NCBI GenBank assembly: GCA_964396025.1
Contig: CAYNBT010000001.1
Coordinates: 109,271 to 173,270 of the forward strand
DNA: 64,000 nt
Direction of reading: 5' to 3'
Source: an uncultured Candidatus Saccharibacteria bacterium
Lineage (GTDB): Bacteria > Patescibacteriota > WWE3 > UBA101185 > UBA10185
In this document: positions 1-64,000 of the stretch, piece by piece
Numbering within the stretch: the stretch's first letter is position 1
Layout of the letters: each line of letters starts with the position of its first letter
Notes under the pieces: generated by a model
Database searches by the model: none
Seen by the model: only the letters and a program-made list of their open reading frames with translations
Told to the model about the DNA's origin: nothing
Program-made: the position numbers and the translations under genes

Positions 1-897
1 ATTGAAAGCAAATACGGTACTGAAAAAAAGTAGCTGCCAAATGAGTATAAAGTACGTGGCGTCCATTCGGTATAGATCGCCCATGAAAAATACATAAGAG
101 CCTGATACAGCATCCCCCCCTGTTGATTAGAAAAAGTAGGAGAAGTAAATGGGTTTTCATAACCTTGTAAATTCACAAAACCAAAATACATGTTATAAAT
201 CACAAAAGATGCCAAGGGCAGATACATGGATATCAAAGCGACAACGCTAAATACGTTCACAAGGCGTATCTGCTTTAGATTAAAAGTAAAATATAAAAAT
301 ATTAACGTAAGGAGAATAAAAATGTTGGCAGCAAATAACCAAAACGCAAATGAACTCAGAAACAGTAAAAGCGCCAACACAATGATTGTAATATAGTCTC
401 GCTTACCTAAAAACACGCGCAAAATAAGTCCTAATGTTGCTGGGAGCAAACCATAGGTGAACGTTAGACCAACATTGTACACACCACCATGCCAGAGCGT
501 GAAAGTATATGGATTAAGCGTATACCAAAGTGTAACTCCAGTAAGCTTCAAAATATCTCCATGGGACAACTCGCGTGAAAAAAACATCTTGAATAATAGT
601 AAGAAACCTATATAGGAAAATATAAACGTAAAAAATAAGGAGCTAAAAAATATAACGACTTCCGAGAACAATACCCCAAAACCCAGCTTATACAGAATTA
701 GGAAAGAAACGGCATCCCAAAACTGGACTATGAATTGCCACGCATTATTGGCACCCATACTTTCTATCCTGCGAATAAAAAAAGCATTCAAGGCAGTCTC
801 ATAAAAACTAAAACGAAGAAAGTGATCACCTATGAATAAAAAACTATCATTAGGTAGATCTCTAAAAGCAAAGTAAATAATCCAAATTGAAACAGCA
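1..897 (-). CDS. Polytopic membrane protein, YfhO-like paralog; N-terminal part only, gene runs off window start
   Basis: Manual translation of the minus strand gives an uninterrupted hydrophobic ORF (…MLFQFGLFTLLLEIYLMIVFLFIGDHFLRFSFYETALNAF…WHGGVYNVGLTF…) with no stop up to position 1. The N-terminal pattern parallels the downstream 697-aa ORF (G[GD]xEF/HFxF about 23 aa from the start). A TTG start is inferred near 897; ATG at 849 is the alternative. Confidence 0.35.
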
Positions 898-933
898 AGA
901 AAAAAAGGTATTGGAGCCAGATATATTAGACGA

Positions 934-3027
934 CTATTTCTGTGTAACATAACTTCGGCATCTCCTGAAAACAACATACATGCACAACATAACTATGTAA
1001 GAAGAGGTTATCATGGCAGCAACATAGAAGTATAGCTGCGGCTTAAAATACAAAACAAATTTGCCATCAATATACCTATCACTTGCGTAACCGTCAGAAA
1101 ATATCTCCCAGGAGCTGCCAAAGCCTGTATCAGATACATTAAGCATGGGCAAACTCTTCACAAAAAGATATTTGATATCCAGTAAAAACGAGCTTTGCTG
1201 GGGGGTTTCTGCAGGATAAAGATGCCAGTTTGGAGAAAAATTCTGATTCAATCCAATGGTACTTAGAGAGTTGCTCTTTACATCAATCCATATCTTGGAT
1301 GGATTTAGCACTGTGTAAGATATGTTTGCGTCTTCTGAAGAGATAAGCGAGGTATCCCAAGGAAGCTCGTAAAAACCAAATGTATCATTGGCAAACAATA
1401 ATCTTGCATGTTTTATAGCAAAATCCCGAATATGCAGATCAGGTTCGATACTAGCAACATCCTTTCGAATCAAAATGTATTTAATAGGATATTTCTTTAT
1501 AGCTGATGGATCTCTGGAACGCAAAGCACTAGAGATCCCCTTATAGGAGGATTGGCTAAGTGAGGAATACATATTCAAGTGTACAAAAGGTAACTTCGAT
1601 ATTTTGGGAATCAAATCTTGCCCTAAATGGCTATTGGAAGAACTGATATTGTAAAGACCAAATTCCGTAAGTGGGCTTGGCAGAATGTAACCAAATGCAC
1701 GGTTTGAATCATTTAAGTAACTAAGTAACTCCAAATAATCATCAGAAATGCTAATGATACGATCCGAGGCTGTGGCAGTATTCTCTCCCGCAATCACTTT
1801 TCCAGAAAAAAATAAATACCCATGAACTAAACATAATATAAGCATAAAGCCCAGAAACAGTTTTTTTGCATATGCTTTATGCACTAATAACAGCAACAGG
1901 CATAAACTAAGGACTATTCCAAATCCAAACTTATTGTCAGGGGATCGAAAAATTCTAAACACAATGATCCTGTCTATTAGAAATTTAAATATTTCTCCGA
2001 ATGGCGCCTGAGGACCTTTTACTAGAAACAAAAGAACAACAAACACAACAAGCAAAACAATGTAATATTTTCTATAGATGTCTTTGGGTTTATAAAACAA
2101 AATCGTGGGATAAATTAAAATTGTAGGTAGTAAATATACAAAGCTCTTAAAGTAATTATGAAAGGTGTAGATGTTCCGCGGCTCCCAATATGTATAGATT
2201 CCCCAAGAGAACCATAAAAAAACCGGGTAAAGCAATCCTCCAGACAAGATACCATACGTATCTCCTCCACTAGCATTTACAGTAGGTGCGCCATTGAAGA
2301 ACATTTCATAAGGTATAAGCGTTAACAAAGGTGTAAGTGGAACAAACAAAAGGAAAAGTTGCATTAATCTAGTTAAGAACTTTATAGTAGAAAATCTCGT
2401 CATTAATAAAAAAAGCGTGAAATAGATGCATGCAAAGATTCCAAACACCGCAAAGAGATAAAAACCAAATGACATTAAAAATAAACTTATCGCTGCAAGT
2501 ATTTTGGTCTCCAAAGAAGTAATGTCAAAAAGACTTTTATGTAACAAATACAAGGTAAGAGGAGCTAAAGCATAACAAACAAGAAGAGACAATGAAAAGC
2601 TGTTACCGTGCCAGTATACAATTGTATAGGAGTTAAAACTATAAAAGAACGAGATTAGAAAGTGGGATAGATTGAGACTACGGTACTGAAACAAATCCTT
2701 GGCTATCAGGGAAAATCCCATGTAAGGCAACAGCGTTATGAGCAACAATTTCAGAAGCAAAAGTACACCTTGCGCCTGTATCAAATTCATGCCAAGAAAA
2801 TAAACAAAATTGTAGTATAGGATGTCAAAGAAATTAACTATGACTTGTGTCGTATTTACAATGCCAAAACTCTCAAAGACACGAGTGTTTAACGAGCTTA
2901 AAGCTTCTTCCCTAGTCATCAACATGAGTTCGTCATGAAGAAAGTAGAACTCTGAACCGCCTAATCTATACAAAAGAGACATGCATAGCACTAAAGATAT
3001 TAGTATGAGCAAAAGCTTATAATTCAT
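934..3027 (-). CDS. YfhO-like / GT-C-type polytopic membrane protein (about 12 N-terminal TM helices, about 250-aa extracytoplasmic domain, C-terminal TM)
   Basis: Architecture read from the 697-aa translation: N-terminal 430 aa strongly hydrophobic, soluble middle, terminal TM helix (YFYVAAMITSSYIVMLCMYVVF). Consistent with YfhO-family membrane glycosyl/teichoic-acid glycosylation proteins; not verified by search. Confidence 0.4.
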   Translation of the reverse strand: MNYKLLLILISLVLCMSLLYRLGGSEFYFLHDELMLMTREEALSSLNTRVFESFGIVNTTQVIVNFFDILYYNFVYFLGMNLIQAQGVLLLLKLLLITLLPYMGFSLIAKDLFQYRSLNLSHFLISFFYSFNSYTIVYWHGNSFSLSLLVCYALAPLTLYLLHKSLFDITSLETKILAAISLFLMSFGFYLFAVFGIFACIYFTLFLLMTRFSTIKFLTRLMQLFLLFVPLTPLLTLIPYEMFFNGAPTVNASGGDTYGILSGGLLYPVFLWFSWGIYTYWEPRNIYTFHNYFKSFVYLLPTILIYPTILFYKPKDIYRKYYIVLLVVFVVLLFLVKGPQAPFGEIFKFLIDRIIVFRIFRSPDNKFGFGIVLSLCLLLLLVHKAYAKKLFLGFMLILCLVHGYLFFSGKVIAGENTATASDRIISISDDYLELLSYLNDSNRAFGYILPSPLTEFGLYNISSSNSHLGQDLIPKISKLPFVHLNMYSSLSQSSYKGISSALRSRDPSAIKKYPIKYILIRKDVASIEPDLHIRDFAIKHARLLFANDTFGFYELPWDTSLISSEDANISYTVLNPSKIWIDVKSNSLSTIGLNQNFSPNWHLYPAETPQQSSFLLDIKYLFVKSLPMLNVSDTGFGSSWEIFSDGYASDRYIDGKFVLYFKPQLYFYVAAMITSSYIVMLCMYVVFRRCRSYVTQK

Positions 3028-3044
3028 ATTTAGTTGGGCAGATG

Positions 3045-4112
3045 TTATCTATAAGAAGTAAATCCGGTTTTTCGTAAGTCCCTATACACTCGCCCCACAC
3101 TATTGCGATAAATTTCCTTAGCAGGATTGTATCCATGCCTATATACCAGCTGGACAAAATAAACCAACTTAACCACAAATGTAGGCGTTAATATATATGC
3201 TACAGGAAACATAAAAATCAACAAGCTATATATTCCATAAAACTTTATAATATATCTAATCGTTTCTCTCGTAGGCCAACCCTTATACAAAAACATACCT
3301 AATTTTTGCGACATATAAAGCTTAAACGCAATCGGTAGATGTCGGATTGACCACTCTATAAACTTGGTGTTGTCAAAAATGTGATTCACGATAGTTACAG
3401 ATTTAAGATGATCAACCAGATAAAACTTAAAAAACTCACCATACTTAAATCCAACATTCCTGATTAGTATCACTGAACCTATCTCACAATATAGAAATTT
3501 ATCACTTAGAAGTAGAAGACCCAAAGTTATTTGAAAAAATATATTGTCTCTATAGTTCTGTTGCTTGATGGCATCAACAGGCAAACGTTTCTCAAGCACT
3601 ATAGTAGAAAGAAAAGTTAGACGCTGCAGAGGTTGATACTCATCCTTGAGGTCAGAAATATTTTGATAAACCTTATCTTCTTCACTCCCCCCAAGAACTT
3701 CAAGACCATAAGGATCAAGCTGTTTGTGATTAAACACAGCGACAACAGGTTGATACTTGTTTAATGCAACTAGTATCTTTTCAATAGAGTCGCTCAAAAC
3801 AGTGTCATCGTCGCACAAAAACCAAATATATCTTGTGTCCGCTAATTCATAAAGCTTGCATACGTTTCCACTATAACCTAAGTTTTCCTCATTCCTATGG
3901 AATTTAAGGTTTGGCATTTTAGCCATGTAACGTTTTACTAGCCGCTCAGTAGCACCATTATCAGGAGATTTATCATCAGATATTATAAGTTTAAAGTTGT
4001 TGTTTGTTTGCGTTGAAAACTGCTGAAGTATCTTCTCCAAGGTTTCTGGTCTGTTATATGTAGGTATACAAACTGTGAGCGAAACATCCTTAGTCATATT
4101 TTCTCGCCTCAA
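3045..4112 (-). CDS. Glycosyltransferase family 2 (GT-A fold) with C-terminal membrane anchor
   Basis: LTVCIPTYNRPETLEKIL…LIISDDKSPDNGA…FLCDDD (DXD) are typical GT2 motifs. Confidence 0.8.
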   Translation of the reverse strand: MRRENMTKDVSLTVCIPTYNRPETLEKILQQFSTQTNNNFKLIISDDKSPDNGATERLVKRYMAKMPNLKFHRNEENLGYSGNVCKLYELADTRYIWFLCDDDTVLSDSIEKILVALNKYQPVVAVFNHKQLDPYGLEVLGGSEEDKVYQNISDLKDEYQPLQRLTFLSTIVLEKRLPVDAIKQQNYRDNIFFQITLGLLLLSDKFLYCEIGSVILIRNVGFKYGEFFKFYLVDHLKSVTIVNHIFDNTKFIEWSIRHLPIAFKLYMSQKLGMFLYKGWPTRETIRYIIKFYGIYSLLIFMFPVAYILTPTFVVKLVYFVQLVYRHGYNPAKEIYRNSVGRVYRDLRKTGFTSYR

Positions 4113-4755
4113 TTAAGATTTGATACCCAAAGATTCCGGGAAAGATTTTTAGTAAAGGATCCAGTATCTCAAGACGTTTAAACTGGTTATACGCACAAAT
4201 TTTCTCAACTTTATAGCCTGCACTTTCTACAAAGGTCTTGGCAGTTTTAAGTGTGTAGAATTTTAAGTGAGTCTTATCCAAAGTACCAAATTCGGTGTAA
4301 TTCCATCGGCCAAACAATAAATTAAGGCGGTTTAGCAAAAATGCTACATTTGGTAAAGAAACAACTATCTTACCGTTTGGTTTCAGATAGGGCCTTAACT
4401 CGCTCAATAGATCTTTGGGATTGATTAGGTGTTCTAGTACATCCGCGAACAAAAACACATCATAATCCCTCGGCAATGCGGAAAGGTCGTAATTTTCACT
4501 GTTTAGGTTGATTTTGAATGTATGTCTATAACCACGAGTTCTTGCACGACCCAACATTTGTTGATTCACATCAATACCATCAACCACACATGATTTGGAT
4601 TGAGAAAGATACTCTCCCATATTCCCATCCCAACATCCCACATCCAAACATACAGAGTTGTTTGGTACCTTGCTACACACAACTCTGTTTAGCGAAGCCG
4701 AGTAATTTCCAGATTCTAATTTGTTGTCAACACTCATGATTATTCCTTTACGCAC
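4090..4755 (-). CDS. Class I SAM-dependent methyltransferase
   Basis: Motif I LDVGCWDGNMGEYL and motif post-I VVDGIDVN; about 220 aa. Confidence 0.7.
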   Translation of the reverse strand: MRKGIIMSVDNKLESGNYSASLNRVVCSKVPNNSVCLDVGCWDGNMGEYLSQSKSCVVDGIDVNQQMLGRARTRGYRHTFKINLNSENYDLSALPRDYDVFLFADVLEHLINPKDLLSELRPYLKPNGKIVVSLPNVAFLLNRLNLLFGRWNYTEFGTLDKTHLKFYTLKTAKTFVESAGYKVEKICAYNQFKRLEILDPLLKIFPGIFGYQILIEARKYD

Positions 4756-5561
4756 TTTATAAAAAATACTTCTGCATAGTTTTTGAGAAAAGTTTCGCGC
4801 ACTAGATAGTTTTCAAGCGAAATTAAATGCCTATATAAATATAATACCGGTGCAATTTTTGACAACGGTAAAAATTTGTTTAACCAGGCAAAAAGAAAAA
4901 AGAAGAGGTGTCCATCCCCAACCTCTACAATTTTAAAACCTGCATCTTTAAGCTGTTTTATTACTTCACTAATGTTTACAGGGTATTTATCGGGAATCAC
5001 TCCATCTACAACAAGATCTTCCGGAAACTTGTTTTTAAGAATATCTGAGAATAATGCGAACATAAATCGGCCAAATTTGATAAAGGGGTTTCTTGACGAT
5101 AAGTCGTTAAGAAAAAACTTCCCGTTTTTCTGAAGTTTTGCATAAATTTCCTTGAATATATCTTCATGATTTCGGGAGTGGTGGAGCACATGTAGCATGA
5201 ACGCACCTTCTACAGATGAATTCTGCATTTGTGGAATTTTATTGTCGTTAATTTTAAAAAACGAGTATTCTGGATAGTTTTTCTTTGCTTTGTTCACAGC
5301 TGCTTCGGCAATATCAACCCCAGTTATGCTGTATTTAGCTCTGTCTCGATTTTCAAAAAATATATCCAGAGACGTTCCTGTACCACAACCATACTCTAAA
5401 ATTGATTTTGAATCTTGCAACCAATCAAAACAATAAAACTGCTCTTTGTTTGCATAATCATAAAATATATCTTTCTCCACACTGGGCTTCTCTTTAAGGG
5501 AATTTTCATTAAAGAATAATTCCTGATCTTGTTGGATGTTTCTTTTAGGTAAGTTGAACAT
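4740..5561 (-). CDS. Class I SAM-dependent methyltransferase
   Basis: LEYGCGTGTSLDIFF (GxGxG motif I) and ITGVDIAEAAV (motif II). Start trimmed to the internal Met (MFNLPKR…) to avoid a 61-nt overlap with the upstream gene. Confidence 0.65.
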   Translation of the reverse strand: MFNLPKRNIQQDQELFFNENSLKEKPSVEKDIFYDYANKEQFYCFDWLQDSKSILEYGCGTGTSLDIFFENRDRAKYSITGVDIAEAAVNKAKKNYPEYSFFKINDNKIPQMQNSSVEGAFMLHVLHHSRNHEDIFKEIYAKLQKNGKFFLNDLSSRNPFIKFGRFMFALFSDILKNKFPEDLVVDGVIPDKYPVNISEVIKQLKDAGFKIVEVGDGHLFFFLFAWLNKFLPLSKIAPVLYLYRHLISLENYLVRETFLKNYAEVFFIKCVKE

Positions 5562-5563
5562 AT

Positions 5564-6160
5564 CTAAATCTTTCTCAGTGTAACAACTAACTCCGTTGCA
5601 CCGCCAACCCAGTAACACCAACAACGTTCGAAGAATACTGGACTTACATTAATCAATAAATTCAAGGCTAGCACAAAAGGACGTGCAAACAACGGGCACT
5701 GATTAGCATGAATGTACTGAGCATAAAAACCCGAGTTAGGATAAAGTCCCAAATACCTAATCTCCTTGTGTACAATCTCAAATTCCTTTGTTGTGTAAAA
5801 GTGTTGATAATCCGCCTTTTGAAAACAATCGAAGCTAAGGTACCCAAACGGGCGAACATGTGTTATGTCAGTAAACGCTCCCATGGAGGAAAAATGAGGT
5901 ACGCGTAAATATAAAACACCTTTTGGTTTAAGAATGCGATGAAGTTCTTCAACCTTGTGTAGTGGATCATGTAAGTGCTCCAAGACATGATACATGTGAA
6001 TTTCATCAGCATAATTGCTGTCGAATGGGTATGGAGTAACATCTAGGTTATGTACTACATCTACGAAACCCTCTATTGGAACTAAATCTACACCTATTGA
6101 CTGAGGCAAACGTGTCTTACCACACCCTATGTTTAAAATCACTTTGTCTGTGGAACGCAT
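5564..6160 (-). CDS. Class I SAM-dependent methyltransferase (Methyltransf_11-like)
   Basis: VILNIGCGKT…SIGVDLVP…YHVLEHLHDP…LKPKGVLYLRVPH pattern. Confidence 0.7.
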   Translation of the reverse strand: MRSTDKVILNIGCGKTRLPQSIGVDLVPIEGFVDVVHNLDVTPYPFDSNYADEIHMYHVLEHLHDPLHKVEELHRILKPKGVLYLRVPHFSSMGAFTDITHVRPFGYLSFDCFQKADYQHFYTTKEFEIVHKEIRYLGLYPNSGFYAQYIHANQCPLFARPFVLALNLLINVSPVFFERCWCYWVGGATELVVTLRKI

Positions 6161-6188
6161 ATAGTAAAAAGTATAGCACTAAATTGTT

Positions 6189-7247
6189 TCATGCCTTACC
6201 TATATCGGTGTAAATATCTACAAATCGTTGTGCTCTATTATGATATGTGTGATCTGCAAGAACTCTGAGTCTGCCTGCTTCTGATATGGCGCGGCGTTCC
6301 TCAGGATGTTTCATGTAGTAATCTATCTTTTCACGCCATTCTTGAGGTGTTTTTGCCATCACTATCTCTTTTTCCTGTACAAAGTATTTACCGATACATT
6401 CTACATAATCACTAACTTCAAAGCCTCCACAGGCTGGGATTTTGAAGGTTCTTTCGTTGCAATCTTTGCCAAATTCTCTCTGATACTCTTCATGAATGTT
6501 TAGTGAAATTTTGGACGAACTATAAATTCTACGTTCATCATCTAGACCTAGGGTTGGTTTTTGAATATCTTTTACTACAGGCAGATTGAAGTATTTTCCA
6601 AAGCGAGACACCCATCCCATAAGTCTATCGTAACTAGTCCAATCTTGTCCTAAGAGCATTACTTTATATTTTTCCCGTAACGGGAAAACATGGTTTTTTA
6701 TGAATGCTCTTTTTTCTGGCAGAAACGTACCCAAAAAAGAAATATCACAGTCAAACTTGTTAGAAAAATCATAATAATGTTTTGTTTTATCCGCCGCTAA
6801 TGGGATTGTGTAGTATGGATAGCCTGTGGCTTCTTGAAATCCTTCCATTCTGGGATCCCCCTGCTCTGATACCGTATAGTACACGTCACCAAAATTCCCT
6901 GATGTTATCAGGTCAACATATTCTGCATTCGTTTTTAATCCTGGGGTTTCATTAAGGCGTAATGAGCTAAAAGGAGAAGTCCAAAAAGGTGTGTTTACAA
7001 ATATCTTGGTGCCATTTTGCTTCATTTTTTTCACGCCATCAAAATTCAAGAATTTCAAAACATAACTGTTCATGCTAGTAAAAAAAATGTGCGGAGCAAA
7101 CTCCTCCACTACCGAGATCTGCGAATCGTTTGCTGTAAGAAACCTAAAGTTATGCCCGAGAGCTAAGAAAGCATTCTTGTAACCCTCAATGATAGTACGA
7201 TTTGCATAAACAGTATTTAAATGTGGGACATAATACAAAATATTCAT
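6189..7247 (-). CDS. CgeB-like glycosyltransferase (DUF3880 + Glyco_trans_1_2-like C-terminus)
   Basis: C-terminal …KTPQEWREKIDYYMKHPEERRAISEAGRLRVLADHTYHNRAQRF… is typical of the CgeB / GT1_2 family. Start set at MNILYYVPH. Confidence 0.5.
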   Translation of the reverse strand: MNILYYVPHLNTVYANRTIIEGYKNAFLALGHNFRFLTANDSQISVVEEFAPHIFFTSMNSYVLKFLNFDGVKKMKQNGTKIFVNTPFWTSPFSSLRLNETPGLKTNAEYVDLITSGNFGDVYYTVSEQGDPRMEGFQEATGYPYYTIPLAADKTKHYYDFSNKFDCDISFLGTFLPEKRAFIKNHVFPLREKYKVMLLGQDWTSYDRLMGWVSRFGKYFNLPVVKDIQKPTLGLDDERRIYSSSKISLNIHEEYQREFGKDCNERTFKIPACGGFEVSDYVECIGKYFVQEKEIVMAKTPQEWREKIDYYMKHPEERRAISEAGRLRVLADHTYHNRAQRFVDIYTDIGKA

Positions 7248-8419
7248 TGAGTGGCGTCTAGAGGTATACCCAAGTAAGAGCAAATATCGGTACAGATGTT
7301 CTGATAGTCAAAGCTCTTAGCATATTTAAGAGCGTTGTTTCTATATAACGCATTAACATCTCCCCGCATCAAGTACTCAAGTTTGGTTGCAATATCAAGC
7401 GGGTCCTCTGTAATGATCAAACCACATTTACTTTCTTCAATCTCACGTGCGTTCCAAGGTATATCCGTAAGTAACACAGGCACGCCGCAGCCCAAGTATG
7501 TTTTAACTTTTCCAGGATCCGCATAATACGACCACGTATCAAGTTCTTTCATATAAGGTGCAATGGCGACGCTTGAATTGGCCACCTCAACTTCCAAGTC
7601 CTTGTTCTCTTTGATTTTACCTAAAAACTCACATCTAGAAGAAAATGAGGATTTTGCTGCGAGTGCTTCGAGGTCTTTTCTGAAACTACCATCCCCGATT
7701 ATTTTGAATTTTAGATTCGGAACCTTTTTTACTAACTCGGGAAGAGCTTGAAGAATAAGCTGCACCCCCTGCTTTGGAATCAAATGTCCCATAAAAACCA
7801 GGGTGTTCTTTTCACAACTTTCGTAGGGTATAACTTTGATTCTACTCAACCACATGCCGTAAGGTACTACCCTATGTTTCTTGTAATCAGTATCCTTAAC
7901 ACCCAAAAACTCCTTACGGGCTTCCTTCATTCTAGGAGATAGATCCCACATCTCATCTACGCGTGTGTAGCTACTTGTGTTAATAAATTCATATATCTTG
8001 TGTTTGAGTTTTGAAGAAAACCTTTGCGTCGGTACAAAATCCACTGCCCAAAATACGGTTTTGCTTACCAAACCAAGAGCTCTAGCCACATTACCAAACA
8101 AAGAGCATAAGCCATCCATACCTATCAAACAATCCCACTTACGCCCCGAGGTGATTATCCAAGATAACGTGTAAAAAAACTCTTTAAGATATAGGAGAGG
8201 TTCGGGCAGCATCTTAAAATCCACGCTGCGATGCTCTTTGTATAGTGCTCCATTTTTATACCAATTATAATAACTACACCTGTCTTTGGCATCGGAAAAG
8301 CTGTGCATGATATGCAAAACTTCGCATTTGGTGTGTTTGTTCAAGAAAATCACCAAATCATCATCCATCTGTGGCAAGTATTTGTGGGAAACTATTAGAA
8401 GCTTCGAGTTACTCTGCAT
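7244..8419 (-). CDS. Glycosyltransferase family 4 (GT-B, Glycos_transf_1)
   Basis: FMGHLIPKQGVQLILQALPEL…KFKIIGDGSFRKDLEALAA…GCGVPVLLTD (EX7E-type region). Start trimmed to [14 protein letters not shown]. Confidence 0.75.
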   Translation of the reverse strand: MQSNSKLLIVSHKYLPQMDDDLVIFLNKHTKCEVLHIMHSFSDAKDRCSYYNWYKNGALYKEHRSVDFKMLPEPLLYLKEFFYTLSWIITSGRKWDCLIGMDGLCSLFGNVARALGLVSKTVFWAVDFVPTQRFSSKLKHKIYEFINTSSYTRVDEMWDLSPRMKEARKEFLGVKDTDYKKHRVVPYGMWLSRIKVIPYESCEKNTLVFMGHLIPKQGVQLILQALPELVKKVPNLKFKIIGDGSFRKDLEALAAKSSFSSRCEFLGKIKENKDLEVEVANSSVAIAPYMKELDTWSYYADPGKVKTYLGCGVPVLLTDIPWNAREIEESKCGLIITEDPLDIATKLEYLMRGDVNALYRNNALKYAKSFDYQNICTDICSYLGIPLDATQ

Positions 8420-9340
8420 GATTTTTCTGAAACCAAGAATATGTAGACGCCAAACCAGCTTCCAGTGATATTTTAGGCTTCCAACCAAGTGCAAACAGTT
8501 TGGTAACATCCACTAATTTACGAGGTGTTCCATCAGGTTTGGAAGGATCTGTAAGGATTTTACCCTTAAAACCCACAATTTTAGCTACTAGCTTAGCAAG
8601 ATCAATTATTGGAATGTCCTCACCAACGCCGATGTTTATAATCTCAGGGCTATTGTATTCTTCCATTAAAAAGAGTACCGCATCAGCCAAATCATCCACA
8701 TGCAAGAATTCTCTTTTTGGAGAGCCTGTTCCCCATATTGTCACAGAATCTAAATTGTCTTTTTTTGCCTCGTGAAACTTCCTAATAAAGGCCGGCAAAA
8801 CATGAGAGCTCTTTAAATCAAAATTGTCATTAATACCATAGAGGTTTGTAGGCATTACACTAATGAAATCAGAACCATACTGCTTGTTATAAGATTGGCA
8901 CATTTTAATTCCAGCAATTTTTGCAACAGCGTAGGCGTCATTGGTAGGTTCAAGAGGACCAGTAAGTAGATATTCTTCCTTCAATGGCTGTGGGGCCATC
9001 TTAGGGTATATGCAAGTGGATCCCAAAAATAGGAGTTTCTTGACCCCTGTTAGATGTGAATTATGGATGATATTGTTCTGAATTTTGAGGTTTTGATAAA
9101 TAAATTCGGCGGGAAAATCATTATTGGCAACAATTCCACCAACCTTTGCTGCAGCTAAAAACACGTAATCTGGTCTTTCGGTCTCAAAAAAGCTCTGTAC
9201 TGAGGTATCATCCATTAAATCCAATTCTTCCTTAGTTCTCAAAACCAAGTGTTTGTAACCCTGAGATTGCAACAATCTCGTGATAGCGGAACCAACCAAT
9301 CCCTTGTGACCTGCAACATAGATTTTAGAATCTTTCTTCA
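8409..9340 (-). CDS. fcl: GDP-L-fucose synthase (GDP-4-keto-6-deoxymannose 3,5-epimerase/4-reductase)
   Basis: Near-collinear with E. coli Fcl: [15 protein letters not shown]…[13 protein letters not shown]…YPADFIYQN…LGSTCIYPK…PTNLYG…LHVDD…KPDGTPRKL. Start at [11 protein letters not shown] (alternative MEEVM at 9352). Confidence 0.85.
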
Positions 9341-10380
9341 TTACTTCCTCCATTTTTTTCTGCAAGTAAATCTGCTTTACACATAAGTTGAACAAGATCA
9401 GAAAAAGTTGTTTTTGGTGTCCATTTAAGAATTTTTTTTGCTTTTGAAGGATCACCAAGCAGAAGATCCACCTCGGCCGGACGTAAATATCTTGGATCTA
9501 TTTTGATAATTTCTTTGCCTGTTGACGTATCAATCCCCACCTCTTTTTCACCTTTACCTTTCCACTCAAGTTTAAAACCCAGGCATTTACAAGATTCCTC
9601 TACAAAATCTCTAACAGAATGTGTTTCCCCTGTAGCTATTACGTAATCTTCTGGTTTCTTCTGCTGTAACATGAGCCACATAGCTTCTACATAGTCTTTC
9701 GCATATCCCCAATCTCTTTTTGCGTCAAGATTACCTAGATAAAGTTCTTTATCTAAACCTAACCGTATTCGTGCAAGTCCTCTAGTGATTTTTCTTGTTA
9801 CAAAGGTTTTACCCCTGCGAGGTGATTCGTGATTAAAAAGTATACCTGAGCAAGCAAACATGTTGTAGCTCTCTCTATAGTTCACTGTTATCCAATGCCC
9901 AAAGACCTTTGAAACCCCGTAAGGGCTTCTAGGATGAAAAGGAGTAGTTTCCTTCTGTGGCGTCTCATAGACCTTACCGTACATCTCACTACTTGATGCC
10001 TGATAAAATCTTATCTCGGGCTTATAGCGTCTTATGGCCTCAAGAATTCTTAATGCTCCAAGCGCTACCGTATTCGCAGTGTATTCTGGAAGTTCAAAAC
10101 TTACTTTCACATGGCTTTGGGCAGCTAAATTGTAAATTTCATCAGGGGAAATTTCATCTAGCAAATAGTTGAGCACACTCGTATCGGTTACATCACCATA
10201 ATGCAAATGTAACTTTGGGTTTTTATTGTGAGGATCCTCGTAAATGTGTTCGATTCTTTGGGTATTGAAATTGCTCGCTCTTCTAATCACACCGTGAACT
10301 TCATAGCCTTTTTCGAGCAATAGCTCGGCCAAATAGGAACCATCTTGACCGGTTATGCCGGTCACAAGAGCTTTTTTCAT
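9325..10380 (-). CDS. gmd: GDP-mannose 4,6-dehydratase
   Basis: [47 protein letters not shown]…HLHYGDVTD…[13 protein letters not shown] is near-identical in pattern to E. coli Gmd. Confidence 0.9.
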
Positions 10381-11213
10381 TTAGTGGAACTCCCAAAATA
10401 TAATACTTTTCTTAAGAACTTGAACAGGGTAATTGTAACCCATGGGTCAACTAGTTGCATTAAGTATGTGGCAAAATAGGCAAATTTGTCTAATATGCTC
10501 ATCTTATATCCATGAGAGTTGGAATATTTTTTTCTGATCTGTAAGGTTAGACTTAGCATTCGCGACATTTTCTCTAAAGTATTGGATTTTTCGTGTTCTC
10601 TGTATCTGATTACAATCTCCTGCAGATTAGCAAACTTGAAATACTGTCCTATTCTAAAAGACATATCAAGATCTTCTGCAGGGGGGAACGACTCGTCGAA
10701 CAACCCAACCTTATCAAAACACTCTTTTCTTACAATTGCTGCAGGTTGAGCTACAGGAGAGAACCTAAAGATATTCTTTCTCAGAACGGCATCATCTGCA
10801 GCATAGGTTCTTATATCAAGATCGCCATTCAAGTTAAATGATTGCAAATAACCGCCACAAATACCTACATCAGGATGCTCTTCCATAAATGCAACTTGGT
10901 GTGAAATCCTCTCAGGATAGGAAATGTCATCTGCATCCTGCCAAACAATGTACTTGCCTTTACATAAAGAGATTCCTCTGTTTCTAGTTCTTGCGATATA
11001 TTGATTTTCTTCGTTTGTGTACAAAGTAATGCGAGAATCACTTAGAGCAAGCTTTTGCGCTACGTCGTGAGTACTATCGGTGGAGCCATCATCGATGATT
11101 AGTATTTCTAGATTGTTGTAAGTTTGCTGCTTAATGCTGTTTACAGCCTCGGTTAAATACTCTTGAGCATTAAACGCTGGAATAATGACGGATACTAACG
11201 GACGTTCTTTCAT
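10377..11213 (-). CDS. Glycosyltransferase family 2
   Basis: [14 protein letters not shown]…[12 protein letters not shown]…QDADD. Confidence 0.8.
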
Positions 11214-12022
11214 TTCAGGCTTTCACCTGTATTTACTCTCATCTGAAGCTCTTTATCAAATGTCCACTTGCGCTTGTTTGAATCGTCATAATACTTTAAA
11301 AAATGCATTCTATAGAACACCGCTATAGTGTCATAAAGCATATCCCTTATTTGCTTGTCCAGAAACAGCGGTCTGTTTTTTTTGAATTTAGAATCTGACG
11401 TAAAATCCAACTCTATCTGAATTGGTGCTTCATATATCCGAGTGTAACCAAGTCTTTGTGCCACTGCCAAAAGCTCAATGTCAAAAGCAAAGGCTTTGAC
11501 CACAAGCCTTGGTAACACGCGTTCTAAAACTTCTCTCCTGTATGCTTTGAGGCCAGCTTGAGTGTCTTTTATCTTTAAACGAAAAAGTAAAAAAACCAGC
11601 AATTGATACCCAAAACTATAGAGACGCCTCATCATAGAATATTTTACCTTTGACGCTGGGTGTCTTTTACTACCAACCATGATATCTGCTTTATACCAAA
11701 TCATATGCTCAAGAAGCATAGATATGCCGTTAGCATCAATCTCCATACCAGAATCTATGAAAAGTATAGGATCACCTTTTGCCCTAGCCATGCCATACCT
11801 AACCGCGTAACCTTTACCTCTGTTTCTTTTGTAACCAACTACAGTAACTTCTTTATCTTTTATTTCTGAAGCCTTCTCAAAGGTTTTATCTAAGAAACCA
11901 TCTACAACTACAATGATTTCAAAGTACCAACGTGTACTCCTCATAATTTCAAGAATATTTTTTACATCAATCTTGATCGTAGATTCTTTTTTATATGCCG
12001 GTATTATTACTGTAACGAACAT
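11210..12022 (-). CDS. GT2 polyprenol-phosphate sugar synthase-like (DPM1/GtrB-like)
   Basis: VTVIIPAYKKESTI…IIVVVDGFLDKT…ILFIDSGM…DTQAGLKAY (the D-x-Q-x-G-[FL]-K motif of DPM1/GtrB-type enzymes). Confidence 0.65.
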   Translation of the reverse strand: MFVTVIIPAYKKESTIKIDVKNILEIMRSTRWYFEIIVVVDGFLDKTFEKASEIKDKEVTVVGYKRNRGKGYAVRYGMARAKGDPILFIDSGMEIDANGISMLLEHMIWYKADIMVGSKRHPASKVKYSMMRRLYSFGYQLLVFLLFRLKIKDTQAGLKAYRREVLERVLPRLVVKAFAFDIELLAVAQRLGYTRIYEAPIQIELDFTSDSKFKKNRPLFLDKQIRDMLYDTIAVFYRMHFLKYYDDSNKRKWTFDKELQMRVNTGESLK

Positions 12023-13313
12023 GCACCTTATAGTATAGCAGAAGACCTGCGAGCATCAATGTTGAACTAAGAATGTTAACATTTATTACTTGAGTCAAGT
12101 TTCTATGAAATCCGTGAATCAATATCCACTGAAGCAAAATCATAGGCAACATAATCAAAAAAACTTTGGTTTTGTTTATTGCAAGAAAATACAGAATAAA
12201 AAAATTTATTAAAACGTATAAAGAAACAAATATAGCAAAATTGGGTAGAAATGTGCTGGCAGCTATAAATTTATCACCAAACATCACAGATACAATTAAG
12301 TCAGGAAAAAAATAAAAGAGAGTTGTTCCACAGATTAGAAGAAACACTTGTAAAAGCAGAAATTGTTTAAAACGAGCGGTATAGTCTACACCTTTAGCGT
12401 GCAAGGACGCAATTTGAGGGAACATCACAACACCTACTGCACCAGCACCAAAAAGCAAAACTTTACCAATGGTAACTACGCCAGAATACAGACCTGCATC
12501 AACCGGGGTAAAAAAGTGTTTAACTAAAATGATGTCTATATTGTTAAGTAACATCAAACAGGCATTTACAACAAATACCGGGGCACTAAAAACAAACACT
12601 TTCTTTACATAACCACCTAATTCTATTTTTAGGGAATCGTATTGAAAATTCTTTCTTAACAAGAAATAACCAAAGCTGTAGTTTATTAATGTAGAAGCTA
12701 TTATCCCAAAAAACACGCCGGACACACCAAAACCTAAATAAGCAAAATAAATAGGAATTATCAATCTGAGGGAGTTTCCCGTAACGAGAAATATAGCGAA
12801 ACCTTTGTAACGTTGCAATCCTTGAAGATAAGCTTGAGGTACAGTTCCCAACAAAGAAAGTGCAACATACAAACTAAACGCAAATAGGGCTTGCCCAGTA
12901 TCAATTCTCAAGTAGTTAGCTAAACTAGACATCCCTACGATCAGTAACGTAAATAATAAAACACCAATACCAAGAAAAATTTTCGAGAAAGAACTAAAGA
13001 GTGCTCTTAAAAGGTGTCGCTCAGCCTCGTTATTCATATCAGAAACGAGCTTGATTAATGAAGTTAAGAAAACGTTATTTGAAAAACCAACAATGTAGAA
13101 AACAGAAAGTAATGATGTAAATACACCGAATTCTTCAACAGTTAAATATCTTCCTAGAAATATTTGCAACAAATAACTTAGGAAGCTAGCTATAAACAAA
13201 CCAACAGATACCACGATAGTTCCCGAAAGAACATTTGTTACAAAGGATTTAAGGTTACCTAGAGACTGCGTAAACATTGTATGAAGGCACTCCTCTAATC
13301 TTGATACTATCAA
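11991..13313 (-). CDS. Polytopic membrane protein, Wzx-like / MOP-superfamily polysaccharide biosynthesis (flippase) candidate
   Basis: About 12 predicted TM helices over 440 aa with no soluble domains; location inside the glycosylation locus. Confidence 0.4.
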   Translation of the reverse strand: MIVSRLEECLHTMFTQSLGNLKSFVTNVLSGTIVVSVGLFIASFLSYLLQIFLGRYLTVEEFGVFTSLLSVFYIVGFSNNVFLTSLIKLVSDMNNEAERHLLRALFSSFSKIFLGIGVLLFTLLIVGMSSLANYLRIDTGQALFAFSLYVALSLLGTVPQAYLQGLQRYKGFAIFLVTGNSLRLIIPIYFAYLGFGVSGVFFGIIASTLINYSFGYFLLRKNFQYDSLKIELGGYVKKVFVFSAPVFVVNACLMLLNNIDIILVKHFFTPVDAGLYSGVVTIGKVLLFGAGAVGVVMFPQIASLHAKGVDYTARFKQFLLLQVFLLICGTTLFYFFPDLIVSVMFGDKFIAASTFLPNFAIFVSLYVLINFFILYFLAINKTKVFLIMLPMILLQWILIHGFHRNLTQVINVNILSSTLMLAGLLLYYKVHVRYSNNTGI

Positions 13314-14886
13314 AATATTTTAACTTAAAACGAGTCTCTAAAGACGAGTAATCATCCCACACAGGATACACAAAGTAATTGGCAAGCTTAGCTTCTGGTG
13401 TAAGGTCTTCTATAACCGCCCAAGCACCAATTTCTCGAATAAATGGCCATAATTGTGTGTAGTATTTCTCAGGGAAGGCAATCACTAGATTAAGATGTTC
13501 CTCAGTGATTGTTGAAATTTCCTCTTCATTAGTAAAAGGAGTATATCTACCCGATTTAATCATTTGAACAAAGTAATCACTAATCTCTTGCTGACCAAAT
13601 AGCCATTTCGACTCCAAAATACGCTGCCCTACTTTTAATCCACCAAAAACAGGATTAAAGTACGAAAAATAGTCAGTGTTGATAAAATACCCCAAGTAGA
13701 AAACCCAAATCAAGACTGAACCAGCAAGGAACTTTGTGATTAAATGTTTTCGTAAATGCAGGAGCATCTGTTCAAACACTGCTGCACAGGAAAAAAGAAT
13801 AAACACAATTGTAGGCAACATATACCTATCAAGTTTTTTGGAACTGAGGGAAATCTCAATCAGATTTATCAGGGCAAAGGCTAACGCAAAGAGCACCAAA
13901 TTCTTCTTGGCACCAGTTAAGGGATGTTTTCTCAAAACAAAATATCCTAATACGATACCAAGAAGTAAGATTGGAGATGATTTCAAAATAAAAACAACCG
14001 GATAAAACGCTAGCCCGGGATCCTCAAGCATTCTGCCAAAAAATATTTGCTCATGCCCTCTTTCCACACCAATCGTAAATATGCCTCTATAAATAGCGTT
14101 AAGAGCATCTAAGGGAATTACCCACATTGCAGGCCAAAATATTATGTACATACACACTACTGCACATAACCACCAACTAAAGGTTCTAAAGGAATCTAGA
14201 ATGCTCTTCTTTATGTCTTTTGTTGAACTATATTTATCAAAAAAGAGCACTAACCCCACCAAAGGAAGCAAAGACAATGCAGAAGATTTTGTAAGTATAG
14301 CTAATGAAGAAAATAGAGCTGAAACAAATAAAAATCTTTTCTCCTTGTCTCTATTGAGACCATACACGAGCCAAGTAAATCCTGCCAACATAAATGTAGT
14401 CATTAACCCCTCCAAATGATAAACACGAGTTAGTGCAAGGTAGAAAGGCTCTAGAGAGAGCAGCAGAACAAAAATGGCAGCATATAATAATCCAAAAAGT
14501 CTTCGTAAGGGGTAGTAGATAAACATTATTGAAATTCCCATCACAAACACAACAAGCAATTTTTGTACAAAATCCATTTGAAAAATTGCAGCAATGTCAT
14601 TGTCAGGGGGAGTTTTGCCAAGTACCAATTCGTAGTAGCCATTAAAGAGCTTGATAGCAAAAGTGCCTGTCCACATCAAAGGCACACCTGGATGATACTT
14701 CTGTAATGTTTTTTCAGGCTGCAGATAAAAAACACCGCTACTAAAATCGTAAGTACGTGATTTCCATTTCCATACATCTGTGTTGAAATTATCGTGCCCA
14801 AGATTAGGTAATCTTGAGAACACAAAGAACACCAACACGACTAAAAGTTCTGCAAGGATTTTACGGTTTTGAGTTAAGAATTTCAT
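13255..14886 (-). CDS. GT-C-fold membrane glycosyltransferase (PMT/ArnT-like), paralog A
   Basis: N-terminal multi-TM region plus C-terminal soluble domain. Shares motifs with 16359..17912: …KYHPGVPLMW…, …GHEQIFFGRMLEDPGLAFYPVVFILKSSP…, …SSKKLDRYMLP…. Confidence 0.5.
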   Translation of the reverse strand: MKFLTQNRKILAELLVVLVFFVFSRLPNLGHDNFNTDVWKWKSRTYDFSSGVFYLQPEKTLQKYHPGVPLMWTGTFAIKLFNGYYELVLGKTPPDNDIAAIFQMDFVQKLLVVFVMGISIMFIYYPLRRLFGLLYAAIFVLLLSLEPFYLALTRVYHLEGLMTTFMLAGFTWLVYGLNRDKEKRFLFVSALFSSLAILTKSSALSLLPLVGLVLFFDKYSSTKDIKKSILDSFRTFSWWLCAVVCMYIIFWPAMWVIPLDALNAIYRGIFTIGVERGHEQIFFGRMLEDPGLAFYPVVFILKSSPILLLGIVLGYFVLRKHPLTGAKKNLVLFALAFALINLIEISLSSKKLDRYMLPTIVFILFSCAAVFEQMLLHLRKHLITKFLAGSVLIWVFYLGYFINTDYFSYFNPVFGGLKVGQRILESKWLFGQQEISDYFVQMIKSGRYTPFTNEEEISTITEEHLNLVIAFPEKYYTQLWPFIREIGAWAVIEDLTPEAKLANYFVYPVWDDYSSLETRFKLKYFDSIKIRGVPSYNVYAVSR

Positions 14887-16378
14887 ATACCTTTATGTTA
14901 GGTCCTTTACGCCTACTGTTATCGAAAGATACTCTTTCTGTTACTTTCTTTTCCACCAACCCTAAATACTCCTGTTCTTCGCGCTGTGAATAACTAATGA
15001 TCGCATATTTAGCGTCTTTCAAATAGGGTAAAAGTTTTGAATATCTTGTTGAGTTATCGTCATAACGAAGTTTTGTAAATATCGGGTTCAAATCTCTGCT
15101 CTCATACAATATAAGGTCATTCGAAGAAGTGTTCTCTAAAAGCCAGTTATAGAGTTGAAGGCGTGTATCTGTACGAGCAAAGATCGCCGAACGCTCAAAC
15201 GAAGAAAAAAGCGGTAACGCTAGTAACAAGACAAACAACAAAAATTGAGCTCTAACGTCACTAAGTCTTCTGGTCAAATGGTGATATGAATAGGTCGCAA
15301 ATATAATCATATAAGGGTATGCAACCATATAATAATGGGACCTGTTTTTAGAAAAACCCGAGATGTAAAACACCAGGAACATAACAACCCCAAGGGCAAA
15401 GGCTGCAAACCATCGGTCTTTGAGCTGAACCAACCTTAACAAACCTGCAAGTAAGAAAAGTGCTGAAAGCAAGGAAAGTAGCATAACCACTATACCTAAG
15501 TCTTCTACAAACATTTGTGAAAACGTAGTTGCGAAGTTTCGCAATCTCGTAACAAAATCCACGCTTCCAACATTTGTGAATTGCCATAAGGCACCCTTTG
15601 GAGAATCAGTTCTAACAAAAGTATCGTAGTCAAAAAGTGCGAACGGTGTACCCAACAAAAATCCTGCAATACTAGCAAGACCTGAATAAACCAGGTTTTT
15701 AGCATTGAACAAGTACTGCTTAAGATCAAGTCTTTCTCTAAGCAGATAAGCAAAGAGAATTGGTATACAAACTAATCCACCATTGTACTTAGTGCTAGCT
15801 GCAAAACCAACAAACAGTCCAGCTAACAAATAATCAGATCTTTTGTTATGCACAAAGATACGAAACACGTAATACATAGAACATGCTACCCAGAAGGTCA
15901 TAGGCACATCTATAAGTACGTAGTGCGACTGCCATACATGGAATGGTATGAGTGCAAAAAGCGCCGCTGCAAATAGAGCTGATCGTCTTGAAAAGAATAA
16001 TTTTACTGTCATGTACACAGGCACTATTGTTGCAGAACCTATAAATACAGTAAGTACTCGCGAGATTAGATAAAAGATCAAATTGTCATCCCATACAATG
16101 GGCACAATGCTTGCAACTGCGTCCTTCAAACTAAACAATTCTAAAATCCCCCTAAACTTGATAAACAGAAGATAGAACATGTAGTTGAGATAGATAAAAT
16201 GGTGAGGCCAATCAAAATGAGCAGGATTTAAATCAAAACGTAATGCCAAAGCAGATCTAACAACAGTAGGTTCATCAGGATGGAATATAAAAGGAAAACC
16301 GTGAAATATCCCGTAAAGCCTGATAATTAAAGCACCTATAAAAATAAATATTAATGTTTTATCTAGTTTCCTTAGCAT
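14861..16378 (-). CDS. GT-C-fold membrane glycosyltransferase, GT39/GT83 (PMT/ArnT)-like
   Basis: IFHGFPFIFHPDEPTVV (an acidic DE motif in the first extracytoplasmic loop, typical of GT39/83), 11-13 TM helices, C-terminal soluble domain. Confidence 0.6.
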   Translation of the reverse strand: MLRKLDKTLIFIFIGALIIRLYGIFHGFPFIFHPDEPTVVRSALALRFDLNPAHFDWPHHFIYLNYMFYLLFIKFRGILELFSLKDAVASIVPIVWDDNLIFYLISRVLTVFIGSATIVPVYMTVKLFFSRRSALFAAALFALIPFHVWQSHYVLIDVPMTFWVACSMYYVFRIFVHNKRSDYLLAGLFVGFAASTKYNGGLVCIPILFAYLLRERLDLKQYLFNAKNLVYSGLASIAGFLLGTPFALFDYDTFVRTDSPKGALWQFTNVGSVDFVTRLRNFATTFSQMFVEDLGIVVMLLSLLSALFLLAGLLRLVQLKDRWFAAFALGVVMFLVFYISGFSKNRSHYYMVAYPYMIIFATYSYHHLTRRLSDVRAQFLLFVLLLALPLFSSFERSAIFARTDTRLQLYNWLLENTSSNDLILYESRDLNPIFTKLRYDDNSTRYSKLLPYLKDAKYAIISYSQREEQEYLGLVEKKVTERVSFDNSRRKGPNIKVYEILNSKP

Positions 16379-17912
16379 AGATTCTCCAGTACTCCAACCC
16401 GTTTATATATACACTTGAACTTTCTCTAAACTTGTCTTCGCTTTCTAACACTTTATCTGGAAACACTTCATTGATAGCCAGCACAATCAGATCATAGCGC
16501 TTTGTACCATCGACTCGTATATCAAACACTTTTGAATTGGGATAGATTGATTCAATAGGTTTAGTATCTATAAAGCCAAGATTTGGTTTACCATATTTCG
16601 AAACCAAGTGATCTCGCAGTTCAACAACACCTATACCGAACGGTTTTTGTCCAATAACTCTGTTTGCATTAACAGAATTACCAAGTAGTGGCGTGGTGTA
16701 TGTAAAGTAATATGGATACAAGCTAATCAAAGGCGCAACCAAGAAGATTATCGCGGAGAGATAAACCAAGATTTTTGATCGCAATCCAAAATGCATAACT
16801 CTTTGATAACCTAACATAGCCAGTAATGTTAGGTACGGAAACACTGGCAGCATGTAACGATCAAGTTTCTTTGAAGATATTGTCATGACAACTACGTATC
16901 CAATGTAGAAAACTGCTAGAAAAACCAACTGAGAGTCAATTGATTCAAGAACGTTGAATCTTCTCGCGCTTTTCAATTTGCCAGCAACATAGGCCAGCAG
17001 GCCAAATAATACAAAAGGCGATGCCTTGACAAAAATCACAATTGGGTAGAAAAACACCCCTGGGTCTTCTGTGTAATTACCAAAGAAAATTTGATTATGT
17101 CCATTTCTCAAACCTACCCTACTACCCTCGCTAAAGATTTCGGTCAAATAAAACCATGGACGTACCCACAATGCGGGAAAAAATGCAAACAAAGTTACAC
17201 AAAAAAAGATACATATCACCAAAATACTCTTGAATAAAAATTTTCTGTCAGAAGATGCGGGTATGCTCATATAGATTATGTAGAAAAGGCCATACACGAG
17301 TGCCCCAATGCCAATGCTTTTTGTAAGAAATGTAAGTGCAAGCAATACCCCTGCACACAACACATACCATATCTTAGCGTTCACAATTCCTCGATGCAGG
17401 GTGATTAGAGCTAGAAATAAAAAGAGTGTAAATAATACATCCATATGAAAAAGTCTAGAATTACCGAGAAAGAAAGGTTCCAAACTTAACACGGAGGCAA
17501 ATAAAAGCGCAAACTTGAGCCCCCAAGACAAACTTAGCACATACAAAATTGCTAAAGTAAGTGCCAACTGTGCAAAAACCAGACCAACTTTGGCCACATA
17601 ATCAAAAATAAGAAAGTTGCCTATATTATAAAATTGGTCTGCGGGAGATATTTGTTTAACAAACTCTACTGTTGGCCCAGCAATCCACATCAAAGTAATT
17701 CCCGGATGGTAATGTTGATAAGTTTTCTCAAAATCACCTGACTTGATTCCGACTATAAATTGTTCAGACCTCTTGTGCCAATTTACACCGTCAGGATTTA
17801 TGGTGTCTCCATATAAACCAGTTACACGTGTAGCAAGATAGCCTAAGCTAAACAAAACAAGTAGGAATATCCTTTTCTTAGAAAAATTTTTAATCAGATT
17901 TGGTACCAGCAT
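16359..17912 (-). CDS. GT-C-fold membrane glycosyltransferase, paralog B of 13255..14886
   Basis: …HYHPGITLMW…, …GHNQIFFGNYTEDPGVFFYPIVIFVKASP…, …SSKKLDRYMLP… motifs shared with paralog A. Confidence 0.5.
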   Translation of the reverse strand: MLVPNLIKNFSKKRIFLLVLFSLGYLATRVTGLYGDTINPDGVNWHKRSEQFIVGIKSGDFEKTYQHYHPGITLMWIAGPTVEFVKQISPADQFYNIGNFLIFDYVAKVGLVFAQLALTLAILYVLSLSWGLKFALLFASVLSLEPFFLGNSRLFHMDVLFTLFLFLALITLHRGIVNAKIWYVLCAGVLLALTFLTKSIGIGALVYGLFYIIYMSIPASSDRKFLFKSILVICIFFCVTLFAFFPALWVRPWFYLTEIFSEGSRVGLRNGHNQIFFGNYTEDPGVFFYPIVIFVKASPFVLFGLLAYVAGKLKSARRFNVLESIDSQLVFLAVFYIGYVVVMTISSKKLDRYMLPVFPYLTLLAMLGYQRVMHFGLRSKILVYLSAIIFLVAPLISLYPYYFTYTTPLLGNSVNANRVIGQKPFGIGVVELRDHLVSKYGKPNLGFIDTKPIESIYPNSKVFDIRVDGTKRYDLIVLAINEVFPDKVLESEDKFRESSSVYINGLEYWRIYAKETR

Positions 17913-18825
17913 AAAGCACTCCCCCGATCAAACTTACAACTAAACGCATTAAGTGATAGATAAGCGATCCGGTAAGAGCAACAGAAGATGTTACGCCTAC
18001 AACTGACAGGAGCTGAATGTATAAAGCGTCCTGCACACCTAATCCATTTAAGGATGGTATAAAAAAGCTAGCTAAGGTTATAACAGGGAAAACAAAAAGG
18101 GCATGAAATAATGGCAGCGTATACCCCAATGCTAAAAATATAAAATATTGCGTTGAAACAGAGAGAAGCTGCACAATAAACGAAGTTAGAAGTGCCATGA
18201 GTACTACATTGTAGTTGTTTTTGTACTCCAAAAATGAGTCGTAAAGGGCACCGATTCTGGAAACTTTATTTCTTAACAGATACATTGCATAAAACCCACT
18301 AAAAGCCGCAATCCAAAATCCAAAGATCAAAAGAAAATAATATAAAACTACAAAGAACGGACTTTCCTTATACATTTGCGGTATGAAATCCCACCAAAAA
18401 GAATTTGTTTTGATAAAGCCAAGGTACGAAATCAACACCAAGGAAACCATACCAGTGAATCTTTCCATAAATGTTGCAGTAAACGCATGAGTTTTACTAC
18501 CAATCTTGCCACCAAGTGCCACAATCTTGTAAACATCTCCACCGATGCTTGTTGGCATAAAATTATTGAAAAACGATCCCACAAAATAAAGCTTTGTAAG
18601 ATAGCGCAAAGAAATTTGGGCAGATCCCTCAAATATCAATAAGTTCTTCCATCTCAAAGACGAAACTACATAATTCAAAATCAGAAAAATAAGGATAAAA
18701 GGTATATACGCCGGGTTCAGTTTAGAAACGCCCAGCAGAATTTGTTTTGAATCTATTGAACTGAATATGTAGTAAAACAGCCCACACGTAACAATTAAAC
18801 GTACAACAAGTTTTTTGTACTTCAT
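17890..18825 (-). CDS. Flippase-like membrane protein (LPG_synthase_TM / UPF0104 family)
   Basis: About 8 TM helices, 311 aa; N-terminal …SLRWKNLL… pattern typical of the lysyl-PG-synthase TM-like 'flippase-like domain' proteins that accompany GT2 genes. Confidence 0.5.
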   Translation of the reverse strand: MKYKKLVVRLIVTCGLFYYIFSSIDSKQILLGVSKLNPAYIPFILIFLILNYVVSSLRWKNLLIFEGSAQISLRYLTKLYFVGSFFNNFMPTSIGGDVYKIVALGGKIGSKTHAFTATFMERFTGMVSLVLISYLGFIKTNSFWWDFIPQMYKESPFFVVLYYFLLIFGFWIAAFSGFYAMYLLRNKVSRIGALYDSFLEYKNNYNVVLMALLTSFIVQLLSVSTQYFIFLALGYTLPLFHALFVFPVITLASFFIPSLNGLGVQDALYIQLLSVVGVTSSVALTGSLIYHLMRLVVSLIGGVLYAGTKSD

Positions 18826-20285
18826 ACTGTGCCCTTCATCAACCTGATTTTTTGAGTTATGTATCTAATGTGGGCACTGGTCACAAAATCTGCCGCATAC
18901 AAACTAAGAAAGTACAGCATGCAGTACACAACAAAAACGAAGAATTTGATTAAAATGTTCTCAATGCCTCCAGAAAAGGCAATGACGAGGGATTGAATTA
19001 AAATCAAAACATGAGAGAGTCTAAAGAACTTTAGTTCCAGTTTTCGCGCAGAAGTTACGACCATAAAGACAAATGCAGACAAAGATCCCACACACATACC
19101 AAGTGCCATTGAAAATACGGATGTGAATGTGAGATTTGCTAGATAGTAAGTTATCAAAGTGATAGCAACCAAACCTACGTAACTAAGAATCATCTCTTTA
19201 ATCATCTTTGCAGGCACAATAACGCTAGACTTGATAATGTTAATGAAGGAGTAAAAGACAAAAGCAAAAACCATAGGCAAAACCAAAGGCAGAGATTGAT
19301 TGTACTTAGTACTCCCAACGGCAATCGCAACAATCTCAGGTACCCAGTATACTGCGGATGAAGCAGCCAAAACTATAAAAGCAAACACCTTATCAAAGTT
19401 ACTTCTGAACAAGCGTTTGAATTCGCTTACATCTTTAGTGTACTGTTTAGATAATGCAGGCAAGTTCACATCGGTGACCGCATCAGAGATAGCCATGAGT
19501 TTTGTTGCATAAAATAATGCAAAACTAAAAATTCCCACAGTTGTAACATCGACGCTGCCCAGAACTAACTGACCTACACGTTGCCAAAGTGTAAATATCA
19601 CCTTAACTAGGTAAATACCCAAACTGATAGACAAAAGTTCTTTTACTAAAACCTTCAATTCATTTCTGGAAGGAAACTGCATGTGCCCACGCAGTGGAAA
19701 CAGGGCAATCCCTGCGAGCAAGACGGAGGCTAAAGAATTGAATACTAAAAGTGCCAAAAAGTATCCGTCAACGCGATAAAAATAAACAAGTGGTATATAC
19801 AAACCAACGCTCACAACAGAAATTGCAGCCTGATAGACAAACAAATGTTTAAATCTCTGCATACCAGAGATTACGGAGTTTAGAATACTCTGTATTCCCT
19901 GAAAAAGGAGAACCACAGCATATAACCTAAGCGGAAGTATAAGTTCGGGCTGGGAATACTTGCTTAAGGCAATATAGGGGGCTAACAACAACAGCCCCAC
20001 AGCGAGAGGGATAGTAACGCAGTATCTAATTAAAACTGATGTACAAAAAATCTTAAAGATTTCTTGTTCATCTTTAGCGGCCGAAATTTCACGAGTACTG
20101 CCTGAGGCAAGCCCCAAATGCTGCGATACTCCTACAATACTTCCAACCGCAGCCACAATACCTACCAAACCATATTCACTAACTGATAAGATACGTACTA
20201 CAAAAATACCCTGAATAATTCCAAACCCCATGGCAATACCACGGGAAAGGAAACTTACGAGTTGCCATCTAATTAAGTCTTTCAT
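18822..20285 (-). CDS. Wzx-like oligosaccharide flippase (MOP superfamily, Polysacc_synt-like)
   Basis: 487 aa, about 14 TM helices, N-terminal …FGIIQGIFVVRILSVSEYGLVGIVAAV… resembles the Polysacc_synt N-terminus. Confidence 0.5.
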   Translation of the reverse strand: MKDLIRWQLVSFLSRGIAMGFGIIQGIFVVRILSVSEYGLVGIVAAVGSIVGVSQHLGLASGSTREISAAKDEQEIFKIFCTSVLIRYCVTIPLAVGLLLLAPYIALSKYSQPELILPLRLYAVVLLFQGIQSILNSVISGMQRFKHLFVYQAAISVVSVGLYIPLVYFYRVDGYFLALLVFNSLASVLLAGIALFPLRGHMQFPSRNELKVLVKELLSISLGIYLVKVIFTLWQRVGQLVLGSVDVTTVGIFSFALFYATKLMAISDAVTDVNLPALSKQYTKDVSEFKRLFRSNFDKVFAFIVLAASSAVYWVPEIVAIAVGSTKYNQSLPLVLPMVFAFVFYSFINIIKSSVIVPAKMIKEMILSYVGLVAITLITYYLANLTFTSVFSMALGMCVGSLSAFVFMVVTSARKLELKFFRLSHVLILIQSLVIAFSGGIENILIKFFVFVVYCMLYFLSLYAADFVTSAHIRYITQKIRLMKGTV

Positions 20286-22402
20286 TGAACTAGCACATTG
20301 CCCAAGTAAATACTTCGTGTCCTAATACGATTAGACATGCCAACAAAGTACCTGTATTCACCTGGATCAAGTCTTTGAGGAAGAGCTAGCTCTATATTCT
20401 CAATGTAATATCTGCCTTCTACCCAATCTTTTGGCTCCAAGATACCAAAGGATGGCAAATTCGCAACTTGATAAACTTCAGCGGTTTCCTCATTAACAAA
20501 CGTCATAAAGAGAAAATAGTCATCCAGTGCGTCATCATTAATCTTTGTGTAGACTATTTGCGCCGGAGTATTCACACCACGGCTGAGCTCTTTAGGAAAA
20601 TCGTATTCTACAATATTTAAGCCCTGAAACATTTCCATGGAAGTAGTTTTTGGATAAACAAAGCGCTCCTGCAAGGGCAGTAATTGGCTTTTATTATGTG
20701 GCCCAATATTTTTGAATACAAACAAGTTTCCGCAAGCCAAAGAAAGTTGATAATCTTCGCTCTTTATCATCCTTCCAACAACGTCGTTCACAAGAGCACG
20801 ATCTATATCCAGTATTCTTAATACCTTCTGAGAAAAAACATCGACAATCACATAGTCCGCCTGATCATATAGCGCCGGGAAAATAGCATATGTTTCCCGC
20901 ATCGAAAGATGTGCACCCAAGTAATCGGGACCACTTATAGATGCTTCGTCGGGCATAGTATCAACAATCTTCCTTGCACATTCCAAATCCTTATTTTCAA
21001 GAGGGGAGAGTTTAAGAACATCGCCAACTACTAAATCCTCTGAGCGTGAGATTGAAGGTTCGCTTTTTGCAAAGGCTACCAATGCAGGAATTCTTTTTTG
21101 CACAGCTTGAATAAACCACATGTATACGGGATTTTGATAGTGATATGAAGTACTCATACAGCTAATCAAAATGTATACAGATAAGAAAACTACCGTGTGT
21201 TGTGTTTTAAGTCTGAAATGCTTGTTTAAAGTCTTAGAAAGTCCGTATATACCATAGATAGAAGCAATAAATAAAACAGGAATTATCATAGAGATCCTAT
21301 GGTTGTATATTTCGGAAGTACCGATACCATCTTGGGAGGTTGCATAGTTTATCAACAAATCCGGGAATGAAACTACAAACAATGGCAGATATGCCACAGG
21401 CATATAACCTAAAGGCTCTAGAGTCATAGTAAGATTCTCTAACTTGTCCCCACCAAAAAGCACATCAACTAACATGTTAGGATTTAAAAGCATGTTTCCG
21501 GCTATTTCTAAATAGGAATCGCCAAAAACCTCATATCTTGTTAAAAAGTAATTTGGTTTAACTACGTTGTTGGTAACAGAAGAATCGATACTTAGACTTT
21601 TGGCAAACTGCTCATAGCCTTCGATTCTATGGTGGGCATTTGCCGGAATGATAACAAAGAAGGCTATCATGAACCATATCGAACCAACTAAAATCATACT
21701 CAATCCAAGCTTCAATTTCTCTCTATACACAGCAACGAAAAAACCCAATACTACTGTATAAAGTGAAAGCTGTTCCTTTCCCATCATTGTTAACGTAAGA
21801 AATATCCAAAAGCAAACTAGGCGCCACTTGCTGTAATTCGCTTCAAAGTGCATTTTTTCAAGTAAGTAAAAAGCCGCGAGAAAAAAAGGTATAACGGCAG
21901 AAACTCCGTGAAAACCGGTCCAGGCTAAAATAAAACCTAAAGCTGGGTAAAATAAAAACGCTAAGCCAAAGAACATAGCCCCCAACTTACTTCCAAGTCG
22001 CTGTAAAGCAATAAGGTAGATAATGCTTGCTGAGGATAAAATCAACACAAGTTGCGAAATCACAAGCATCAAAGGGGACGGAAATATATAAAAAAGCGGG
22101 ACAAACAACAATAGTATTGGATCGACGTGACTCATTGCCCAACGGGGGAGGTTAGTCCCAAAGTAATCAGTCAAATAAAGCATTTTTCCTTTGATAGCTG
22201 TATACCAAACCATTTGAGTCATGTTACCTAAGTCGAACTTGCCATAGTCAAAGTTGTTATATCTAAAAATATTAACTTTAAGCGTTATAAGTAGAATCAA
22301 AAGAGAAAACAGTAAAACAACAACAAAAGGGGTCAACCCAAGCAAAGCAGTAAGTCGAGAATTTTGATTTGATTTTACCTTGTCTATCAATGTATTAAGC
22401 AT
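20282..22402 (-). CDS. DUF2079-family membrane protein (putative GT-C-like transferase)
   Basis: YNNFDYGKFDLGNMTQMVW … SHVDPILLLFVPLFYIFPSP matches the DUF2079 hallmark (FDLGIFDQ…DHFHPIL…PLYWLWP). Large N-terminal TM domain plus about 300-aa soluble C-terminus. Confidence 0.55.
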   Translation of the reverse strand: MLNTLIDKVKSNQNSRLTALLGLTPFVVVLLFSLLILLITLKVNIFRYNNFDYGKFDLGNMTQMVWYTAIKGKMLYLTDYFGTNLPRWAMSHVDPILLLFVPLFYIFPSPLMLVISQLVLILSSASIIYLIALQRLGSKLGAMFFGLAFLFYPALGFILAWTGFHGVSAVIPFFLAAFYLLEKMHFEANYSKWRLVCFWIFLTLTMMGKEQLSLYTVVLGFFVAVYREKLKLGLSMILVGSIWFMIAFFVIIPANAHHRIEGYEQFAKSLSIDSSVTNNVVKPNYFLTRYEVFGDSYLEIAGNMLLNPNMLVDVLFGGDKLENLTMTLEPLGYMPVAYLPLFVVSFPDLLINYATSQDGIGTSEIYNHRISMIIPVLFIASIYGIYGLSKTLNKHFRLKTQHTVVFLSVYILISCMSTSYHYQNPVYMWFIQAVQKRIPALVAFAKSEPSISRSEDLVVGDVLKLSPLENKDLECARKIVDTMPDEASISGPDYLGAHLSMRETYAIFPALYDQADYVIVDVFSQKVLRILDIDRALVNDVVGRMIKSEDYQLSLACGNLFVFKNIGPHNKSQLLPLQERFVYPKTTSMEMFQGLNIVEYDFPKELSRGVNTPAQIVYTKINDDALDDYFLFMTFVNEETAEVYQVANLPSFGILEPKDWVEGRYYIENIELALPQRLDPGEYRYFVGMSNRIRTRSIYLGNVLVQ

Positions 22403-23119
22403 TTAATTCCAAAACTTAAAATATATTAGTGTTGTTAAAGCTGATAACCCATCGCGCCATGTTATCTTCTTCCCTTCTAGATGTGTTCTTCCGGCATAGC
22501 TGATTGGCACTTCGGTGATGGTTAATCCAGATTTTAGTATTTTAGCAGTTATTTCGGGTTCAAAATTAAATCTGTCAGACTTTATCTGTAGTTTTCTAAT
22601 GAAGTCTCCGGGTATAAGCTTGTAGCAAGTTTCCATATCGGTTAGCTTAACTCCAAATAGGAGATTAGTGAATAAAGTAAGCAGTTTGTTACCAAAATAG
22701 TGCAAATTGGTCATATCTTTATAGTCACCTGAGAATCTTGATCCATACACTACGTCAGTTTCCCCATCGTAAATCTGTGCAATAAGCTTGTTATAGTCTT
22801 CAGGGTCATACTCCAAATCCGCATCCTGAACAATCACATAATCACCTGTTGTATGACCAAAACCTTCTCTCAGAGTGGCTCCCTTACCAGAATTGCAATC
22901 TTTAAATATTGCAATCAAATCATTATGTTCTTTTTTCAATTTTTGAATAATAGAAGCACTGCTATCAGTAGAGTAGTCATCTACCAATATCACTTCTTTT
23001 CCAATATCGCCAAGATTCACAGCGTACACACGTCGTACCAACGCCTCTAAAGTGGCTTCTTCATTAAAAACAGGGATCACTATGGATAACTTCTTCATCT
23101 TAATTAAGCTCATAACCAT
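22403..23119 (-). CDS. GT2 polyprenol-phosphate sugar synthase (DPM1/GtrB-like)
   Basis: KLSIVIPVFNEEATL…VILVDDYSTDSS…VIVQDADLEYDPEDY is the classic DPM1 signature; 238 aa. Confidence 0.8.
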   Translation of the reverse strand: MVMSLIKMKKLSIVIPVFNEEATLEALVRRVYAVNLGDIGKEVILVDDYSTDSSASIIQKLKKEHNDLIAIFKDCNSGKGATLREGFGHTTGDYVIVQDADLEYDPEDYNKLIAQIYDGETDVVYGSRFSGDYKDMTNLHYFGNKLLTLFTNLLFGVKLTDMETCYKLIPGDFIRKLQIKSDRFNFEPEITAKILKSGLTITEVPISYAGRTHLEGKKITWRDGLSALTTLIYFKFWN

Positions 23120-24677
23120 GAAATTTTAGCACTTTTGTCACAAAGTGTGCGCCATTTATTGATTGTGCGTATTCCCGTTCAAGAGAAAGATATGGATATT
23201 TACTTAGTTCAAATTCCATTGAAGTATTATGCTCATTTGTTACAACTACATATGTTGCATCAAATCCCTCTAAATCATCGTATGCAATATCCCCTGAATC
23301 AATCTTGGGATAGTAAATCGTACTACCGCAAACATTAGCCTTACCATAATTAACATTCCAATCAATTACGCTTGTTAAATCATTATGTACAACTACACCG
23401 CAACTATGTTCTTTTAGATAATTTCCTGCTAAAGAAACAACTAAATATATATCCTTATGGAGATGCACGGTGGCTAAGGACCATATTCCACATGAAAAAG
23501 CAGTCACAAGAAAGAAACTTCTAAATTTCTTGAAATATGCAGTGACAATAAGTAATAAATTGATAAATATCAGGATAGCAAAGATTTCTTTTTGCAACAC
23601 TAAAAATTGAAGCCTGTATTTATACTGCCCAACAATATATATACCTAAAGTAATCAATCCAATAAACAGAAAGGCATTATCTTTCTTGTTTTGTGAAAAA
23701 AAGTTTTCTATACCCAACGCAAGTAAGACAATCAAAAAGGGTACTACAGCAATAAACAGCCTGGGAATTGCAGCAGGCCACATAAGGATTAATGCCAGCT
23801 CAAGTGATAGGAAGAACAACACAGCTAAGTGTTGTGTAAAAAACTGTTTGATAACATTTCTGCCATTAAGTATAAAGGGTGCTGCTACAATAAACCCATA
23901 TATAAACAGTAACGATACTAAGTAAATCAATATTGTGTTGATATCGTAGACCCTACCGGACGGTTCTGCTAGATAGGAAGATTTAAGGGGGTTCCTAAGA
24001 AAAAAATACGGTCCTATTACAACTAAGAACCCAAGTACATATGTGCTCAACTGCCAAAAGGAATGGCGCAGTCTACGAAACAGATTCTTGATCCAAAGAT
24101 CCTGGTGACTATCAACAACGATACCCAACAATATTGCGAAATATAAGAGATAGCCTTCAAAACGCGTAAGAACTGCAAGACCTGCAACTAAACCCAGTGT
24201 AAAAGTTTGTACTAAAGTGTTTTTCTTCTTGAAACGGTAAAATATGAGAAACTCCACCATCACAAGTAATGTGAAAAATGCATCGGCCATGATTCTAAGT
24301 GACCAGTACATGTATACCGGATTTAGGACAAAAAGCATCAAGGCTATATGCATATACCTCTTGCTATCCGAGAATTTTCTGACAAGTAATGCGTATGTTG
24401 CAACCGAAGCTGCCCCTATACCTAACATAACTATTCTGCCCCAAACAACTGGATCTATGCCTTGGGGCCAACCTGACAAAAGCAGCGAATACAGCGGAGG
24501 GCGTTTTTCATCGGAAGGGTAGCTAAATTCTCGCAAATACTTGGCGGCGCGAAGAATTCTGTATGAATCACCCCACTCAACAGCATTAATATTTAACAAA
24601 GCAATGTGAATAAATAAAAATACGCAAAACCAAAGCAGAAATGGATTATCAATTAGCTTTTGAAAGTATTTTTTCAT
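23100..24677 (-). CDS. GT-C-fold membrane glycosyltransferase, ArnT/PMT (GT83/39)-like
   Basis: …SYPSDEKRPPLYSLLL… resembles the [DE]-K-PPL motif of the ArnT/PMT first loop; about 13 TM helices plus a soluble C-terminus. Confidence 0.55.
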   Translation of the reverse strand: MKKYFQKLIDNPFLLWFCVFLFIHIALLNINAVEWGDSYRILRAAKYLREFSYPSDEKRPPLYSLLLSGWPQGIDPVVWGRIVMLGIGAASVATYALLVRKFSDSKRYMHIALMLFVLNPVYMYWSLRIMADAFFTLLVMVEFLIFYRFKKKNTLVQTFTLGLVAGLAVLTRFEGYLLYFAILLGIVVDSHQDLWIKNLFRRLRHSFWQLSTYVLGFLVVIGPYFFLRNPLKSSYLAEPSGRVYDINTILIYLVSLLFIYGFIVAAPFILNGRNVIKQFFTQHLAVLFFLSLELALILMWPAAIPRLFIAVVPFLIVLLALGIENFFSQNKKDNAFLFIGLITLGIYIVGQYKYRLQFLVLQKEIFAILIFINLLLIVTAYFKKFRSFFLVTAFSCGIWSLATVHLHKDIYLVVSLAGNYLKEHSCGVVVHNDLTSVIDWNVNYGKANVCGSTIYYPKIDSGDIAYDDLEGFDATYVVVTNEHNTSMEFELSKYPYLSLEREYAQSINGAHFVTKVLKFHGYELN

Positions 24678-25842
24678 ATATTTGATTTATTTGGGCTGCC
24701 TTTGCATCCCAAGAGTAGCGTTGGGCAATCTTTTGAGTATCAACAAAGATGCTCGAGTCAACTACGTGCTTAATCTGTTCAGCTATCTTTTCGGGGGCTA
24801 GATCTTCTAAATAAACTAGACCTTCTATTACATCTTGCGCCTTAAATCCTGAAACCAGCGCAGGCACACCACAGGAAAGAACCTCCATCACAACCTTGGG
24901 AAAACCTTCAACTTTGGAAGGCAAAACAAAGATGTCTGCCGCCTGAATAGCAACCGGTATGGACGGGTAAGGCGTATATCCAATTTTTATAAAACGATCA
25001 GAAAGATTGAGTTCTCTTACGCGCTCGTTCAATCTCTCCATGTAAGCTTCGTCACCATCCCCCAATAATATTAATTTGTACTCGAGTGGTAAAAGTGCCA
25101 ATGCCTCTATAAGTAAATGGATGTTCTTTCTTTCAACAAGCGCACCATAATTCAAAATCACTTTATCGTGCGGGATAAGTCCCAACTCTTTGCGTGTCTT
25201 ATCTTGTTCGTCCGGTGTAATCTTTTTAAACAAGGCCGGATTAACTCCAGATTCAACAATATAACATTTTGCAGGATCTGTTTTGTAATATTTAATTGCG
25301 TCTGATCTTAGCTCTTCTCCCACAAAAATACATGCATCTGCAACGTCCGATGCGAGTTGGTTGGCAAAAATCTCAAGAGGCCAAGTAAGCATTCCAGATA
25401 CAAACTTGGGCTGCTCTCCTTTTTCCTTCATTTTCTCCCAACGGCTTTTTGCAATGATATGAAAGTGCGCTACTAAGGGTATCTTCAGTTCAGAACATTT
25501 AGGTAAAAAGTATTTAAGTAATTTCCTATAAAAAAAGATCCATATACCAAAATGCCCATGCGCATGTATCACATCTGGTCTGTTACTCAAACGCCAATAT
25601 AGATAGTAGATAAACATAGCAGGTGCGATAGTCAATGCAAGAGTTCCAGATATAGGCTCTCTAAAGAAAGTGCGGAGATTTACATTAGGAATACTTTCCG
25701 GCTTTCCACTGTTGGGCCAACTGCCACAGAACACTGTTATTTTGTGACCCAATCTGCTTTGTGCGGAAGTTACCTCAAATGGGTGAGGTACTAAACCCAA
25801 CCATGGAGGAGGCCATTCGTAACTAATTCTTAGAATATTCAT
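24649..25842 (-). CDS. Glycosyltransferase family 4
   Basis: Glyco_trans_4-like N-terminus; C-terminal …FVLPSKVEGFPKVVMEVLSCGVPALVS… (GT4 E-x7-E region). Confidence 0.75.
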   Translation of the reverse strand: MNILRISYEWPPPWLGLVPHPFEVTSAQSRLGHKITVFCGSWPNSGKPESIPNVNLRTFFREPISGTLALTIAPAMFIYYLYWRLSNRPDVIHAHGHFGIWIFFYRKLLKYFLPKCSELKIPLVAHFHIIAKSRWEKMKEKGEQPKFVSGMLTWPLEIFANQLASDVADACIFVGEELRSDAIKYYKTDPAKCYIVESGVNPALFKKITPDEQDKTRKELGLIPHDKVILNYGALVERKNIHLLIEALALLPLEYKLILLGDGDEAYMERLNERVRELNLSDRFIKIGYTPYPSIPVAIQAADIFVLPSKVEGFPKVVMEVLSCGVPALVSGFKAQDVIEGLVYLEDLAPEKIAEQIKHVVDSSIFVDTQKIAQRYSWDAKAAQINQIYEKILSKAN

Positions 25843-27028
25843 TCATAACCTCATTAAAAACTTGTTCGTATTTACTAATCATAACATCAAGCGTAAACAG
25901 TTGCTGAGCCTCTTGGCGACTATATGTTCCAAATTGTTTCCTAAGCTCAAAGCTCTGCTCTAAAAGGAGCATTTTGGTTTTTAGCTCCAAAAGATCTCCA
26001 GATTTCACTAGATATCCGTTTTTTTCACTTTCCACAGCATCAGAATTTCCGCCTTTGTCAGAAGCAATTACAGGTAAACCACAGAACATCGCCTCAACAA
26101 TAGTCATAGGAAATCCTTCAACTCGAAGCGTAGGAAGAACAAATATGTCCATTTTGACCAATTCCCCCATAACCTGCGAGTATGGAATAGTACCGTGGAA
26201 ATGTACTCTTGTCTCAATAGACAAAACATGCGCAAGCCTTTTTAGAGTCGCTAGTTCCGGACCAGCGCCAATGATATGAAGAAAAGCGTTCTTAAAACTG
26301 CCATCTGCAAAGGCTCGGAGAAGCACATGGACGCCTTTCGAAGAATCCAGTCTGCCCAAATAAACAAAATTCACTTTTTCAGAGGCAGAGGCAGAATAGT
26401 CTTTGGAAATAGCTGGAACTTTGACGCCGTTATGAATCACTACAATTTTGGAGGGACTCACAAAGGTTTCCTCAATAATACTTGTTTTGACATAGTTAGA
26501 AACCGCTACAAGTCTTGTAGATCCATGCACAAATTCGCGTTGGGTAAAAAAGAAAGCATAAAAGACATGTGGTAAATCTAACATCAATCTCAAAAATTCT
26601 TTTATCCCTGAAAAACTTTCCCATCGAGATTGAAATTCTCCCACTTTACTTCCGTGCAATATAGAAACTATCGGGACTCCAAGCTTTTCCTTGACTTTAA
26701 AGAGTCCCAATGCACCGGAACTCTGACTCAGTATCAGATCAAACTTTTCACTTGCTGTACGGCTAATGTAAGCTTCAATGGATTTTTGATTCCAGGTTTT
26801 TGAAAAAAGGGAGAATAAAAGATTGAAACCTCTTACTACACAAGGCACGAACACATACTCAACGTTATTTTCATGATATGAGGTAACGGTAAGATTGCGT
26901 TGAGGCGAGAAAACTACGATTTTGTGTCCTCTCAGGGCTAATCCTTCACACAAAAGCTTATTCTGAGTTTCAAACCCTCCATAACTCTTATGCAATGTAG
27001 TGTTTTTGATAAAGACAGCAATATTCAC
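25823..27028 (-). CDS. Glycosyltransferase family 4
   Basis: …YLGRLDSSKGVHVLLRAF…IFVLPTLRVEGFPMTIVEAMFCGLPVIASDKGGN…. Confidence 0.8.
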   Translation of the reverse strand: MNIAVFIKNTTLHKSYGGFETQNKLLCEGLALRGHKIVVFSPQRNLTVTSYHENNVEYVFVPCVVRGFNLLFSLFSKTWNQKSIEAYISRTASEKFDLILSQSSGALGLFKVKEKLGVPIVSILHGSKVGEFQSRWESFSGIKEFLRLMLDLPHVFYAFFFTQREFVHGSTRLVAVSNYVKTSIIEETFVSPSKIVVIHNGVKVPAISKDYSASASEKVNFVYLGRLDSSKGVHVLLRAFADGSFKNAFLHIIGAGPELATLKRLAHVLSIETRVHFHGTIPYSQVMGELVKMDIFVLPTLRVEGFPMTIVEAMFCGLPVIASDKGGNSDAVESEKNGYLVKSGDLLELKTKMLLLEQSFELRKQFGTYSRQEAQQLFTLDVMISKYEQVFNEVMNEYSKN

Positions 27029-27040
27029 ATATACATTGTA

Positions 27041-28348
27041 TCAAGAAAGGAGTAATTCTTGGAGTTGCTTAACGTTAGTATCAAGATGAAACATCTCTGA
27101 GGCTTTTTTAAATGCATGTTTGACCAAGCTTTCTCGTACAACATGATTATGCAACAAATTCTCAATCTGATCCGCAAGGGCATGCGAATCTTTTTGTGGA
27201 ATGACGATACCTGTTACATTGTGCTCAACTAGGTCTGTTATACTACCTGCGGATGTAGCAATTATGGGGATTTTGGCTAAAGCTGCCTCTATTACAACAG
27301 TCGGAACGCCATCCATATCTCCTTCATTTGTTTCAATACTTGGAAACACAAAAATGTCTGCAATTTTATAGTAATCAACCACTTGATCGAACGGAGTTCC
27401 CTTACCTTCACCATGAATAAAAACATTATCAGACAGTCCAAGCTCGTGTATTTGATCTTGTAATTCTTTGTACAGGGGCCCAGGGCCAACTATTTCTACC
27501 TGATGGTCTACGCCCCTACTCTTAAGTATCTTTGATGCTTCAATAACATATTTAATGCCTTTCTTCTCCACCAAACGTGTTCCACCCATAAATATTACAG
27601 GTCTTTGGGGTTTCACTAATCTCGAATCCCCCGCGAATATTTTCTCGTGATCAATACCGTGATAAATCAGTTTAACCTTTGGCTTTAACTCAAGAGGAAT
27701 TTGATCCACAACTGTTTGCCAGGTTCTTTTGTTACATATTGCTATGAACTTTGCATACTGTGCTTTTGTAGCAATAAGCGAATTATCAACTATGGCATCC
27801 TTAGCATGCGCAGAAATACTAAATGGAATATGCAAAACATGCGCAGCAACCATAGCAATTGTTGAGAAACTTGACAAAAAATGTACATGAATATGATCCG
27901 GCTTATACTCACTGAAAATCTTTGCATAGGCAACTCCTTTTAGCATGTAAAAAATTCGTGCCTTATGAAATCGACCAACAATGCTGGAATGATCTTCGTG
28001 TGCATTCTGAGCCCTAAGATTTAAGAACAGTGGTTCCTTGTCCGAACCAGATATCAACTTAAAAAGCTCGATTATTCTGCGTGGGCTAAAGAGAAGATAT
28101 TTGACAAAGGCGCTTATCGCAATACGCGCAGTAAGTCTTTGATATACAACAGCACGCCTTGCTAGTTCGGACATTGTACCGCTGGCAGGAGATAACGAGA
28201 GGATTCTGATATCCATTTGATCAAGTTCAAGGAGTTTAGTGATCTCACGCTCAATAAAGGTCTCAGTTAGACGTGGGAATTCTGGAACAAAGTACAAAAC
28301 TTTTTTCTTGCGTAAAGTAGGTTGCTTATTTTCCATTTTTTTCATCAT
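27041..28348 (-). CDS. Glycosyltransferase family 4
   Basis: …FMGGTRLVEKKGIKYVIEA…IFVFPSIETNEGDMDGVPTVVIEAALAKIPIIATSAGS…. Confidence 0.8.
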   Translation of the reverse strand: MMKKMENKQPTLRKKKVLYFVPEFPRLTETFIEREITKLLELDQMDIRILSLSPASGTMSELARRAVVYQRLTARIAISAFVKYLLFSPRRIIELFKLISGSDKEPLFLNLRAQNAHEDHSSIVGRFHKARIFYMLKGVAYAKIFSEYKPDHIHVHFLSSFSTIAMVAAHVLHIPFSISAHAKDAIVDNSLIATKAQYAKFIAICNKRTWQTVVDQIPLELKPKVKLIYHGIDHEKIFAGDSRLVKPQRPVIFMGGTRLVEKKGIKYVIEASKILKSRGVDHQVEIVGPGPLYKELQDQIHELGLSDNVFIHGEGKGTPFDQVVDYYKIADIFVFPSIETNEGDMDGVPTVVIEAALAKIPIIATSAGSITDLVEHNVTGIVIPQKDSHALADQIENLLHNHVVRESLVKHAFKKASEMFHLDTNVKQLQELLLS

Positions 28349-29696
28349 TCAATATTGCGTAAGGCCCGCTTTTACTTATGTGTTCACTACCATTGGTTTT
28401 TTTACCAATCGCAAAATAGGTAGCACCCGCATCCTCTATCTCTCTTTGATTAAGAATATTACGCCCATCAAAAACCATTTTTCCCGCCAGGTTTTTAATG
28501 ATTGAAGCATTCAAATTTCTAAATTCATCCCATGGGGTAAGAACACATAAAGCATCTACATCCTTAACAGCATCTGAAATATCGGTCGCATAATGTATCT
28601 GCCCATCTCCAAGCATCTTGCGAGCATTCTCCATAGCAGCGGGATCATATACGCGTAATGTTGCTCCCCTACCTCTCAACAATCTAACAAGTGCTACAGC
28701 AACTGAATCTCTTGTATCATCTGTGTTTTCCTTAAATGCCAAACCCAAGCATGCGAAAGTTTTACCCGAAAGGTTTTCCCCCATAGCATGAACGATTTTG
28801 CGCAAAAAGAAATGCTTCTGGATATCATTAACCTCCATGACACCACGTAAAAGCTTAAAGTCATATGCCTGATCTGTGGATGTTTTGTAAAGTGCAGCAA
28901 CATCTTTTGGAAAACAACTACCGCCGTAACCAATAGATGCGTTCAAAAACTTGGGTCCAATTCTTTTATCAAGCCCCATGCCCTTTGCGACGGTTGTGAC
29001 ATCGGCACCAGCACGCTCGCATATTTGGGCAATCTCATTTATGAAAGATATTTTTGTAGCCAAAAAAGCGTTAGAGGCATACTTAATCATTTCAGCTGAG
29101 CGCAAATCACATTCTACTAAGGGAGCATCCAGATGCGCATAAAGTCTTTTCATGATATCCATCGCCTTTTTAGATTCTGCTCCAACAACTGTCCTATCCG
29201 GATTACGCATATCTTCAATGGAATATCCCTCTTTTAAAAATTCGGGATTTGAGGCTACATCAAATTCAACGGAAGTGTCTAGAAGATTCTCTTTAACTAT
29301 TTTTTTTACGTACTCGTTAGTACCCACAGGAACAGTACTTTTTGTCACAATCACTTTGTAGGAGGTTAGGTTTCTGCCAATGTCTTGTGCTACTTTGGTT
29401 ACCGCAGTAAGATCTGCGGCACCTGTATCACCCTGAGGTGTTCCAACACATATAAACACTATTTCCGCATCTGACATCGCTTCTTTTAAGTTTGTGGTAA
29501 ATTTTAAGCGACCTTCGCTGATATTTTTTAGCACTACTGGAGCAAGATCGGGCTCATAGATAGGCATGATACCCTTTTTAATCTTTTCTACTTTAGCTGT
29601 ATCAATGTCGAGTCCAACGACATCATTACCCCAATCCGCAAATATTGCTGAACCAACTAAACCTACATATCCTGTGCCAATAACACAAAGTTTCAT
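28326..29696 (-). CDS. ugd: UDP-glucose 6-dehydrogenase (nucleotide-sugar dehydrogenase family)
   Basis: MKLCVIGTGYVGLVGSA… Rossmann N-terminus; catalytic GGSCFPKD motif. Start set at MKLCVIG (AAGGAG 5 nt upstream on the minus strand). Confidence 0.85.
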   Translation of the reverse strand: MKLCVIGTGYVGLVGSAIFADWGNDVVGLDIDTAKVEKIKKGIMPIYEPDLAPVVLKNISEGRLKFTTNLKEAMSDAEIVFICVGTPQGDTGAADLTAVTKVAQDIGRNLTSYKVIVTKSTVPVGTNEYVKKIVKENLLDTSVEFDVASNPEFLKEGYSIEDMRNPDRTVVGAESKKAMDIMKRLYAHLDAPLVECDLRSAEMIKYASNAFLATKISFINEIAQICERAGADVTTVAKGMGLDKRIGPKFLNASIGYGGSCFPKDVAALYKTSTDQAYDFKLLRGVMEVNDIQKHFFLRKIVHAMGENLSGKTFACLGLAFKENTDDTRDSVAVALVRLLRGRGATLRVYDPAAMENARKMLGDGQIHYATDISDAVKDVDALCVLTPWDEFRNLNASIIKNLAGKMVFDGRNILNQREIEDAGATYFAIGKKTNGSEHISKSGPYAILNDEKNGK

Positions 29697-29781
29697 AGGA
29701 CTCCTTATTGCACGCAATCAGTACAACCACGTGCGTTAAATAATTTACACACAATAACAAAAAGTAGCAAAAGACTGCATA

Positions 29782-30606
29782 TTAGTTTTTATTGTATTTT
29801 CCTCTGAGATCATTAAGTTTGACTTTTACAACATCTAAGAAATTATCAATCGAAGCTCTAATAGGAGGAACACGATTAGTCTTTACATATGTCCAAGAAA
29901 CGGGAATCTCTTTGGTTTTAAAACCCAACCTTTTGGCAATCACCAACACTTCTACGTCAAAAGCACTTACACGAGGACGTTTCGTTTCTGGTGTATTGTC
30001 GCCAAAAAGAATCATCCTTGAAAAGATTTCTGCGCAAGCATTTTGTGTAAACAGTTTAAAACCACATTGAGTGTCGTTTATCTTGGGTAACACCAATAAT
30101 CTAACCAAGAAATTAAATCCCCTTCCCATAATATGACGAATCAACGGCTCATTTTTTCTTAAAGCCCCTACTCCTTCGCGGGAGGCTATCACAACATCAT
30201 AATCATGCTCTTGCACCCATGTAAGAAGGCGCTTAAGTTCCTCGATGGGGGTTGCCATATCCGCATCGGCCATAAGTATATATTTTCCCCGAGAACTCAA
30301 CATGCCTGTTCTAACTGCTACACCTTTTCCTTTGTGTGGATTCTTTATCAAGTGGATTTCTGGATGATATATTGCGTAATTCTCCACGATCTCAGCAGTT
30401 TTATCGGCACTGCCATCATCTACAACTATTATTTCATAAGCAACCGGCGTAACTTTATCTGATGACGAATCCCGTATGCTGAAAGAATTCATAAAATTTA
30501 CTATCTGAGTGAGTGAGGCAGTGATACCTGATTCTTCATTGTAGGCAGGTATAACTACACTAATGTCTGGGAGTTCGTCTTGAATTAATGAATCTAATTT
30601 TTCCAT
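29782..30606 (-). CDS. GT2 polyprenol-phosphate sugar synthase-like (DPM1-like)
   Basis: ISVVIPAYNEESGI…IIVVDDGSADKT…ILMADADMATPIEEL. Confidence 0.75.
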   Translation of the reverse strand: MEKLDSLIQDELPDISVVIPAYNEESGITASLTQIVNFMNSFSIRDSSSDKVTPVAYEIIVVDDGSADKTAEIVENYAIYHPEIHLIKNPHKGKGVAVRTGMLSSRGKYILMADADMATPIEELKRLLTWVQEHDYDVVIASREGVGALRKNEPLIRHIMGRGFNFLVRLLVLPKINDTQCGFKLFTQNACAEIFSRMILFGDNTPETKRPRVSAFDVEVLVIAKRLGFKTKEIPVSWTYVKTNRVPPIRASIDNFLDVVKVKLNDLRGKYNKN

Positions 30607-31709
30607 ATAATTTTGCTATAAACTGTAAAGTTCCAAATTAAACCTATGACCACTCCTATCATAAACGCAACATTCGCAACGAGAATTGTATCAGAGAAGC
30701 GTGCCGTTGCAAGATTTACAAGAAAGCTTCTAAAAGCGATGGGCACATAGGATAGCACAATATAGGCAAGTAGTTTTTTTAAAGTCTGGGCATTTCCTTG
30801 AATCTTCCTGTCACTAAATGACCAATAGTTGTTAAGTGTGTATGTTGTCAACATAGCTAAAAATCCCGAGACCGCACTCGACATGCTTGAAGCAAATATC
30901 AAGTATCTAAGTAAGTTAAATAAACTGATATCCGTGAACATTCCAATAAATCCCACGATACAGAATTTAAAAAAGCTCTTGCTTTCATTATATCTCAACA
31001 TAAGAACCACTTTGATAGAATCTTGCAGATTGTTTCTTTCCATCTTTGAATCACCGCGATCCCGCAAACCAAAAGTTATGGGTATTTCAGTAATCTTGGC
31101 TCCAATCTTGTACATTTTAAATAGTAAATCAATCTTATAAGCAAAACCGCTAGATCTTACTGTAGTCAAATCAATCTTATCCAAGAAGCCTTTTACGCGA
31201 GAAGCTTTGTAACCCGATGTAAAGTCATTTATTGTATAAATACCTAGCACAACCTTAGAAAACAAACTGCCTCCCCAGCTCAACAACTTTCTGTGCAGCG
31301 ACCAATGCTTTGGAATAGATCCTCCGGAGATAAATCTTGATCCAATAACATAATCACTGCCCTTTTCTAACTCTGCAACGAAACGTCTTATATCTTGCGG
31401 GTCGTGTTGAAAATCAGCATCCATTTCGATCAAAACATCTGGTGAAAGATTACTTAGGGCGTAACTAAAACCATACATGTATGCAGCTCCTAAGCCTGCT
31501 TTCTTTTGCTCCGTTAAAAGCTGAAGAAATGGATACTTAGCAGATAATTCGGAAACGAGCTTTCCTGTACCATCTGGAGAATTACCATCCACAATTAAAG
31601 CAACAAATTGATGCTGAGGTAATCGAGAAAACTCAGTAGCAAGCACGGGCGCTAGCTTACTTACATTCTCGAACTCATTGTAAGTAGGAATAACAATTAC
31701 TATCTTCAT
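30594..31709 (-). CDS. GT2 (DPM1/GtrB-like) fused to C-terminal GtrA-like 4-TM domain
   Basis: KIVIVIPTYNEFENV…LIVDGNSPDGT…IEMDADFQHDP then FCIVGFIGMFTDISLFNLLRY…YTLNNYWSFSD (GtrA-family pattern). Confidence 0.75.
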   Translation of the reverse strand: MKIVIVIPTYNEFENVSKLAPVLATEFSRLPQHQFVALIVDGNSPDGTGKLVSELSAKYPFLQLLTEQKKAGLGAAYMYGFSYALSNLSPDVLIEMDADFQHDPQDIRRFVAELEKGSDYVIGSRFISGGSIPKHWSLHRKLLSWGGSLFSKVVLGIYTINDFTSGYKASRVKGFLDKIDLTTVRSSGFAYKIDLLFKMYKIGAKITEIPITFGLRDRGDSKMERNNLQDSIKVVLMLRYNESKSFFKFCIVGFIGMFTDISLFNLLRYLIFASSMSSAVSGFLAMLTTYTLNNYWSFSDRKIQGNAQTLKKLLAYIVLSYVPIAFRSFLVNLATARFSDTILVANVAFMIGVVIGLIWNFTVYSKIIWKN

Positions 31710-31726
31710 GTATGAGAATTATATAA

Positions 31727-31999
31727 TTAAAGGTTCAAAACACCTAGTAACAGCAAAAAAACGAACGAACCGAACAAGATGTATTCAAGAGCCACAAGTC
31801 TGTTAAGCCTACCCTCAAGGCGATGATGTATTATCCCCCATAACATGTAAAAGGTGCTACCAACACCTGCGAGTATTGTTTGTAAGACAGGCATGTTTTG
31901 AAAACGGAACATCAATAAAAGATATACAAACATCCCACAGATTAAAACCAAATAATGTATCAGATGCTTGTACTCACTCTGATTGTAATCGTGTTTCAT
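31727..31999 (-). CDS. Small 2-3 TM membrane protein, hypothetical
   Basis: 90-aa ORF, hydrophobic, translationally coupled (4-nt overlap) with the upstream CAP-domain gene. Confidence 0.35.
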   Translation of the reverse strand: MKHDYNQSEYKHLIHYLVLICGMFVYLLLMFRFQNMPVLQTILAGVGSTFYMLWGIIHHRLEGRLNRLVALEYILFGSFVFLLLLGVLNL

Positions 32000-32886
32000 A
32001 ATACCTTTCCTGGATTAACTACAAACAACAAACTCATTAGTACCACTATCAAATAGAAAATGTGAGCAAGAGTATGCCCTGTGAATTTTGGTATGGAATG
32101 TCTTTTTGTATACCAAATATCTAGTGCAAGTAATATCAATACAAATGAAACAAAAAGTACCGCTAGATATTTTGATACAACTGCTATATCTACTATCACA
32201 TCGTTGAGCCCCTGAAGCTTGTATTTGTTGTATCTAGCTTCGGCAGCAGAATCAGCAGCTGAAGCAAGCTCATACTTAGAGAGCAATGCTTCTTCATCCT
32301 GCAAAGTTGCTATTAATGAAGGGTTTCTGGGCCTTCCAAACATTTGTACAACTAAAGTTGTTTCATAACCCTCTAGTACACCGTTCACAACCGCAAAGCC
32401 AATCTCATCGTAGTTTGCGTTGAGCAGATTATCTCTATGTGTGGGAGATTTGTACCAAGCATCAACCACGGCTCGAGAATCATGGAAATTTTTGGCAAGA
32501 TTCTCACCCGCGTAAGTGTAATCATAATTTTCATCAAGTATAAATCCCCAAGGTTCAGTCCCATCGGGAGCGATGTGTGCCCAATAGTTGTTAAGGAACA
32601 TGTGTGCGGCCTTCTTTTCTGCGGCATTTGTAAGTGATGGATTTAACCTCAAACGTGATAAACCGTGTTCCGCGCGAATACTGTTTGTCTCTTGAAGTAG
32701 TTCTTTTACAGCAATACTTGATGTAAAGCCCAAAACTCCAGGGGAAACCTTAACGGACATGGTAGCTAAGAACGAAAATAAAACCAGAAAAAGGCTGTAC
32801 ATAAGAAATGCTTTAGGTTGCAAAAGTACAGCTCTACTTCTTTTTACAGGATCTGGTACAAAATGGTGTTTAATTTTCCTAGGCAT
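31996..32886 (-). CDS. CAP/SCP/PR-1-like domain protein with N- and C-terminal TM helices
   Basis: …GENLAKNFHDSRAVVDAWYKSPTHRDNLLNANYDEIGFAV… matches the CAP-domain (YkwD-like) signature; first gene of the minus-strand operon. Confidence 0.55.
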   Translation of the reverse strand: MPRKIKHHFVPDPVKRSRAVLLQPKAFLMYSLFLVLFSFLATMSVKVSPGVLGFTSSIAVKELLQETNSIRAEHGLSRLRLNPSLTNAAEKKAAHMFLNNYWAHIAPDGTEPWGFILDENYDYTYAGENLAKNFHDSRAVVDAWYKSPTHRDNLLNANYDEIGFAVVNGVLEGYETTLVVQMFGRPRNPSLIATLQDEEALLSKYELASAADSAAEARYNKYKLQGLNDVIVDIAVVSKYLAVLFVSFVLILLALDIWYTKRHSIPKFTGHTLAHIFYLIVVLMSLLFVVNPGKVL

Positions 32887-32945
32887 TGAAATTAATTATA
32901 CTGGTCCTGAGAATTTTCGAAAGAGGTTGGCACTAGACTATACGT

Positions 32946-33509
32946 TTGATTATGTATAATTTATGCATGCTAACAATTAATGACATTGCCGAGAGAGGCA
33001 CAAGCTGGATTCACAAAGATTTAGAATTGCGACAAAGTCCCATACACGGTTATGGACTATTCGCATCAAAAGAAATACCTGTAAACACATTGGTAGCGGT
33101 GTTTGGTGGAAAGGTTTACACAGCAGAGGAAATCTCTAACCTACCAGACGATTCTTTTGTTAAAGACGTAGCAACGCAACTAAACAATGATTTTTTCTTA
33201 GGTCCACTTAATGAGAACGATGTTGAACGAGGCTTCTTTATCAATCATAGATGTGAACCAAACGCTAGAATAAAAAACTCCATATTTCTTGTCACTATAA
33301 AGAGTTTAGTACCTGATGAAGAACTAACATTCGACTATGCACATTCCCATAACAAACAGATAAATATGCAATGCAGTTGTGGGGCAAAGAGTTGTAGAAA
33401 AATAATAAGAAATGATGATTATCTTAATCCAGAATACGCAAGTAAAAACATGGAGTATTTTGTAGAATGGCTAAGAGAACTAGTAGTGAAGCAACAGCCT
33501 TTACTGTAA
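32946..33509 (+). CDS. SET-domain protein (putative protein-lysine methyltransferase)
   Basis: GYGLFASKEI…FGGKVYT… (SET N-region), FINHRCEPNA (the NHxCxPN SAM-binding motif), ELTFDY, and a post-SET Cys cluster CSCGAKSCRK. The true start is probably the internal ATG at 32967. Confidence 0.7.
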   Translation: MIMYNLCMLTINDIAERGTSWIHKDLELRQSPIHGYGLFASKEIPVNTLVAVFGGKVYTAEEISNLPDDSFVKDVATQLNNDFFLGPLNENDVERGFFINHRCEPNARIKNSIFLVTIKSLVPDEELTFDYAHSHNKQINMQCSCGAKSCRKIIRNDDYLNPEYASKNMEYFVEWLRELVVKQQPLL

Positions 33510-33515
33510 AAAAAT

Positions 33516-33557
33516 AGACTGCACCTCATGTTTTTCATGTAGTTGCAGTCTTTTTCT
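33516..33557. terminator. Rho-independent terminator hairpin (AGACTGCA…TGCAGTCT + TTTTTCTT), bidirectional
   Basis: 8-bp stem at 33516-33523/33544-33551, T-run after it on the plus strand and an A-run before it (a U-run on the minus strand). Lies between convergent genes. Confidence 0.5.
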
Positions 33558-33586
33558 TGGCGCTTGTACAAAACAAGACACACCTC

Positions 33587-34042
33587 CTAGTCTAAGTAGG
33601 CAAATGCCCTGTTAGCAAGGAATGGAACCGACGCCAACGCAAGAAGTAGCAAAAGCAAATACCCATAAAAACCTAACGGCAGGGGTGTCCGATTCTCAAC
33701 AAAGGCCCGTATGAAAAATACGACAAAGATCTGCCCTACTTCAAAAACGGAGCCAATAGAAGCCCACATACCTATTGTCGCACTACCTCCTAGTAGTCCA
33801 AAAAATGAAACGCTAAGCAAATAAAACCCAATCCAGTAAAAGAGTCCGGACAAAAATGCATTCAACATTATTGCCCCATAGTTTAGTTTAGCGATATCTC
33901 CATGATCGACTAAACGAAGTACATGATTCTCTCCACTGCCCCAGCGATAACCCGAGAATGCCACCGAGGCAAATCCGCAAAGGGCTATCGCAATCAGCAT
34001 CCAACGCGACATTACAGCAAGCTCACCTAATGCAACTTTCAT
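33587..34042 (-). CDS. 4-TM membrane protein, hypothetical
   Basis: Start set at MKVALGEL… with AAGGAGG 7 nt upstream. Local GC is visibly higher than in neighbouring genes. Confidence 0.4.
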   Translation of the reverse strand: MKVALGELAVMSRWMLIAIALCGFASVAFSGYRWGSGENHVLRLVDHGDIAKLNYGAIMLNAFLSGLFYWIGFYLLSVSFFGLLGGSATIGMWASIGSVFEVGQIFVVFFIRAFVENRTPLPLGFYGYLLLLLLALASVPFLANRAFAYLD

Positions 34043-34138
34043 CACTAACCTCCTTGAGTTATGTTTTCCAAATGTTAACATACATACCCACTGTATTCAA
34101 ACTATAGGGCCTTGACACAGTTATGCTACAATATTTGC

Positions 34139-34558
34139 ATGCAGAACAAAGAGCGTAGTTTCTTTACAAAATTCGGACCACATCTAATCTTTGACGGTTA
34201 TGGAGCAAACCCTAATCTTCTAAACAACATGGAGCTGTGTTTTGACGCGCTAAACATGCTTGCAAAACTTGCTGGAATGCGAAAAATGATGGAACCAATA
34301 GTTATTAAATCTGAAGGAAATCTCACTCTGGGCGGAAAGGATCCTGGGGGTTTCTCTGGATTTGTAATAATTCAGGAATCACATATAAGCCTTCATACGT
34401 TTGTGAAAAGAAAATTTATTACCGTAGACCTATATTCCTGCAAGGAATTTGATCCCGAAAGCGCAATCAACTATCTAAAGGAAGCTTTCGAAGTAAAAGA
34501 AGCGGATATTGTTAAACTGGACAGAGGCCTTAAATATCCAACTGAGAACCTCATTTAG
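34139..34558 (+). CDS. speH: S-adenosylmethionine decarboxylase proenzyme, small pyruvoyl-dependent (SpeH/class 1b) type
   Basis: …FSGFVIIQESHISLHTFVKRKFITVDLYSCKEF… matches the AdoMetDC self-cleavage region (E-S-H…H-T-[WF]-P/V…D-[VL]-[FY]-[ST]-C). Start at MQNKERS. Confidence 0.7.
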   Translation: MQNKERSFFTKFGPHLIFDGYGANPNLLNNMELCFDALNMLAKLAGMRKMMEPIVIKSEGNLTLGGKDPGGFSGFVIIQESHISLHTFVKRKFITVDLYSCKEFDPESAINYLKEAFEVKEADIVKLDRGLKYPTENLI

Positions 34559-34617
34559 CCAAACAAAAACAATCTCTTTTTCAATCTAACAGATGCAGAT
34601 CTGCGAAAATTCCAACA

Positions 34618-35637
34618 TCAGCTAAAAAGCTTGCTTAAAGAATGTTTTTTTCGCGTTTTCCAGTCGCCTTTGTGATAAGCATAACTTGATAGTAACGGCA
34701 GAACAGATGTTGCTTCAGCAAATACCATTTGCTCAAACGAATTTGACACTTTACCCCAAGACATTGCTTCCTTAAGTGTAGAGCTAGAACAGGCACCATC
34801 ACGAGAATCTGCAACAGTAATTTGTATTGCATATTTATGCATTGGAACCTCTTTACCTAGCAATTCCGCACAAACTACGGTATCCTGCACAAAATTCTTA
34901 GGTACACCGCCACCAATCATTAGTAAGCCAGTTTCCTCAACAGACATTTTGATATGTGTAAGTTCTCTAAAATCCTTAACAGAATCAATGGAAACATGAG
35001 ACAAGGGGCGAGCATACTGATGCTTAACTAAACCAAATCCAGCACTACTATCGGAAAAAGCAGGACAAAAAATCGGGACATCGTGTTCATAAGCTAACTG
35101 TACGAGTGAATTCTTTTTCTTTGAATTTCTTGTCAAATACTCACCCATTGCAACAATAAATTCGCGGGAGGAGTAAGGCTTTGGGGACAAACTGTCGGCA
35201 ATTTCTTGTATAGCATTGTCACAAGCCTGTAGATTGTCTTCATCGATAAAAGTATCGTATATTCTGTCTATGTAAAGCTCTCTTAGCTGCTGATCATCAA
35301 TATACGGTGTACCTATATAATGCTTAAATCCTAAAGCCTCAAAAAAATCCATATCAACGATACTTGCACCAGTAGCCACAACAGCATCCACCATGTTATG
35401 CGCTATAAGGTCAGAGTAGATATTCATACAACCTGCGGCACTAGTGCTACCGGCCAGAGACAATATAACTACACAAGAAGGATCTTTGAGCATATCAGCA
35501 TAGATTTGAGCGGCGCGACCAAGATCTCGCGCAGTGAAGCCCATATCTTGCATACCTTCAATAATTTTGGTTGAATCAAATGACTTGAAATCTATGTGTT
35601 TGACTTCTCTTGAGAGGAGTTCGTGTTTTTTGAGCAT
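34618..35637 (-). CDS. Deoxyhypusine synthase-like protein (DHS/homospermidine-synthase family)
   Basis: About 340 aa; …ILSLAGSTSAAGCMNIYSDLIAHNMVDAVVATGASIVDMDFFEALG… resembles the DHS NAD-binding core. Start at MLKKHELL. Confidence 0.55.
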   Translation of the reverse strand: MLKKHELLSREVKHIDFKSFDSTKIIEGMQDMGFTARDLGRAAQIYADMLKDPSCVVILSLAGSTSAAGCMNIYSDLIAHNMVDAVVATGASIVDMDFFEALGFKHYIGTPYIDDQQLRELYIDRIYDTFIDEDNLQACDNAIQEIADSLSPKPYSSREFIVAMGEYLTRNSKKKNSLVQLAYEHDVPIFCPAFSDSSAGFGLVKHQYARPLSHVSIDSVKDFRELTHIKMSVEETGLLMIGGGVPKNFVQDTVVCAELLGKEVPMHKYAIQITVADSRDGACSSSTLKEAMSWGKVSNSFEQMVFAEATSVLPLLSSYAYHKGDWKTRKKHSLSKLFS

Positions 35638-35716
35638 ATTACAGTGTTCTACACTAACAGACAGACAAATGCAACTATATTGACATAACATAATTTAAGT
35701 TAGAAGATTATGTTGA

Positions 35717-36562
35717 ATGGTTGATAACAGAGTTCACAAAATATACCACCTGCTAACAACAATAACGTGTTGTGTGGGAGTAGTACTTCTAGTGATGAGT
35801 GCTACTGTCACAAACAATATGGTACAAACATTAGCACTATTCTCCCTGCTCATGATGAGTTTGTTGGGTTTTCTTGGTGCTTTTGTTATTCTGCCACAAT
35901 GGGGAAATGTGCATAGCGTAGTTGGAAAAAGTATACTTTTCTTACAGTTGGCTCTAGCATGTTGGACCTTAGGCATTACAGCAACATTTATAATTGAGAA
36001 GTTACTTGCCAAAGAACTGTCCTATCCTGGAGTACCAGACTACTTCTTCATATTCATAGACCCGTTGTATGCACTAGCATTAATACAGATTATGAGATAT
36101 TCCGGGGCATGGAGAAGTCTAAAGGACACAACATGGTCATACCTTATACTTTTGTTAATACCTATAATTTCTTTGTACATAAATTACAGACTTTTCTTTG
36201 GAGATGCGTCTTATTTTGAAACAATAGATTTGGCCGTAATGTTTGATTTGTTTTACAGCTTTGGAAGTATTGCAGTAATGGCTCTCACTACAATCTCATT
36301 TATGCTTTGTGTAAAGAAATTAGGAGGAAAGATGAAGGGGGCTTTATACCTACTTTTCTGTGGCTTCATTGCACAGTACATTGGGGACATTGCATTTTCA
36401 ATCCTAGAATATCAAGACATGACTTATAATGGAAACTTGGCTGACTTTGTTTACTTTATTTCCATAAGTCTAGTTACAATGGGTATTTTGCAATTCAATA
36501 CACAAAGGCTTGATACAAAAGTATCTAGCGGAGAGTTAAACAAAGAAGAAAATGTATCCTAA
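35717..36562 (+). CDS. 7-8 TM membrane protein, hypothetical (candidate sensor module)
   Basis: Hydrophobic 281-aa ORF directly upstream of, and co-directional with, a small cytoplasmic ORF and a TM-less PAS histidine kinase. Confidence 0.4.
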   Translation: MVDNRVHKIYHLLTTITCCVGVVLLVMSATVTNNMVQTLALFSLLMMSLLGFLGAFVILPQWGNVHSVVGKSILFLQLALACWTLGITATFIIEKLLAKELSYPGVPDYFFIFIDPLYALALIQIMRYSGAWRSLKDTTWSYLILLLIPIISLYINYRLFFGDASYFETIDLAVMFDLFYSFGSIAVMALTTISFMLCVKKLGGKMKGALYLLFCGFIAQYIGDIAFSILEYQDMTYNGNLADFVYFISISLVTMGILQFNTQRLDTKVSSGELNKEENVS

Positions 36563-36854
36563 CGATATATTTAAAAATATTATACGAGAACAGAGTCTAA
36601 TAGTCGGTGAAGCGCTTTCTAAATCAAGGGCCATTGGAACTGGGTCCATTAGTTTCGGACCAGACGGCAATATACATATACAAGACGAGCCAAAATTGGC
36701 GCTTGAGAAACTTATAAGATCATACGAAGAAATCTTTGGACAATCATCCCTAGATGTGTGTGTTGATGTCCTACACAGAATGCCCTACACAGAAATAGAG
36801 TTATTTTTACCAGACAGAATCAAAACACAACTAACCAACCAAAAAAAGCTATAG
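36552..36854 (+). CDS. Small cytoplasmic protein, hypothetical
   Basis: 100-aa ORF overlapping the upstream gene by 11 nt; no recognisable motif. Confidence 0.3.
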   Translation: MYPNDIFKNIIREQSLIVGEALSKSRAIGTGSISFGPDGNIHIQDEPKLALEKLIRSYEEIFGQSSLDVCVDVLHRMPYTEIELFLPDRIKTQLTNQKKL

Positions 36855-36871
36855 TAAGGTAGAATACTTGT

Positions 36872-38038
36872 ATGGACGCAAACGCTGCTCAAATCAACAA
36901 TAATAGCGCGTCTTCTATTGACACGAAAATCGCAGAGGAAATATATAAAAGAAATGTTGAACTTCTTGATCAGCGACGAAGGGCCGAGGAATTACTTTAT
37001 GGAATATCCGAAGGGGTCTTAGCTGTAGATACGGACCTCAAAATCACCTTATTCAACAACACGTTAGAGAAAATGCTCAGATTGCGCAAAGATGATGCAA
37101 TAGGAAAACAGATTGAAGACGTGATAGTACTAAACACTGAGGATGGAAAATCAATAGATATAAAAAAATACTGTTTGTCACAAAACCCTGAATTTACTCA
37201 CTTGGAAGGGGTCATACTCACCAGCAAATATAGAAGCTACTTTGTTAACCTTAAATCCTCCATTATCTCCCCGATAACTGGAGAAACAGAAGGATTGATA
37301 ACTCTCGTTGATATAACAAAAGAAAAAGAACTTGAAAAAACCAAAGATGATTTTATCTCTATCACATCACACGAGCTCAGAACCCCAATGACTATTATAA
37401 AAAGCTATTTATGGATGCTATCAGCAGAAAAAGCAGGAACACTTAACGACAAGCAAAGGGAATATATAAACAAGGCTACCAAAGGCACAGAGCGTATGCT
37501 TGCATTGATAAACGATATGTTAAACATTGCAAGAATAGAGCAGGGCAAGATTGAAATAAAACCCGAATCTCTAAAACTTATACAGTTTATAGAAGAACTT
37601 GCTGTAGACTTCAGAATGAAGATGCAGGAAAAAAACCTTACACTAAATATAGACTACGATCAAAGCGCTACTGATATATACGCAGATAAAACAAGACTAA
37701 TGGAAATATTCATTAATCTAATAGGCAATTCGTTTAAATTCACAGACAAAGGAAGCATAACAATTAAAACAGAAAAGTTACCAGATAATTATGTGAAAAT
37801 ATACATTACTGACACAGGTAAAGGTATAGATAAAAAAGACATGGAAAGATTGTTTCATAAATTTGGCAGATTAGACAACTCCTATCAAACTGTGGCAGAG
37901 TCTGGCGGCACAGGGCTGGGGTTATTCATTGTTAAACTTTATATTGAGAAAATGAATGGCATGATCGGTTTATACTCTAAGGGATTAGGTTACGGCACTA
38001 CTTTTTGGTTTACACTACCAACAGTTAACACATTTTAA
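36872..38038 (+). CDS. Cytoplasmic sensor histidine kinase (PAS + HisKA + HATPase_c)
   Basis: PAS-like region (GVLAVDTDLKITLFNNTLEKMLRL), H-box ITSHELRTPMT, N/G boxes …LIGNSFKFT…, DTGKGI, GGTGLGLFIVK. Confidence 0.8.
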   Translation: MDANAAQINNNSASSIDTKIAEEIYKRNVELLDQRRRAEELLYGISEGVLAVDTDLKITLFNNTLEKMLRLRKDDAIGKQIEDVIVLNTEDGKSIDIKKYCLSQNPEFTHLEGVILTSKYRSYFVNLKSSIISPITGETEGLITLVDITKEKELEKTKDDFISITSHELRTPMTIIKSYLWMLSAEKAGTLNDKQREYINKATKGTERMLALINDMLNIARIEQGKIEIKPESLKLIQFIEELAVDFRMKMQEKNLTLNIDYDQSATDIYADKTRLMEIFINLIGNSFKFTDKGSITIKTEKLPDNYVKIYITDTGKGIDKKDMERLFHKFGRLDNSYQTVAESGGTGLGLFIVKLYIEKMNGMIGLYSKGLGYGTTFWFTLPTVNTF

Positions 38039-38085
38039 ATATCTATCACTACCAGAAACAATAGAGCTATTTTGGCCGGAACAAA

Positions 38086-38113
38086 GGAGGGCCCCGCGTA
38101 AGCGGGGCCCTCC
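38086..38113. terminator. GC-rich perfect hairpin GGAGGGCCCCGC-gtaa-GCGGGGCCCTCC; likely bidirectional intrinsic terminator
   Basis: 12-bp perfect stem, 4-nt loop, between convergent HK (+) and hup (-); U-rich tract TTTGTT follows on the minus strand. Confidence 0.6.
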
Positions 38114-38144
38114 TATTCCATAGAAGAAACAGTATTAACTACTA

Positions 38145-38418
38145 TTACTTCACTTCATCCTTCAAGCTTTTACCTGCCTTGAATGCTGGAGTTTTTCCTG
38201 CTGGGATGTGTAATGGAGCACCGGTTTGTGGGTTTCTTCCCATTCTTGCGGCTCTGGATCTAACTTCGAAAGTTCCGAAGCCAGTCCAAGTAACTTTCTC
38301 GCCTCTTGCGAGCGCGGAAGTAATTACTTCTACCAAAGCGTCTAGAGCTTTTCCAGAATCTACTTTAGTAAGACCAGCTTTATCAGCTACCATACTTATT
38401 AAGTCTGTTTTTGTCATT
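38145..38418 (-). CDS. hup: HU-family nucleoid-associated DNA-binding protein
   Basis: [18 protein letters not shown]…[42 protein letters not shown]. Start trimmed to MTKTD (AGGGGGG about 10 nt upstream). Confidence 0.85.
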
Positions 38419-38485
38419 GCTAAGCACCCCCCTTCATTACATTGCCTTATGGCAAATAAATATTTCAAAAAAATTAACTGATTTC

Positions 38486-39262
38486 TTAATCGTAGTTCTT
38501 ATCAAATCGTTCAATACTATTCTTCTGTGTATCAATAAGAACACTACGAAAAACCTTACGGCCTTTTTCTTCCCACTCGAACCGCTGATTCATACCTGTT
38601 GTATAAAAATTTATAATGATATCTTTTTGAACTCCTAAAACTGAATCTATATTCCCGCACATACCCACATCACTAACAAATAGAGTTCCCTTGGGCAATA
38701 CATGATTATCACACGTCGGAACATGCGTATGAGTACCTACTACACAATCAACACGACCATCAAAATAAAAGCCAAAAGCATACTTTTCACTCGTGGCTTC
38801 AGCATGAAAGTCTACAAAGGATGCATCATATTTTTCGGAAACGGAAACCTCACTTAATATTTTGTCTACAGTGGTAAAAGGATCGTTAATGCGTTCGTTT
38901 AGGAATGTTCTGCCCATAACATTTATAAGTAATAGTTTATCATTTTTCCTTGTTTTAACAACAACAAATCCCTTACCTGGAGTGCCCTCTGGATAGTTAG
39001 CAGGTCTTATAAGTGGAATATTATCGATGATGTCTTCAAGTTCCGGCCTCCAGAACACATGATCACCGCTTGTGAAGTAATCAACACCCGCATCTTGCAT
39101 TTCAAGTAACATATCCTTTGTTACACCCCTACCATGTGCAAGATTTTCTGCGTTAGCAATCACAATATCAATATCTTCTTTGGAAACTATATCTGGAAGT
39201 GCCCGCTTAACAGCGTCACGACCGGGGCGAGCAACAATATCACCTATAAAAAGTATTTTCAT
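38486..39262 (-). CDS. ymdB: YmdB-family metallophosphoesterase (2',3'-cNMP phosphodiesterase)
   Basis: [18 protein letters not shown]…[13 protein letters not shown]…FTSGDHVFW…GTHTHVPT is the TIGR00282 pattern. Confidence 0.8.
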
Positions 39263-39263
39263 A

Positions 39264-39464
39264 TTACTGTCCGAATAACCAACTCACAATCTGCTTAGGA
39301 GCATCATGTACAAATAAACTTACTCCAAGAAATGTTATTACGACAATCAATATAACGCCAAAGCACGCCTTAAGCAAGGAGCTAAGTAATTTACACAACA
39401 AGTAAAAAGCCACAATAAGCACTAACCCAAACAGCAAAACGTAAAGCATGTTGTTTAGAGTCAT
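39264..39464 (-). CDS. Small 2-TM membrane protein, hypothetical
   Basis: 66-aa hydrophobic ORF between rny and ymdB with 1-nt spacing. Confidence 0.3.
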   Translation of the reverse strand: MTLNNMLYVLLFGLVLIVAFYLLCKLLSSLLKACFGVILIVVITFLGVSLFVHDAPKQIVSWLFGQ

Positions 39465-39473
39465 AAGTTAAGT

Positions 39474-41042
39474 TTACTTAGCTGTCTCAGAGACCCTAGT
39501 TTCTCTTATCACAGTAACCTTAACAACACCTGGATACGTTTGTTCGAGTTCAATCTTTTTAGCTATTTCTCGCGCAATCAAAGCTGCTGAATCATCGTCC
39601 ACTCTACTTGGAATAACGAAAACCCGAACTTCTCTACCGGCTGAAATCGCATAAGCCTTATCTACACCATCAAAAGATGTCGCAGCAGCCTCAAGATCCT
39701 TCATACGCTTCACATATGATTCATAATCTTCTGATCTTGCTCCAGGGCGCGCACCGCTAATGTGATCTGCCAAAGCCACTACAGAAGACTCGAGTGAGCT
39801 AAACGGCCGATCTTCATGGTGTTCAGCAACACAATTTACAACTTTTTCATCGATTTTGTATTTTTTCAGAAGTTCCACACCAAGTTGAACATGCGTTCCT
39901 TCTTCATCTGTAACAACCTTACCAATGTCGTGGAGTAAACAACCCATTTTTACTACGTATACGTCTAAACCTAATTCGGTCGCTAATGCTGCACCAATCC
40001 TAGTCTCCTCAAGTGTATGCTCTATAAGGTTTTGGCCATACGAAAACCTATACTTAAATCGACCTAGCATTTGTATAAGCTCTTTGGGCAAATCGTATAT
40101 ACCAACGCGGTGGCATAAGTTATCGCCTTCCTTAAACATAAGGTGTTCTATCTCTTTCTGTGTCTTATCTATAGTTTCTTCGATCTTTACAGGCTGAATC
40201 CTGCCATCCTTCATTAATCTTTCAAGTGCTGTTTTGGCTATTTCGCGTCGAACCGGATCAAAAGAAGATATAATGATTTCTCCAGGTGAAGTGTCCAGCT
40301 CTAGCTCTACGCCAGTAAGCTCTTCAAACATTTTTATGTTGCGTCCTTCTTTACCAATGATACGACCCTTTATGTCTTCGTCTGGTATCTTAACCTTAGA
40401 AGTTGTGTATTCAACAACATAATCAGTAGCTCCAAAACGCATAGCATCTATCAATAACTCTTGGGCTTTCTTTTCTATATCCTTTTTTATTTCTTCTTCA
40501 ATTTGGCGAATTCTCTTGCCTTTTTCTGCAGAAAGGTCTCTATCAAAAGAAACTAGCAACTCCTGACGAGCTTCTTCTTTAGTCAAAGATGCGGTTTTTT
40601 CCAACTTATCTTGTTGTTGTTTGTATAGCTGATCTATTTGATCTTTTCGCTTTTCTATCGCGTCTTTCAACTCTCTAACCTGTCTAGCCTTATTTTCTAT
40701 CTCTTTTTCTTTCTCTTCCAGTTTAGATTTTTGCACTGCAAGTGATTTTTCTAGCTCAGCAGCCTTATCTTTAACTTCAGCTAACCTCTTGTCAGCTTCG
40801 GATTTGGACTGCATAACCTCATTTTTAGCCTCAAAGATGATCTCCTTGGCTTTTGCACGAGCTTCAAACACAATTTTCTCTTTAAGAGAATATTCCTCAA
40901 TTATTTTTTCTGGAGATAGTTGTGGCAGGGGTGCCTCAGAAGAATCATTCGCAGCTCTTTTTGACTTATTTGAAAAATAATAAGCGAGTGAAGTAGATAA
41001 ACCTACAGTTACAATGAAAAATATTATTTGTTGCATAAACAT
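39474..41042 (-). CDS. rny: Ribonuclease Y
   Basis: N-terminal TM, long coiled-coil (KE-rich), KH domain IIGKEGRNIKMFEELTGVEL, HD domain LLHDIGK. Confidence 0.9.
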   Translation of the reverse strand: MFMQQIIFFIVTVGLSTSLAYYFSNKSKRAANDSSEAPLPQLSPEKIIEEYSLKEKIVFEARAKAKEIIFEAKNEVMQSKSEADKRLAEVKDKAAELEKSLAVQKSKLEEKEKEIENKARQVRELKDAIEKRKDQIDQLYKQQQDKLEKTASLTKEEARQELLVSFDRDLSAEKGKRIRQIEEEIKKDIEKKAQELLIDAMRFGATDYVVEYTTSKVKIPDEDIKGRIIGKEGRNIKMFEELTGVELELDTSPGEIIISSFDPVRREIAKTALERLMKDGRIQPVKIEETIDKTQKEIEHLMFKEGDNLCHRVGIYDLPKELIQMLGRFKYRFSYGQNLIEHTLEETRIGAALATELGLDVYVVKMGCLLHDIGKVVTDEEGTHVQLGVELLKKYKIDEKVVNCVAEHHEDRPFSSLESSVVALADHISGARPGARSEDYESYVKRMKDLEAAATSFDGVDKAYAISAGREVRVFVIPSRVDDDSAALIAREIAKKIELEQTYPGVVKVTVIRETRVSETAK

Positions 41043-41196
41043 TCTTTCTTAAATTTAAGGGCTATGGGGTATAAATATGCGTAGATGCTACCAGTTTGAC
41101 AGCAAGCTAGACCGAAGTGGCTTGTAAAAAAGCCTGTCAGAATAATTTTCGATTTTAGTAGATATAAGCATATTTTCCATAGCAAACAGCCCCATT

Positions 41197-41703
41197 CTAG
41201 TCAACCAAGTCGATACTGTCAACCACGCGGGCTATTATGTTGTAGTCAAAGCCCTTCTGGTACAAATATTTGAACAATTTGGATTTTTTGTTAGGAGGCT
41301 TCAAAAGTCGCTGTTTTTTTAAAGCAAGCTTTAAAATGGCTTTCTCTTGTAGGTCGTCGCCACTTAGACGAGCCATGTTTGCTTCTATCAGTTCAGGCGA
41401 TACACCCCTTTGAAGAAGTTTTTTTCGAACCATGTAAGGACTTATGGCCTTTTCTGACAACAGTATTGAATCTATATATTTGCTTACATAACTGGCGTCA
41501 TCAATAAGCCGCATGGTTCTTAAACGATCCTGTGTATGCTCTATCAAAGTGTCTGCGGATTCAACAAGTTCAGGAAACTTCTTGCGTAGTATTTGCAAAA
41601 GTTTCACATTTATCTCATAAGCAGTCCTGTCCTTTATGGAAAGATAATCTATGATTCTTTCGAAAAGATAGGCTTGAGCTCTTTTTTCAGTATCATTCAT
41701 CAA
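41197..41703 (-). CDS. recX: Regulatory protein RecX
   Basis: 168 aa, three-helical-repeat pattern, immediately downstream of recA with an 11-nt overlap. Confidence 0.7.
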
Positions 41704-42787
41704 GTTCTTGTTCTACCTCTACAGAGCGTGAGGTGCTTTCTTCTGCTCCTACCTGAAAATGCAATGCACCATCGTTTTTCATCGCAGCTCTGATCTTTTT
41801 GTCGATTTCCTCGTATGTCTTCTTGTTAGTCCTAAGTGTTTGCTTTGAAGCTTCCCTGCCCTGTCCAATCTTTTCTCCCCCAAATTCATACCAAGCACCA
41901 CTCTTTTTTACTATATTCATCTCTACACCAACATCAAGTAAATTCCCTTCCTTACTTATTCCTTCATTAAACATGATATCGAATTCCGCTACTCTAAATG
42001 GAGGGGCCACCTTGTTCTTTACCACTTTAACTTGCGCTTTTATACCGGATATATCATTACCATCCTTGATAGATTGTATCTTCCTTATTTCAAGGCGAAC
42101 TGAAGCATAAAATTTTAGCGCTCTTCCCCCAGACGTGGTTTCAGGGTTTCCAAACATAACACCTATCTTTGTGCGGAGTTGATTCGTGAATATAACTGTG
42201 CAATTGGACCTGCTTACAGAACCGGTAATTCTTCTTAGGGCTTGGCTCATAAGCCTAGCCTGCAAAGCAATATGACTGTCGCCAATATCACCCTCTATCT
42301 CAGCTTTTGGCACCAAAGCTGCCACTGAATCAATTGCAATTACATCTACAGCGTTTGATCTGATTAATGTTTCCGCTATATCCAACGCCTGCTCACCTGT
42401 ATCGGGTTGGGAAACCAAAAGATTTGTTACATCAACGCCAGTCTTTTCTGCGTAAATCGGGTCAAAGGCATGCTCAGCATCTATCAAAGCTGCGGTACCA
42501 CCAAGTTTTTGTGATTCCGCAATGATATGCTGCACCAGGGTAGTCTTTCCAGAAGATTCAGGACCATAAATTTCAACTATTCTGCCTCGTGGAACTCCTC
42601 CTACCCCAAGGGCGATATCCAAAGCTATAGAACCAGTGGGTATAACTGTAATATCCTTGGTTTCGGTCTTATCCCCCAAACGCATGATAGAACCCTTCCC
42701 AAAGGACTTCTCAATTTGATCTAGGGCAGATTTTAGAGCAATATCTCTATTTTTTTGTTCTTTATCATTTTTTACACTTGCTGACAT
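41693..42787 (-). CDS. recA: Recombinase RecA
   Basis: …[30 protein letters not shown]… (Walker A), …IIFINQLR…-type L2 region. Confidence 0.95.
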
Positions 42788-42844
42788 AAAAGCCTTTCTT
42801 AAACTTTAGAAAATTTTATGAATTAAACATCTAAATAACAAGTA

Positions 42845-42878
42845 TAACCTCTCTATTTTAAATAGAATTATGAGGTTA
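42845..42878 (-). terminator. Candidate terminator hairpin overlapping the response-regulator stop codon
   Basis: TAACCTC…GAGGTTA 7-bp stem with a nested TCTATTT/AAATAGA stem in the loop, U-rich tract downstream on the minus strand. Confidence 0.35.
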
Positions 42879-43305
42879 TTTCTTCTGGGGCAGTAGATTT
42901 ATACAAATCTTTAATTCCTGAAGTACCGGCATTCTTTACAAAGAACTTATTTACTTCAGCTATAAGCTCTTTTGGCAGGTACTTGGCTTTCAACAAATAG
43001 CCATCAGCACCCATCTTATAGGCTTCTTTGGCTACAGTATCTTCACCTAAATTTGTGAGAAGATATACAGGCACACTTTTCATAGGAGAAGAATCTTCCC
43101 TGAAAGCTTTTAGTACCTCCATTCCGGTCAATTTGGGTAACATTATATCCAACAAAACTAGATCAAATCCGGTAACTGAAGATGCTTTGCTTAAGGCATC
43201 TTCGCCATCAACGGCTACTATTATCTCAAAGCCTGCATGGCGTAATACATCTTCGTAAAGACTTCTTATATAAGCATCATCTTCAATTAAAAGAATTTTC
43301 TTCAT
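42868..43305 (-). CDS. Single-domain response regulator (CheY-like receiver)
   Basis: MKKILLIEDDAY…DLVLLDIMLPKLTGMEVL…KMGADGYLLK (conserved D, D, K residues). Confidence 0.8.
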   Translation of the reverse strand: MKKILLIEDDAYIRSLYEDVLRHAGFEIIVAVDGEDALSKASSVTGFDLVLLDIMLPKLTGMEVLKAFREDSSPMKSVPVYLLTNLGEDTVAKEAYKMGADGYLLKAKYLPKELIAEVNKFFVKNAGTSGIKDLYKSTAPEEITS

Positions 43306-43307
43306 AA

Positions 43308-44864
43308 TTATTTCGCTCCCGTCTGAGCAGTAGGAATCGTAAAACTAAATGTACTTCCATCTTTTTCATGACTTTCGGCCCAAATCTTCCCTCCATGTAA
43401 TCTTACTATCTCGCTCGATATAAATAAACCAAGTCCTGTACCTTTTCTGCCTTGACGCCATATACTAGTAGAAGTTCTATAGAATTTTTTGAATAAATGA
43501 GGCATGGATTCAGGAGGAATACCTATGCCTGTATCCTTTATATGCGTGACCACAAAGCCATCCAGTTCTTCTATAAAAATAGAAACACGACCTCCCGGAT
43601 TATTATATTTGATAGCGTTATCAAGAAGATTCGAGATCACCTCAGTAACCATAGTTTTGTCGACATGAACCTTAGGCAATGTTGTTTTGGATTCAATGAA
43701 TTGAATCTTCACACCCGATTCATCCGCGCTTCCCGAAAAACGCTCTACCACGCTCTTTACCAATGGTAACCATTCTTCTACTGTTTTCTGTAGTATTAAA
43801 CTTCCTCGCTCGATTCTTGAAATGTTAAGTAAATTCTCAGTTAATATATAGAGTTGATCCGCGCTTACAATGACTTTTTTCAAGTATTCTTGATTTACTT
43901 CTGAGAGTTCAGGAACCGCATCTGTACCCAACAACGACAAATACCCTCTTATCGAGGTTAACGGGGTTCTTAGTTCATGAGCAGCAATCGAGACAAAATC
44001 CAGTTTAAGAGTTTCTAACTCAATCTCTTTTGTAATATCAGTTAAAGTAACGATACAGCCCAAATTAATATCTTTTCCTTCAGAGATCACTGCGCTAACC
44101 ATACGCACAAACTTCTTTTGGCCGCTTTTAGTAACCAAAGTGACTTTAGTATTAGAATAAACGTTGCGGTCACCAATCGTATCTAGAACTGGGCTGTACT
44201 TTCCACTGTCTAAGGGCATTGAGTCATCAAACAGCCGAACTATGTCATCTGCGGGTTTTTTTACAACTTCTGAATATATATAACCTGTAAGTTCCTCCAT
44301 TGCTTTATTAAACGTTACAATCTTACCTTCACGATCTAGCGCAAAGACTCCATCGCTTGTGTTGTATAGAGTTGCTTCTAAAATGTCTTTTTCTGCAGCT
44401 AAGGCTAATGTGCGCTCCGAAGTGCCTTTGTCTAGAGCTTCGCGCATGTTGGTAATTTCTTTTAATGTTGCAATATAATTTTCTTCAAGTTCGTTTTTTG
44501 AAAGATATTTAACACGCTCCTGTGCAAATACACTGCCAGGCAGGTCCAGGATAAGGTTCTCAAAATCTCTGACAGCTCCCAAACGATCTCTTATTCCAAT
44601 GATTAAATCCTGCAAAACTTTTACCGCATCACGCTCACCAGAGGAATCTACGTATAGATGGAATAGAATATTAGTTAAATCCGCCTTTTCTGAGTATGAA
44701 AGAGATGAAATATCGTAACCGGACAAAGTGTAACTTATGCCTGGGAATTTACCCTTGATAGCTGCTTTTATTTTTGGATCCCCCAACTTAACTAAACACT
44801 TTTGCAAATACTCAGGAGCTGCAGTATCTAACAAAGTGTTTTTCTTTTGGAACAGGGCAGCCAT
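43308..44864 (-). CDS. Cytoplasmic sensor histidine kinase (unknown N-terminal domain + PAS + HisKA + HATPase_c)
   Basis: H-box IAAHELRTPLTSIRGYL, N-box VISNLLDNAIKYN, G-boxes DTGIGIP / GTGLGLFISSEIV. No TM segment. Confidence 0.8.
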   Translation of the reverse strand: MAALFQKKNTLLDTAAPEYLQKCLVKLGDPKIKAAIKGKFPGISYTLSGYDISSLSYSEKADLTNILFHLYVDSSGERDAVKVLQDLIIGIRDRLGAVRDFENLILDLPGSVFAQERVKYLSKNELEENYIATLKEITNMREALDKGTSERTLALAAEKDILEATLYNTSDGVFALDREGKIVTFNKAMEELTGYIYSEVVKKPADDIVRLFDDSMPLDSGKYSPVLDTIGDRNVYSNTKVTLVTKSGQKKFVRMVSAVISEGKDINLGCIVTLTDITKEIELETLKLDFVSIAAHELRTPLTSIRGYLSLLGTDAVPELSEVNQEYLKKVIVSADQLYILTENLLNISRIERGSLILQKTVEEWLPLVKSVVERFSGSADESGVKIQFIESKTTLPKVHVDKTMVTEVISNLLDNAIKYNNPGGRVSIFIEELDGFVVTHIKDTGIGIPPESMPHLFKKFYRTSTSIWRQGRKGTGLGLFISSEIVRLHGGKIWAESHEKDGSTFSFTIPTAQTGAK

Positions 44865-44873
44865 GTAATAAGT

Positions 44874-46340
44874 CTATATTAAATTAAGAGCTTTTTCTAA
44901 TCTTTTAACTACTGTTTGCTTACCAAGTTCGTGTATAACGTCAAACAGCGGCGGAGTAGCTAAAGAGCCTGTTAGGGCAACTCTCAACGTCATGAATACC
45001 TCTTTATTCTTGTACCCATTATCTATCACAAGTTTGTGAGATATGGCGTCCAGGTCCGAAACTTCCCAAGATGAAGAATCTAGGTAAAGCTCTTTTATAT
45101 CATGAAGTATCTTTCTTGCACGTTCAGACGAAGCAGTAAAAGAGGTAAGCACAGTAATGTCAACATCAGGATCATTAAAAAAATACGAAAGCAACGATTC
45201 GGCTTCTGCCAATGTTTTTAACCGTTCCTTTATCAAAGCAAAAAGGCGGGTTAGTTTAGTCTCATCGCTTGTATCGATAGTGGGTTTTATTCCATACTTA
45301 ACTTGCCACTCCTTAAAACGTGTACACAGGTCTGCAGGATCTAAACTTCTGATGTAGTGCCCATTAAACCAAAGTAGTTTCTGTCTATCAAACACCACTA
45401 AATCCGTTTTGTGTAGTTTTTCTATATTGAAATCGTGAACAAATTCCTCAACCGAGTAAATTTCTTTCTCTGTCCCAGGATTCCAACCTAGAAACATAAG
45501 AAAATTCAGCGTGGCTTCGGGTAGATATCCTAGTTCTAAAAACTGAGTTGCGGCTACGGCACCAAATCTCTTGGAGAGCTTTTTGTTAGCTCCAGCCTCT
45601 TTAAGATTTGGTAGATGGATATACTTAGGAATTTCCCAACCAAAAGCCTTATATAAGACAATGTGTTTTGGTGTAGAGGGCAACCAGTCATTTCCGCGCA
45701 TGACATGTGTGATTTTCATAGCGTTATCATCTACAACTACAGCAAGATGATATGTAGGAAATCCGTCTGATTTAAGCAGGACCTGATCATCAATCTCTGA
45801 TGAATCAAAAACTAAATCTCCATATACAATATCTGTGAACTGTATTTTTTCATTATCTGGCATTTTAAGCCTGATAACATAGGGCTCCCCCGCGTCGAGT
45901 CTAGATCTCACCTCATTATCTGAAAGCGCAAGACACTTACGATCATACTTTGAGGGAATTTTCTTTTCTTGCTGTTCTGCTCTTAGTTTCTCCAGTCTTG
46001 ATGCATCACAAAAGCAGTAGTAAGCATGTTTTGATGCTACAAGTTGCTCAGCATATTGTTTATAAAGAGGTAAGCGTTCAGATTGAATATAAGGAGCGTA
46101 TATGCCTCCAGCTCTAGGACCCTCGTCCCAAGAAAGTCCGTAATCCGTAATCACATCGAGGGTTCTCTCCATAGCACCTTCAACATAACGTGTTCTATCG
46201 GTATCTTCAATACGCACCAAAAATACACCATCGCTCTTTTTTGCCAAAGCATAGTTATACAAAAGGGTTCTTAGGTGGCCAATATGAAGATCCCCTGTAG
46301 GACTTGGGGCGATTCTAGTTCTTATCATAGATACGGGCAT
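44874..46340 (-). CDS. gltX: Glutamate--tRNA ligase
   Basis: TRIAPSPTGDLHIGHLRTLLYNYALAKK (HIGH motif), …KLSKR (KMSKS variant). Confidence 0.9.
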   Translation of the reverse strand: MPVSMIRTRIAPSPTGDLHIGHLRTLLYNYALAKKSDGVFLVRIEDTDRTRYVEGAMERTLDVITDYGLSWDEGPRAGGIYAPYIQSERLPLYKQYAEQLVASKHAYYCFCDASRLEKLRAEQQEKKIPSKYDRKCLALSDNEVRSRLDAGEPYVIRLKMPDNEKIQFTDIVYGDLVFDSSEIDDQVLLKSDGFPTYHLAVVVDDNAMKITHVMRGNDWLPSTPKHIVLYKAFGWEIPKYIHLPNLKEAGANKKLSKRFGAVAATQFLELGYLPEATLNFLMFLGWNPGTEKEIYSVEEFVHDFNIEKLHKTDLVVFDRQKLLWFNGHYIRSLDPADLCTRFKEWQVKYGIKPTIDTSDETKLTRLFALIKERLKTLAEAESLLSYFFNDPDVDITVLTSFTASSERARKILHDIKELYLDSSSWEVSDLDAISHKLVIDNGYKNKEVFMTLRVALTGSLATPPLFDVIHELGKQTVVKRLEKALNLI

Positions 46341-46377
46341 TTTATCATATCAAACCCTATGTTAATATTATGTAAGT

Positions 46378-47532
46378 ATGAGTTTGGTTACTGTTTCAGC
46401 TACTGTAAAAAGAACCATTAATATCCTAATCACTTTGGGAGTATGCTACATTCTAATACTCACTTTAAAACCATATATAAAGCAGGGATATTACAGTATG
46501 TTTCCACCAAAAGACTTGCCAACTGTAGCTTTTGGAAAAGTTGAACCGCTAAAATTTGTGGAAAAGAAAGTACTTAATAGATCACCCTTGTTCGAACTCA
46601 ATACAACCAATGGAAAATTACCTGCAGGATTACCTACAAAAGCTGCTGTGATAAAAGTGCATCCTCCGCAGTTCTCTTTTGAGGCAGGGAGGGTAGCACA
46701 AAGGAACGCGGAAGCTTTGGGGTTTTTGGATGAAAATCTGATCACAGATTTAAAGGGGGATACTTATGCATGGAGGAACGCCGAGTTCGGCGGAGTGCTC
46801 GAGATTCACATAAATAAAAACATATTTAAGGTATCAACTCCACTTGCCAGACTATCCACTATTTACACACCAGGAAACATTAACAAGAAAAGTGCAGAGT
46901 CAATGGCCAAATCTATCTTAAATGGACTTGGTCTTTTCGACGATAATCTTTATCAAAACGGGCGAACAGAGATTGTTTTAGGCAAATACTACTTAAACAG
47001 ATTACTCGAGGTAACAATCCCCTCAGAAGCCCAACTCGCCCGTGTTGATATTTTTAGAGATATTTCAGGAGTACCTATTGTTGGTCCGGACCCGAAAAAG
47101 GGACAGTTACGCATGTTTGTAGGACAGCCGAGTAACGGAAACAAAACACTTCGAACACCAATGATAGAGGCACACCTAAAAAGCATTGATTTAACTGACC
47201 TTTCGGCTACATATCCTCTAATACCTATAGAAACAGCATGGAATGAAGTTGTAAGCGGCAACGGAGTGATAACAAATGTGACACCTAGAGAACAAAGCCC
47301 ATTCGAAGAATACACCCCAATTATTATCGAAAAGGCACTTATCAACGACATTTATGTTGCGTATTACGAAACCGAAGCTGATCAACCGTATATGCAACCA
47401 ATATATGTGTTTGAAGGTAACTACACGTCTGCAGGCCGCTCAGGAGATATCTCCGTGTACTATCCGGCAATATCAGGCGAATGGGTAAACACCCCAGTGG
47501 AAACTAAATCAACCAGTGAACGTGCAAGGTAG
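46378..47532 (+). CDS. Hypothetical exported/membrane-anchored protein
   Basis: N-terminal TM helix (INILITLGVCYILILTL), about 360-aa soluble domain with no recognised motif. Confidence 0.4.
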   Translation: MSLVTVSATVKRTINILITLGVCYILILTLKPYIKQGYYSMFPPKDLPTVAFGKVEPLKFVEKKVLNRSPLFELNTTNGKLPAGLPTKAAVIKVHPPQFSFEAGRVAQRNAEALGFLDENLITDLKGDTYAWRNAEFGGVLEIHINKNIFKVSTPLARLSTIYTPGNINKKSAESMAKSILNGLGLFDDNLYQNGRTEIVLGKYYLNRLLEVTIPSEAQLARVDIFRDISGVPIVGPDPKKGQLRMFVGQPSNGNKTLRTPMIEAHLKSIDLTDLSATYPLIPIETAWNEVVSGNGVITNVTPREQSPFEEYTPIIIEKALINDIYVAYYETEADQPYMQPIYVFEGNYTSAGRSGDISVYYPAISGEWVNTPVETKSTSERAR

Positions 47533-47534
47533 TA

Positions 47535-48566
47535 CTAATGAAATTCGAACGATCTAAGCACCCAATTTAGAAGTGTCTTCGTATCGCCAAATCTATCCTG
47601 GCTGCTCATAACCACAATAGCCAAATCTACAGAATCCTGATTGTAGGCATAGATAAGCACCTCTCCGGCACCTTCTGTTTTGCCGGTTTTTATTCCTATA
47701 GATCCAGGAACTTCCCAAAGCAAACTGTTAGTGTTTGATACAGCTCTAGGACCAACACTAGTCTCAAAGGTGTAAGTCTTTTTTGCAACAGCATCCTTGA
47801 TCAGGTCAGCTTCAACCGCTCTTTTACTTAATTTATAGAGATCAAACGAGGTAGAGTAATGTAAGAAATTGGCATCATCTAGACCTATGGCATTAGTAAA
47901 ATGTGTATTTGAAAGTCCAAATGCCAGTGCTTTTGCATTCATCAAGGACACAAAATCAGTACCGCTGTTTGCCGCCAATGTACAAGCCGCATCCCCAGCC
48001 GAACCAATTAACATTGCATAGAGTAAATCCTGAACAGAAATCTCTTCTCCATTCAAAAAACCTACCTTTTGACTGTCCACAAGCGTACAAAATTCCGGAA
48101 CTTTTAGCAGATCATCTATCTTATATACATCAAGAGCAACAAGAGCTGTCATGAGCTTTGTAGTAGAAGCAGGGGCTAGCTTTAGCAGATAATCTTTGTT
48201 AAACAAAACTGTGTCCGTTTTTCTATCAAGCACCAAAGCAGAAAGGGCAGAAATTTGAGGTGTCGCAAAGGCACTACCTTTAAATTCTGGCGCGGCAACC
48301 GAAGATGCTCCCAATACACCATTACCCGAAACAATGCGCTGTGGCGGGGTAGCATCAAAAAAATACGCCAAAGAATTGATCTTCACCTCTCTAGGAATCC
48401 CTACACCATAACCCAAAGCTATTATCAAAACAGTTACTGAAACTGTTCTAAAAGCTAGATTTGCTGAATAGATAGGCGCCGAGCCCAAGAATTCAATGGC
48501 ACGCAAAGCATCAACACAACGGAATAGAACAAATAATTGGATTTTTTGCCATATACTTAACGTCAT
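47535..48566 (-). CDS. D-alanyl-D-alanine carboxypeptidase (peptidase S11, PBP5-like)
   Basis: SxxK APASTTKLMTALVAL, SGN-like region, KTG in IKTGKTEGAG. Confidence 0.75.
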   Translation of the reverse strand: MTLSIWQKIQLFVLFRCVDALRAIEFLGSAPIYSANLAFRTVSVTVLIIALGYGVGIPREVKINSLAYFFDATPPQRIVSGNGVLGASSVAAPEFKGSAFATPQISALSALVLDRKTDTVLFNKDYLLKLAPASTTKLMTALVALDVYKIDDLLKVPEFCTLVDSQKVGFLNGEEISVQDLLYAMLIGSAGDAACTLAANSGTDFVSLMNAKALAFGLSNTHFTNAIGLDDANFLHYSTSFDLYKLSKRAVEADLIKDAVAKKTYTFETSVGPRAVSNTNSLLWEVPGSIGIKTGKTEGAGEVLIYAYNQDSVDLAIVVMSSQDRFGDTKTLLNWVLRSFEFH

Positions 48567-49024
48567 TGTATGTAGTCCCCTTGGATAGGCTGAACTAACC
48601 CTACCAAATCCTTTGCCTGCATTACCACCGATATCGTATGAGATCCAGCATTAAAGGCGACCATATCCTTTTGATATATCCTAAGATCAAAATAAGTCTT
48701 GATGCCCATAAGATTTCCAAAAGGAGGAATGCTACCTACTTCTAAACCTGTGAGTTCTTTAATTTCTTGTTTAGTCGCCATTCTCAAATCCTTTATACCT
48801 GCTGAGTCTTTTACTTTCTTAAAACTTAAACGAGTATCCCCTGGAATTGCTACGAGTATTGGTGACTTATCAGCCATTAATATCAGCGCTTTAACTCCCA
48901 TGGATAAACTAGAATCACGCACTTGAGCGGCTTCCTCGCTTGTATATACAGGTGTATGCTCAATTTTTTGATATTGCACTTTGTGATGATCTAAAGTACT
49001 TAGTATACGTTCCAATACATTCAT
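48563..49024 (-). CDS. YbaK/ProX-type aminoacyl-tRNA deacylase
   Basis: 153 aa; …MGVKALILMADKSPILVAIPGDTRLSFKKV…GSIPPFGN… is the YbaK editing-domain pattern. Confidence 0.65.
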   Translation of the reverse strand: MNVLERILSTLDHHKVQYQKIEHTPVYTSEEAAQVRDSSLSMGVKALILMADKSPILVAIPGDTRLSFKKVKDSAGIKDLRMATKQEIKELTGLEVGSIPPFGNLMGIKTYFDLRIYQKDMVAFNAGSHTISVVMQAKDLVGLVQPIQGDYIQ

Positions 49025-49033
49025 AGAGTTACA

Positions 49034-50713
49034 TTAACAAATCCTCATATCCTTAACAATTATGTTTAATTTCTCGCGACCATTGAATACATTTTTAGAT
49101 AGTGTGTAAGCAATGTCTACTCTACTTCCCATGCTCAGGTTTGCTGCAAGGTCCTTACCATCAAAGTAGATTGCCTTTTGAGTAATTCCGTTATCATACA
49201 AACTTAAGGATAAGTGATTGTTTTCTTTACCAACAAGGTCAAAGCCTGCAACACCTACCTGCAAACAAGCAAAAAGCGGCTCGGGATTCCCTACACCATA
49301 CGGGCGTAAACTATCTACTTCAGAAAAAAAGTCGAGACTAAGTACATCTAGCGGAATACTACAATCAATCTCTAAAGAAGGCACAAACACTTCAGCCGGA
49401 TATGTTGTTGATATCAGAGTGTTAAGCGAGTTTTTTAATTGTTCAATATTTTCGGTTTTAATGGAAAATCCAGCCGCCATAGGATGCCCACCCAAACTCT
49501 CAAAAAGATGCTCAAACTTTCTAAGCGCCTCTATGATATTAATCCCACTGATAGACCTTACCGAACCCTTGCCGTGACCATCAGTTATACTTATCACAAC
49601 AGAGGGTCTGTAATACTTCTGAACCAATTTAGACGCCACCAAACCAATTATCCCTTCGTGGAAATCTTTATGGGAAGTCACAATAACACTAGGCAGATCA
49701 GCATCCTCATTGTTGTAAGCCAAATCATACATTTCCAAAGTTTTGTTTTGACGGTCTAGGTTTATGGAATTCAGCTTGTGAGCTAGCTCCAATGCCTTAG
49801 ACTCATTACTCTCTAGTAAAAGTTCTACAGCAGCAGAGGCATCTAAAAGCCTGCCAGTAGCATTCAAACGAGGCCCAACCACCCAGCCTAGCTGATATGT
49901 AGAAAGATCTCCTAACTTTGTGCCGGAAACTTCAAACAATTTACGTAATCCAAGTAGGGGATTTGTGTTTAGAATTTCCAAACCGTCTCGCACTAAGACC
50001 CTATTTATGCCAGTCAAAGGTTGCAAGTCTGTGATTGTAGCGATGCATGCTAATGACAACAGTTGGGGATCTTTGGAGCCCAATACTTTGCTCAAAACCC
50101 AAGAAATTCCGGAACCAACCATTTGATCGCACCAAACAATACAATCAGCCTGTGGGAGTTCTGAGGGCCTCTGGTGATGATCTGTAACAATTACCTGAAA
50201 TCCTTGAGATTTTAGATGTGCAACTTCAGCCACTGCGGTGATGCCAGTATCTACCGTAATCAAAAGTGCGGATTTAGCGTTGAATTTTTCGCCAAGTAGC
50301 TTCTCTACATCTGCAATAGACCCAAGTGATAAACCATACCCATGGTCAAATCGGTTTGGAATAAAATAAGCGCATTTTGTATACCCCAACTCCTTTGTTA
50401 TGGTTGAATACAAAATTGCTGTTGCACAAATGCCATCTGCATCATAATCGCCATAAATCAAAATGGGTGTATCTTGGCTAATTGCATGTTGGATCTGTTT
50501 TTTTGCAAGGGATAATGATTCCAAAAACTCCCGCGGAAGCCTTTTTAAAAGTTCTGATATGGAGGGTGGATTCAAAAACAACTCTTTATCTTCTTGAGTA
50601 TTGATATTTCTATTCTGGAGAAGAATGTCTACAATATTCTTCTCATCCGAATAACTACTGCGTATGTTCCAGTTTTTAGTCATGCCAAGATAAGTTACAT
50701 CTTTACGCCGCAC
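49034..50713 (-). CDS. recJ: Single-stranded-DNA-specific exonuclease RecJ
   Basis: DHH motifs …ILIYGDYDADGICATAIL…, …VDTGITA…, …IVTDHHQ…; DHHA1-like C-terminal region. Confidence 0.85.
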   Translation of the reverse strand: MRRKDVTYLGMTKNWNIRSSYSDEKNIVDILLQNRNINTQEDKELFLNPPSISELLKRLPREFLESLSLAKKQIQHAISQDTPILIYGDYDADGICATAILYSTITKELGYTKCAYFIPNRFDHGYGLSLGSIADVEKLLGEKFNAKSALLITVDTGITAVAEVAHLKSQGFQVIVTDHHQRPSELPQADCIVWCDQMVGSGISWVLSKVLGSKDPQLLSLACIATITDLQPLTGINRVLVRDGLEILNTNPLLGLRKLFEVSGTKLGDLSTYQLGWVVGPRLNATGRLLDASAAVELLLESNESKALELAHKLNSINLDRQNKTLEMYDLAYNNEDADLPSVIVTSHKDFHEGIIGLVASKLVQKYYRPSVVISITDGHGKGSVRSISGINIIEALRKFEHLFESLGGHPMAAGFSIKTENIEQLKNSLNTLISTTYPAEVFVPSLEIDCSIPLDVLSLDFFSEVDSLRPYGVGNPEPLFACLQVGVAGFDLVGKENNHLSLSLYDNGITQKAIYFDGKDLAANLSMGSRVDIAYTLSKNVFNGREKLNIIVKDMRIC

Positions 50714-50744
50714 TTGACAAATGCCCCATAGTTGTGTAATATTG

Positions 50745-51300
50745 AATAATCTTATTCACCTGCTGAGTTTCCCAGAGGAGGCCCCATGGCCGGAACACTA
50801 GCGGGAAAACGGCGCAAAACCTGGCATCCACGGCACGATTTTAGATTGTGCACGGGAGCCTTAGGTATTGCAGCTCTTTGCTTTTATCCTAGGTAAGGGT
50901 AAAGAGCGGCACGCAATACCTAAGGCACCCGGTTTAGCAGCGCTGCAGAGTTTGGGAGTGAGTGTATGTTAAAAACTGCATTCTAGCGGTCTGCCCGCCT
51001 TGAACAAGCCCATCACCTTCGCTTGTTCTCGCGTCACGCAAAACGTGACGACAGGGCCCAAAAACCGCTACCGACATGCGCCAGAACCCGGCGTACGGAC
51101 TCCCAAACTCATCCCTCAGAATGATCAGACTCGTATGCAGTATAAATATACGAGATCTGTATTATTTAGGGCGGAAGTAAGCAAAAAAGGAATGTGCGCA
51201 TGCACCTCCTACCTTTCCTTGCTGCCCGCTTCCGCCCTGTCGTCCTAGGTACTGAAAATCTTAGTCCACCTGACTAAAATCTTTCGGTACCTAGGGCGAT
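50745..51300. ncRNA. GC-rich, ORF-free, densely base-paired region: candidate structured ncRNA of unknown class
   Basis: Local GC is far above the window background. No credible ORF on either strand. Multiple perfect helices: 50859-50871/50913-50925 (13 bp), 50948-50959/51099-51110 (12 bp) enclosing a 3-way junction (50984-90/51064-70, 51002-09/51021-28, 51032-38/51044-50), 51168-77/51229-38 (10 bp), 51244-52/51287-95 (9 bp). Strand not resolved. Confidence 0.4.
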
Positions 51301-51772
51301 AAACATTCTTACAGCCTTAAATTTCCCTAAACAAATTCATTTACATAAATCCTATAGTATGATATGCTCTTTTGTATTCAAGGAGTAAACATTGCCAATC
51401 TTCAAAAAATTGGCCACAATTGAATATGCTAAAAAGGGTTACGCGGTGTTAATACCGGGTCTCCCTAATCACTCCTCCTTGATAGCTTGTGTGACACCCA
51501 AGCGCAAACCTTGCTCAAAGCTGGGGTTTGCCTAGAATCAAGGCTTTCCAAGAAGTAACTGGAAAGCTGCGATTCACCACGGATGTCCACCGGCTAATCG
51601 TTGTGCACTTACGTGCACGTGCCCCTAACCTTGGAGTTTTAGTTATCCGCAAGCGGCTGCAGCCTAAATGTGGAGATACGAATGACAAAGAGGCTTTATA
51701 TAAGTAGGGTGCTAAACGAAGGGGTGAAAGTTAGCAACAAAAAATGCATAACTGCCCCTTAAGAACTTTCTC
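51301..51772 (+). ncRNA. Second hairpin-rich non-coding stretch, possibly a plus-strand ncRNA ending at the 51773-51815 terminator
   Basis: No ORF of 60 aa or more on either strand. Perfect hairpins at 51504-10/51525-31, 51543-50/51560-67 and 51603-08/51613-18. Ends in a strong plus-strand intrinsic terminator, although all flanking genes are on the minus strand. Confidence 0.25.
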
Positions 51773-51815
51773 AGCCTAAAATAGATATTATCTTTTTAGG
51801 CTGTTTTCATTTTTT
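51773..51815 (+). terminator. Intrinsic terminator AGCCTAAAA-N11-TTTTTAGGCT followed by GTTTTCATTTTTTCTTT
   Basis: 9-bp stem plus a long T-tract on the plus strand. The same hairpin lies 10 nt downstream of the secF stop on the minus strand but is not followed by a U-tract there. Confidence 0.55.
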
Positions 51816-52730
51816 CTTTGATTTTTTTGTGGAAATATACTGTTCCCAATAAACCAAAATTGGTGCTGCCGTAAAAATGCTGGAGTACGTTCCAGAGACT
51901 ATACCTATTAAGAGAGCAAATACAAAATCCCTTATACTTTCCCCCCCTAACATATACATAGAAAATAGCGTGATGATAACTGTTAACGAAGTGGCCATGG
52001 ATCTACCCAACGTTTCAGTAATAGAATAATCCACAATCTCCGCAAATTTAAAACTTTTAGGAAGTTTAGAAAGGTTTTCACGAATTCTATCAAAAACAAC
52101 AATAGTATCATGGACCGAGAATCCTATTACAGTAAGCACTGCCGTTATAAATAAGGCGTTGATTTCCGTTCCATAAAAATGTCCCAAAATAGAGAATATG
52201 CCTATAATCATCAGGGCGTCGTGCAACATAGCTATAATGGCAGAGGCACCAAAACGCACACTCGAGTAAGGTTGAGGAATGTTTCTAAAGGAATAAGCTA
52301 TATATGCCACAATAGCAAAAGAAGCAACCAGAACTGCGAGGAAGGCGTTTTTTGTGGTTTCAGTGCCTACTGTTGGTCCCACTGTTTCTACACTAACCTG
52401 CTGAGTTTTTGCAAATGTGGTTTCAATGGCCTTAGAAACTTGATCTGATGCTTTTGATTCCAGCGGATTGGTTTTTAGTGTTAAAGTTCCGTCGTCCAAA
52501 GAAAACTCCTTGATTTGAACACCTTCTTGTTTTCCAAGCGTTTCCCTGAACTTAGTAATTTGGGTATCTGCGGAAGATTCAACGGTATAAACAAATACAG
52601 ACCCGCCAGTAAAATCAATAGATAAGTTTAATCCAAAAATCAAAAGAGAAATTATTCCCGGGATCAATAAAGCCAAGGACAGCGTTATAAAGTATTTTCC
52701 ATATTTAATTATTTGCATCTTGCCCTCCAT
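51807..52730 (-). CDS. secF: Protein translocase subunit SecF
   Basis: 6-TM SecF pattern …SIDFTGGSVFVY…; start trimmed to an internal Met to remove overlap with secD. Confidence 0.85.
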   Translation of the reverse strand: MEGKMQIIKYGKYFITLSLALLIPGIISLLIFGLNLSIDFTGGSVFVYTVESSADTQITKFRETLGKQEGVQIKEFSLDDGTLTLKTNPLESKASDQVSKAIETTFAKTQQVSVETVGPTVGTETTKNAFLAVLVASFAIVAYIAYSFRNIPQPYSSVRFGASAIIAMLHDALMIIGIFSILGHFYGTEINALFITAVLTVIGFSVHDTIVVFDRIRENLSKLPKSFKFAEIVDYSITETLGRSMATSLTVIITLFSMYMLGGESIRDFVFALLIGIVSGTYSSIFTAAPILVYWEQYISTKKSKKK

Positions 52731-54108
52731 CCTTATACCTTGGCACAACATTGAATGCCTGAATTAATGTTCTGGTAGCAAAAATCGAAGTAAAAAGCGA
52801 CAACATAATGCCTATGGACAAAGTAAGAGCAAATCCACGGATGATTCCATTTCCAAAGTGAAAAAGTATAAAGGCAGTAATCAATGAGGATACGTTTGAA
52901 TCCTTAATCGAGTGCCAAGCACGATCAAACCCAAACTTAATCGCCATGGTAGCGGGAACACCCCAGCGAATCTCCTCTTTAATCCTTTCAAAAATAAGTA
53001 TATTTGCATCTACGGCCATGCCCACAGACAAGATAAAACCAGCAATACCAGGTAGAGTTAAAACTACAGGCACGATTTTGAAAATTGTGATTGTAAGAGC
53101 TGTATACAAGATTAGGGCAACATTCGCAATCAGGCCCAATCTTCCGTAAAAAACTAACATAAAGAGCATAACAAAGAACATTCCAACTAGACCTGCAAAC
53201 ATGCTTTTTTCTACAGAATCCTGCCCTAGTGTTGCACCAACAGTTTTCTGTTCTAGAATCTTGACGGGTATAGGCAGAGCACCAGCCCGAATTTGTAAGC
53301 TGAGCGCGTTGGCGGACTTCACATCAAAATTCCCAGTGATAACAGGGTCCTGAAACACGCCGTCAGCCAAATCAGCACTTACCACAGGCATTGAAAGAGG
53401 CGAAGCCTCCTGATCCAAAAATAAAGCAACTGGTTTACCAACATTCTTTTTTGCTAAGTTTGCAAATTTTTTCTTACCCTCTGGGGTGAACAAAAGCTGT
53501 ATTTGAGGAGCCGAGGATCCCCCAGAACTTAAATCGCTAGAAAAAACCACTGTAGCACCACGGAGATCGGCACCTGATAAATCTGTTGATTTCCAAGCCG
53601 TAGGATTCATATAAAACTCGTAGAATTTATCTTCCGACCATTCAGAAGCATTAGTGAGCTCTTTGAATTCTAGTTGAGCAGTTTGCCCAATTAACGATAC
53701 TGCAGCCTGTGTGTCTGTAATCCCGGGAATTTCCACAATGATCCTGTATTCATCGCCTACTTTAGCCGTGTTTATAACAGGTTCCGTCACCCCAAGATAA
53801 TTCACACGACGCTCTATCACCTCTTTAGCCGACTCCAAAGCAGACTGTTGATCATCAACAGCTATTTTTGACATATCGGTGCCCAAAACAACTCTTATGC
53901 CACCTTCAAGATCTAGACCCTTTTTCAACTCCCTTAGATCTATGTTAAAACTTCCACCAAAAAACGAAGCGAAGTAACCGCCAATGGAAGTATCTATATT
54001 GAGACCGAATTTGTTGAATTTAATTGTTAGAACAGGAAGTGCTGCCAAAATGGAAATGCAGAATATTGTTGTGAGAAGGCCTAGCCTAAAATAGATGTTT
54101 TTGAACAT
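52705..54108 (-). CDS. secD: Protein translocase subunit SecD
   Basis: N-terminal TM, large periplasmic domain, C-terminal 5-TM bundle with …LPGIAGFILSVGMAVDANILIFERIKEE…. Confidence 0.85.
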   Translation of the reverse strand: MFKNIYFRLGLLTTIFCISILAALPVLTIKFNKFGLNIDTSIGGYFASFFGGSFNIDLRELKKGLDLEGGIRVVLGTDMSKIAVDDQQSALESAKEVIERRVNYLGVTEPVINTAKVGDEYRIIVEIPGITDTQAAVSLIGQTAQLEFKELTNASEWSEDKFYEFYMNPTAWKSTDLSGADLRGATVVFSSDLSSGGSSAPQIQLLFTPEGKKKFANLAKKNVGKPVALFLDQEASPLSMPVVSADLADGVFQDPVITGNFDVKSANALSLQIRAGALPIPVKILEQKTVGATLGQDSVEKSMFAGLVGMFFVMLFMLVFYGRLGLIANVALILYTALTITIFKIVPVVLTLPGIAGFILSVGMAVDANILIFERIKEEIRWGVPATMAIKFGFDRAWHSIKDSNVSSLITAFILFHFGNGIIRGFALTLSIGIMLSLFTSIFATRTLIQAFNVVPRYKDGGQDANN

Positions 54109-54116
54109 AAGGATTA

Positions 54117-54698
54117 TTATACTATTGAACAGAATTCTTCTTCATCTCCAATTAACATGGTTCTGCTCTGAATCAAAATTCTACTGATAAAGTGATCATT
54201 TTTTCTTTTTCTAAACAAGAATTCATCTTCACCCATTACGGTGTAGTGAATTTCTTTTAGAGAATCTTTTTGCTCTTCTGCAATGATACCCTCAAGTACT
54301 TCAAGTTTCAGAGTGCCTACGATGAACAGGTCTATATCCAACATCGATGAGTCTCTTCCTCGGGCGTACGCTCTGGACAACACTGCGAATTTCACGTTCC
54401 CAAGTTCTTTTGTAGCTTTAATGATTCTATAACCAAGGCCTTGCTCTTTGGCAACCATAGAAAGCAATTCAGGATAATAACTACATGCGGTGTTTATCGT
54501 AAAATAAACTCGATTACCACTGGGTCTTCGCTTTAGCAAGCCCAAGCTAGTTAGTCGAGTCAATTCTCTTCGAACAGCATTTATCTCAGTACCAACTGCT
54601 CTAACCAAAGCCCTAACATGAAAGGGCTTCGAAGGTGTAGGTAACATGACTTTAAGAAGTTTTACTCGTACTTCTGATACAAACAAATCATTTAACAT
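54117..54698 (-). CDS. Winged-HTH + minimal nucleotidyltransferase (pol-beta superfamily) fusion protein
   Basis: N-terminal …VRALVRAVGTEINAVRRELTRLTSLGLLKRR… (wHTH); central …RGRDSSMLDIDLFIVG… (NTase G[ST]…D-x-D motif). Confidence 0.5.
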   Translation of the reverse strand: MLNDLFVSEVRVKLLKVMLPTPSKPFHVRALVRAVGTEINAVRRELTRLTSLGLLKRRPSGNRVYFTINTACSYYPELLSMVAKEQGLGYRIIKATKELGNVKFAVLSRAYARGRDSSMLDIDLFIVGTLKLEVLEGIIAEEQKDSLKEIHYTVMGEDEFLFRKRKNDHFISRILIQSRTMLIGDEEEFCSIV

Positions 54699-54744
54699 TT
54701 TTTATATCCTTGGGCAGAAGGTGAACTAAAATAAACCTAAAATA

Positions 54745-55899
54745 CTATTTATAAACTACTTGGTCGACATTTCTATCGGGCACTATAGATATCCAAAACT
54801 TACCTCTATTAAACTCGACTTCTGCACCATCTTGTGTATAAAAAACAGTTCTTGAGTCTCGATCAGGCTTGGTCCAAGTTACAGGTATTACTCCCCCATC
54901 AATAAAAACTAAGCCTTCACCAGTACCGATAAGTTGATAGTCTAATCTTCCCTTTTCATCATCTGCAATATCCTCTTCTGTGGCAAACTGAACGATTAGA
55001 TTTTTCACACTCAATTGCTTTTTTGATTCCTGATCTATGTGAGGAATTCTTTGATCCTTTTCGTCGTAACCTATAAACCTAAGATAAGAATTGCTCGCAG
55101 AATCGAATTTCCACCCTGCAGTGTAATCTCCAGGATACCAAAAGTCCACAGTTATATCCGAAATCAGTTGCTCTGGCTTCACAGGCTTATCGTCTTTAAA
55201 TTTGTATGGTACTATGTCTTTTTTTCCACTCCAACCGAGTTTATCTCCCAGAGCTCGCAAATCTTTTCCGTTTGAATAAGCAGTATGCTCCGTAGCAATT
55301 CCCGCGTCTAACCTAGCTTGATCACGCCAAAAATCCGCTCCACCACGACCAAGACTTCTTACAGGCCATGATTCTATGGCTTCTAAAGCTTGTGGAGACC
55401 ACCCAATATGCATGAGCATAGCATCGCCCATTTCTTTAACTAACACTAGATAATATTCGCGAGTACTTCTAATAGGCCCTATTTTTTCTGGGGTATTCGA
55501 TAGGAAAAAAGCCAGATACCTTGTGATACCGCCTTCAGCTACGATTTCATAAACCAAATCAGCATCAATTAAGCCGGATTGCGGGCGGGCATCAACATGA
55601 TTGTTAATCATTACACCTAAAGGTCTTATGTTGGACCATTCTTGCGCAATTTCTTTTGACACTAAAATACCGGTGAGAGGAGCTGCCACCATATTTTGCG
55701 TTTTGCTACCACTACCAAAAGGCTTTCCCAAAGGATTCAACAAACTGCCAGGAGAAGAATTTGAAAGTAAGTACAGGTAAAAAACTATTCCCGCTACTAA
55801 CAACCCTATAAATACCATAACAAACGTCTTGGGAGATTTCCCGTTAGATGTTGCGGGTGAAAAACCGGTTATGAATTCTGGTTTATTTGTTATTTCCAT
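54745..55899 (-). CDS. DUF3048 (YerB-like) domain protein, membrane-anchored
   Basis: N-terminal TM; …RPLGVMINNHVDARPQSGLIDADLVYEIVAEGGITRYLAFF… matches the DUF3048 core. Confidence 0.55.
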   Translation of the reverse strand: MEITNKPEFITGFSPATSNGKSPKTFVMVFIGLLVAGIVFYLYLLSNSSPGSLLNPLGKPFGSGSKTQNMVAAPLTGILVSKEIAQEWSNIRPLGVMINNHVDARPQSGLIDADLVYEIVAEGGITRYLAFFLSNTPEKIGPIRSTREYYLVLVKEMGDAMLMHIGWSPQALEAIESWPVRSLGRGGADFWRDQARLDAGIATEHTAYSNGKDLRALGDKLGWSGKKDIVPYKFKDDKPVKPEQLISDITVDFWYPGDYTAGWKFDSASNSYLRFIGYDEKDQRIPHIDQESKKQLSVKNLIVQFATEEDIADDEKGRLDYQLIGTGEGLVFIDGGVIPVTWTKPDRDSRTVFYTQDGAEVEFNRGKFWISIVPDRNVDQVVYK

Positions 55900-55900
55900 A

Positions 55901-56368
55901 TTAAGACTTCAAAGCAACGTTTAGAACGTCACGTTCTTCTTTTGATAACTCATAATTAAGTTCTTTTCCCTCTTTAATAGGCTTGGCATATATTCTGGTA
56001 CCGGAACGTCCGTGCAGACTTGAAAGAATCACACCCGAACCCTTTTTATCCATTAACGCCAAGGAAAACGATTGATCGCCTCCTGCATCATCAAATGGGT
56101 TAAATCTTTTCAAAACGATTTTATGAACAAACCTTTGAGATTCCTCGTGTAAGCCGCTAGATAACCTCAGCACATGCTCGTACTTTGCATTCATTTGGCC
56201 AAGCGTATTCAAGACCTTTTGAGCTACCACATCCAAATCATCACCAGACTCAATTTTTAGCCCCCTTAACTTTTTCATTAAGGCTATGTACTTTAGAGTC
56301 AGAACCAAAAGCCACCCAAAAAATACAAAAACTATTATTACCAAAAATATTCCTGTCCCATTGCTCAT
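55901..56368 (-). CDS. DUF4446-like small membrane-anchored protein
   Basis: N-terminal TM; …KRFNPFDDAGGDQSFSLALMDKKGSGVILSSLHGRSGTRIYAKPI… pattern recalled from DUF4446. Confidence 0.4.
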   Translation of the reverse strand: MSNGTGIFLVIIVFVFFGWLLVLTLKYIALMKKLRGLKIESGDDLDVVAQKVLNTLGQMNAKYEHVLRLSSGLHEESQRFVHKIVLKRFNPFDDAGGDQSFSLALMDKKGSGVILSSLHGRSGTRIYAKPIKEGKELNYELSKEERDVLNVALKS

Positions 56369-56624
56369 TTAATACATATTATATGTTGAGTACATACTTT
56401 GTCTAGTTTCTTTAGAAATAAAAAATTTTGAATCAAAAAAACAAGGGTTATGTTAAGATAGGATTATGAAAGATAAAACTAGCGCAAAACATACACTCGA
56501 TATAAAAGGTATCAAGAGGGATTTGGTGTTTGTTGCGATATTTGCTATCATCACGTTCTCTGTTATCACAATGTTTAAATTGACAGGAACGAACGCTCAA
56601 ACCTTTGCCTCAGTAGTAGGAAAG

Positions 56625-57632
56625 CTAGGAAAGCTTCTTTAGAGCAGCCTCAATAAACTCATCCAAGTTACCATCTAACACAGATTCAGGATTAGTGCTT
56701 TCTACTCCGGTTCGAACATCCTTAACAAGCTTATATGGATGCAATACATAGTTCCGAATCTGCGCACCCCAGCTTGGAGCCTTGTAAACACCCTTCAGTT
56801 TTAACTTTTCTTGCTCCAAACGCTCAAATTCAATTTGGTAGAGCTTTGATTTTAGTATTTTCAGGGCCTTTTCCTTGTTTTTTCCTTGATAGCGTTCTTC
56901 TTGACACTCAACGACGATACCAGATGGTATGTGTTTTATACGAACAGCTGTCGAAACCTTGTTAACATTCTGCCCCCCATGTCCACCTGCTCTAAAGGCC
57001 TCAAATTCTATGTCATCATCTTTTACTTCAATATCGATATCATCTTCTATTTCCGGGATCGCCTCTACCATGGCAAAAGACGTCTGACGTAAATTGTCTG
57101 AATTAAAAGGAGAAAGTCTCACCAGCCTGTGAGTGCCAATTTCATTTTTTAGGTAACCATAAGCATAAGGGCCTATAATTTCTAACGATATTGATTTTAA
57201 ACCAGCCTCATCACCTTGATGTTTAGAAAGCTCATAGACCTTCCATCCACGATTTTCAGCATAGCGTGTGTACATTCGGGACAAAATTTCTGTCCAATCC
57301 ATAGCTTCTGTACCACCTTGGCCAGCATGAATTGAAAAGATAACGTTATTTTTGTCATGAGGGCCAGAAAGAAACAGCTTAAGCTCAATCTTGCTTAGCT
57401 CTCGTGTAAGCTCTTCTTCATTACCTTCTTCTAAAAGAAGATTTAGAAAATTGTAATCCTCAATTTCTTTTTGTAACGTTGAAAGCTCTTGTGAAAGTTT
57501 CTGTCCTTTTTCCCAATCTTGCCATACAGAATCGTCTTGCATCAACTGATTGATTTCTTCTACGCGTGCCGCTTTAGCAGGAATGTTTAGTTTTATGTTG
57601 ATATCAGCTATCTTTTGCCTTAACTCATCCAT
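56625..57632 (-). CDS. prfB: Peptide chain release factor 2 (no programmed +1 frameshift)
   Basis: SPF motif (RLSPFNSD), GGQ ([14 protein letters not shown]). Start set at [16 protein letters not shown] by alignment to RF2 N-termini; the listed ORF start is a TTG in an N-terminal extension. Confidence 0.85.
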
Positions 57633-57669
57633 AAAACTGAGTATAGCACTACGCAAGCTGACTCCAAAA

Positions 57670-60300
57670 TCAAAGCTTAGGTTCTTCAAAGACTTCCAAG
57701 CCAAGACTTACCTCATCACCCAAAGTGAGCTCGTTTGCCAGGAGTTTGACCGCTAAGTAGGTTTCAACATATTCTTCTATGACACGTGCTAGAGGTCTGG
57801 CGCCAAGTTCAGGATTAAAACCACGACGAGTTAGCTCATCGATCAGTTCAGGCTTAAATGAAACCTTGATACCTTTTTCTTCCGCCATTTTTCTTACTCT
57901 GTTTAAAACTAGATCAGCAATTTTCCTCACTGCTGGTACATCCAAAGGTTTAAATACAATTACACCATTGAAACGGTTTAGAAACTCGGGGGCATATTTG
58001 GAGTGCACATCTTTCATGGCAGCGTCCTTCATATCTTCAAAGGATCCACCATTTGCAGATATTTCCTGAATGGCTCTTGTGCCTACATTACTCGTGGCAA
58101 TGATAATGGTGTTCGTGAAATCAATTGTAAGACCGGAAGAATCGGTTAGACGGCCATCATCTAGAACCTGCAAAAAGGTTAGTAAAATGTTGGAATATGC
58201 CTTTTCTATCTCATCTAATAAAATGAGCGCGAACGGGCGAGTGCGCACAGCCTCCGTTAATATTCCTTTAGTTTTTCCATCTGGAGAACCTACAAGCCTG
58301 TTTATGCTGTCTTGCTGTTGATATTCAGACATATCTAGACGAACCATGTTCTTGGAATCACCAAAGTAAGCCTTGGCCAATGCCTTAGCGGTCTGAGTCT
58401 TTCCCACACCAGTCGTACCTACGAACAAAAAGCTCGCGATGGGCTTACCTTCATCCCTTATTCCAACTCTTGCACGCTTTAACGCAGCTCCGATTTGAAT
58501 TATTGCGGGATCTTGACCAATCACGTCTTGACGCATGAGTTCTTCAATTTTAAGCAGTTTTGCAGTTTCTTCTTGGGTAAGAGATGACACTGGAACATGG
58601 GTAATTTGAGATATCTCCATTGCCACATCCTCTGCGGTCACCTCACGTTTCTTCTTGGATACTGAAGCACAGGCGCGATTTAGCACGTCTATTGCTTTGT
58701 CAGGAAATACGCGCTCATGAATAAGACGTTTTGAAAGCTCTATCGTTCTAACCAAGGCAGGGTAAGAAATAACAATGTTATAGGAGTGTTCAAAATCCCT
58801 TGCAACAATTTTCAGAATATCGAGGGTTTCCTCTACACTAGACTCCGGTATTTCTACCACTGAAAAAAGTCGAGAAAATGAACCAACGGGTTCAATATAC
58901 TTGCGATAGTTTTGTGCGCTTGTAGCAGCAATAAACTGATTTTTCCCTGATGACAGGTAAGGTTCAAATACTGTAAAAGGACTTGCGGTCTCTGAATTAC
59001 CGCCATTATCTGCAGCAATAAGATTATGTATCTCGTCAATAAACAATATTATGTCCTTCGAACTCTCTACATCTTTCATTAATTTCTGAATACGCTCGGC
59101 TACTTCTCCAGAAGTCCTTGCACCTGCAATCAGACTTCCAGTATCCAAACTCACAATTCTCTTAAATTTTAATGAGTCGTATTTTGTACCATGCACAACT
59201 TGGTGGGCCAAACATTTCACTAGAGAAGATTTACCACTACCAGGAGACCCTGTAATGATAACGTTCTCAGTTGTGGAACCGCTTAGAATATCTGCTATCT
59301 GTTCCAACGGGCCTGTCCTCGCCAAAAGACGTTTGAATTTTCCATATTTGGCCATTTCCGTAAAGTCTACTGAAAAGGAATCTAGATACTTAGTAACTCT
59401 TCCTGTCATTCCTCTGTTTGTACCACCCATAATAGGTGGCTCGTAATCTTCTTGCCAAAAATGTACTTTTGCCAAATGCTCTCTATCTTCAAGGGTCCAT
59501 TGAACAGCAGCTTCGAAGTGAGAAAGTTTTGAACCTAATGCAGCTAATAACACATCATATTTTGGCGTGTTTTTTAGTACTGCTAAAAGCAAATGCTCCA
59601 TTTCAATGTAGCGGCATTTTGTCTGAATTGCATATTCATAGGATGTTGCTAAGAGGTCTTCAAACTTGAATTTGACGTTTTGGGAAACAAACCGCTCGAC
59701 CAGTTGTTCTGCTGATGTTTCGGTGCGTTTAAGCAAATCCTGCATATCTCTTTCGCATAACATTTGCAGCAAATGTTTAGCATCAAAGTCTGAAAACGTG
59801 TTGAGATAAACTTTTGCATGGGGACGCATAGCTAATGAGGCGCTATCCCGCTTTACAGAAGCAACTCTTTGCAAAGGCACGTTTGACCTTAACAGTTCCC
59901 AAAAGACAAAATGTAAGATAAAAACAGGCACAAACCAAAATTCCAAGTAGTAGATTAGAACTAGAGGCATAAAATACCACAATACAGGCAAAGTAAAAGT
60001 CACAAAAGCTAAAAACAACAAAATAGGTATGCTCAGGAGTAACTTTACAGTACGATACATAAGACCCATTGCTCTGCCAACAATCGTGTAATCACCAAAG
60101 AGTGGCGTGAATAAAAGTCTAATTGTGAGGAAGAATGAAAGCTCGTTGTTTACTAAGGACAAAAAATTTCTTGATATGTGGAAAAGACGTTTAGGAAATT
60201 TTACTAACCACCAAATGATAAATTCAGTTGCCCGGTTGTACATTATATTGCTCATCATATAAATTAAAGCATTCATTAGTTGTTCATTGCAAGGATACAT
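57670..60300 (-). CDS. Clp/Hsp100-family double-AAA+ ATPase (ClpC/ClpA-like) with N-terminal 4-TM membrane anchor
   Basis: Residues about 20-165 hydrophobic (4 TM). Clp_N-like repeat …[14 protein letters not shown]…. AAA-1 Walker [10 protein letters not shown]; AAA-2 Walker [14 protein letters not shown]; sensor/C-terminal D2-small domain; short middle region, so not a long ClpB M-domain. Confidence 0.8.
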
Positions 60301-60303
60301 ATC

Positions 60304-60331
60304 TTTAGTGCGGCCACATTTGTGGCCGCAC
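60304..60331. promoter_or_regulatory. Perfect inverted repeat AGTGCGGCCAC-n4-GTGGCCGCACT immediately 5' of the clp-like start codon
   Basis: 11-bp perfect arms with a 4-nt spacer. 7 nt after the upstream gene stop and 6 nt before the ATG at 60300. No U-tract follows, so it is not a canonical terminator. Confidence 0.4.
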
Positions 60332-60339
60332 TGGCAATG

Positions 60340-60921
60340 TTAGAAACTCTGAGCATCAAATTCAAAATCAAACATAGCTGATTTACCTTGCTTTGTGCTG
60401 GAAACTGAGTCAGTAGAAAACTTAAGTAACACTCCTTTTACTTCCCCAGAGGTAAGAGTGCCCAAATCAAACCCTTCTGTTTTCCACTTCACAATTGATT
60501 TTTTCCCTAATGATGTACTTAACTCTTCTGTCTCAGCCAAACCGTTGTTGTTGGCATCTGCCCATACATAGGGCTCCACGAATATAAGTTGTCTTAACTC
60601 ATCAGGATCGTTTGCCGTGGCATATTCAGCACGCGAAGTTAGTATAAGATTCGAAGTAGAATTATTGTAAATCTTGACCAAATAGGAATCTCCCCAATCC
60701 GAAGTCACATTGTTAAACTCAGGTCCTGTCAGCTCCGACACTAGGTTTTCGGTGTTTACACCCCCACTAAGATTGCTTAGAAGCTTTATTTCTGCACTAG
60801 CAACAGTGAACTTGGAACCCAGCACCTTGGAATTCCCAAGAAACACAGCATAACCTACACCAGCACCAATTAACAAGGAACTCAAAAGCAAAACAGGCAT
60901 CATAAAATATCGCTTATTCAT
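60340..60921 (-). CDS. Secreted/anchored protein with TasA/camelysin-like (SipW-cognate-type) N-terminus, hypothetical
   Basis: Signal/anchor MMPVLLLSSLLIGAGVGYAVF followed by …FTVASAEIKL…; Asn/Ser/Thr-rich beta-type body. Weak resemblance only. Confidence 0.3.
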   Translation of the reverse strand: MNKRYFMMPVLLLSSLLIGAGVGYAVFLGNSKVLGSKFTVASAEIKLLSNLSGGVNTENLVSELTGPEFNNVTSDWGDSYLVKIYNNSTSNLILTSRAEYATANDPDELRQLIFVEPYVWADANNNGLAETEELSTSLGKKSIVKWKTEGFDLGTLTSGEVKGVLLKFSTDSVSSTKQGKSAMFDFEFDAQSF

Positions 60922-61622
60922 TTTTTCACCTCCTTTCTGTCAGAATTGAATGTCTCAAAAATGTTCAATGCCTTTAAACTTGAAAAAGTATTTTCACAGA
61001 TAATCAAATGATCAATAAGCGCAATGCCCAAAACAGCCCCAACCGAAGCGATCTTTTCAGTCAACACTATATCTTCAGAACTAGGCGTAGTATCGTTGGA
61101 AGGGTGATTGTGGCATAAAACAAATGACACGGCCTCGCGACGTAAAACCTGCATGAACACTTCCCTAGGGGAAACCAATGTCTCGTTTATACTACCAACA
61201 GAAAGTAAGTCTTTTGAAATAAACCTGTTGCGAGAATCAAGAGACACTAAAATAAGCAACTCTCTCTTTTGCCCTATAAAATCCCTGTGTACTAACTCAA
61301 AAACATCTTCTGGAGATTTGATTTTCTTACTCTCTTCTGTCACATCACAATAAAGTCGTAGGGAAAGCTCGCCAAGCGCTAAGATTGCACAAGCTTTGGC
61401 TACTCCTAAGTGTTTGATTGAAAGAAGTTGTTGAATGGTTACTGTTTTTAAGCCCGATATACCACCGAACTGGGTAATGATTCTTGTTGCCAGTTCCAAA
61501 ACACTGCTGTCTTTGCCTCCGACACGCATCACTAGGGCCAACAATTCTGCATTTGAAAGCGAGGATGAGCCATACTTTATCAAACGTTCTCTAGGCATCA
61601 ATTCTGGTGAGGCAAATGTCAT
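60918..61622 (-). CDS. radC: RadC-like JAB/MPN-domain protein (UPF0758)
   Basis: N-terminal HhH-like …LSNAELLALVMRVGGKD…; JAMM region …VLCHNHPSNDTTPSSEDI…. Confidence 0.8.
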   Translation of the reverse strand: MTFASPELMPRERLIKYGSSSLSNAELLALVMRVGGKDSSVLELATRIITQFGGISGLKTVTIQQLLSIKHLGVAKACAILALGELSLRLYCDVTEESKKIKSPEDVFELVHRDFIGQKRELLILVSLDSRNRFISKDLLSVGSINETLVSPREVFMQVLRREAVSFVLCHNHPSNDTTPSSEDIVLTEKIASVGAVLGIALIDHLIICENTFSSLKALNIFETFNSDRKEVKK

Positions 61623-61688
61623 ATTGACAATTTACATTATTATAATTTATATTGGAATAATAATATTTCTATTATAAATGGAGATAAC

Positions 61689-61976
61689 TTGGACAAAACC
61701 TTACCTAATCATATCAAACAAATAAGAGAACGTAACAAGCTCTCACAAGAACGTTTTGGGAAAAAGATAGGTATTTCGGGGAAAGCTGTCTCTGCGTATG
61801 AAACTGGCAGAGCTACACCTTCTCTTAAAGTACTAGAAAACATATCTAACACCTACAAAACTTCTTTCACATCTCTTACTAAAAGCGATAAGGAAAAATT
61901 ATCGGAAAAAATATCTAAACTAGAAGAAACTTTGTCAGAACTTAAAATAATTTTCTTTGAGTATGGCAATACTTAG
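61689..61976 (+). CDS. XRE-family HTH transcriptional regulator (Cro/C1-type)
   Basis: …IKQIRERNKLSQERFGKKIGISGKAVSAYETGRATPS… is the canonical HTH_3 pattern. Divergent from radC across an AT-rich 66-bp spacer. Confidence 0.7.
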   Translation: MDKTLPNHIKQIRERNKLSQERFGKKIGISGKAVSAYETGRATPSLKVLENISNTYKTSFTSLTKSDKEKLSEKISKLEETLSELKIIFFEYGNT

Positions 61977-61992
61977 CAGAAACGACTAAATA

Positions 61993-62445
<453 letters not shown>

Positions 62446-62447
62446 AT

Positions 62448-62891
62448 TTATTTACTTTCTTTCTTTGAGGCCGTATGAGCCATGTGAGGATGCTGAGCAT
62501 CGTTATATACATACAAATTACCGATTCTGACTTTTCTAAGTTTGTTTTTTGGCAGCATACCTTCTACAGCACGTCTTAAAACATCAGAAGGATCCTTATC
62601 CCAAAGCTCTTTTAGTTGTTGACTTCTAAAACCTCCTGGAAATCCAGTGTGTCTGTAATAAATCTTCTTGTTCATTTTGTCACCTGTTACAACAAGTTTA
62701 GAAGCGTTGATAACCACTACTTTGTCACCTGTGTCTAAATTTGGAACGTAAGAAGCTTTGTCTTTTCCAAGTAACTTTGCCGCAATGTTGGCTGCCAAAC
62801 GCCCAAGTACTTGCCCTGTGGCATCAACTTGATACCAAGACTTTCCTGACAATACTTCTTTTGGACTAGGTGTTTTAGTTGTGTTATTCAT
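62448..62891 (-). CDS. rplM: 50S ribosomal protein L13
   Basis: …WYQVDATGQVLGRLAANIAAKLLGK…YYRHTGFPGG…; start trimmed to MNNTTKTP. Confidence 0.9.
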   Translation of the reverse strand: MNNTTKTPSPKEVLSGKSWYQVDATGQVLGRLAANIAAKLLGKDKASYVPNLDTGDKVVVINASKLVVTGDKMNKKIYYRHTGFPGGFRSQQLKELWDKDPSDVLRRAVEGMLPKNKLRKVRIGNLYVYNDAQHPHMAHTASKKESK

Positions 62892-63357
62892 TGTTTTCTC
62901 CTTTAGTCTCAGCTGTTTTTTTCTTGACTGTTGGTTTCTTTGTAGCAACTTTAGCTGATTTTGAATCTTTCTTTTCTGCCTTAACTACAGGTTTTTTTGT
63001 ATCTTCAACAAACTCTATTCTAGCCATAGCAGCTTTATCTCCTGATCTAAAACCTAGTTTAGTAATTCTAGTGTATCCGCCAGCCCTAGTAGCAAATCGC
63101 TTTGCAAGATCTGAAGTAAGTATTCTTAAGGCTTCTTTATTACCAAGTGCAGTATCTAAATTCTTAAGTACACTAAAATTTTCAGCCTTACGGGATTTGG
63201 TAATGAGTTTCTCGACAAATGATCTTACATACTTCGCCTTAGCTATAGTAGTTTCAATCTTGCCTGACTTAATTAATGACGCAGCCAAATTCTTTAACAA
63301 AGCTTTTCTGTGTGCTGAATCAATATCAAGTTTTTTCTTAGAAACTCGATGACGCAT
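62884..63357 (-). CDS. rplQ: 50S ribosomal protein L17
   Basis: MRHRVSKKKLDIDSAHRKALLKNLAASLIKSGKIETTIAKAKYVR… with a Lys/Ala-rich C-terminal tail. Confidence 0.9.
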   Translation of the reverse strand: MRHRVSKKKLDIDSAHRKALLKNLAASLIKSGKIETTIAKAKYVRSFVEKLITKSRKAENFSVLKNLDTALGNKEALRILTSDLAKRFATRAGGYTRITKLGFRSGDKAAMARIEFVEDTKKPVVKAEKKDSKSAKVATKKPTVKKKTAETKGENNE

Positions 63358-64000
63358 TTATTTATCCAAACCTTCCTTTTCGAGTAATTTCTTAATTTCT
63401 ACGATTGATTTGTCACCAAGATTTTTGATATCTGCTAACTCATCGTCGCTTTTTCCAGCAAGTTCAGAAAGTGTATCTATACCATGCTTTTTCAAAGCAT
63501 TGATTGTTCTGGTAGGTAAAGGTAATTCCTCGACAGCAATATCCTCTTCACTCTTTGAAGATGCTTGTGCAGTACCTGCCGCAGCAGCTTCTACTTCTAG
63601 CTTGGGATCTTCACCCTCTGCGAATCTTCCGAAGAAATCTCTCAATAGGTTTGCTGACTTTGCGAGTGCATCTGCAGGATCTAATGTCCCATCGGTATCG
63701 ATGGTAATCACAAGCTTATCCAAGTCAGTAACACTACCCATACGTGCTGCCTCTATGCTGTAGTTTACATTCACTACAGGTGAGAAAAGAGCATCAAGAA
63801 GTATTACACCAATCTTAGAGGATTCTCTACCCTCAGTAGGAGAATAACCAACTCCAGGCTCAATAACCAATTCAACTTCAAATGCAGCTGTCTTATCGTT
63901 TAGTGTAGCTATATGCTGATCTTTGTTCACAATTTCAACATCAGAAGAAAGTTCTATATCTGCAGCGGTTACTGTTCCTTGTCCTTTTTTATTAATTCTT
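63358..64000 (-). CDS. rpoA: DNA-directed RNA polymerase alpha subunit (C-terminal two-thirds; 5' end beyond window)
   Basis: …GTVTAADIELSSDVEIVNKDQHI… aligns to the E. coli alpha NTD; alpha-CTD …LPLPTRTINALKKHGIDTLSELAGKSDDEL…. The frame remains open to position 64000. Confidence 0.85.
   Translation of the reverse strand, partial: RINKKGQGTVTAADIELSSDVEIVNKDQHIATLNDKTAAFEVELVIEPGVGYSPTEGRESSKIGVILLDALFSPVVNVNYSIEAARMGSVTDLDKLVITIDTDGTLDPADALAKSANLLRDFFGRFAEGEDPKLEVEAAAAGTAQASSKSEEDIAVEELPLPTRTINALKKHGIDTLSELAGKSDDELADIKNLGDKSIVEIKKLLEKEGLDK

Follow-up and report, generated by a model that had tools for sequence, protein, structure and literature searches.

A 1.1-kb gene-free insertion between secF and recJ of a WWE3 genome that looks like the transcription unit of an orphan RNA

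The genomes of candidate-phyla-radiation bacteria are tiny and hold hardly any spare DNA, and the question that the present locus raises is why one of them, a WWE3 (Patescibacteria) genome, carries 1.1 kb of gene-free DNA between secF and recJ. This gap is by far the largest non-coding stretch of the window (the whole stretch of DNA that was analysed, 64 kb in length), which is packed gene to gene; in such a window of a tiny genome, a GC-rich RNA unit of this size, with strand-specific structure and a predicted promoter of its own, is unlikely to be idle. An earlier note on this DNA had singled out 560 nt of the gap and had favored a novel large structured non-coding RNA (ncRNA). That remains the best reading: to judge by its sequence, the insertion looks like an orphan RNA's own transcription unit. 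The explanation that we prefer, and hold tentatively, is a lineage-specific, independently transcribed + strand multi-hairpin ncRNA that would act in trans as a regulator or scaffold.

The insertion and its junction in relatives

The gene-free gap extends from 50684 or 50714 to 51806 and exceeds the 560 nt first described. (The two figures for its left edge refer to the likely true start of recJ, the ATG at 50683 that opens MTKNWNI, and to the limit of the listed gene; P0001, of 549 aa, is 100% identical.) The hairpin-rich element, 50750-51300, is the 5' half of the insertion. Both flanking genes had been correctly named, RecJ being confirmed by its domains. The features of the locus are as follows.

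49034-50713, − strand: recJ, flanking gene (DHH, DHHA1 and RecJ_OB domains confirmed)
50714-50742, + strand: sigma-70-type promoter-like site, TTGACA-17 nt-TAATAT (10 of 12 matches, the best of the region)
50759-50805, + strand: stem-loop A of the predicted fold, 17 bp in four segments (50759-64/50800-05, 50766-68/50797-99, 50769-72/50792-95, 50780-83/50788-91)
50833-50931, + strand: stem-loop B, an 8-bp hairpin (50833-51) and then a 34-bp hairpin (4+14+16 bp, four G·U)
50948-51110, + strand: domain C, with a perfect 12-bp closing helix (50948-59/51099-110)
51119-51167, + strand: stem-loop D of the predicted fold, 19 bp in three segments with a 9-nt loop
51168-51238, + strand: stem-loop E of the predicted fold, with an 11-bp GC-rich base
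51239-51300, + strand: stem-loop F, 19+2+6 bp with three G·U (19-bp stem 51239-57/51282-300)
51301-51377, + strand: AT-rich spacer, with a weaker second promoter-like site, TTTACA-17-TATGCT (51340-68)
51378-51765, + strand: second, less structured non-coding part (fold z = -6.7 on the + strand, -5.1 on the − strand)
51772-51810, + strand: intrinsic terminator, stem CAGCCUAAAA/UUUUAGGCUG, inner AGAU/AUCU, then UUUUCAUUUUUU
51807-52751, − strand: secF, flanking gene (SecF identity confirmed)

The predicted transcription start, at ~50749-50751, is divergent from recJ. At the other end the + strand terminator overlaps the secF stop codon; its − strand tail is GAGAAAG, so that it is not a terminator for secF. 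Transcription beginning at the promoter (50714-42) and ending at the terminator (51772-51810) would yield a + strand ncRNA that runs antisense to the secDF-recJ operon around it.

Nine WWE3 relatives were compared: their secF and recJ either adjoin each other or have unrelated small ORFs between them, and none of the nine carries the element. This marks it as a lineage-specific insertion, at a junction that varies, and the earlier argument that a position between housekeeping genes implies function is weakened. Where the two genes adjoin in relatives, they lie 0-42 nt apart or overlap, on one strand, and so look co-transcribed; two relatives (L087 and L101) hold small opposite-strand genes in the same gap. 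These arrangements, taken together, would suit a cis-acting antisense or insulator cassette, in which a convergent unit, placed within the ancestral operon of secDF and recJ, would uncouple the latter from the former through transcriptional interference, through dsRNA formed with operon read-through, and through a new recJ promoter at its left edge, the hairpins mainly stabilizing the RNA or blocking read-through. The insert does read toward secF and ends on the secF stop codon, and we read the promoter-like hexamers at 50714-20, just ahead of the recJ start codon (ATG at 50683), as standing back to back. However, the promoter scan did not list the recJ-side promoter, whose -10 hexamer agrees with the consensus at only three of six positions, and 550 nt of elaborate strand-specific structure are unnecessary for an insulator. 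We consider this explanation quite improbable.

No conservation of the element in relatives was found, a result that the earlier note had named as one that would refute its reading, but this is a comparison of little power, since no relative in the databases exceeds 55% RecJ identity. The element has no match in 0.9 Mb of fetched loci (blastn and nhmmer, with Smith-Waterman at syntenic loci). A scan of the genome collection with RecJ alone returned nothing; with a RecJ alignment it returned one WWE3-like locus, the rest being swamped by generic RecJ motifs. The motif GGTAAGGGT-N0-3-AAGAGCG-N5-35-CACCCGG has two matches in the JGI metagenomes, both in GC-rich coding DNA and hence due to chance, and no relative of the element among them. 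Viral contigs scanned with three patterns gave chance matches only, and blastn against the phage and plasmid collections detected no similarity. With no homologue in the collections searched, conservation and covariation contribute no evidence for an ncRNA. One lineage, L081, has a GC-rich, ORF-free gap of 650 nt beside recJ; considered as a possible homologue, this gap, which follows recJ, proved unrelated in sequence, with a fold z of ~ -4 and no RNase P signal.

A junction that is a hotspot for unrelated insertions could harbor DNA that is foreign and non-adaptive. The element would then be a non-functional relic of foreign or mobile DNA at an insertion-tolerant site, and its RNase P-like and anti-Shine-Dalgarno-like motifs would be meaningless. 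Absence from nine of nine relatives (whose junction is empty or holds unrelated small ORFs), the empty searches of loci, metagenomes, phage and plasmids, the unrelated GC-rich, ORF-free 650-nt gap beside recJ in L081, a GC content 8-17 points above that of the genome, and palindromic hairpin arms together with an enrichment of CCTAGG (three of the six window sites in 560 nt) are all compatible with such an origin. On the other hand, no terminal inverted repeat or target-site duplication spanning the unit was seen, nor any transposase or integrase remnant; BLASTN (word size 7), which the earlier note had named as a check for repeats, finds no second copy within the 64-kb window; the insert has a near-consensus promoter at one end and a terminator in the fitting orientation at the other; and its structure is strand-specific, by the 19:1 excess of G·U over A·C and the 25 kcal/mol advantage of the + strand that are described below. 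A relic is unlikely in our estimation. No tandem array of the CRISPR, TIGR or any other guide or repeat type was found.

The absence of protein-like ORFs that had been claimed for the element holds for the insertion: 10 ORFs have no Pfam match, the 82-aa ORF that is the element's largest has no homologue among 1.84 billion representatives, and a homologue search with the 47-aa ORF returned none. A degraded HicB/HicA pair, considered at 51392-51707, has no Pfam support even with frames joined by hand. Near the 5' end, at 50786-50896, is a predicted 36-aa ORF with a strong Shine-Dalgarno sequence.

Known RNA families fare no better. Rfam at gathering thresholds has no match anywhere in the window, and at E<=10 with permissive filters it returns only eukaryotic miRNA noise of the hairpin type and RF00010 at 10.6 bits; no family is assigned, and the proposed novelty is not refuted. 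The earlier suggestion of a tmRNA is rejected (ARAGORN finds none in the window, nor any tRNA gene, and there is no Rfam tmRNA match at E<=10), and the likeness to OLE, ROOL and GOLLD does not amount to family membership, as these models, raiA and HEARO have no match at gathering thresholds or at E<=10. Group I and group II introns, riboswitches and T-box leaders likewise have no Rfam match; the next gene on the + side, secF, lies on the opposite strand, so that a riboswitch or T-box leader does not fit in any case.

A strand-specific array of hairpins

GC content is 0.49-0.555 across 50700-51199 (200-nt windows), as against 0.33-0.45 in the flanks and 0.383 in the whole window, which bears out the GC-rich shift from an AT-rich background that was first reported. 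The + strand of 50740-51305 folds with an MFE of -253.3 kcal/mol, compared with -163.1 +/- 7.3 for dinucleotide shuffles (z = -12.3). The fold of the − strand has z = -6.4, and for the element the + strand is better by 25 kcal/mol. A scan of 300-nt windows with correction for GC (850 windows, both strands) places its six strongest outliers without exception within 50851-51450, and the element, 50750-51300, is the most structured stretch of the 64-kb window. To call it perfectly base-paired, as the earlier note did, is an overstatement (~74% of its bases are paired). The note's count of at least nine perfect helices of 7-13 bp is exceeded, there being at least 12 uninterrupted helices of 7-19 bp, and its 12-bp helix 50948-59/51099-110 is present and encloses a multi-branch domain.

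The first ~550 nt of the transcript (50759-51300) would fold into six autonomous stem-loop domains, self-contained and side by side, with helices that reach 34 bp and no long-range closing helix joining the domains. The internal loop CAGAGGA of stem-loop A exposes AGGAGG, and the ATG of the 36-aa ORF is in its apical hairpin. The 14+16-bp hairpin within stem-loop B spans 50858-50926; the 3' strand of this stem-loop carries AGGUAAGGGU-AAAGAGCG, resembling RNase P J12/13. Domain C encloses a hairpin (50960-83), a branch (50984-51070) that comprises the hairpins 51002-28 (loop CCAUCACCUUC) and 51032-50, and a further hairpin (51071-98) whose loop and 3' stem read CAGAACCCGGCGUA, which is CR-V-like. 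The internal loop of stem-loop E, CUCCUACCU, is preceded by GCAC, the two together forming the anti-Shine-Dalgarno-like CACCUCCU. In stem-loop F the arms carry CCUAGGUA/UACCUAGG and the apical loop is CACCU; a U-tract is lacking downstream. In the less structured part beyond the spacer (51378-51765), UCAAGGAG (51378-85) pairs with CUCCUUGA (51475-82), and the unconserved 47-aa ORF is found there.

The recurring motif of the first description, CCTAGGTA, is at 50888 (not 50889, as first given) and 51244 and inverted at 51288; its supposed copy at 50859 reads CCTTAGGTA, with one extra base. Direct repeats within the element are limited to a single 11-nt pair. CCTAGG is enriched, three of its six sites in the window lying within the 560 nt of the element.

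The helices of the element, read as + strand RNA, contain 19 G·U pairs and one A·C 1x1 mismatch. Neutral decay of palindromic DNA would give roughly equal numbers of the two classes, and the asymmetry thus points to a + strand RNA. Its unpaired bases are 40% A, 35% C and 9% G. CACCU occurs four times (~0.5 expected); two of these copies are apical loops, exposed in full, and one adjoins a CCUCCU internal loop. The predicted loops include neither GNRA nor UNCG tetraloops, nor any other tertiary motif that is a hallmark of compact functional RNAs, which tells against the ncRNA reading.

Strand-specific hairpins that tolerate G·T pairs might also be formed by single-stranded DNA, whether as a single-strand replication origin or as the substrate on which recombination or transposition of an integrated rolling-circle element acts. 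Several palindrome arms are perfect and free of wobble pairs (for example, the 14-bp stem 50858-71/50913-26), and TAGCG occurs twice, which we take to recall the CS-6 motif of ssoA-type origins. Set against this, no Rep, relaxase, transposase or integrase gene or remnant is found in or near the gap, the plasmid and phage collections hold nothing similar, and framing by a promoter and a terminator suits a transcript. We regard a DNA structure of this kind as very improbable indeed.

The RNase P question

RNase P RNA is among the known RNAs to which the element comes closest, and the earlier judgment that such identity is unproven stands: likeness at the level of motifs is real, and the defining tests fail. 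RF00010, the best-scoring bacterial family on the element, aligns at 50951-51111 (+ strand) with 10.6 bits (E = 0.41 over 4227 families; gathering score 100). The alignment covers only one helix, UUUGGGAGU/ACUCCCAAA, and the CR-V motif (13 of 15 CR-V bases). This signal is not recovered in two other sub-range searches, among them the one that leaves out the 3' strand of the P1-like helix. The CR-V-like stretch of the earlier note is well founded, CAGAACCCGG starting at 51082 and 13 of 15 bases matching, and its placement is that of CR-V (ACAGAACCCGGCUUA), 5' of the P1 3' strand: after CCAGAACCCGGCGUA (51081-95) come CGG and then the 3' side of the 12-bp helix. GGCGUA in this stretch also pairs with UGCGCC in a local 6-bp hairpin.

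The two best exact matches to E. coli rnpB are CAGAACCCGGC (M1 348-358) and AGGTAAGGGT (M1 169-178), both in universally conserved regions, and collinear. Two collinear 10-mers in conserved regions turn up in three of 20,000 dinucleotide shuffles, so that the motif match is statistically suggestive beyond what shuffles yield. What had been seen as a faint likeness to CR-II/III at 50891 is the second of these matches; no equivalent of CR-II was seen. AGGUAAGGGU-AAAG and AAGAGCG match M1 169-178 and 192-198, yet here both are paired, on the 3' side of a 16-bp stem, whereas the conserved modules of the specificity domain are unpaired within the P5-P7-P10/11 stack.

The P4 5' strand that the earlier note had failed to find is indeed missing: neither GGAAAGUCC nor any other CR-I sequence is in the element, and GGAAAGTCC and GAGGAAAG are also absent from it. 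The sole complement to CCCGGCGUA, the 9-bp UGUGC(A)CGGG at 50847-56, is about what chance would supply (one expected, by our estimate), overlaps the local 8-bp hairpin 50833-51 and is not picked up by the RF00010 model. Nor is there a nested P1 topology, the P1-like helix 50948-59/51099-110 enclosing only the CR-V-like motif, with the CR-III-like motif at 50891 placed 5' of it, outside. The absence of CR-I and the wrong topology thus deny the element membership: it is not a canonical RNase P RNA, and we take its two RNase P-like motifs for relics or for coincidence. Threading by hand produced a P1 (UGAGUUU 50764-70/AAACUCA 51105-11) and a P2 (GGCGCA 50811-16/UGCGCC 51077-82) that are short, outcompeted by stronger local helices and at chance level; candidates for P4 are also short, weaker than the local helices and none of them beyond chance. 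M1 matches of similar length (an 11-mer of CR-I and the 11-mer ACTGAACCCGG) lie inside the LPG-synthase gene of the window. Motif spotting calls for caution when an ordinary protein gene close by matches conserved regions of RNase P RNA at about equal length.

A more radical proposal is that the element is the organism's rnpB, diverged and expanded as in other candidate-phyla-radiation bacteria; CAGAACCCGGCGUA would be J2/4 and the P4 3' strand, followed by P1, and the hairpin 50853-50931 would be a reduced specificity domain devoid of P12-P14. The rank of RF00010 among bacterial families (10.6 bits, 13 of 15 CR-V bases) and the rarity of the collinear conserved-region 10-mers (3/20,000 shuffles) speak for it; in AT-rich genomes, moreover, rnpB does look like this, a stable RNA gene that is rich in GC and has a promoter to itself. 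There is precedent also for RNase P RNAs of this radiation that fall below Rfam cut-offs and so are missed, some of them without P12-P14 and P18, and refolded manually (Lui et al. 2021, PMC8172020). The 10.6 bits nevertheless fall far short of the gathering score, 100, and with the P1-like 3' strand withheld RF00010 has no match upstream. CR-I is lacking, its lone P4 5' candidate being at chance level and overlapping a local hairpin; the S-domain-like motif is not enclosed by the P1-like helix, and each of the two motifs makes up a strand of a perfect local helix. To our knowledge even the most reduced RNase P RNAs keep both CR-I and CR-V. Chance matches to M1 in the LPG-synthase gene of the same window are comparable, and the JGI metagenome scan with the S-domain-like motif combination uncovered no relative. 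On balance we think it improbable that this is rnpB.

There remains a functional RNA without a described family, which would be either the founder of a Patescibacteria hairpin-array ncRNA class or an RNase P RNA in which the CR-I/P4 5' strand has been replaced. P4 is kept in every RNase P RNA that we know of, and its replacement would thus be unprecedented. We treat this pair of options as doubtful but worth keeping in view.

The preferred reading and known systems

The trans-acting + strand ncRNA that we favor may be a stable multi-hairpin regulatory or scaffold RNA. Its exposed C-rich loops (AUCACCUUC, CACCU, CACCUCCU) could pair with purine-rich ribosome-binding regions, and its long duplexes are candidates for processing by RNase III. 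We infer this loop-based regulatory mechanism from loop motifs that were noticed after the fact. Strong Shine-Dalgarno sequences precede only ~10 of 50 genes of the window, which weakens the idea of a global anti-Shine-Dalgarno sponge. A new regulatory or scaffold RNA would be among few large ncRNAs from a huge uncultivated radiation; should the element instead prove to be the RNase P RNA of this organism, the P4 core sequence could no longer count as universal.

Comparison with class A RNase P RNA (RF00010) rests on the CAGAACCCGGCGUA motif followed by the 3' strand of a long helix (P4-3'/P1-3'), on the resemblance of AGGUAAGGGU-AAAG to J12/13, and on the element being a GC-rich, stand-alone RNA gene in an AT-rich genome. 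In contrast with RNase P RNA, the element has no CR-I, A-rich J3/4 or bulged-U P4 5' strand, no recognizable P2, P3, P15 or CR-IV, and ~550 nt of side-by-side hairpins in place of a nested two-domain fold, its motifs being buried in perfect local stems. OLE, ROOL, GOLLD, raiA and HEARO/omega RNA resemble it in size class (~0.5-1 kb), freedom from ORFs, strong predicted structure and derivation from an uncultivated lineage. Unlike them, it has no tRNA, prophage gene or IscB/TnpB-type gene next to it, lacks GNRA-type loops and long-range closing helices, and is known from one sequence, whereas they are backed by covariation among many members. REP/BIME, BOX and Correia-type repeats or MITEs share its intergenic placement, palindromic arms, recurring CCTAGG core and lineage-variable junction; the element, however, occurs once in 64 kb, exceeds such repeats five- to tenfold in length, lacks terminal inverted repeats and target duplication, is strand-specific in its G·U asymmetry, and has a predicted promoter and terminator of its own.

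Staphylococcus aureus RNAIII and the RsaE/RoxS-type C-rich-loop RNAs of Firmicutes offer a functional analogy only, there being no similarity in sequence or by Rfam; the host is a Patescibacterium, and the loop motif is CACCU(CC), not UCCC. The points in common are a size of ~0.5 kb, restriction to a lineage, a predicted promoter and terminator of its own, many autonomous stem-loops, several of them with C-rich, G-poor loops that are complementary to Shine-Dalgarno-like sequences, long duplexes that would suit RNase III and, comparable with hld in RNAIII, a predicted 36-aa ORF (50786-50896) with a strong Shine-Dalgarno sequence near the 5' end.

The recJ-secF junction and its insert

The recJ-secF gap (1093 nt, 46% GC) is far larger and richer in GC than any other non-coding stretch of the window, and it interrupts a neighbourhood of tightly packed genes of housekeeping character, in the order gltX, two-component pair, S11 peptidase, ybaK, recJ, secF, secD, a 193-aa protein, DUF3048, DUF4446, release factor, clpB and radC. 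The genes flanking the structured element, which makes up the 5' half of this insert, encode RecJ (domains DHH, DHHA1 and RecJ_OB) and SecF, with SecD beyond SecF. Apart from an entry for this same sequence, the nearest database relatives of RecJ come from candidate division WWE3/Patescibacteria and are 50-55% identical. Since the protein in the database has 549 aa and the N-terminus MTKNWNI, the probable recJ start is the ATG at 50683; this start would make the gap about 1.12 kb.

The compositional shift that an earlier note had singled out is borne out (GC 0.49-0.555 over 50700-51199 vs 0.38 in the window), and the strong structure that it claimed is real and genuinely unusual for the genome. 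The + strand of 50740-51305 has a minimum free energy of -253.3 kcal/mol where dinucleotide shuffles give -163.1 +/- 7.3, a z of -12.3; for the - strand the values are -228.4 kcal/mol and z = -6.4. When 850 windows of 300 nt were folded on both strands and energy was regressed on GC content, the top six outliers all fell inside 50851-51450. Every helix named in the note is found, with at least 12 uninterrupted helices of 7-19 bp, and its coordinates are correct within one base, save that one of its three CCTAGGTA sites reads CCTTAGGTA. Its phrase 'perfectly base-paired' is an overstatement, with about 74% of the bases of 50759-51300 paired. Six self-contained stem-loop domains (A-F) stand side by side in the predicted fold, and no convincing long-range helix joins them.

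Features of the insert
50759-50805, + strand: domain A (predicted fold)
50833-50931, + strand: domain B (predicted fold), containing a 34-bp hairpin
50948-51110, + strand: domain C, a perfect 12-bp closing helix around four branches
51119-51167, + strand: domain D (predicted fold)
51168-51238, + strand: domain E (predicted fold)
51239-51300, + strand: domain F (predicted fold)
3' of domain F and before 51378, + strand: AT-rich spacer (composition)
51378-51765: second, less structured region (z = -6.7 on the + strand, -5.1 on the - strand)

Three of the six CCTAGG sites of the window lie in the 560-nt element (50888, 51244 and 51290; about 0.07 expected). All three are in hairpin arms, in the extended form CCUAGGUA, and could be a protein-binding site or the trace of hairpin duplication.

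The insert shows no coding capacity, in line with the note's description of the element as ORF-free: the longest ORF (82 aa) has zero matches among 1.84 billion representatives, and none of 10 ORFs has a Pfam match. The database search returned no homologue for a 47-aa ORF either, and a suspected resemblance of this ORF to HicB antitoxins gained no support, even with frames joined by hand. The Shine-Dalgarno sequence (SD) of this unconserved ORF, UCAAGGAG (51378-51385), forms a perfect 8-bp pairing with CUCCUUGA (51475-51482) inside the same ORF, a predicted SD-sequestering arrangement.

Transcription signals and strand

Plausible signals mark both edges of the insert. The best promoter match of the region, TTGACA-17-TAATAT, is on the + strand at the left edge; at the right edge, overlapping the secF stop codon, a 14-bp stem with UUUUCAUUUUUU after it reads as a putative terminator only on the + strand. 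These two signals would delimit a transcription unit of about 1.06 kb in convergent orientation to secDF, and a second, internal start may lie near 51375. A cis-acting antisense or insulator cassette uncoupling recJ from secDF could share this convergent layout; we regard it as decidedly improbable.

Promoter-like hexamers stand back to back at 50684-50745, the + strand TTGACA overlapping a - strand TTGTCA-17-TAACTT whose end lies 8 nt short of the recJ ATG (50683); this suggests that a near-leaderless recJ transcript was created at the insertion edge. GAGGAGG stands four bases before the ATG of the first ORF downstream of the predicted transcription start (36 aa, MAGTLAGKRRKTWHPRHDFRLCTGALGIAALCFYPR; 50786-50896, + strand), and an RNA carrying this ORF could be dual-function.

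The very stable hairpins are strand-specific. In neutrally decaying DNA palindromes the G·U and A·C classes should be about equal; the + strand helices of the element hold 19 G·U pairs vs one A·C 1x1 mismatch. This bias and the 25 kcal/mol by which the + strand outdoes the - strand jointly speak for a structure that was selected in a + strand transcript, or at least formed in one. An element working as single-stranded DNA is highly improbable. A and C make up 40% and 35% of the unpaired bases, G only 9%.

Variable junctions in WWE3 relatives

The gene order DUF3048, 193-aa protein, secD, secF, recJ, aspS, (ybaK), S11 peptidase is conserved in nine WWE3 relatives. At the secF-recJ junction five of the nine have an overlap or 2-42 nt spacing and three have gaps of 420-760 nt with unrelated small ORFs (on the opposite strand in loci L087 and L101; a same-strand ORF of 186 aa in L088); in the remaining one no secF gene is called. 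The recJ-aspS junction is likewise variable. These junctions are insertion hotspots in WWE3, and the element is accordingly a lineage-specific insertion where insertions are tolerated.

The inserts at the two junctions (L087 3578-4000; L088 3240-4000; L101 2942-3500; L086 5398-6615) are unrelated orphan small ORFs, including opposite-strand small hydrophobic proteins in L101, and no Pfam family is on record for those of the four loci. Directly downstream of recJ, L081 has a 650-nt ORF-free GC-rich gap (6700-7350; the same in L082) with fold z of about -4 on both strands; it has no Rfam match and is unrelated in sequence to the window element. All nine relatives have aspS downstream of recJ, before ybaK or S11 peptidase; it is cleanly missing at 49024-49034 of the window (recJ-ybaK spacing 9 nt), where this genome has lost it from the position that it normally occupies. 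Upstream of aspS, relatives carry a reduced T-box-like leader (L081 7450-7600; L083 about 6750-6870), with GGUGGUACCG box and terminator present and most of stem I missing; its RF00230 score of only 18 bits (gathering 93) is below Rfam thresholds.

Searches of 0.9 Mb of compared loci, of phage and plasmid collections and of viral contigs turned up nothing similar to the element. Since the closest organism in the databases has 55% RecJ identity, this missing conservation is weak evidence. A non-functional foreign relic would suit a tolerated insertion, and the G·U bias of the + strand helices counts against it; we consider it unlikely.

Known RNA families and a candidate multi-hairpin RNA

The element belongs to no described RNA family. 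Across the whole window (1-64000), the cmscan that the earlier note had called for leaves no Rfam 15 family above its gathering threshold, and ARAGORN finds neither tRNA nor tmRNA there, which removes the note's tmRNA alternative. At E<=10 the only matches in the region of the element are eukaryotic miRNA models, which simply recognise the long hairpin, and RNaseP_bact_a (50951-51111; 10.6 bits, E = 0.41, gathering score 100). The latter aligns the helix UUUGGGAGU/ACUCCCAAA as P1 and CAGAACCCGGCGUA as CR-V, skips the rest of the model, and is lost once the 3' strand of the P1-like helix is omitted from the search. In favour of RNase P, Lui et al. (PMC8172020) report that in about 1/3 of complete CPR genomes the RNase P RNA falls below Rfam cut-offs, and that some of these RNAs are without P12-P14 and P18.

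The best two exact matches to E. coli RNase P RNA (M1; reference 100% identical to annotated rnpB) are CAGAACCCGGC (M1 348-358) and AGGTAAGGGT (M1 169-178), collinear and both within universally conserved regions, with AAGAGCG and CACCCGG next in order. Shuffled with its dinucleotides preserved, the element yields two such collinear 10-mers 3 times in 20,000; with assumed region boundaries and a test designed after the motifs were seen, p is taken as roughly 1e-3, not 1e-4. The tests that define the family nevertheless fail, and the note's caution that RNase P identity was unproven was well placed. CR-I (GGAAAGUCC, the bulged-U 5' strand of P4), which to our knowledge persists in RNase P RNAs however reduced, is not found in the element. 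For the CR-V-like strand the sole complement is at 50847-56, 9 bp with a bulge, and it overlaps a local hairpin (about one expected by chance, by estimate). The P1-like helix does not enclose the S-domain-like motif, and each of the two RNase P-like motifs forms one strand of a perfect local stem. A JGI metagenome scan for the most RNase P-like motif combination gave two matches, both chance, in coding DNA. Descent from RNase P RNA may underlie the shared motifs; that the element is itself a radically diverged RNase P RNA is quite unlikely.

An 11-mer identical to CR-I (AGGAAAGTCCG) and ACTGAACCCGGCGTA occur in the LPG_synthase_TM gene of the window (- strand, 18358-18368 and 18708-18721), and ACTGAACCCGGCGTA and the element have the 12-mer GAACCCGGCGTA in common. 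The 11-mer ACTGAACCCGG lies in this well-supported gene 350 nt from the CR-I 11-mer, so M1 matches of similar length arise by chance in the window, a warning against motif-spotting.

The novel large structured ncRNA of the earlier note is thus a well-defined candidate from an understudied radiation, known from one sequence. We infer a stable, trans-acting multi-hairpin RNA. Three exposed segments resemble the 16S rRNA 3' tail: AUCACCUUC (51012-20), CACCU (51267-71) and CACCUCCU (51203-10). CACCU, a motif noticed after the fact, occurs four times in the element vs about 0.5 expected, and a strong SD precedes only about 1/5 of the window genes. That these loops take part in the action of the RNA is speculative. 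The closest architecture is that of RNAIII-type regulators: like them, the element combines numerous autonomous stem-loops with loops rich in C and poor in G, duplexes of a length suited to RNase III, and, close to its 5' end, a short ORF preceded by an SD.

Follow-up and report, generated by a model that had tools for sequence, protein, structure and literature searches.

The window analysed here, a 64,000-nucleotide stretch from a WWE3 (Patescibacteria) bacterium, carries recJ (49034-50683) and secF (51807-52751), both on the minus strand and both identified by Pfam, on either side of a region (51301-51815) from which an unannotated plus-strand transcript had been predicted; the original prediction was correct about these two genes and their orientation. 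The spacer between them measures 1,123 bp, holds no genes and is by far the largest in the 64-kb window, the next being ~447 bp. Every other WWE3 genome examined has the two genes abutting or overlapping, and in the relatives L081, L082, L169, L172, L173 and L174 they are 4–41 bp apart or overlapping. The two genes are probably co-transcribed in these relatives, and read-through on the minus strand is therefore likely to yield an RNA across the spacer as well. Three related contigs were compared with the window: L164, from a strain 99.5% identical outside a few variable segments, and L167 and L168, which represent the nearest other species. As read from these sequences, the spacer is composed of two parts, a conserved structured RNA (Unit 1) and a 469-bp insertion (Unit 2).

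Unit 1 occupies ~550 nt (50750-51300) on the plus strand, as judged from its folding, its homologues and its pattern of covariation. A plus-strand promoter search upstream of 50745, a check suggested with the original prediction, identified a conserved sigma-70-like promoter facing rightwards, with TTGACA at 50714-50719 and TAATAT at 50737-50742 separated by 17 nt and matching 10 of 12 consensus positions. In L167 and L168 the -35 box is identical, the spacer is again 17 nt and the -10 box is TATAGT, giving a shared form TTGACA-N17-TANNNT; the whole promoter stretch is 82% identical to the relative, compared with ~48% at neutral sites. From this promoter we infer a transcription start at about 50749-50751. 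The element folds with an MFE of -249.8 and a z-score of -10.7 on the plus strand versus -8.2 on the minus strand, local z-scores reach -8.4, and in a 9-kb sliding scan the structure is limited to 50781-51320. About 72% of the bases are paired, and the predicted fold comprises domains A (50759-50805), B (50810-50945), C (50948-51110), D (51119-51167), E (51168-51238) and F (51240-51299). Homologues are found at the same locus in L164, L167 and L168, and the two most different alleles, when folded independently by MFE, adopt the same architecture. Domains B, D, E and F are 79–85% identical to L167, as against 46–50% at the four-fold sites of secD, secF and recJ.

The pattern of substitution shows how these helices have been maintained. 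In the domains other than C, 126 pairs were modelled and 99.4% of the cells in the alignment are paired; 19 pairs carry one-sided changes, all of them wobble-compatible, and 5 have changed on both sides. Domain C adds 54 modelled pairs, with 98.1% of cells paired and 8 pairs changed on both sides, a number of two-sided changes reached by 0 of 500 shuffles and contrasting with 0–1 in slid controls. Unit 1 thus totals 180 modelled pairs, 13 of them changed on both sides, a covariation signal that rests on four sequences representing three lineages of two species and, for domain C, on an alignment fitted to the model. Twenty-seven pairs are variable, and 24 of these remain paired on the plus strand versus 6 on the minus strand, with one-sided substitutions that read as wobble-compatible on the plus strand and as A-C mismatches on the minus strand. 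The alifold energy is likewise lower on the plus strand (-187.7 versus -154.7), which is favoured by 22–33 kcal/mol in both MFE and alifold energies. The assignment of the strand rests on this G-U versus A-C asymmetry, on the conserved promoter and on the one-sided terminator described below, all of which are sequence-based. Helices kept by compensatory or wobble change, together with conservation above the neutral level, are the general hallmarks of a structured RNA and were found for Unit 1 only. We consider it very likely that Unit 1 is a plus-strand structured RNA under selection.

Unit 1 is not protein-coding. Stops are scattered throughout all six frames, and an 82-codon ORF is disrupted in L164. 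Domain A presents an invariant AGGAGG (50776-50781) followed by AUG (50786-50788), which opens a 36-codon ORF (50786-50896); both signals are retained in L167 despite a domain A identity of only 54%. The 36 codons themselves show 11 nonsynonymous versus 3 synonymous codon changes and a 3-nt indel, so the peptide sequence is not constrained.

Two inner modules of Unit 1, domain C and the inner part of hairpin E, have been swapped between lineages. Domain C is bounded by an invariant 12-bp closing helix (50948-50959 with 51099-51110) that encloses the exchanged module, within which an invariant hairpin (51002-51028) exposes the loop CCAUCACCUUC. The window and L164 are 65% identical in domain C and 99.5% identical in its flanks; the L164 and L167 alleles of the domain are 94% identical. 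A covariance model of the domain, R1, nevertheless aligns all four sequences. Hairpin E (51168-51238) has a conserved outer stem, an inner stem that varies by lineage and is formed by other sequence in L164, and an unpaired GCACCUCCUAC (51202-51212) that is invariant. A difference of ~35% in one module between strains that are otherwise 99.5% identical, with an allele 94% like that of another species, points to recombinational exchange rather than gradual drift. Other sources of the variation were considered. Inversion of domain C between its inverted-repeat arms was rejected because neither the internal hairpin nor its loop is reversed, and mutagenesis of the DGR type was rejected because substitutions of all types occur, accompanied by indels and compensatory pairs. 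An assembly chimera is also unlikely to have produced the L164 allele, as its domain C matches neither of the other alleles and the flanks in common do not reach the length of a 31-mer.

The second part of the spacer, Unit 2 (51345-51813), makes up the bulk of the region to which the original prediction had assigned an ncRNA gene. It follows a short tail of Unit 1 (51301-51344) that is poorly conserved (68% identity to L167, with a 7-nt indel) and whose last bases are what remains of the ancestral secF stop (TTA, 51341-51343) and a C (51344), the final base of the ancestral Lys codon. Unit 2 is present in L164 and absent from L167 and L168, to which the BLAST alignment leaps from window position 51344 to 51814. 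Direct reading of the junctions shows that the ancestral sequence ATTTAC|TTCTTTGA, contiguous in L167, is split in the window with nothing lost. The last Lys codon of secF was split in the process, converting the ancestral ...AAG TAA to ...AA|A AAA TGA, and the encoded SecF C-termini read STKKSKKK* in the window and ...KKSKK* in L167; the 3′ end of secF is thus remodelled. Unit 2 is very probably an insertion. It does not resemble an insertion sequence or MITE: neither terminal inverted repeats nor a clean target duplication were seen at the directly read junctions, where TTCATTT occurs once on each side but out of register, and no further copy was found within the window or in 174 loci.

The contents of Unit 2 were largely as first described. 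No ORF of at least 60 aa exists in 51301-51806, the longest being 59 aa on the plus strand and 57 aa on the minus strand, and all three hairpins reported in the 470 nt upstream of the terminator were located, at 51394-51414 (9 bp with 1 mismatch), 51543-51567 (perfect) and 51604-51619 (perfect, with GTGCAC arms at 51604-51609 and 51614-51619). On the plus strand the segment also contains a -10-like TATGCT (51363-51368), an AAGGAG (51380-51385) and three short ORFs of 47, 59 and 30 codons (51392-51535, 51528-51707 and 51670-51762). The 515 nt of 51301-51815 fold beyond their shuffles, with z = -5.3 on the plus strand and -3.9 on the minus strand. The window and L164 differ within Unit 2 by 3 substitutions and 2 indels only, one of the latter being a 39-nt segment (51539-51577) that carries the hairpin GCTTTCCA...TGGAAAGC and is absent from L164; without it, the fold z-score of Unit 2 drops from -5.3 to -3.3. 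With so few strain differences, one of which removes a perfect hairpin, there is no evidence of structural constraint on Unit 2, and its absence from the sister species indicates that the segment is dispensable. An insertion missing from the nearest species that carries the upstream RNA gives no support to the original assignment of these 470 nt to an ncRNA gene.

At its secF end, Unit 2 bears an intrinsic-terminator-like site on the plus strand (51772-51815), which consists of a stem-loop (51772-51803), the insertion-derived UUUUCAUUUU (51804-51813) and then the U-rich codons of secF. The stem pairs CAGCCTAAAA with TTTTAGGCTG (51772-51781 and 51794-51803) over 10 perfect bp, with 4 G-C pairs at its base; when the inner AGAT/ATCT is included, it extends to 14 bp with a one-base bulge, and the hairpin has a dG of -13.8 kcal/mol. 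On the plus strand the stem is followed by TTTTCATTTTTTCTTTGATTTTTTT, so that 7 of the 9 first downstream bases are U; the minus-strand hairpin runs into AGAAAGTTCTTAAGG, which is no U-tract. The central observation of the original prediction, a hairpin and T-rich tract resembling a terminator on the plus strand only, was thereby confirmed, as was the structural signature of an intrinsic terminator, a stable G+C-containing hairpin directly before a U-rich tract. The T-run from 51814 onward corresponds to Lys codons of secF, and positions 51804-51813 are not ancestral secF but were borne by the insertion. The entire site is identical in L164.

How much weight the motif can bear depends on its surroundings. 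It is the strongest of 5 plus-strand hits in the window and one of only 2 that are intergenic, the other being a bidirectional terminator between convergent genes (33517-33550). Dinucleotide shuffles predict a motif this strong ~0.6 times per 64-kb strand, so the motif alone is unexceptional and its position is what counts. A standard scan of 50000-52500 showed no excess of terminator-like sites and also omitted 51772-51815, and no other plus-strand site of this kind was found between 50750 and 51772. Like Rho-independent terminators at convergent gene ends, the site combines a stable hairpin (at the dG given above) and a 3-nt apical loop with a U-rich tract directly after the stem, and it lies where two transcription directions meet, as at 33517-33550. 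Unlike these terminators, it is one-directional, A/U-rich in the lower half of its stem and interrupted in its U-tract (UUUUCAUUUU); it is moreover insertion-borne, and its distal T-run is secF coding sequence. We regard it as reasonably probable that the hairpin terminates plus-strand transcripts in vivo. In the L167-type relative, where Unit 2 is missing, no canonical terminator follows hairpin F; the Unit 1 RNA can evidently do without the one described here.

Taken together, a plus-strand transcript from the spacer is well supported by these sequence features, mainly those of the upstream element. The original proposal of one or two plus-strand ncRNA genes holds for the GC-rich element at 50750-51300, which is conserved and shows substitutions that are compatible with pairing on the plus strand only, and is not borne out for a separate gene in 51301-51815. 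With some reservation, we favour a two-step origin for a plus-strand non-coding transcription unit in the secF-recJ spacer. In the first step, the common ancestor of the window species and the L167/L168 species would have gained a ~550-nt RNA gene between the abutting secF and recJ genes; Unit 1 would be read rightwards from its conserved promoter, and its six helical domains would be kept by selection on the plus-strand RNA. In the second step, the window lineage would have received a 469-bp fragment exactly at the secF stop codon, with the hairpin and U-tract at its far end. RNA polymerase would start near 50750 and produce the structured RNA, and would then read through the insertion or re-initiate at a weak hybrid promoter (51340-51368) before being released at 51804-51813, ahead of antisense transcription of secF. 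The flagged terminator would accordingly close the plus-strand unit at its 3′ end; the 470 nt of the original prediction would be a recent, dispensable 3′ extension and not a conserved RNA gene.

Several other readings of the flagged region were weighed against this scheme. One is that it constitutes its own sRNA gene, running from the promoter-like site at 51340-51368 to the terminator independently of the upstream element. A promoter search did return TTTACA-N17-TATGCT with a TG, matching 9 of 12 promoter positions, and the terminator lies at the right distance for an RNA of ~440 nt. The stronger plus-strand fold noted above, with a local z-score of -5.4 at 51501-51620, and a C-to-T change at 51396 that retains a wobble pair on the plus strand point the same way. 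However, the -35 box is a hybrid created at the insertion junction and reads CTTACA in L164, the best-folding hairpin is the one deleted in that strain, G51526A disrupts a predicted C-G pair, and the segment, for which no homologues were found, is missing from the sister species. We judge a separate sRNA gene to be a minor possibility. Alternatively, Unit 2 could be a small protein-coding cassette with 1–3 short ORFs that was acquired horizontally, or a piece of such a cassette in decay. The arrangement AAGGAG-N6-TTG (51380-51385, with TTG at 51392), the succession of three ORFs with short overlaps ending 10 nt ahead of the terminator, and a GC3 of 0.45–0.52 versus 0.34 for the genome, suggestive of foreign origin, are all consistent with such a cassette. 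So is the comparison with L164, too shallow though it is for significance: all three ORFs are intact there, the deletion of 1 nt spares the ORFs and that of 39 nt preserves the frame, and two of the three substitutions are silent changes in the 47-codon ORF. A coding signal that was apparent against off-frame windows vanished against a fair null of spurious ORFs, the codon scores ranking near the 76th–80th percentile among size-matched spurious ORFs and near the 5th among real genes. Moreover, Pfam, PHROGs and NCBIfam yielded no match, among 1.8 billion representatives the only two matches were repetitive false positives, a search with the ORFs fused gave nothing, the ORFs are not annotated proteins in the collection, and no gene is called there on L164. 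A coding cassette is thus an unlikely account of Unit 2.

The remaining explanations dispense with a plus-strand gene or attribute it to a familiar family. In one of them, transcription of the spacer would be confined to the minus strand, within a secDF-recJ operon; the structure of the spacer would be a long leader of recJ or a site of processing, and the stem-loop at 51772-51803 a weak element on the secF side. The close spacing of secF and recJ in relatives, which suggests co-transcription, agrees with this reading, as does a promoter scan that found no convincing minus-strand promoter adjoining recJ; the minus strand of the spacer also folds better than its shuffles, with the z-scores already given for Unit 1 and 51301-51815 (-8.2 and -3.9). 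These points are opposed by the asymmetry of the variable pairs and the energies in Unit 1, both of which favour the plus strand, by the near-consensus, conserved promoter that points rightwards and by a hairpin whose U-tract is on the plus strand only, which leave a minus-only origin very improbable. It is also improbable that the flagged region is inert inserted DNA whose hairpin and T-run arose by chance or were inherited without present function. Motifs of this kind arise by chance at a rate that cannot be ignored, and the segment, which the sister species lacks, carries indels between strains and has no homologues anywhere searched; yet the genome is compact and this spacer is its largest within 64 kb, the hairpin and U-tract stand exactly at the convergent junction with secF in both strains, and transcription of Unit 1 must end somewhere, with nothing else downstream resembling a terminator. 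Finally, the spacer might encode a diverged RNA of an established family (RNase P, tmRNA, 6S, group I intron, OLE, GOLLD, ROOL or HEARO). The original prediction had remarked on a resemblance to the RNase P CR-II core; the string, GGGGTGAAAG (GGGGUGAAAG), is indeed present at 51721-51730, and CAGAACCCGGCGUA at 51085-51098 recalls CR-V by eye. However, no RNase P RNA of type A or B was hit in 50500-52000 or in the L164 allele even at E ≤ 10, the two strings occur in the wrong order, the one recalling CR-V sits in a hairpin loop and is retained in neither L164 nor L167, and the one recalling CR-II belongs to the dispensable insertion. The cmscan search that had been proposed as a check, run with 4,227 Rfam families over the whole window, returned nothing at gathering score, and membership in a known family is accordingly most improbable.

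Searches for other candidates and for homologues were similarly negative. Rfam 15 at E ≤ 10, applied to 50500-52000 and to the L164 allele, gave only chance miRNA, snoRNA and lncRNA hits (E ≥ 0.04), and at gathering score OLE, GOLLD, ROOL, HEARO, raiA, 6S and the other Rfam 15 families had 0 matches in the window. ARAGORN found no tRNA or tmRNA, including permuted tmRNA, across the whole window. Group I introns are frequent in Patescibacteria (PMC13011429); there is no RF00028 hit at E ≤ 10, and the element is intergenic, with no split tRNA, rRNA or CDS. A pseudogene of aspS or asnS, which adjoin recJ in relatives, was rejected for lack of a tblastn signal and for stops in all six frames, a repeat or mobile element for lack of a second copy within the window, and a replication origin, suggested by DnaA-box-like strings seen by eye, for lack of any strand-bias or skew change. 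Among recJ loci from genomes and metagenomes, no similarity to the spacer appeared in the 163 matches listed, few of which were from WWE3; these scans used two very general RecJ peptides, and the homologue contigs were reached by exact-protein look-up. The samples of the Logan runs SRR16481182 and SRR16481186 contain the window's species. No similarity was found in phage or plasmid collections, and five patterns searched in viral contigs produced a single 17-mer hit (L166), a chance match in a GC-rich coding region. The R1 covariance model had no match in 111 other loci, and a 700-nt spacer after recJ in L082, considered as a relocated homologue, matched neither the sequence nor the model. Unit 1 therefore appears to be an undescribed RNA of very narrow distribution, seen so far in two species, i.e. 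the window's WWE3 bacterium and one close relative.

What Unit 1 might do is suggested by the parts that do not vary. These are the CU-rich single-stranded loops CAUCACCUUC and GCACCUCCUAC and the AGGAGG-AUG, around which the stems vary freely or are swapped; in the six-domain model, CAUCACCUUC and CACCUCCUAC may be exposed. GCACCUCCUAC, with CACCTCC at 51203, resembles the 16S anti-Shine-Dalgarno sequence, and CACCT is seen 4 times versus 0.61 expected (P = 0.002), for a 5-mer that was chosen post hoc and fails correction. Our best guess is that Unit 1 would act in trans, as a regulator or a scaffold, by pairing with ribosome-binding sequences or mimicking them, although an anti-Shine-Dalgarno mode of action, taken specifically, is a tentative and rather doubtful proposal. 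A precedent is RNAIII of Staphylococcus aureus, an RNA of ~514 nt whose C-rich hairpin loops pair with the Shine-Dalgarno regions of its targets and which carries a small ORF. Unit 1 is similar in size and multi-hairpin layout, has a short ORF with a strong Shine-Dalgarno sequence near its 5′ end, and bears invariant, CU-rich unpaired CAUCACCUUC and CACCUCCU that could pair with GGAGG-type ribosome-binding sites. In contrast to RNAIII, with which it shares no homology, its peptide is not conserved and its motif enrichment is statistically insecure. By this analogy, an RNAIII-type regulator is conceivable, if unlikely.

Other parallels concern architecture. Large ‘ornate’ bacterial ncRNAs, including the Rfam families OLE, GOLLD, ROOL and raiA, have functions that are obscure or have only recently begun to emerge. 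Structures are available for ornate RNAs of the OLE, GOLLD, ROOL and raiA type (PMC12286853). Unit 1 is comparable to them in being several hundred nt long, multi-domain, ~72% paired and non-coding, with a predicted promoter of its own and covariation-supported helices. It differs in that it matches none of their models in sequence or structure and is of extremely narrow distribution, with two species so far, its helices are unusually long and near-perfect, and two of its internal modules are exchanged between lineages. Variable regions, or expansion segments, are also a feature of rRNA, RNase P RNA and tmRNA, and domain C and hairpin E recall these in having an invariant closing helix and a fast-diverging module whose helices are kept by compensatory change. 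Unlike expansion segments, the modules of Unit 1 diverge between strains with 99.5%-identical flanks, and one allele is 94% like that of another species. It is enticing to speculate, with low expectation, that Unit 1 is the founder of a new class of Patescibacteria RNAs, in which fixed anti-Shine-Dalgarno-like loops would be displayed on an invariant scaffold and two modules would recombine between co-occurring lineages, kept diverse by selection as an RNA-level determinant of specificity or compatibility; the later terminator cassette would then shield secF from read-through.

Patescibacteria have tiny, tightly packed genomes, and to our knowledge almost no lineage-specific RNAs have been described in them. 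For annotation, the locus illustrates that Rfam-based pipelines leave such sites blank in these phyla. Should Unit 1 prove restricted to two species and small in effect, the locus would be of no more than local interest. As it stands, the spacer offers a testable case of RNA-module exchange between lineages, as well as a recent insertion onto a stop codon that has rewritten the end of secF and brought with it what looks like a ready-made terminator. That a 1.1-kb spacer and a ~550-nt RNA with helices maintained by compensatory change have been kept in such a genome suggests an RNA function worth its cost.

The host genome is assigned to candidate division WWE3 (Patescibacteria), where the best named relatives of its RecJ are found; the nearest full-length relative of this protein is only 55% identical. 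Nearly all genes in the window lie on the minus strand in head-to-tail order, including recJ (49034-50683) and secF (51807-52751), which Pfam places on either side of the flagged region (51301-51815), as originally predicted. The gene-free secF-recJ spacer that contains this region (50684-51806; 1,123 bp) is by far the largest in the window, the runner-up measuring ~447 bp; in other WWE3 (L081, L082, L169, L172, L173, L174) the same gap spans 4-41 bp or the two genes overlap. The spacer has no similarity to the 163 recJ loci listed, nor to phages, plasmids or viral contigs. At gathering score, Rfam matches neither of the two gene-free spacers next in size, 38039-38485 (447 bp) and 61623-61992 (370 bp), the latter of which lies between radC and the rplM-rpsI pair, immediately downstream of the pair. 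An aspS/asnS-type tRNA synthetase gene, which relatives carry between recJ and the gene for an aminoacyl-tRNA editing domain, is absent from 48563-50683, and no remnant is detectable in the window's spacer, all six frames of which are riddled with stops. In the WWE3 locus L082 (7672-8400; L083 is identical), recJ is directly followed by ~700 nt of additional non-coding DNA that is relatively rich in G+C (fold z = -3.5 plus, -4.1 minus) and has no sequence or model match to the window's RNA.

The plus-strand transcript proposed for the flagged region appears well supported, chiefly by a putative structured RNA, Unit 1 (50750-51300), lying upstream of the coordinates for which it was proposed. 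A search of the plus strand upstream of 50745 uncovered a near-consensus, rightward-facing promoter (TTGACA-N17-TAATAT, 50714-50742), followed by a segment (50745-51300) with a G+C content of 49-55%, compared with about 35-42% around it, and fold z scores of -10.7 (plus) and -8.2 (minus). In a sliding fold scan of 47-56 kb, strong structure was restricted to 50781-51320 (lowest z, -8.4), with better folding of the plus strand in most significant windows; weaker islands lay at 51501-51620 and at the terminator, and 51261-51500 was unremarkable. Exact-protein look-ups led to three contigs with Unit 1 at the same place: L164, from a sister strain whose coding flanks differ by 0.2-0.9% from the window's, and L167 and L168, from another species in which secD, secF and recJ are 81-83% identical and four-fold degenerate sites 46-50%. 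Against a neutral benchmark of ~48%, identity with L167 reaches 79-85% in domains B (50810-50945), D (51119-51167), E (51168-51238) and F (51240-51299) and 82% in the promoter region, where L167 retains the -35 box, a TANNNT -10 and 17 nt between them.

Folded independently by minimum free energy, the window and L164 alleles share one architecture (-249.8 and -245.1 kcal/mol, respectively). Covariation was assessed with four sequences from two species. For domain C (50948-51110), whose alignment used a covariance model derived from the window sequence alone, 98.1% of cells in 54 pairs are paired and both sides have changed in eight pairs, a number reached by 0 of 500 shuffles and compared with 0-1 in slid controls. 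In the other domains, aligned plainly with MAFFT, 99.4% of cells in 126 pairs are paired, with one-sided changes in 19 pairs, all via G-U wobble, and two-sided changes in five. These wobble-compatible changes, the persistence of pairing in every sequence for 24 of 27 variable pairs on the plus strand versus only 6 of 27 on the minus, and the alifold energies of each strand on its own terms (-187.7 plus, -154.7 minus) argue that selection acts on the fold of the plus-strand RNA. Protein-coding readings of Unit 1 were rejected: an 82-codon ORF is broken in L164, and a 36-codon ORF behind an invariant AGGAGG-AUG has accumulated 11 nonsynonymous versus 3 synonymous changes.

The window and L164 have near-identical flanks, yet share just 65% identity in domain C and 77% in hairpin E. 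Domain C, closed by an invariant 12-bp helix (50948-50959 with 51099-51110), is 94% identical between L164 and L167, above every other domain between those lineages, and the hairpin-E allele of L164 matches neither the window nor L167. These differences are best read as recombinational module exchange among co-occurring lineages, for which the invariant helices and loops would supply homology. Two pieces inside the variable modules are invariant, namely the hairpin at 51002-51028 (loop CCAUCACCUUC) and the unpaired GCACCUCCUAC (51202-51212); each is similar to the 3' end of 16S rRNA. That similarity, together with the invariant AGGAGG, is the sole functional lead; the count of 16S-like motifs is not significant once post hoc choice is allowed for. 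The best guess, itself a long shot, is that Unit 1 might be a regulatory RNA acting via exposed anti-SD-like loops.

Most of the flagged region has a different origin. The 470 nt attributed to an ncRNA gene prove to be mostly an insertion missing from L167 and L168, whose alignment reaches 51344 and picks up again at 51814. The L167 junction is contiguous (...ATTTAC|TTCTTTGA..., the TTA there being the complement of the secF TAA stop), and in the window its two halves flank a 469-bp insert (51345-51813) with no bases lost. It landed within the last Lys codon of secF (AA|G; site 51804-51821) and supplied A AAA TGA, such that SecF ends in KKSKKK* rather than KKSKK*, one lysine being added and the TAA stop replaced; the old stop persists as a relic at 51341-51343. 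Terminal inverted repeats and a clean target duplication are both lacking at the junctions, and neither the window nor the compared loci contain a further copy. Differences from L164 (three substitutions plus deletions of 1 and 39 nt) are too shallow to judge constraint; one substitution preserves a wobble pair, another breaks a predicted pair, and the 39-nt deletion takes out the insert's best hairpin, lowering the fold z to -3.3. The insert's AAGGAG ribosome-binding motif (within 51378-51385) could form a perfect 8-bp pairing with CUCCUUGA (51475-51482), ~90 nt downstream, which belongs to AAUCACUCCUCCUUGA, a further string resembling the 16S rRNA 3' end.

As predicted, the flagged region has no ORF of at least 60 aa and does contain hairpins at 51394-51414, 51543-51567 and 51604-51619; its 515 nt fold better than shuffles (z = -5.3 plus, -3.9 minus). 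Short ORFs of 47, 59 and 30 codons lie in the insert behind AAGGAG-N6-TTG, end 10 nt before the terminator hairpin and are intact in both strains. Neither annotated nor called as genes, they have no match in Pfam, PHROGs or NCBIfam and no real match among 1.8 billion representative proteins, nor do the fused ORFs match a 5.8-billion collection. Their apparent coding signal against off-frame windows is gone against spurious ORFs of similar size, among which they fall at the 76th-80th percentile.

The string GGGGTGAAAG is present at 51721-51730, but its proposed RNase P resemblance found no support: at E <= 10, Rfam returned only chance miRNA- and snoRNA-type matches for both the window and L164 alleles. 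The cmscan check recognized no known RNA family, Rfam 15 giving zero matches at gathering score in the entire window, and ARAGORN detected no tRNA or tmRNA. Elsewhere, in the WWE3 relatives L081 (7657-7956) and L082 (8400-8639), a T-box-like GGGUGGUACCG box and, after it, a hairpin with a U-run are conserved in the leader of an aspS/asnS-like gene. Rfam reports nothing for these leaders at gathering score or E <= 5, and thus T-box leaders of this phylum may slip past standard annotation.

The predicted terminator is present, with a perfect stem of 10 bp rather than 9 (51772-51781 with 51794-51803; 14 bp with one bulge; -13.8 kcal/mol) and a U-tract on the plus strand only (TTTTCATTTTTT... downstream of the stem, versus AGAAAGTTC on the minus strand). 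It ranks strongest among five plus-strand hairpin-plus-U sites that a custom scan detected across the window. Since sites at least this strong arise by chance at ~0.6 per 64-kb strand (twelve dinucleotide shuffles), the motif is credible through location, not through rarity. Two of the five sites are intergenic, the other being a bidirectional terminator (33517-33550) with T-runs on both strands between convergent genes at 32946-33509 (+) and 33587-34081 (-), and canonical terminators are thus in use in this genome. The first of these genes encodes a SET-domain protein and clusters (32946-35691) with genes for S-adenosylmethionine decarboxylase (34112-34558) and a deoxyhypusine synthase homologue (34618-35691), an unusual grouping in a reduced bacterial genome. 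As the hairpin and the first ten U-tract bases (51804-51813) are insert sequence, the terminator probably came ready-made, without need of the secF Lys codons. In the relative that lacks the insert, hairpin F is not followed by a canonical terminator, which makes the window's terminator a lineage-specific addition.

The most economical model would be one rightward transcription unit, in which the promoter at 50714-50742 would drive a ~550-nt structured RNA with a recent 469-bp 3' extension, and the terminator would halt polymerase three bases before the secF stop codon. A second start is possible at a hybrid promoter (51340-51368), the -35 of which is weakened in L164. Perhaps the terminator was favoured for limiting antisense transcription into secF. 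The secF-recJ spacer of a third WWE3 lineage (L170:5907-6200; 294 bp) is unrelated and carries, antisense to the genes, TTGACA-N17-TATAGT and a GC-rich hairpin, then a T-run; antisense-oriented elements may therefore have been acquired at the secF-recJ junction more than once.

Follow-up and report, generated by a model that had tools for sequence, protein, structure and literature searches.

The window, that is, the whole 64,000-nt stretch of DNA that was analysed (contig CAYNBT010000001.1 of assembly GCA_964396025.1, positions 109,271–173,270, forward strand), derives from an uncultured Candidatus Saccharibacteria bacterium (GTDB WWE3; UBA101185; UBA10185) and contains a single uninterrupted ORF, with unchanged frame and no stop, for a protein of the Clp/Hsp100 type (table 1). 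Pfam profiles detect tandem AAA+ modules, namely AAA (residues 347–485), AAA_lid_9 (488–582), AAA_2 (619–778) and ClpB_D2-small (787–865), with E-values of 6.6e-26, 2.7e-16, 3.2e-50 and 2.3e-19, so that the AAA, AAA_2 and ClpB_D2-small domains named in the earlier note were all recovered. They are preceded by the Clp_N double repeat of class 1 Clp/Hsp100 proteins, previously noticed as a Clp_N-like repeat, the fold of which was confirmed. The earlier description of a double-AAA+ Clp/Hsp100 protein with an unusual architecture is thus borne out, and the same architecture was found in more than 140 full-length homologues, mainly from WWE3 and other Patescibacteria. With 120 close homologues the alignment spans 84–99% of the query (mostly 96–99%). 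When the N-terminal 322 aa were used as the query, a word-indexed homology search yielded two matches only, and the remainder were found by an exhaustive HMMER search. All family statistics given below refer to an alignment of 142 full-length homologues, in which mean identity is highest for D2 (64%), followed by D1 (48%), the membrane module (35%) and the N-domain (26%).

Table 1. Features of the Clp-like gene and its product (coordinates refer to the window).
Feature	Residues	Coordinates	Strand	Remarks
Whole ORF		57670..60300	minus	876 aa counted from the first ATG
Amphipathic, Lys/Arg-rich conserved module	20–83	60052..60243	minus	conservation, amphipathicity, stand-alone homologues
Hydrophobic block	84–137	59890..60051	minus	Kyte–Doolittle and Hessa-type scans
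Clp N-domain fold	~151–276	59473..59850	minus	
Family-specific linker, right before D1	280–314	59359..59463	minus	FWQEDYExPxMGGxG[KR]GMTGRVTPxLDSxSxDFT
D1 AAA+ module and lid	316–585	58546..59355	minus	Pfam, family alignment
D1 Walker A		59227–59250	minus	GSPGSGKS
D1 Walker B	417–423			ILFIDE
D1 pore-loop position		59104–59124	minus	AGARTSG, Thr where ClpB has Tyr
D2 AAA+ module (AAA_2)	619–778	57967..58446	minus	all catalytic residues present
D2 pore loop		58261–58290	minus	no Tyr; lacks four residues present in the GYVG loop of ClpB/ClpC
ClpB_D2-small C-terminal domain	787–865	57706..57942	minus	Pfam

The N-terminal module of the window protein is matched by no Pfam or NCBIfam family. Residues 20–83 are below TM grade (best 19-residue dG, +6.1), with a hydrophobic moment of up to 1.6, and end in the motif F-T-P-L-F-G-D-Y-T-x-x-G-R-x-x-G-x-x-x-R (residues 64–83, 60052–60111), in which P66 and R83 are invariant (142/142) and G75 is found in 140/142 sequences. 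Values of TM grade are confined to residues 79–137 by both Kyte–Doolittle and Hessa-type scans, with a strong segment at approximately 84–107 and a second hydrophobic segment at approximately 110–135, which reduces the four predicted TM helices of the earlier note to about two. The block is flanked on both sides by Lys/Arg-rich sequence, and its family profile is charge-free at 87–116 with a semi-polar spot at 117–122. By taking into account the hydropathy scales and the positive-inside rule, on which the topology is based, the block may be described as a two-pass transmembrane hairpin with its turn at the conserved W108...P112; the conditional is used because the AlphaFold model draws residues 73–138 as one continuous helix. 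The hydrophobic N-terminus itself is present and conserved across the 142 aligned homologues and, with its two or so TM-grade segments, supports at the level of the sequence the membrane tethering that had been proposed.

The linker that separates the N-domain from D1 is highly conserved, with W282 in 138/142, G293 in 141/142, T303 in 142/142 and L306 in 141/142 sequences, and a related motif (NRAWTxRPTPxLD) is found in the proteins of Parcubacteria. The D1 Walker A sequence, initially regarded as non-canonical, satisfies GxxxxGK[ST] and departs only from the GEPGVGKT typical of Hsp100 proteins; the family consensus is GEPGSGKT, with the Lys conserved in all 142 sequences. The Walker A and B motifs are intact in both rings, and the D2 Arg and sensor residues are invariant or nearly so across the 142 sequences.

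The true start site is probably M15/M16 (60258/60255) or M20 (60243) and not 60300, as suggested by the homologues and by a 100%-identical database protein of 857 aa. A different question is whether the hydrophobic N-terminus could be an artefact, due to a wrong start, a frameshift (both considered in the earlier note) or an assembly chimera of a gene for a small membrane protein and a clp gene, in line with the fact that Parcubacteria encode the module as a gene of its own. However, the module is fused in frame to the double-AAA+ protein in the window, in 142/142 aligned homologues and in about 48 of 50 genome loci, the fused loci stem from independent assemblies including one complete genome, and neither a stop codon nor a frameshift interrupts the window ORF from residue 137 to residue 150. 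With more than 140 full-length homologues sharing the architecture, a start-site or frameshift artefact is therefore dismissed, and the probability left to the artefact explanation as a whole is negligible.

The earlier suggestion that the N-terminus might belong to another gene holds for Parcubacteria but not for the WWE3-type lineage. In Parcubacteria, the module is encoded by a separate gene of 108–140 codons, which lies immediately upstream of a Clp-like gene (product, 796–947 aa) in 9/9 evaluable loci, a tenth split locus being cut by the contig end and not evaluable. The stand-alone proteins share the invariant columns of the P..GDY..GR...G...R motif, which in the window protein spans residues 64–83 and is followed by the hydrophobic residues 84–137, and Pfam and NCBIfam scans of ten of them gave no family match. 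Six of the partner Clp-like proteins were read in detail; in each of them D1 is degenerate and D2 intact, and the N-terminal region contains one or more segments of TM grade. The occurrence of a separate module gene next to a Clp-like gene is a fusion/fission link. A family of the candidate phyla radiation (CPR), termed ‘PLxGDY membrane module + Clp-like ATPase’, is defined in the present analysis, of which the window protein is, by its sequence, a member, since the motif-bearing module with its hydrophobic helix is fused in it to a double-AAA+ Clp-like protein devoid of pore tyrosines, M-domain and ClpP loop. At the start of two of the Parcubacteria relatives, a zinc ribbon (CxxCxGxG) with weak similarity to that of DnaJ is found.

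The family departs from canonical Hsp100 proteins in lacking the M-domain, the ClpP-docking IGF/VGF loop and the pore-loop tyrosines, and in the loss of a D1 Arg, the second of the ClpB ‘RR’ pair being a Leu. With regard to the M-domain, the regions at approximately 408–506 of ClpB and 409–465 of ClpC have no counterpart in the window protein, in which AAA_lid_9 is matched contiguously, and the structure of ClpA aligns to it in one stretch. In the structure alignment, AGAKYRGEFEERL is found opposite a 13-residue stretch and GAPPGYVGYEEGGQLTEAV opposite a 15-residue stretch. At the ClpP-docking site, the KYVGFNVQDETQNHKD region of ClpC is found opposite SANG-------GSFED, which corresponds to a 7-residue deletion with respect to the VGF loop of ClpC, and the family consensus (xxRGGTFEEM) is of ClpB-like length. 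In textbooks, Hsp100 proteins exemplify the threading of substrates by tyrosines of the pore loops, and Y251 and Y653 of ClpB are required for disaggregation. The K-Y-R (D1) and G-Y-V-G (D2) sequences are replaced in the window protein by RTSGE and G----KTKG, respectively; across the 142 sequences, the D1 position is occupied by T (68), S (45), N (14) or G (5), any aromatic residue is found in the D1 loop of only three, and a Tyr near the D2 GYVG position in only two.

These features bear on the annotation of the homologues in public databases as ‘ATP-dependent Clp protease ATP-binding subunit ClpC/ClpA’, according to which the protein would be an ordinary unfoldase feeding ClpP. The names of the database homologues, the overall fold, for which Foldseek places ClpC/ClpC1/ClpB/ClpA structures nearest (E down to 7.5e-52), and the absence of the M-domain, as in ClpA, are all consistent with it. 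Nevertheless, it is considered very unlikely, given the deletion of the [IVL]G[FL] docking loop, the missing pore-loop tyrosines and a score against the ClpA model TIGR02639 of 486.5 bits (cut-off, 993.15), in keeping with NCBIfam Clp equivalog scores that are all far below their cut-offs. Moreover, a tblastn search with an E. coli ClpP query gave no match for clpP in the 64-kb window or in approximately 0.74 Mb of related loci, and no protease gene linked to the Clp-like gene was found. The proposal that the protein serves as the partner of a membrane protease was therefore not supported, and the IGF/L loop that had been recommended as a diagnostic feature turned out to be deleted by comparison with the solved structures and within the 142-sequence family.

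A membrane-tethered ClpB/Hsp104-type disaggregase, threading aggregated or misfolded membrane proteins, agrees with the D2 module, which is ClpB-like and devoid of the ClpP loop, and with ClpB being the best sequence match in both PDB and NCBIfam; the DnaJ-like ribbon of the two Parcubacteria proteins hints at unfolded-protein clients. Such an activity is nonetheless unlikely. The absence of the M-domain implies that there is no coupling to DnaK, both pore-loop tyrosines are missing family-wide, and the score against TIGR03346 is 544.5 bits (cut-off, 1232.1). The unfoldase/disaggregase activity put forward in the earlier note is for these reasons not supported.

The gene lies in a housekeeping context (rpsI-HTH-radC-p193-Clp-prfB) that is kept in about 40 loci. 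None of the conserved neighbours, e.g. prfB and the gene of a SipW-type secreted protein, points to a client, and their conservation may be due to no more than an inherited gene order; tblastn found no SipW-type peptidase in the window, and a scan for promoters and terminators around the gene returned no more than expected by chance. A role in anti-phage defence, with the protein as the AAA+ ATPase and a small membrane protein as the effector, was entertained on the basis of matches of the PADLOC models DolB and PDC-M37B to the D2 region and of the two-gene layout (ATPase plus small TM protein) of the relatives. It was rejected, and appears extremely improbable, since the PADLOC matches cover only the generic AAA_2 (D2), the small protein has no PADLOC match, and defence islands are not conserved to the degree observed for the ribosomal-protein/prfB context. 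Also discarded were ClpV/TssH (460 bits with respect to a cut-off of 884.95, and a context of ribosomal-protein genes, radC and prfB instead of T6SS genes) and an FtsH-type protease, no protease domain being found among the best 25 of 59 Pfam families (E <= 0.1), with the AAA+/D2-small matches extending to residue 865 of 876. A DNA translocase, suggested by the Lys/Ser/Thr-rich pore loops of the window protein and by the DNA-repair neighbours of some relatives, was rejected because the D2 loops of the relatives carry conserved Asp/Glu residues and their neighbours are inconsistent.

The window protein shares with ClpA, ClpC and ClpB the Clp N-domain fold, D1 with AAA_lid_9, the AAA_2-type D2, ClpB_D2-small and intact Walker motifs; the M-domain is absent as in ClpA and the ClpP loop as in ClpB. 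It differs from all three in the approximately 120 extra N-terminal residues that form the conserved membrane module, in the lack of Tyr in the D1 and D2 pores with a D2 loop shorter by four residues, in the Leu replacing the second D1 Arg and in the family-specific linker before D1. With FtsH it would have in common, as the topology suggests, an N-terminal two-helix anchor by which the substrate-entry face of a hexameric AAA+ ring is kept at the cytoplasmic membrane surface. However, the single AAA module of FtsH carries an aromatic pore loop and is accompanied by an M41 protease domain, and a periplasmic domain separates the TM helices, whereas the window protein has two rings without pore aromatics, lacks a protease domain and has almost no external loop. 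The extractase Msp1/ATAD1 and the folded-protein translocase Bcs1 are also N-terminally anchored, non-proteolytic ATPases acting at the membrane, but they are single-ring, eukaryotic/mitochondrial proteins outside the Hsp100 clade, and Msp1 retains aromatic pore loops; Bcs1 is a membrane AAA+ protein that works without classical threading. Among the Hsp100 relatives that work at membranes, Skd3 (human CLPB) combines ankyrin repeats with a single GYVG-containing ring and a hydrophobic stretch that is cleaved, and Plasmodium HSP101 is soluble, keeps the pore tyrosines and docks with its D2 face onto EXP2, whereas the anchor of the window protein is on the N-domain/D1 side. Torsins, which are Clp/Hsp100-related, membrane-associated AAA+ proteins without aromatic pore-loop residues that need a membrane partner, resemble the window protein in these respects, but are single-ring, eukaryotic and lumenal, lack an Arg finger of their own, and show no close sequence relationship.

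On these bases, it is proposed that the window protein is a lineage-specific membrane-anchored Clp/Hsp100 double-ring AAA+ protein of CPR bacteria, with the module fused to it in WWE3 and its relatives, acting as a ClpP-independent, membrane-tethered remodelling ATPase driven mainly by D2, a proposal to which we assign an even chance of being correct. From the N-terminus, a cytoplasmic amphipathic module would be followed by the membrane hairpin, the Clp N-domain, the linker, D1, D2 and D2-small. The hydrophobic hairpin would anchor the protein in the membrane, and a hexamer would be formed with its N-domain/D1 face against the cytoplasmic side. D2 would be the main motor, with D1 serving largely for nucleotide-dependent assembly, and the machine would work without ClpP and without DnaK coupling. 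The target on which ATP is spent would be either a client associated with the membrane or the complex that the protein forms with its own module, to be remodelled or extracted by way of a non-canonical pore devoid of tyrosines. However, a pore that has lost its aromatic residues speaks against polypeptides being threaded efficiently, so that ‘extraction’ may be the wrong verb.

A tentative alternative, of low but appreciable probability, is that of an ATP-driven gate or transport motor that does not thread its substrate, Bcs1-like or translocon-associated, in which the module and at least 12 membrane helices per hexamer would form a membrane assembly with its state controlled by the ATPase rings. 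The strong conservation of the membrane module with its invariant polar D70, R76 and R83, its consistent pairing with the ATPase, to which it is either fused or encoded next to in all of the loci that were inspected, as expected of a dedicated partner, the pore loops that lack aromatic paddles and yet are conserved (PDGxxKG), and the conserved linker at the D1 entrance would fit such a device. However, it offers no cargo candidate and relies on inference throughout, and a PDB comparison of the module gave nothing more specific than generic helical hairpins. Extended to a CPR-wide two-part membrane machine, in which a small conserved membrane protein and a tyrosine-less Hsp100 double ring cooperate, as a single polypeptide in WWE3, and the ring drives the module (e.g. 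gating cargo or moving it across or out of the membrane) with no classical threading, the idea is likewise of low probability; if true, membrane-coupled AAA+ motors would gain a new functional class.

Literature searches returned no account of a membrane-anchored CPR Clp protein; the WWE3 genome paper (PMC3812714) contains nothing on it, and a CPR pilus preprint is unrelated. The ‘ClpC’ label in public databases is misleading. As judged from sequence comparisons, the real job of the protein probably differs from that implied by this annotation because the hallmarks of threading, ClpP docking and DnaK coupling are lost and the protein is tied to a small membrane module. The soluble part could be expressed heterologously, making the role of a tyrosine-less Hsp100 directly testable. 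A large and conserved clade in which the ATPase sites are intact, the tyrosines, ClpP loop and M-domain are lost, and a dedicated membrane module is attached suggests an Hsp100 scaffold adapted to a membrane-linked job, and the gene is probably important for CPR organisms, given its housekeeping context in their tiny genomes.

The Clp-like ATPase is encoded in the window by a single 876-aa ORF (57670..60300, minus strand; residues are numbered from the first ATG), in which Pfam recognizes the full Hsp100 core, bearing out the two AAA+ modules described in an earlier note (table). Its fold and the order of its domains place the protein in the Clp/Hsp100 superfamily, and it falls outside ClpA, ClpB, ClpC and ClpV by the tests that define them; the NCBIfam Clp equivalogs all score far under their cut-offs (ClpB, 544 against 1232; ClpA, 486 against 993; ClpV, 460 against 885). 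The true start is probably M15/M16 or M20, since homologues begin 7-11 residues ahead of a F-x-x-W-W motif and a 100%-identical database protein is 857 aa long. The best 120 full-length matches, 46-100% identical, align over 84-99% of the query, mostly 96-99%, N-terminus included. Scanning genomes with the N-terminal alignment yielded 50 loci, nearly all from records deposited under the titles WWE3, 'Patescibacteria group' or 'Candidatus Saccharibacteria', with the complete genome CP006914.1 among them.

Domains of the Clp-like protein and neighbouring genes
Feature	Position	Strand	Source or remark
AAA	residues 347-485		Pfam
AAA_lid_9	residues 488-582		Pfam
AAA_2	residues 619-778		Pfam
ClpB_D2-small	residues 787-865		Pfam
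p193	window 60340-60921	-	193 aa, upstream of the Clp ORF; beside the Clp gene in about 40 WWE3 loci
prfB	window 56625-57704	-	PCRF and RF-1 domains
Two conserved DUF genes	window 54745-56368	-	downstream of prfB: DUF4446, DUF3048 N+C

Of the hydrophobic N-terminus with four transmembrane helices that had been noticed, the hydrophobic stretch is real and conserved, but the four helices are not found, as transmembrane-grade values are confined to residues 79-137 on the Kyte-Doolittle and Hessa-type scales and in the family-averaged hydropathy profile. The latter is charge-free over residues 87-116 and hydrophobic again over 123-137, with conserved W108 and P112 between, while residues 20-83 are amphipathic and Lys/Arg-rich (hydrophobic moment at most 1.6). 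Two residues of this membrane module, P66 and R83, are the same in all 142 full-length proteins aligned, and G75, D70 and R76 in nearly all. An artefact of a wrong start or a frameshift is ruled out, the N-terminus being covered in the 120 best homologues and conserved in the 142. Positive charges flank the hydrophobic block on either side and the ATPase has to be in the cytoplasm, so that the only consistent topology would be a hairpin that crosses the membrane twice and has its two ends inside; it is kept conditional here, since AlphaFold draws residues 73-138 as a single helix.

Differences from canonical Hsp100s were read from HMMER alignments to solved structures, ClpA being alignable in one stretch. 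Nothing in the window protein corresponds to the M-domains of ClpB (about 408-506) and ClpC (about 409-465); the D1 pore loop AGAKYRGEFEERL is replaced by a different 13-residue stretch and the D2 loop GAPPGYVGYEEGGQLTEAV by a different 15-residue one. As judged from the alignment of the 142 homologues, the losses of pore-loop tyrosines, M-domain and ClpP loop are properties of the whole family: the D1 pore position is occupied by Thr (68), Ser (45), Asn (14) or Gly (5), any aromatic residue occurs in the D1 loop in only three proteins and a Tyr near the GYVG position of D2 in only two, the remaining aromatics of the D2 loop region occupying the residue that precedes LTE, as one does in ClpB. 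In 123 of the 142, Leu takes the place of the second Arg in the D1 'RR' pair. Conservation extends to the substituted loops (PDGxxKG). Little or no variation is seen in the Walker A and B motifs of either ring, in D2 sensor-1, in the D2 Arg (PEFLNRF) or in sensor-2 (GARPL); the first Walker A, previously regarded as non-canonical, is an ordinary one, in that GSPGSGKS satisfies GxxxxGK[ST] and the family consensus is GEPGSGKT with an invariant Lys. Identity to the window protein averages 64% in D2, 55% in the pre-D1 linker, 48% in D1, 35% in the membrane module and 26% in the N-domain. A search for the ClpP-docking loop, which had been suggested, revealed that the VGF loop of ClpC is deleted, leaving a ClpB-like length, and this makes a role as ClpP partner highly improbable; a search with an approximate ClpP sequence, covering the window and 0.74 Mb of related loci, found no clpP.

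The setting of the gene is housekeeping rather than an island: the order rpsI-HTH-radC-p193-Clp-prfB is kept in about 40 loci, the Clp-prfB adjacency holds in a distant fused clade too, and PADLOC matches to the ORF are to generic D2 only. The gap that separates the p193 stop (60340) from the Clp ORF's first ATG contains a palindrome with a perfect 11-bp stem (GTGCGGCCACA-AA-TGTGGCCGCAC, 60308-60331; as RNA, −25.4 kcal/mol, z = −6.4 against shuffles), which a terminator scan did not flag because it has no U-tract. It occupies the site of a signal-peptidase gene in related WWE3 genomes. In one of these relatives, L001 (8928-9988), the p193 homologue has a signal peptide of the SipW-dependent type (TIGR04088, 19.4 bits, cut-off 19); after it comes the gene for an archaeal/SipW-type signal peptidase I (TIGR02228, 76 bits), which is absent from this window. 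Programmed +1 frameshifting is common in bacterial RF2 genes; here prfB is a single uninterrupted ORF and thus gives no sign of it. Its listed TTG start creates a 35-nt overlap with the Clp stop, the natural start being probably the ATG at about 57632 (MDELRQKI...). Further downstream, the DUF4446 gene encodes 155 aa with an N-terminal TM segment and the DUF3048 gene 384 aa, the latter and a following HTH-like gene holding the same position in several WWE3 loci. Elsewhere in the window, a long same-strand run (about 900-31700, minus) may be a cell-surface glycosylation cluster; judged by eye, its translations resemble glycosyltransferases, methyltransferases and a sugar epimerase/dehydratase, together with at least five large membrane proteins (500-700 aa) of the multi-pass kind.

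The membrane module also exists as a separate gene. An exhaustive search with residues 1-322 gave 95 cluster representatives, about 25 of which are small (90-150 aa) and align to residues about 13-120 alone. These share F/W-Y...D..LA....LR..F.PLYGDYS..GR..G..FR..R, a hydrophobic helix and W...P, and fall into no Pfam or NCBIfam family. In nine of nine evaluable loci, a small sample from which a tenth, interrupted by a contig end, was left out, the small gene is directly upstream of, and often overlaps, a Clp-like double-AAA+ gene (796-947 aa); Parcubacteria, Colwellbacteria and Paceibacterota are among the records, and the remaining neighbours vary. Six of these Clp-like proteins were inspected in detail. 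Each has at least one TM-grade N-terminal segment of its own, lacks the pore tyrosines and the ClpP loop and keeps D2 intact, with a degenerate D1 (Walker B DE changed to PD, PH or GH; Walker A Lys to Arg in three; the D1 Arg gone in most). This fusion/fission pattern provides strong genomic evidence that module and ATPase function jointly. A second, distant fused clade (L042, L045-L048 and L049; 25-30% N-terminal identity) also lacks the pore tyrosines; its Walker A is GPPGSGKT and its D2 loop PPGA(G/E)xxEPGQ, almost wholly deleted in L049 (RLLSGALIEGIR). Two Parcubacteria partners (L054, 5379-8222; L055, 5368-8196) open with two CxxCxGxG repeats ahead of the TM helices, a zinc ribbon weakly matching the Pfam DnaJ type (E 0.06 and 8e-4). 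Some split pairs adjoin DNA-repair genes (polA and, by eye from its translation, an endonuclease-IV-like gene in L051; PolX in L053 and L060; UDG and an Ogt-like gene in L056; NUDIX genes); the pair lacks such neighbours in L054, L055, L057 and L059, so that a gene order particular to lineages seems likelier than a functional link.

The sequences are already in public databases, labelled 'ClpC', 'ClpA' or 'AAA family ATPase'; the membrane anchor, the pore-loop loss and the paired small gene were not found described in the literature searched and one genome paper. The anatomy of the window protein is established, as is its conservation. Functional analogies can be drawn with FtsH (anchor geometry), with Msp1/Bcs1 (membrane AAA+ proteins without a protease) and with Torsins (no pore aromatics and dependence on a membrane partner). 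Two other readings of the protein carry less weight than the one favoured below: a non-threading gate or transport motor, the most novel of those considered, is unlikely, and a plain tethered disaggregase distinctly improbable. From motifs kept and lost, we give an even chance to a hexameric, membrane-tethered ATPase that would sit at the cytoplasmic face, its N-domain/D1 (entry) side facing the bilayer. It would need neither ClpP nor DnaK, since it lacks the docking loop for the one and the M-domain for the other. D2 would be the chief motor and D1 may be drifting to a structural role, being already degenerate in Parcubacteria. The aromatic paddles being gone and the loops nevertheless conserved, such an ATPase would probably remodel a membrane-associated client, or an assembly with its own membrane module, in a mode that differs from classical threading.
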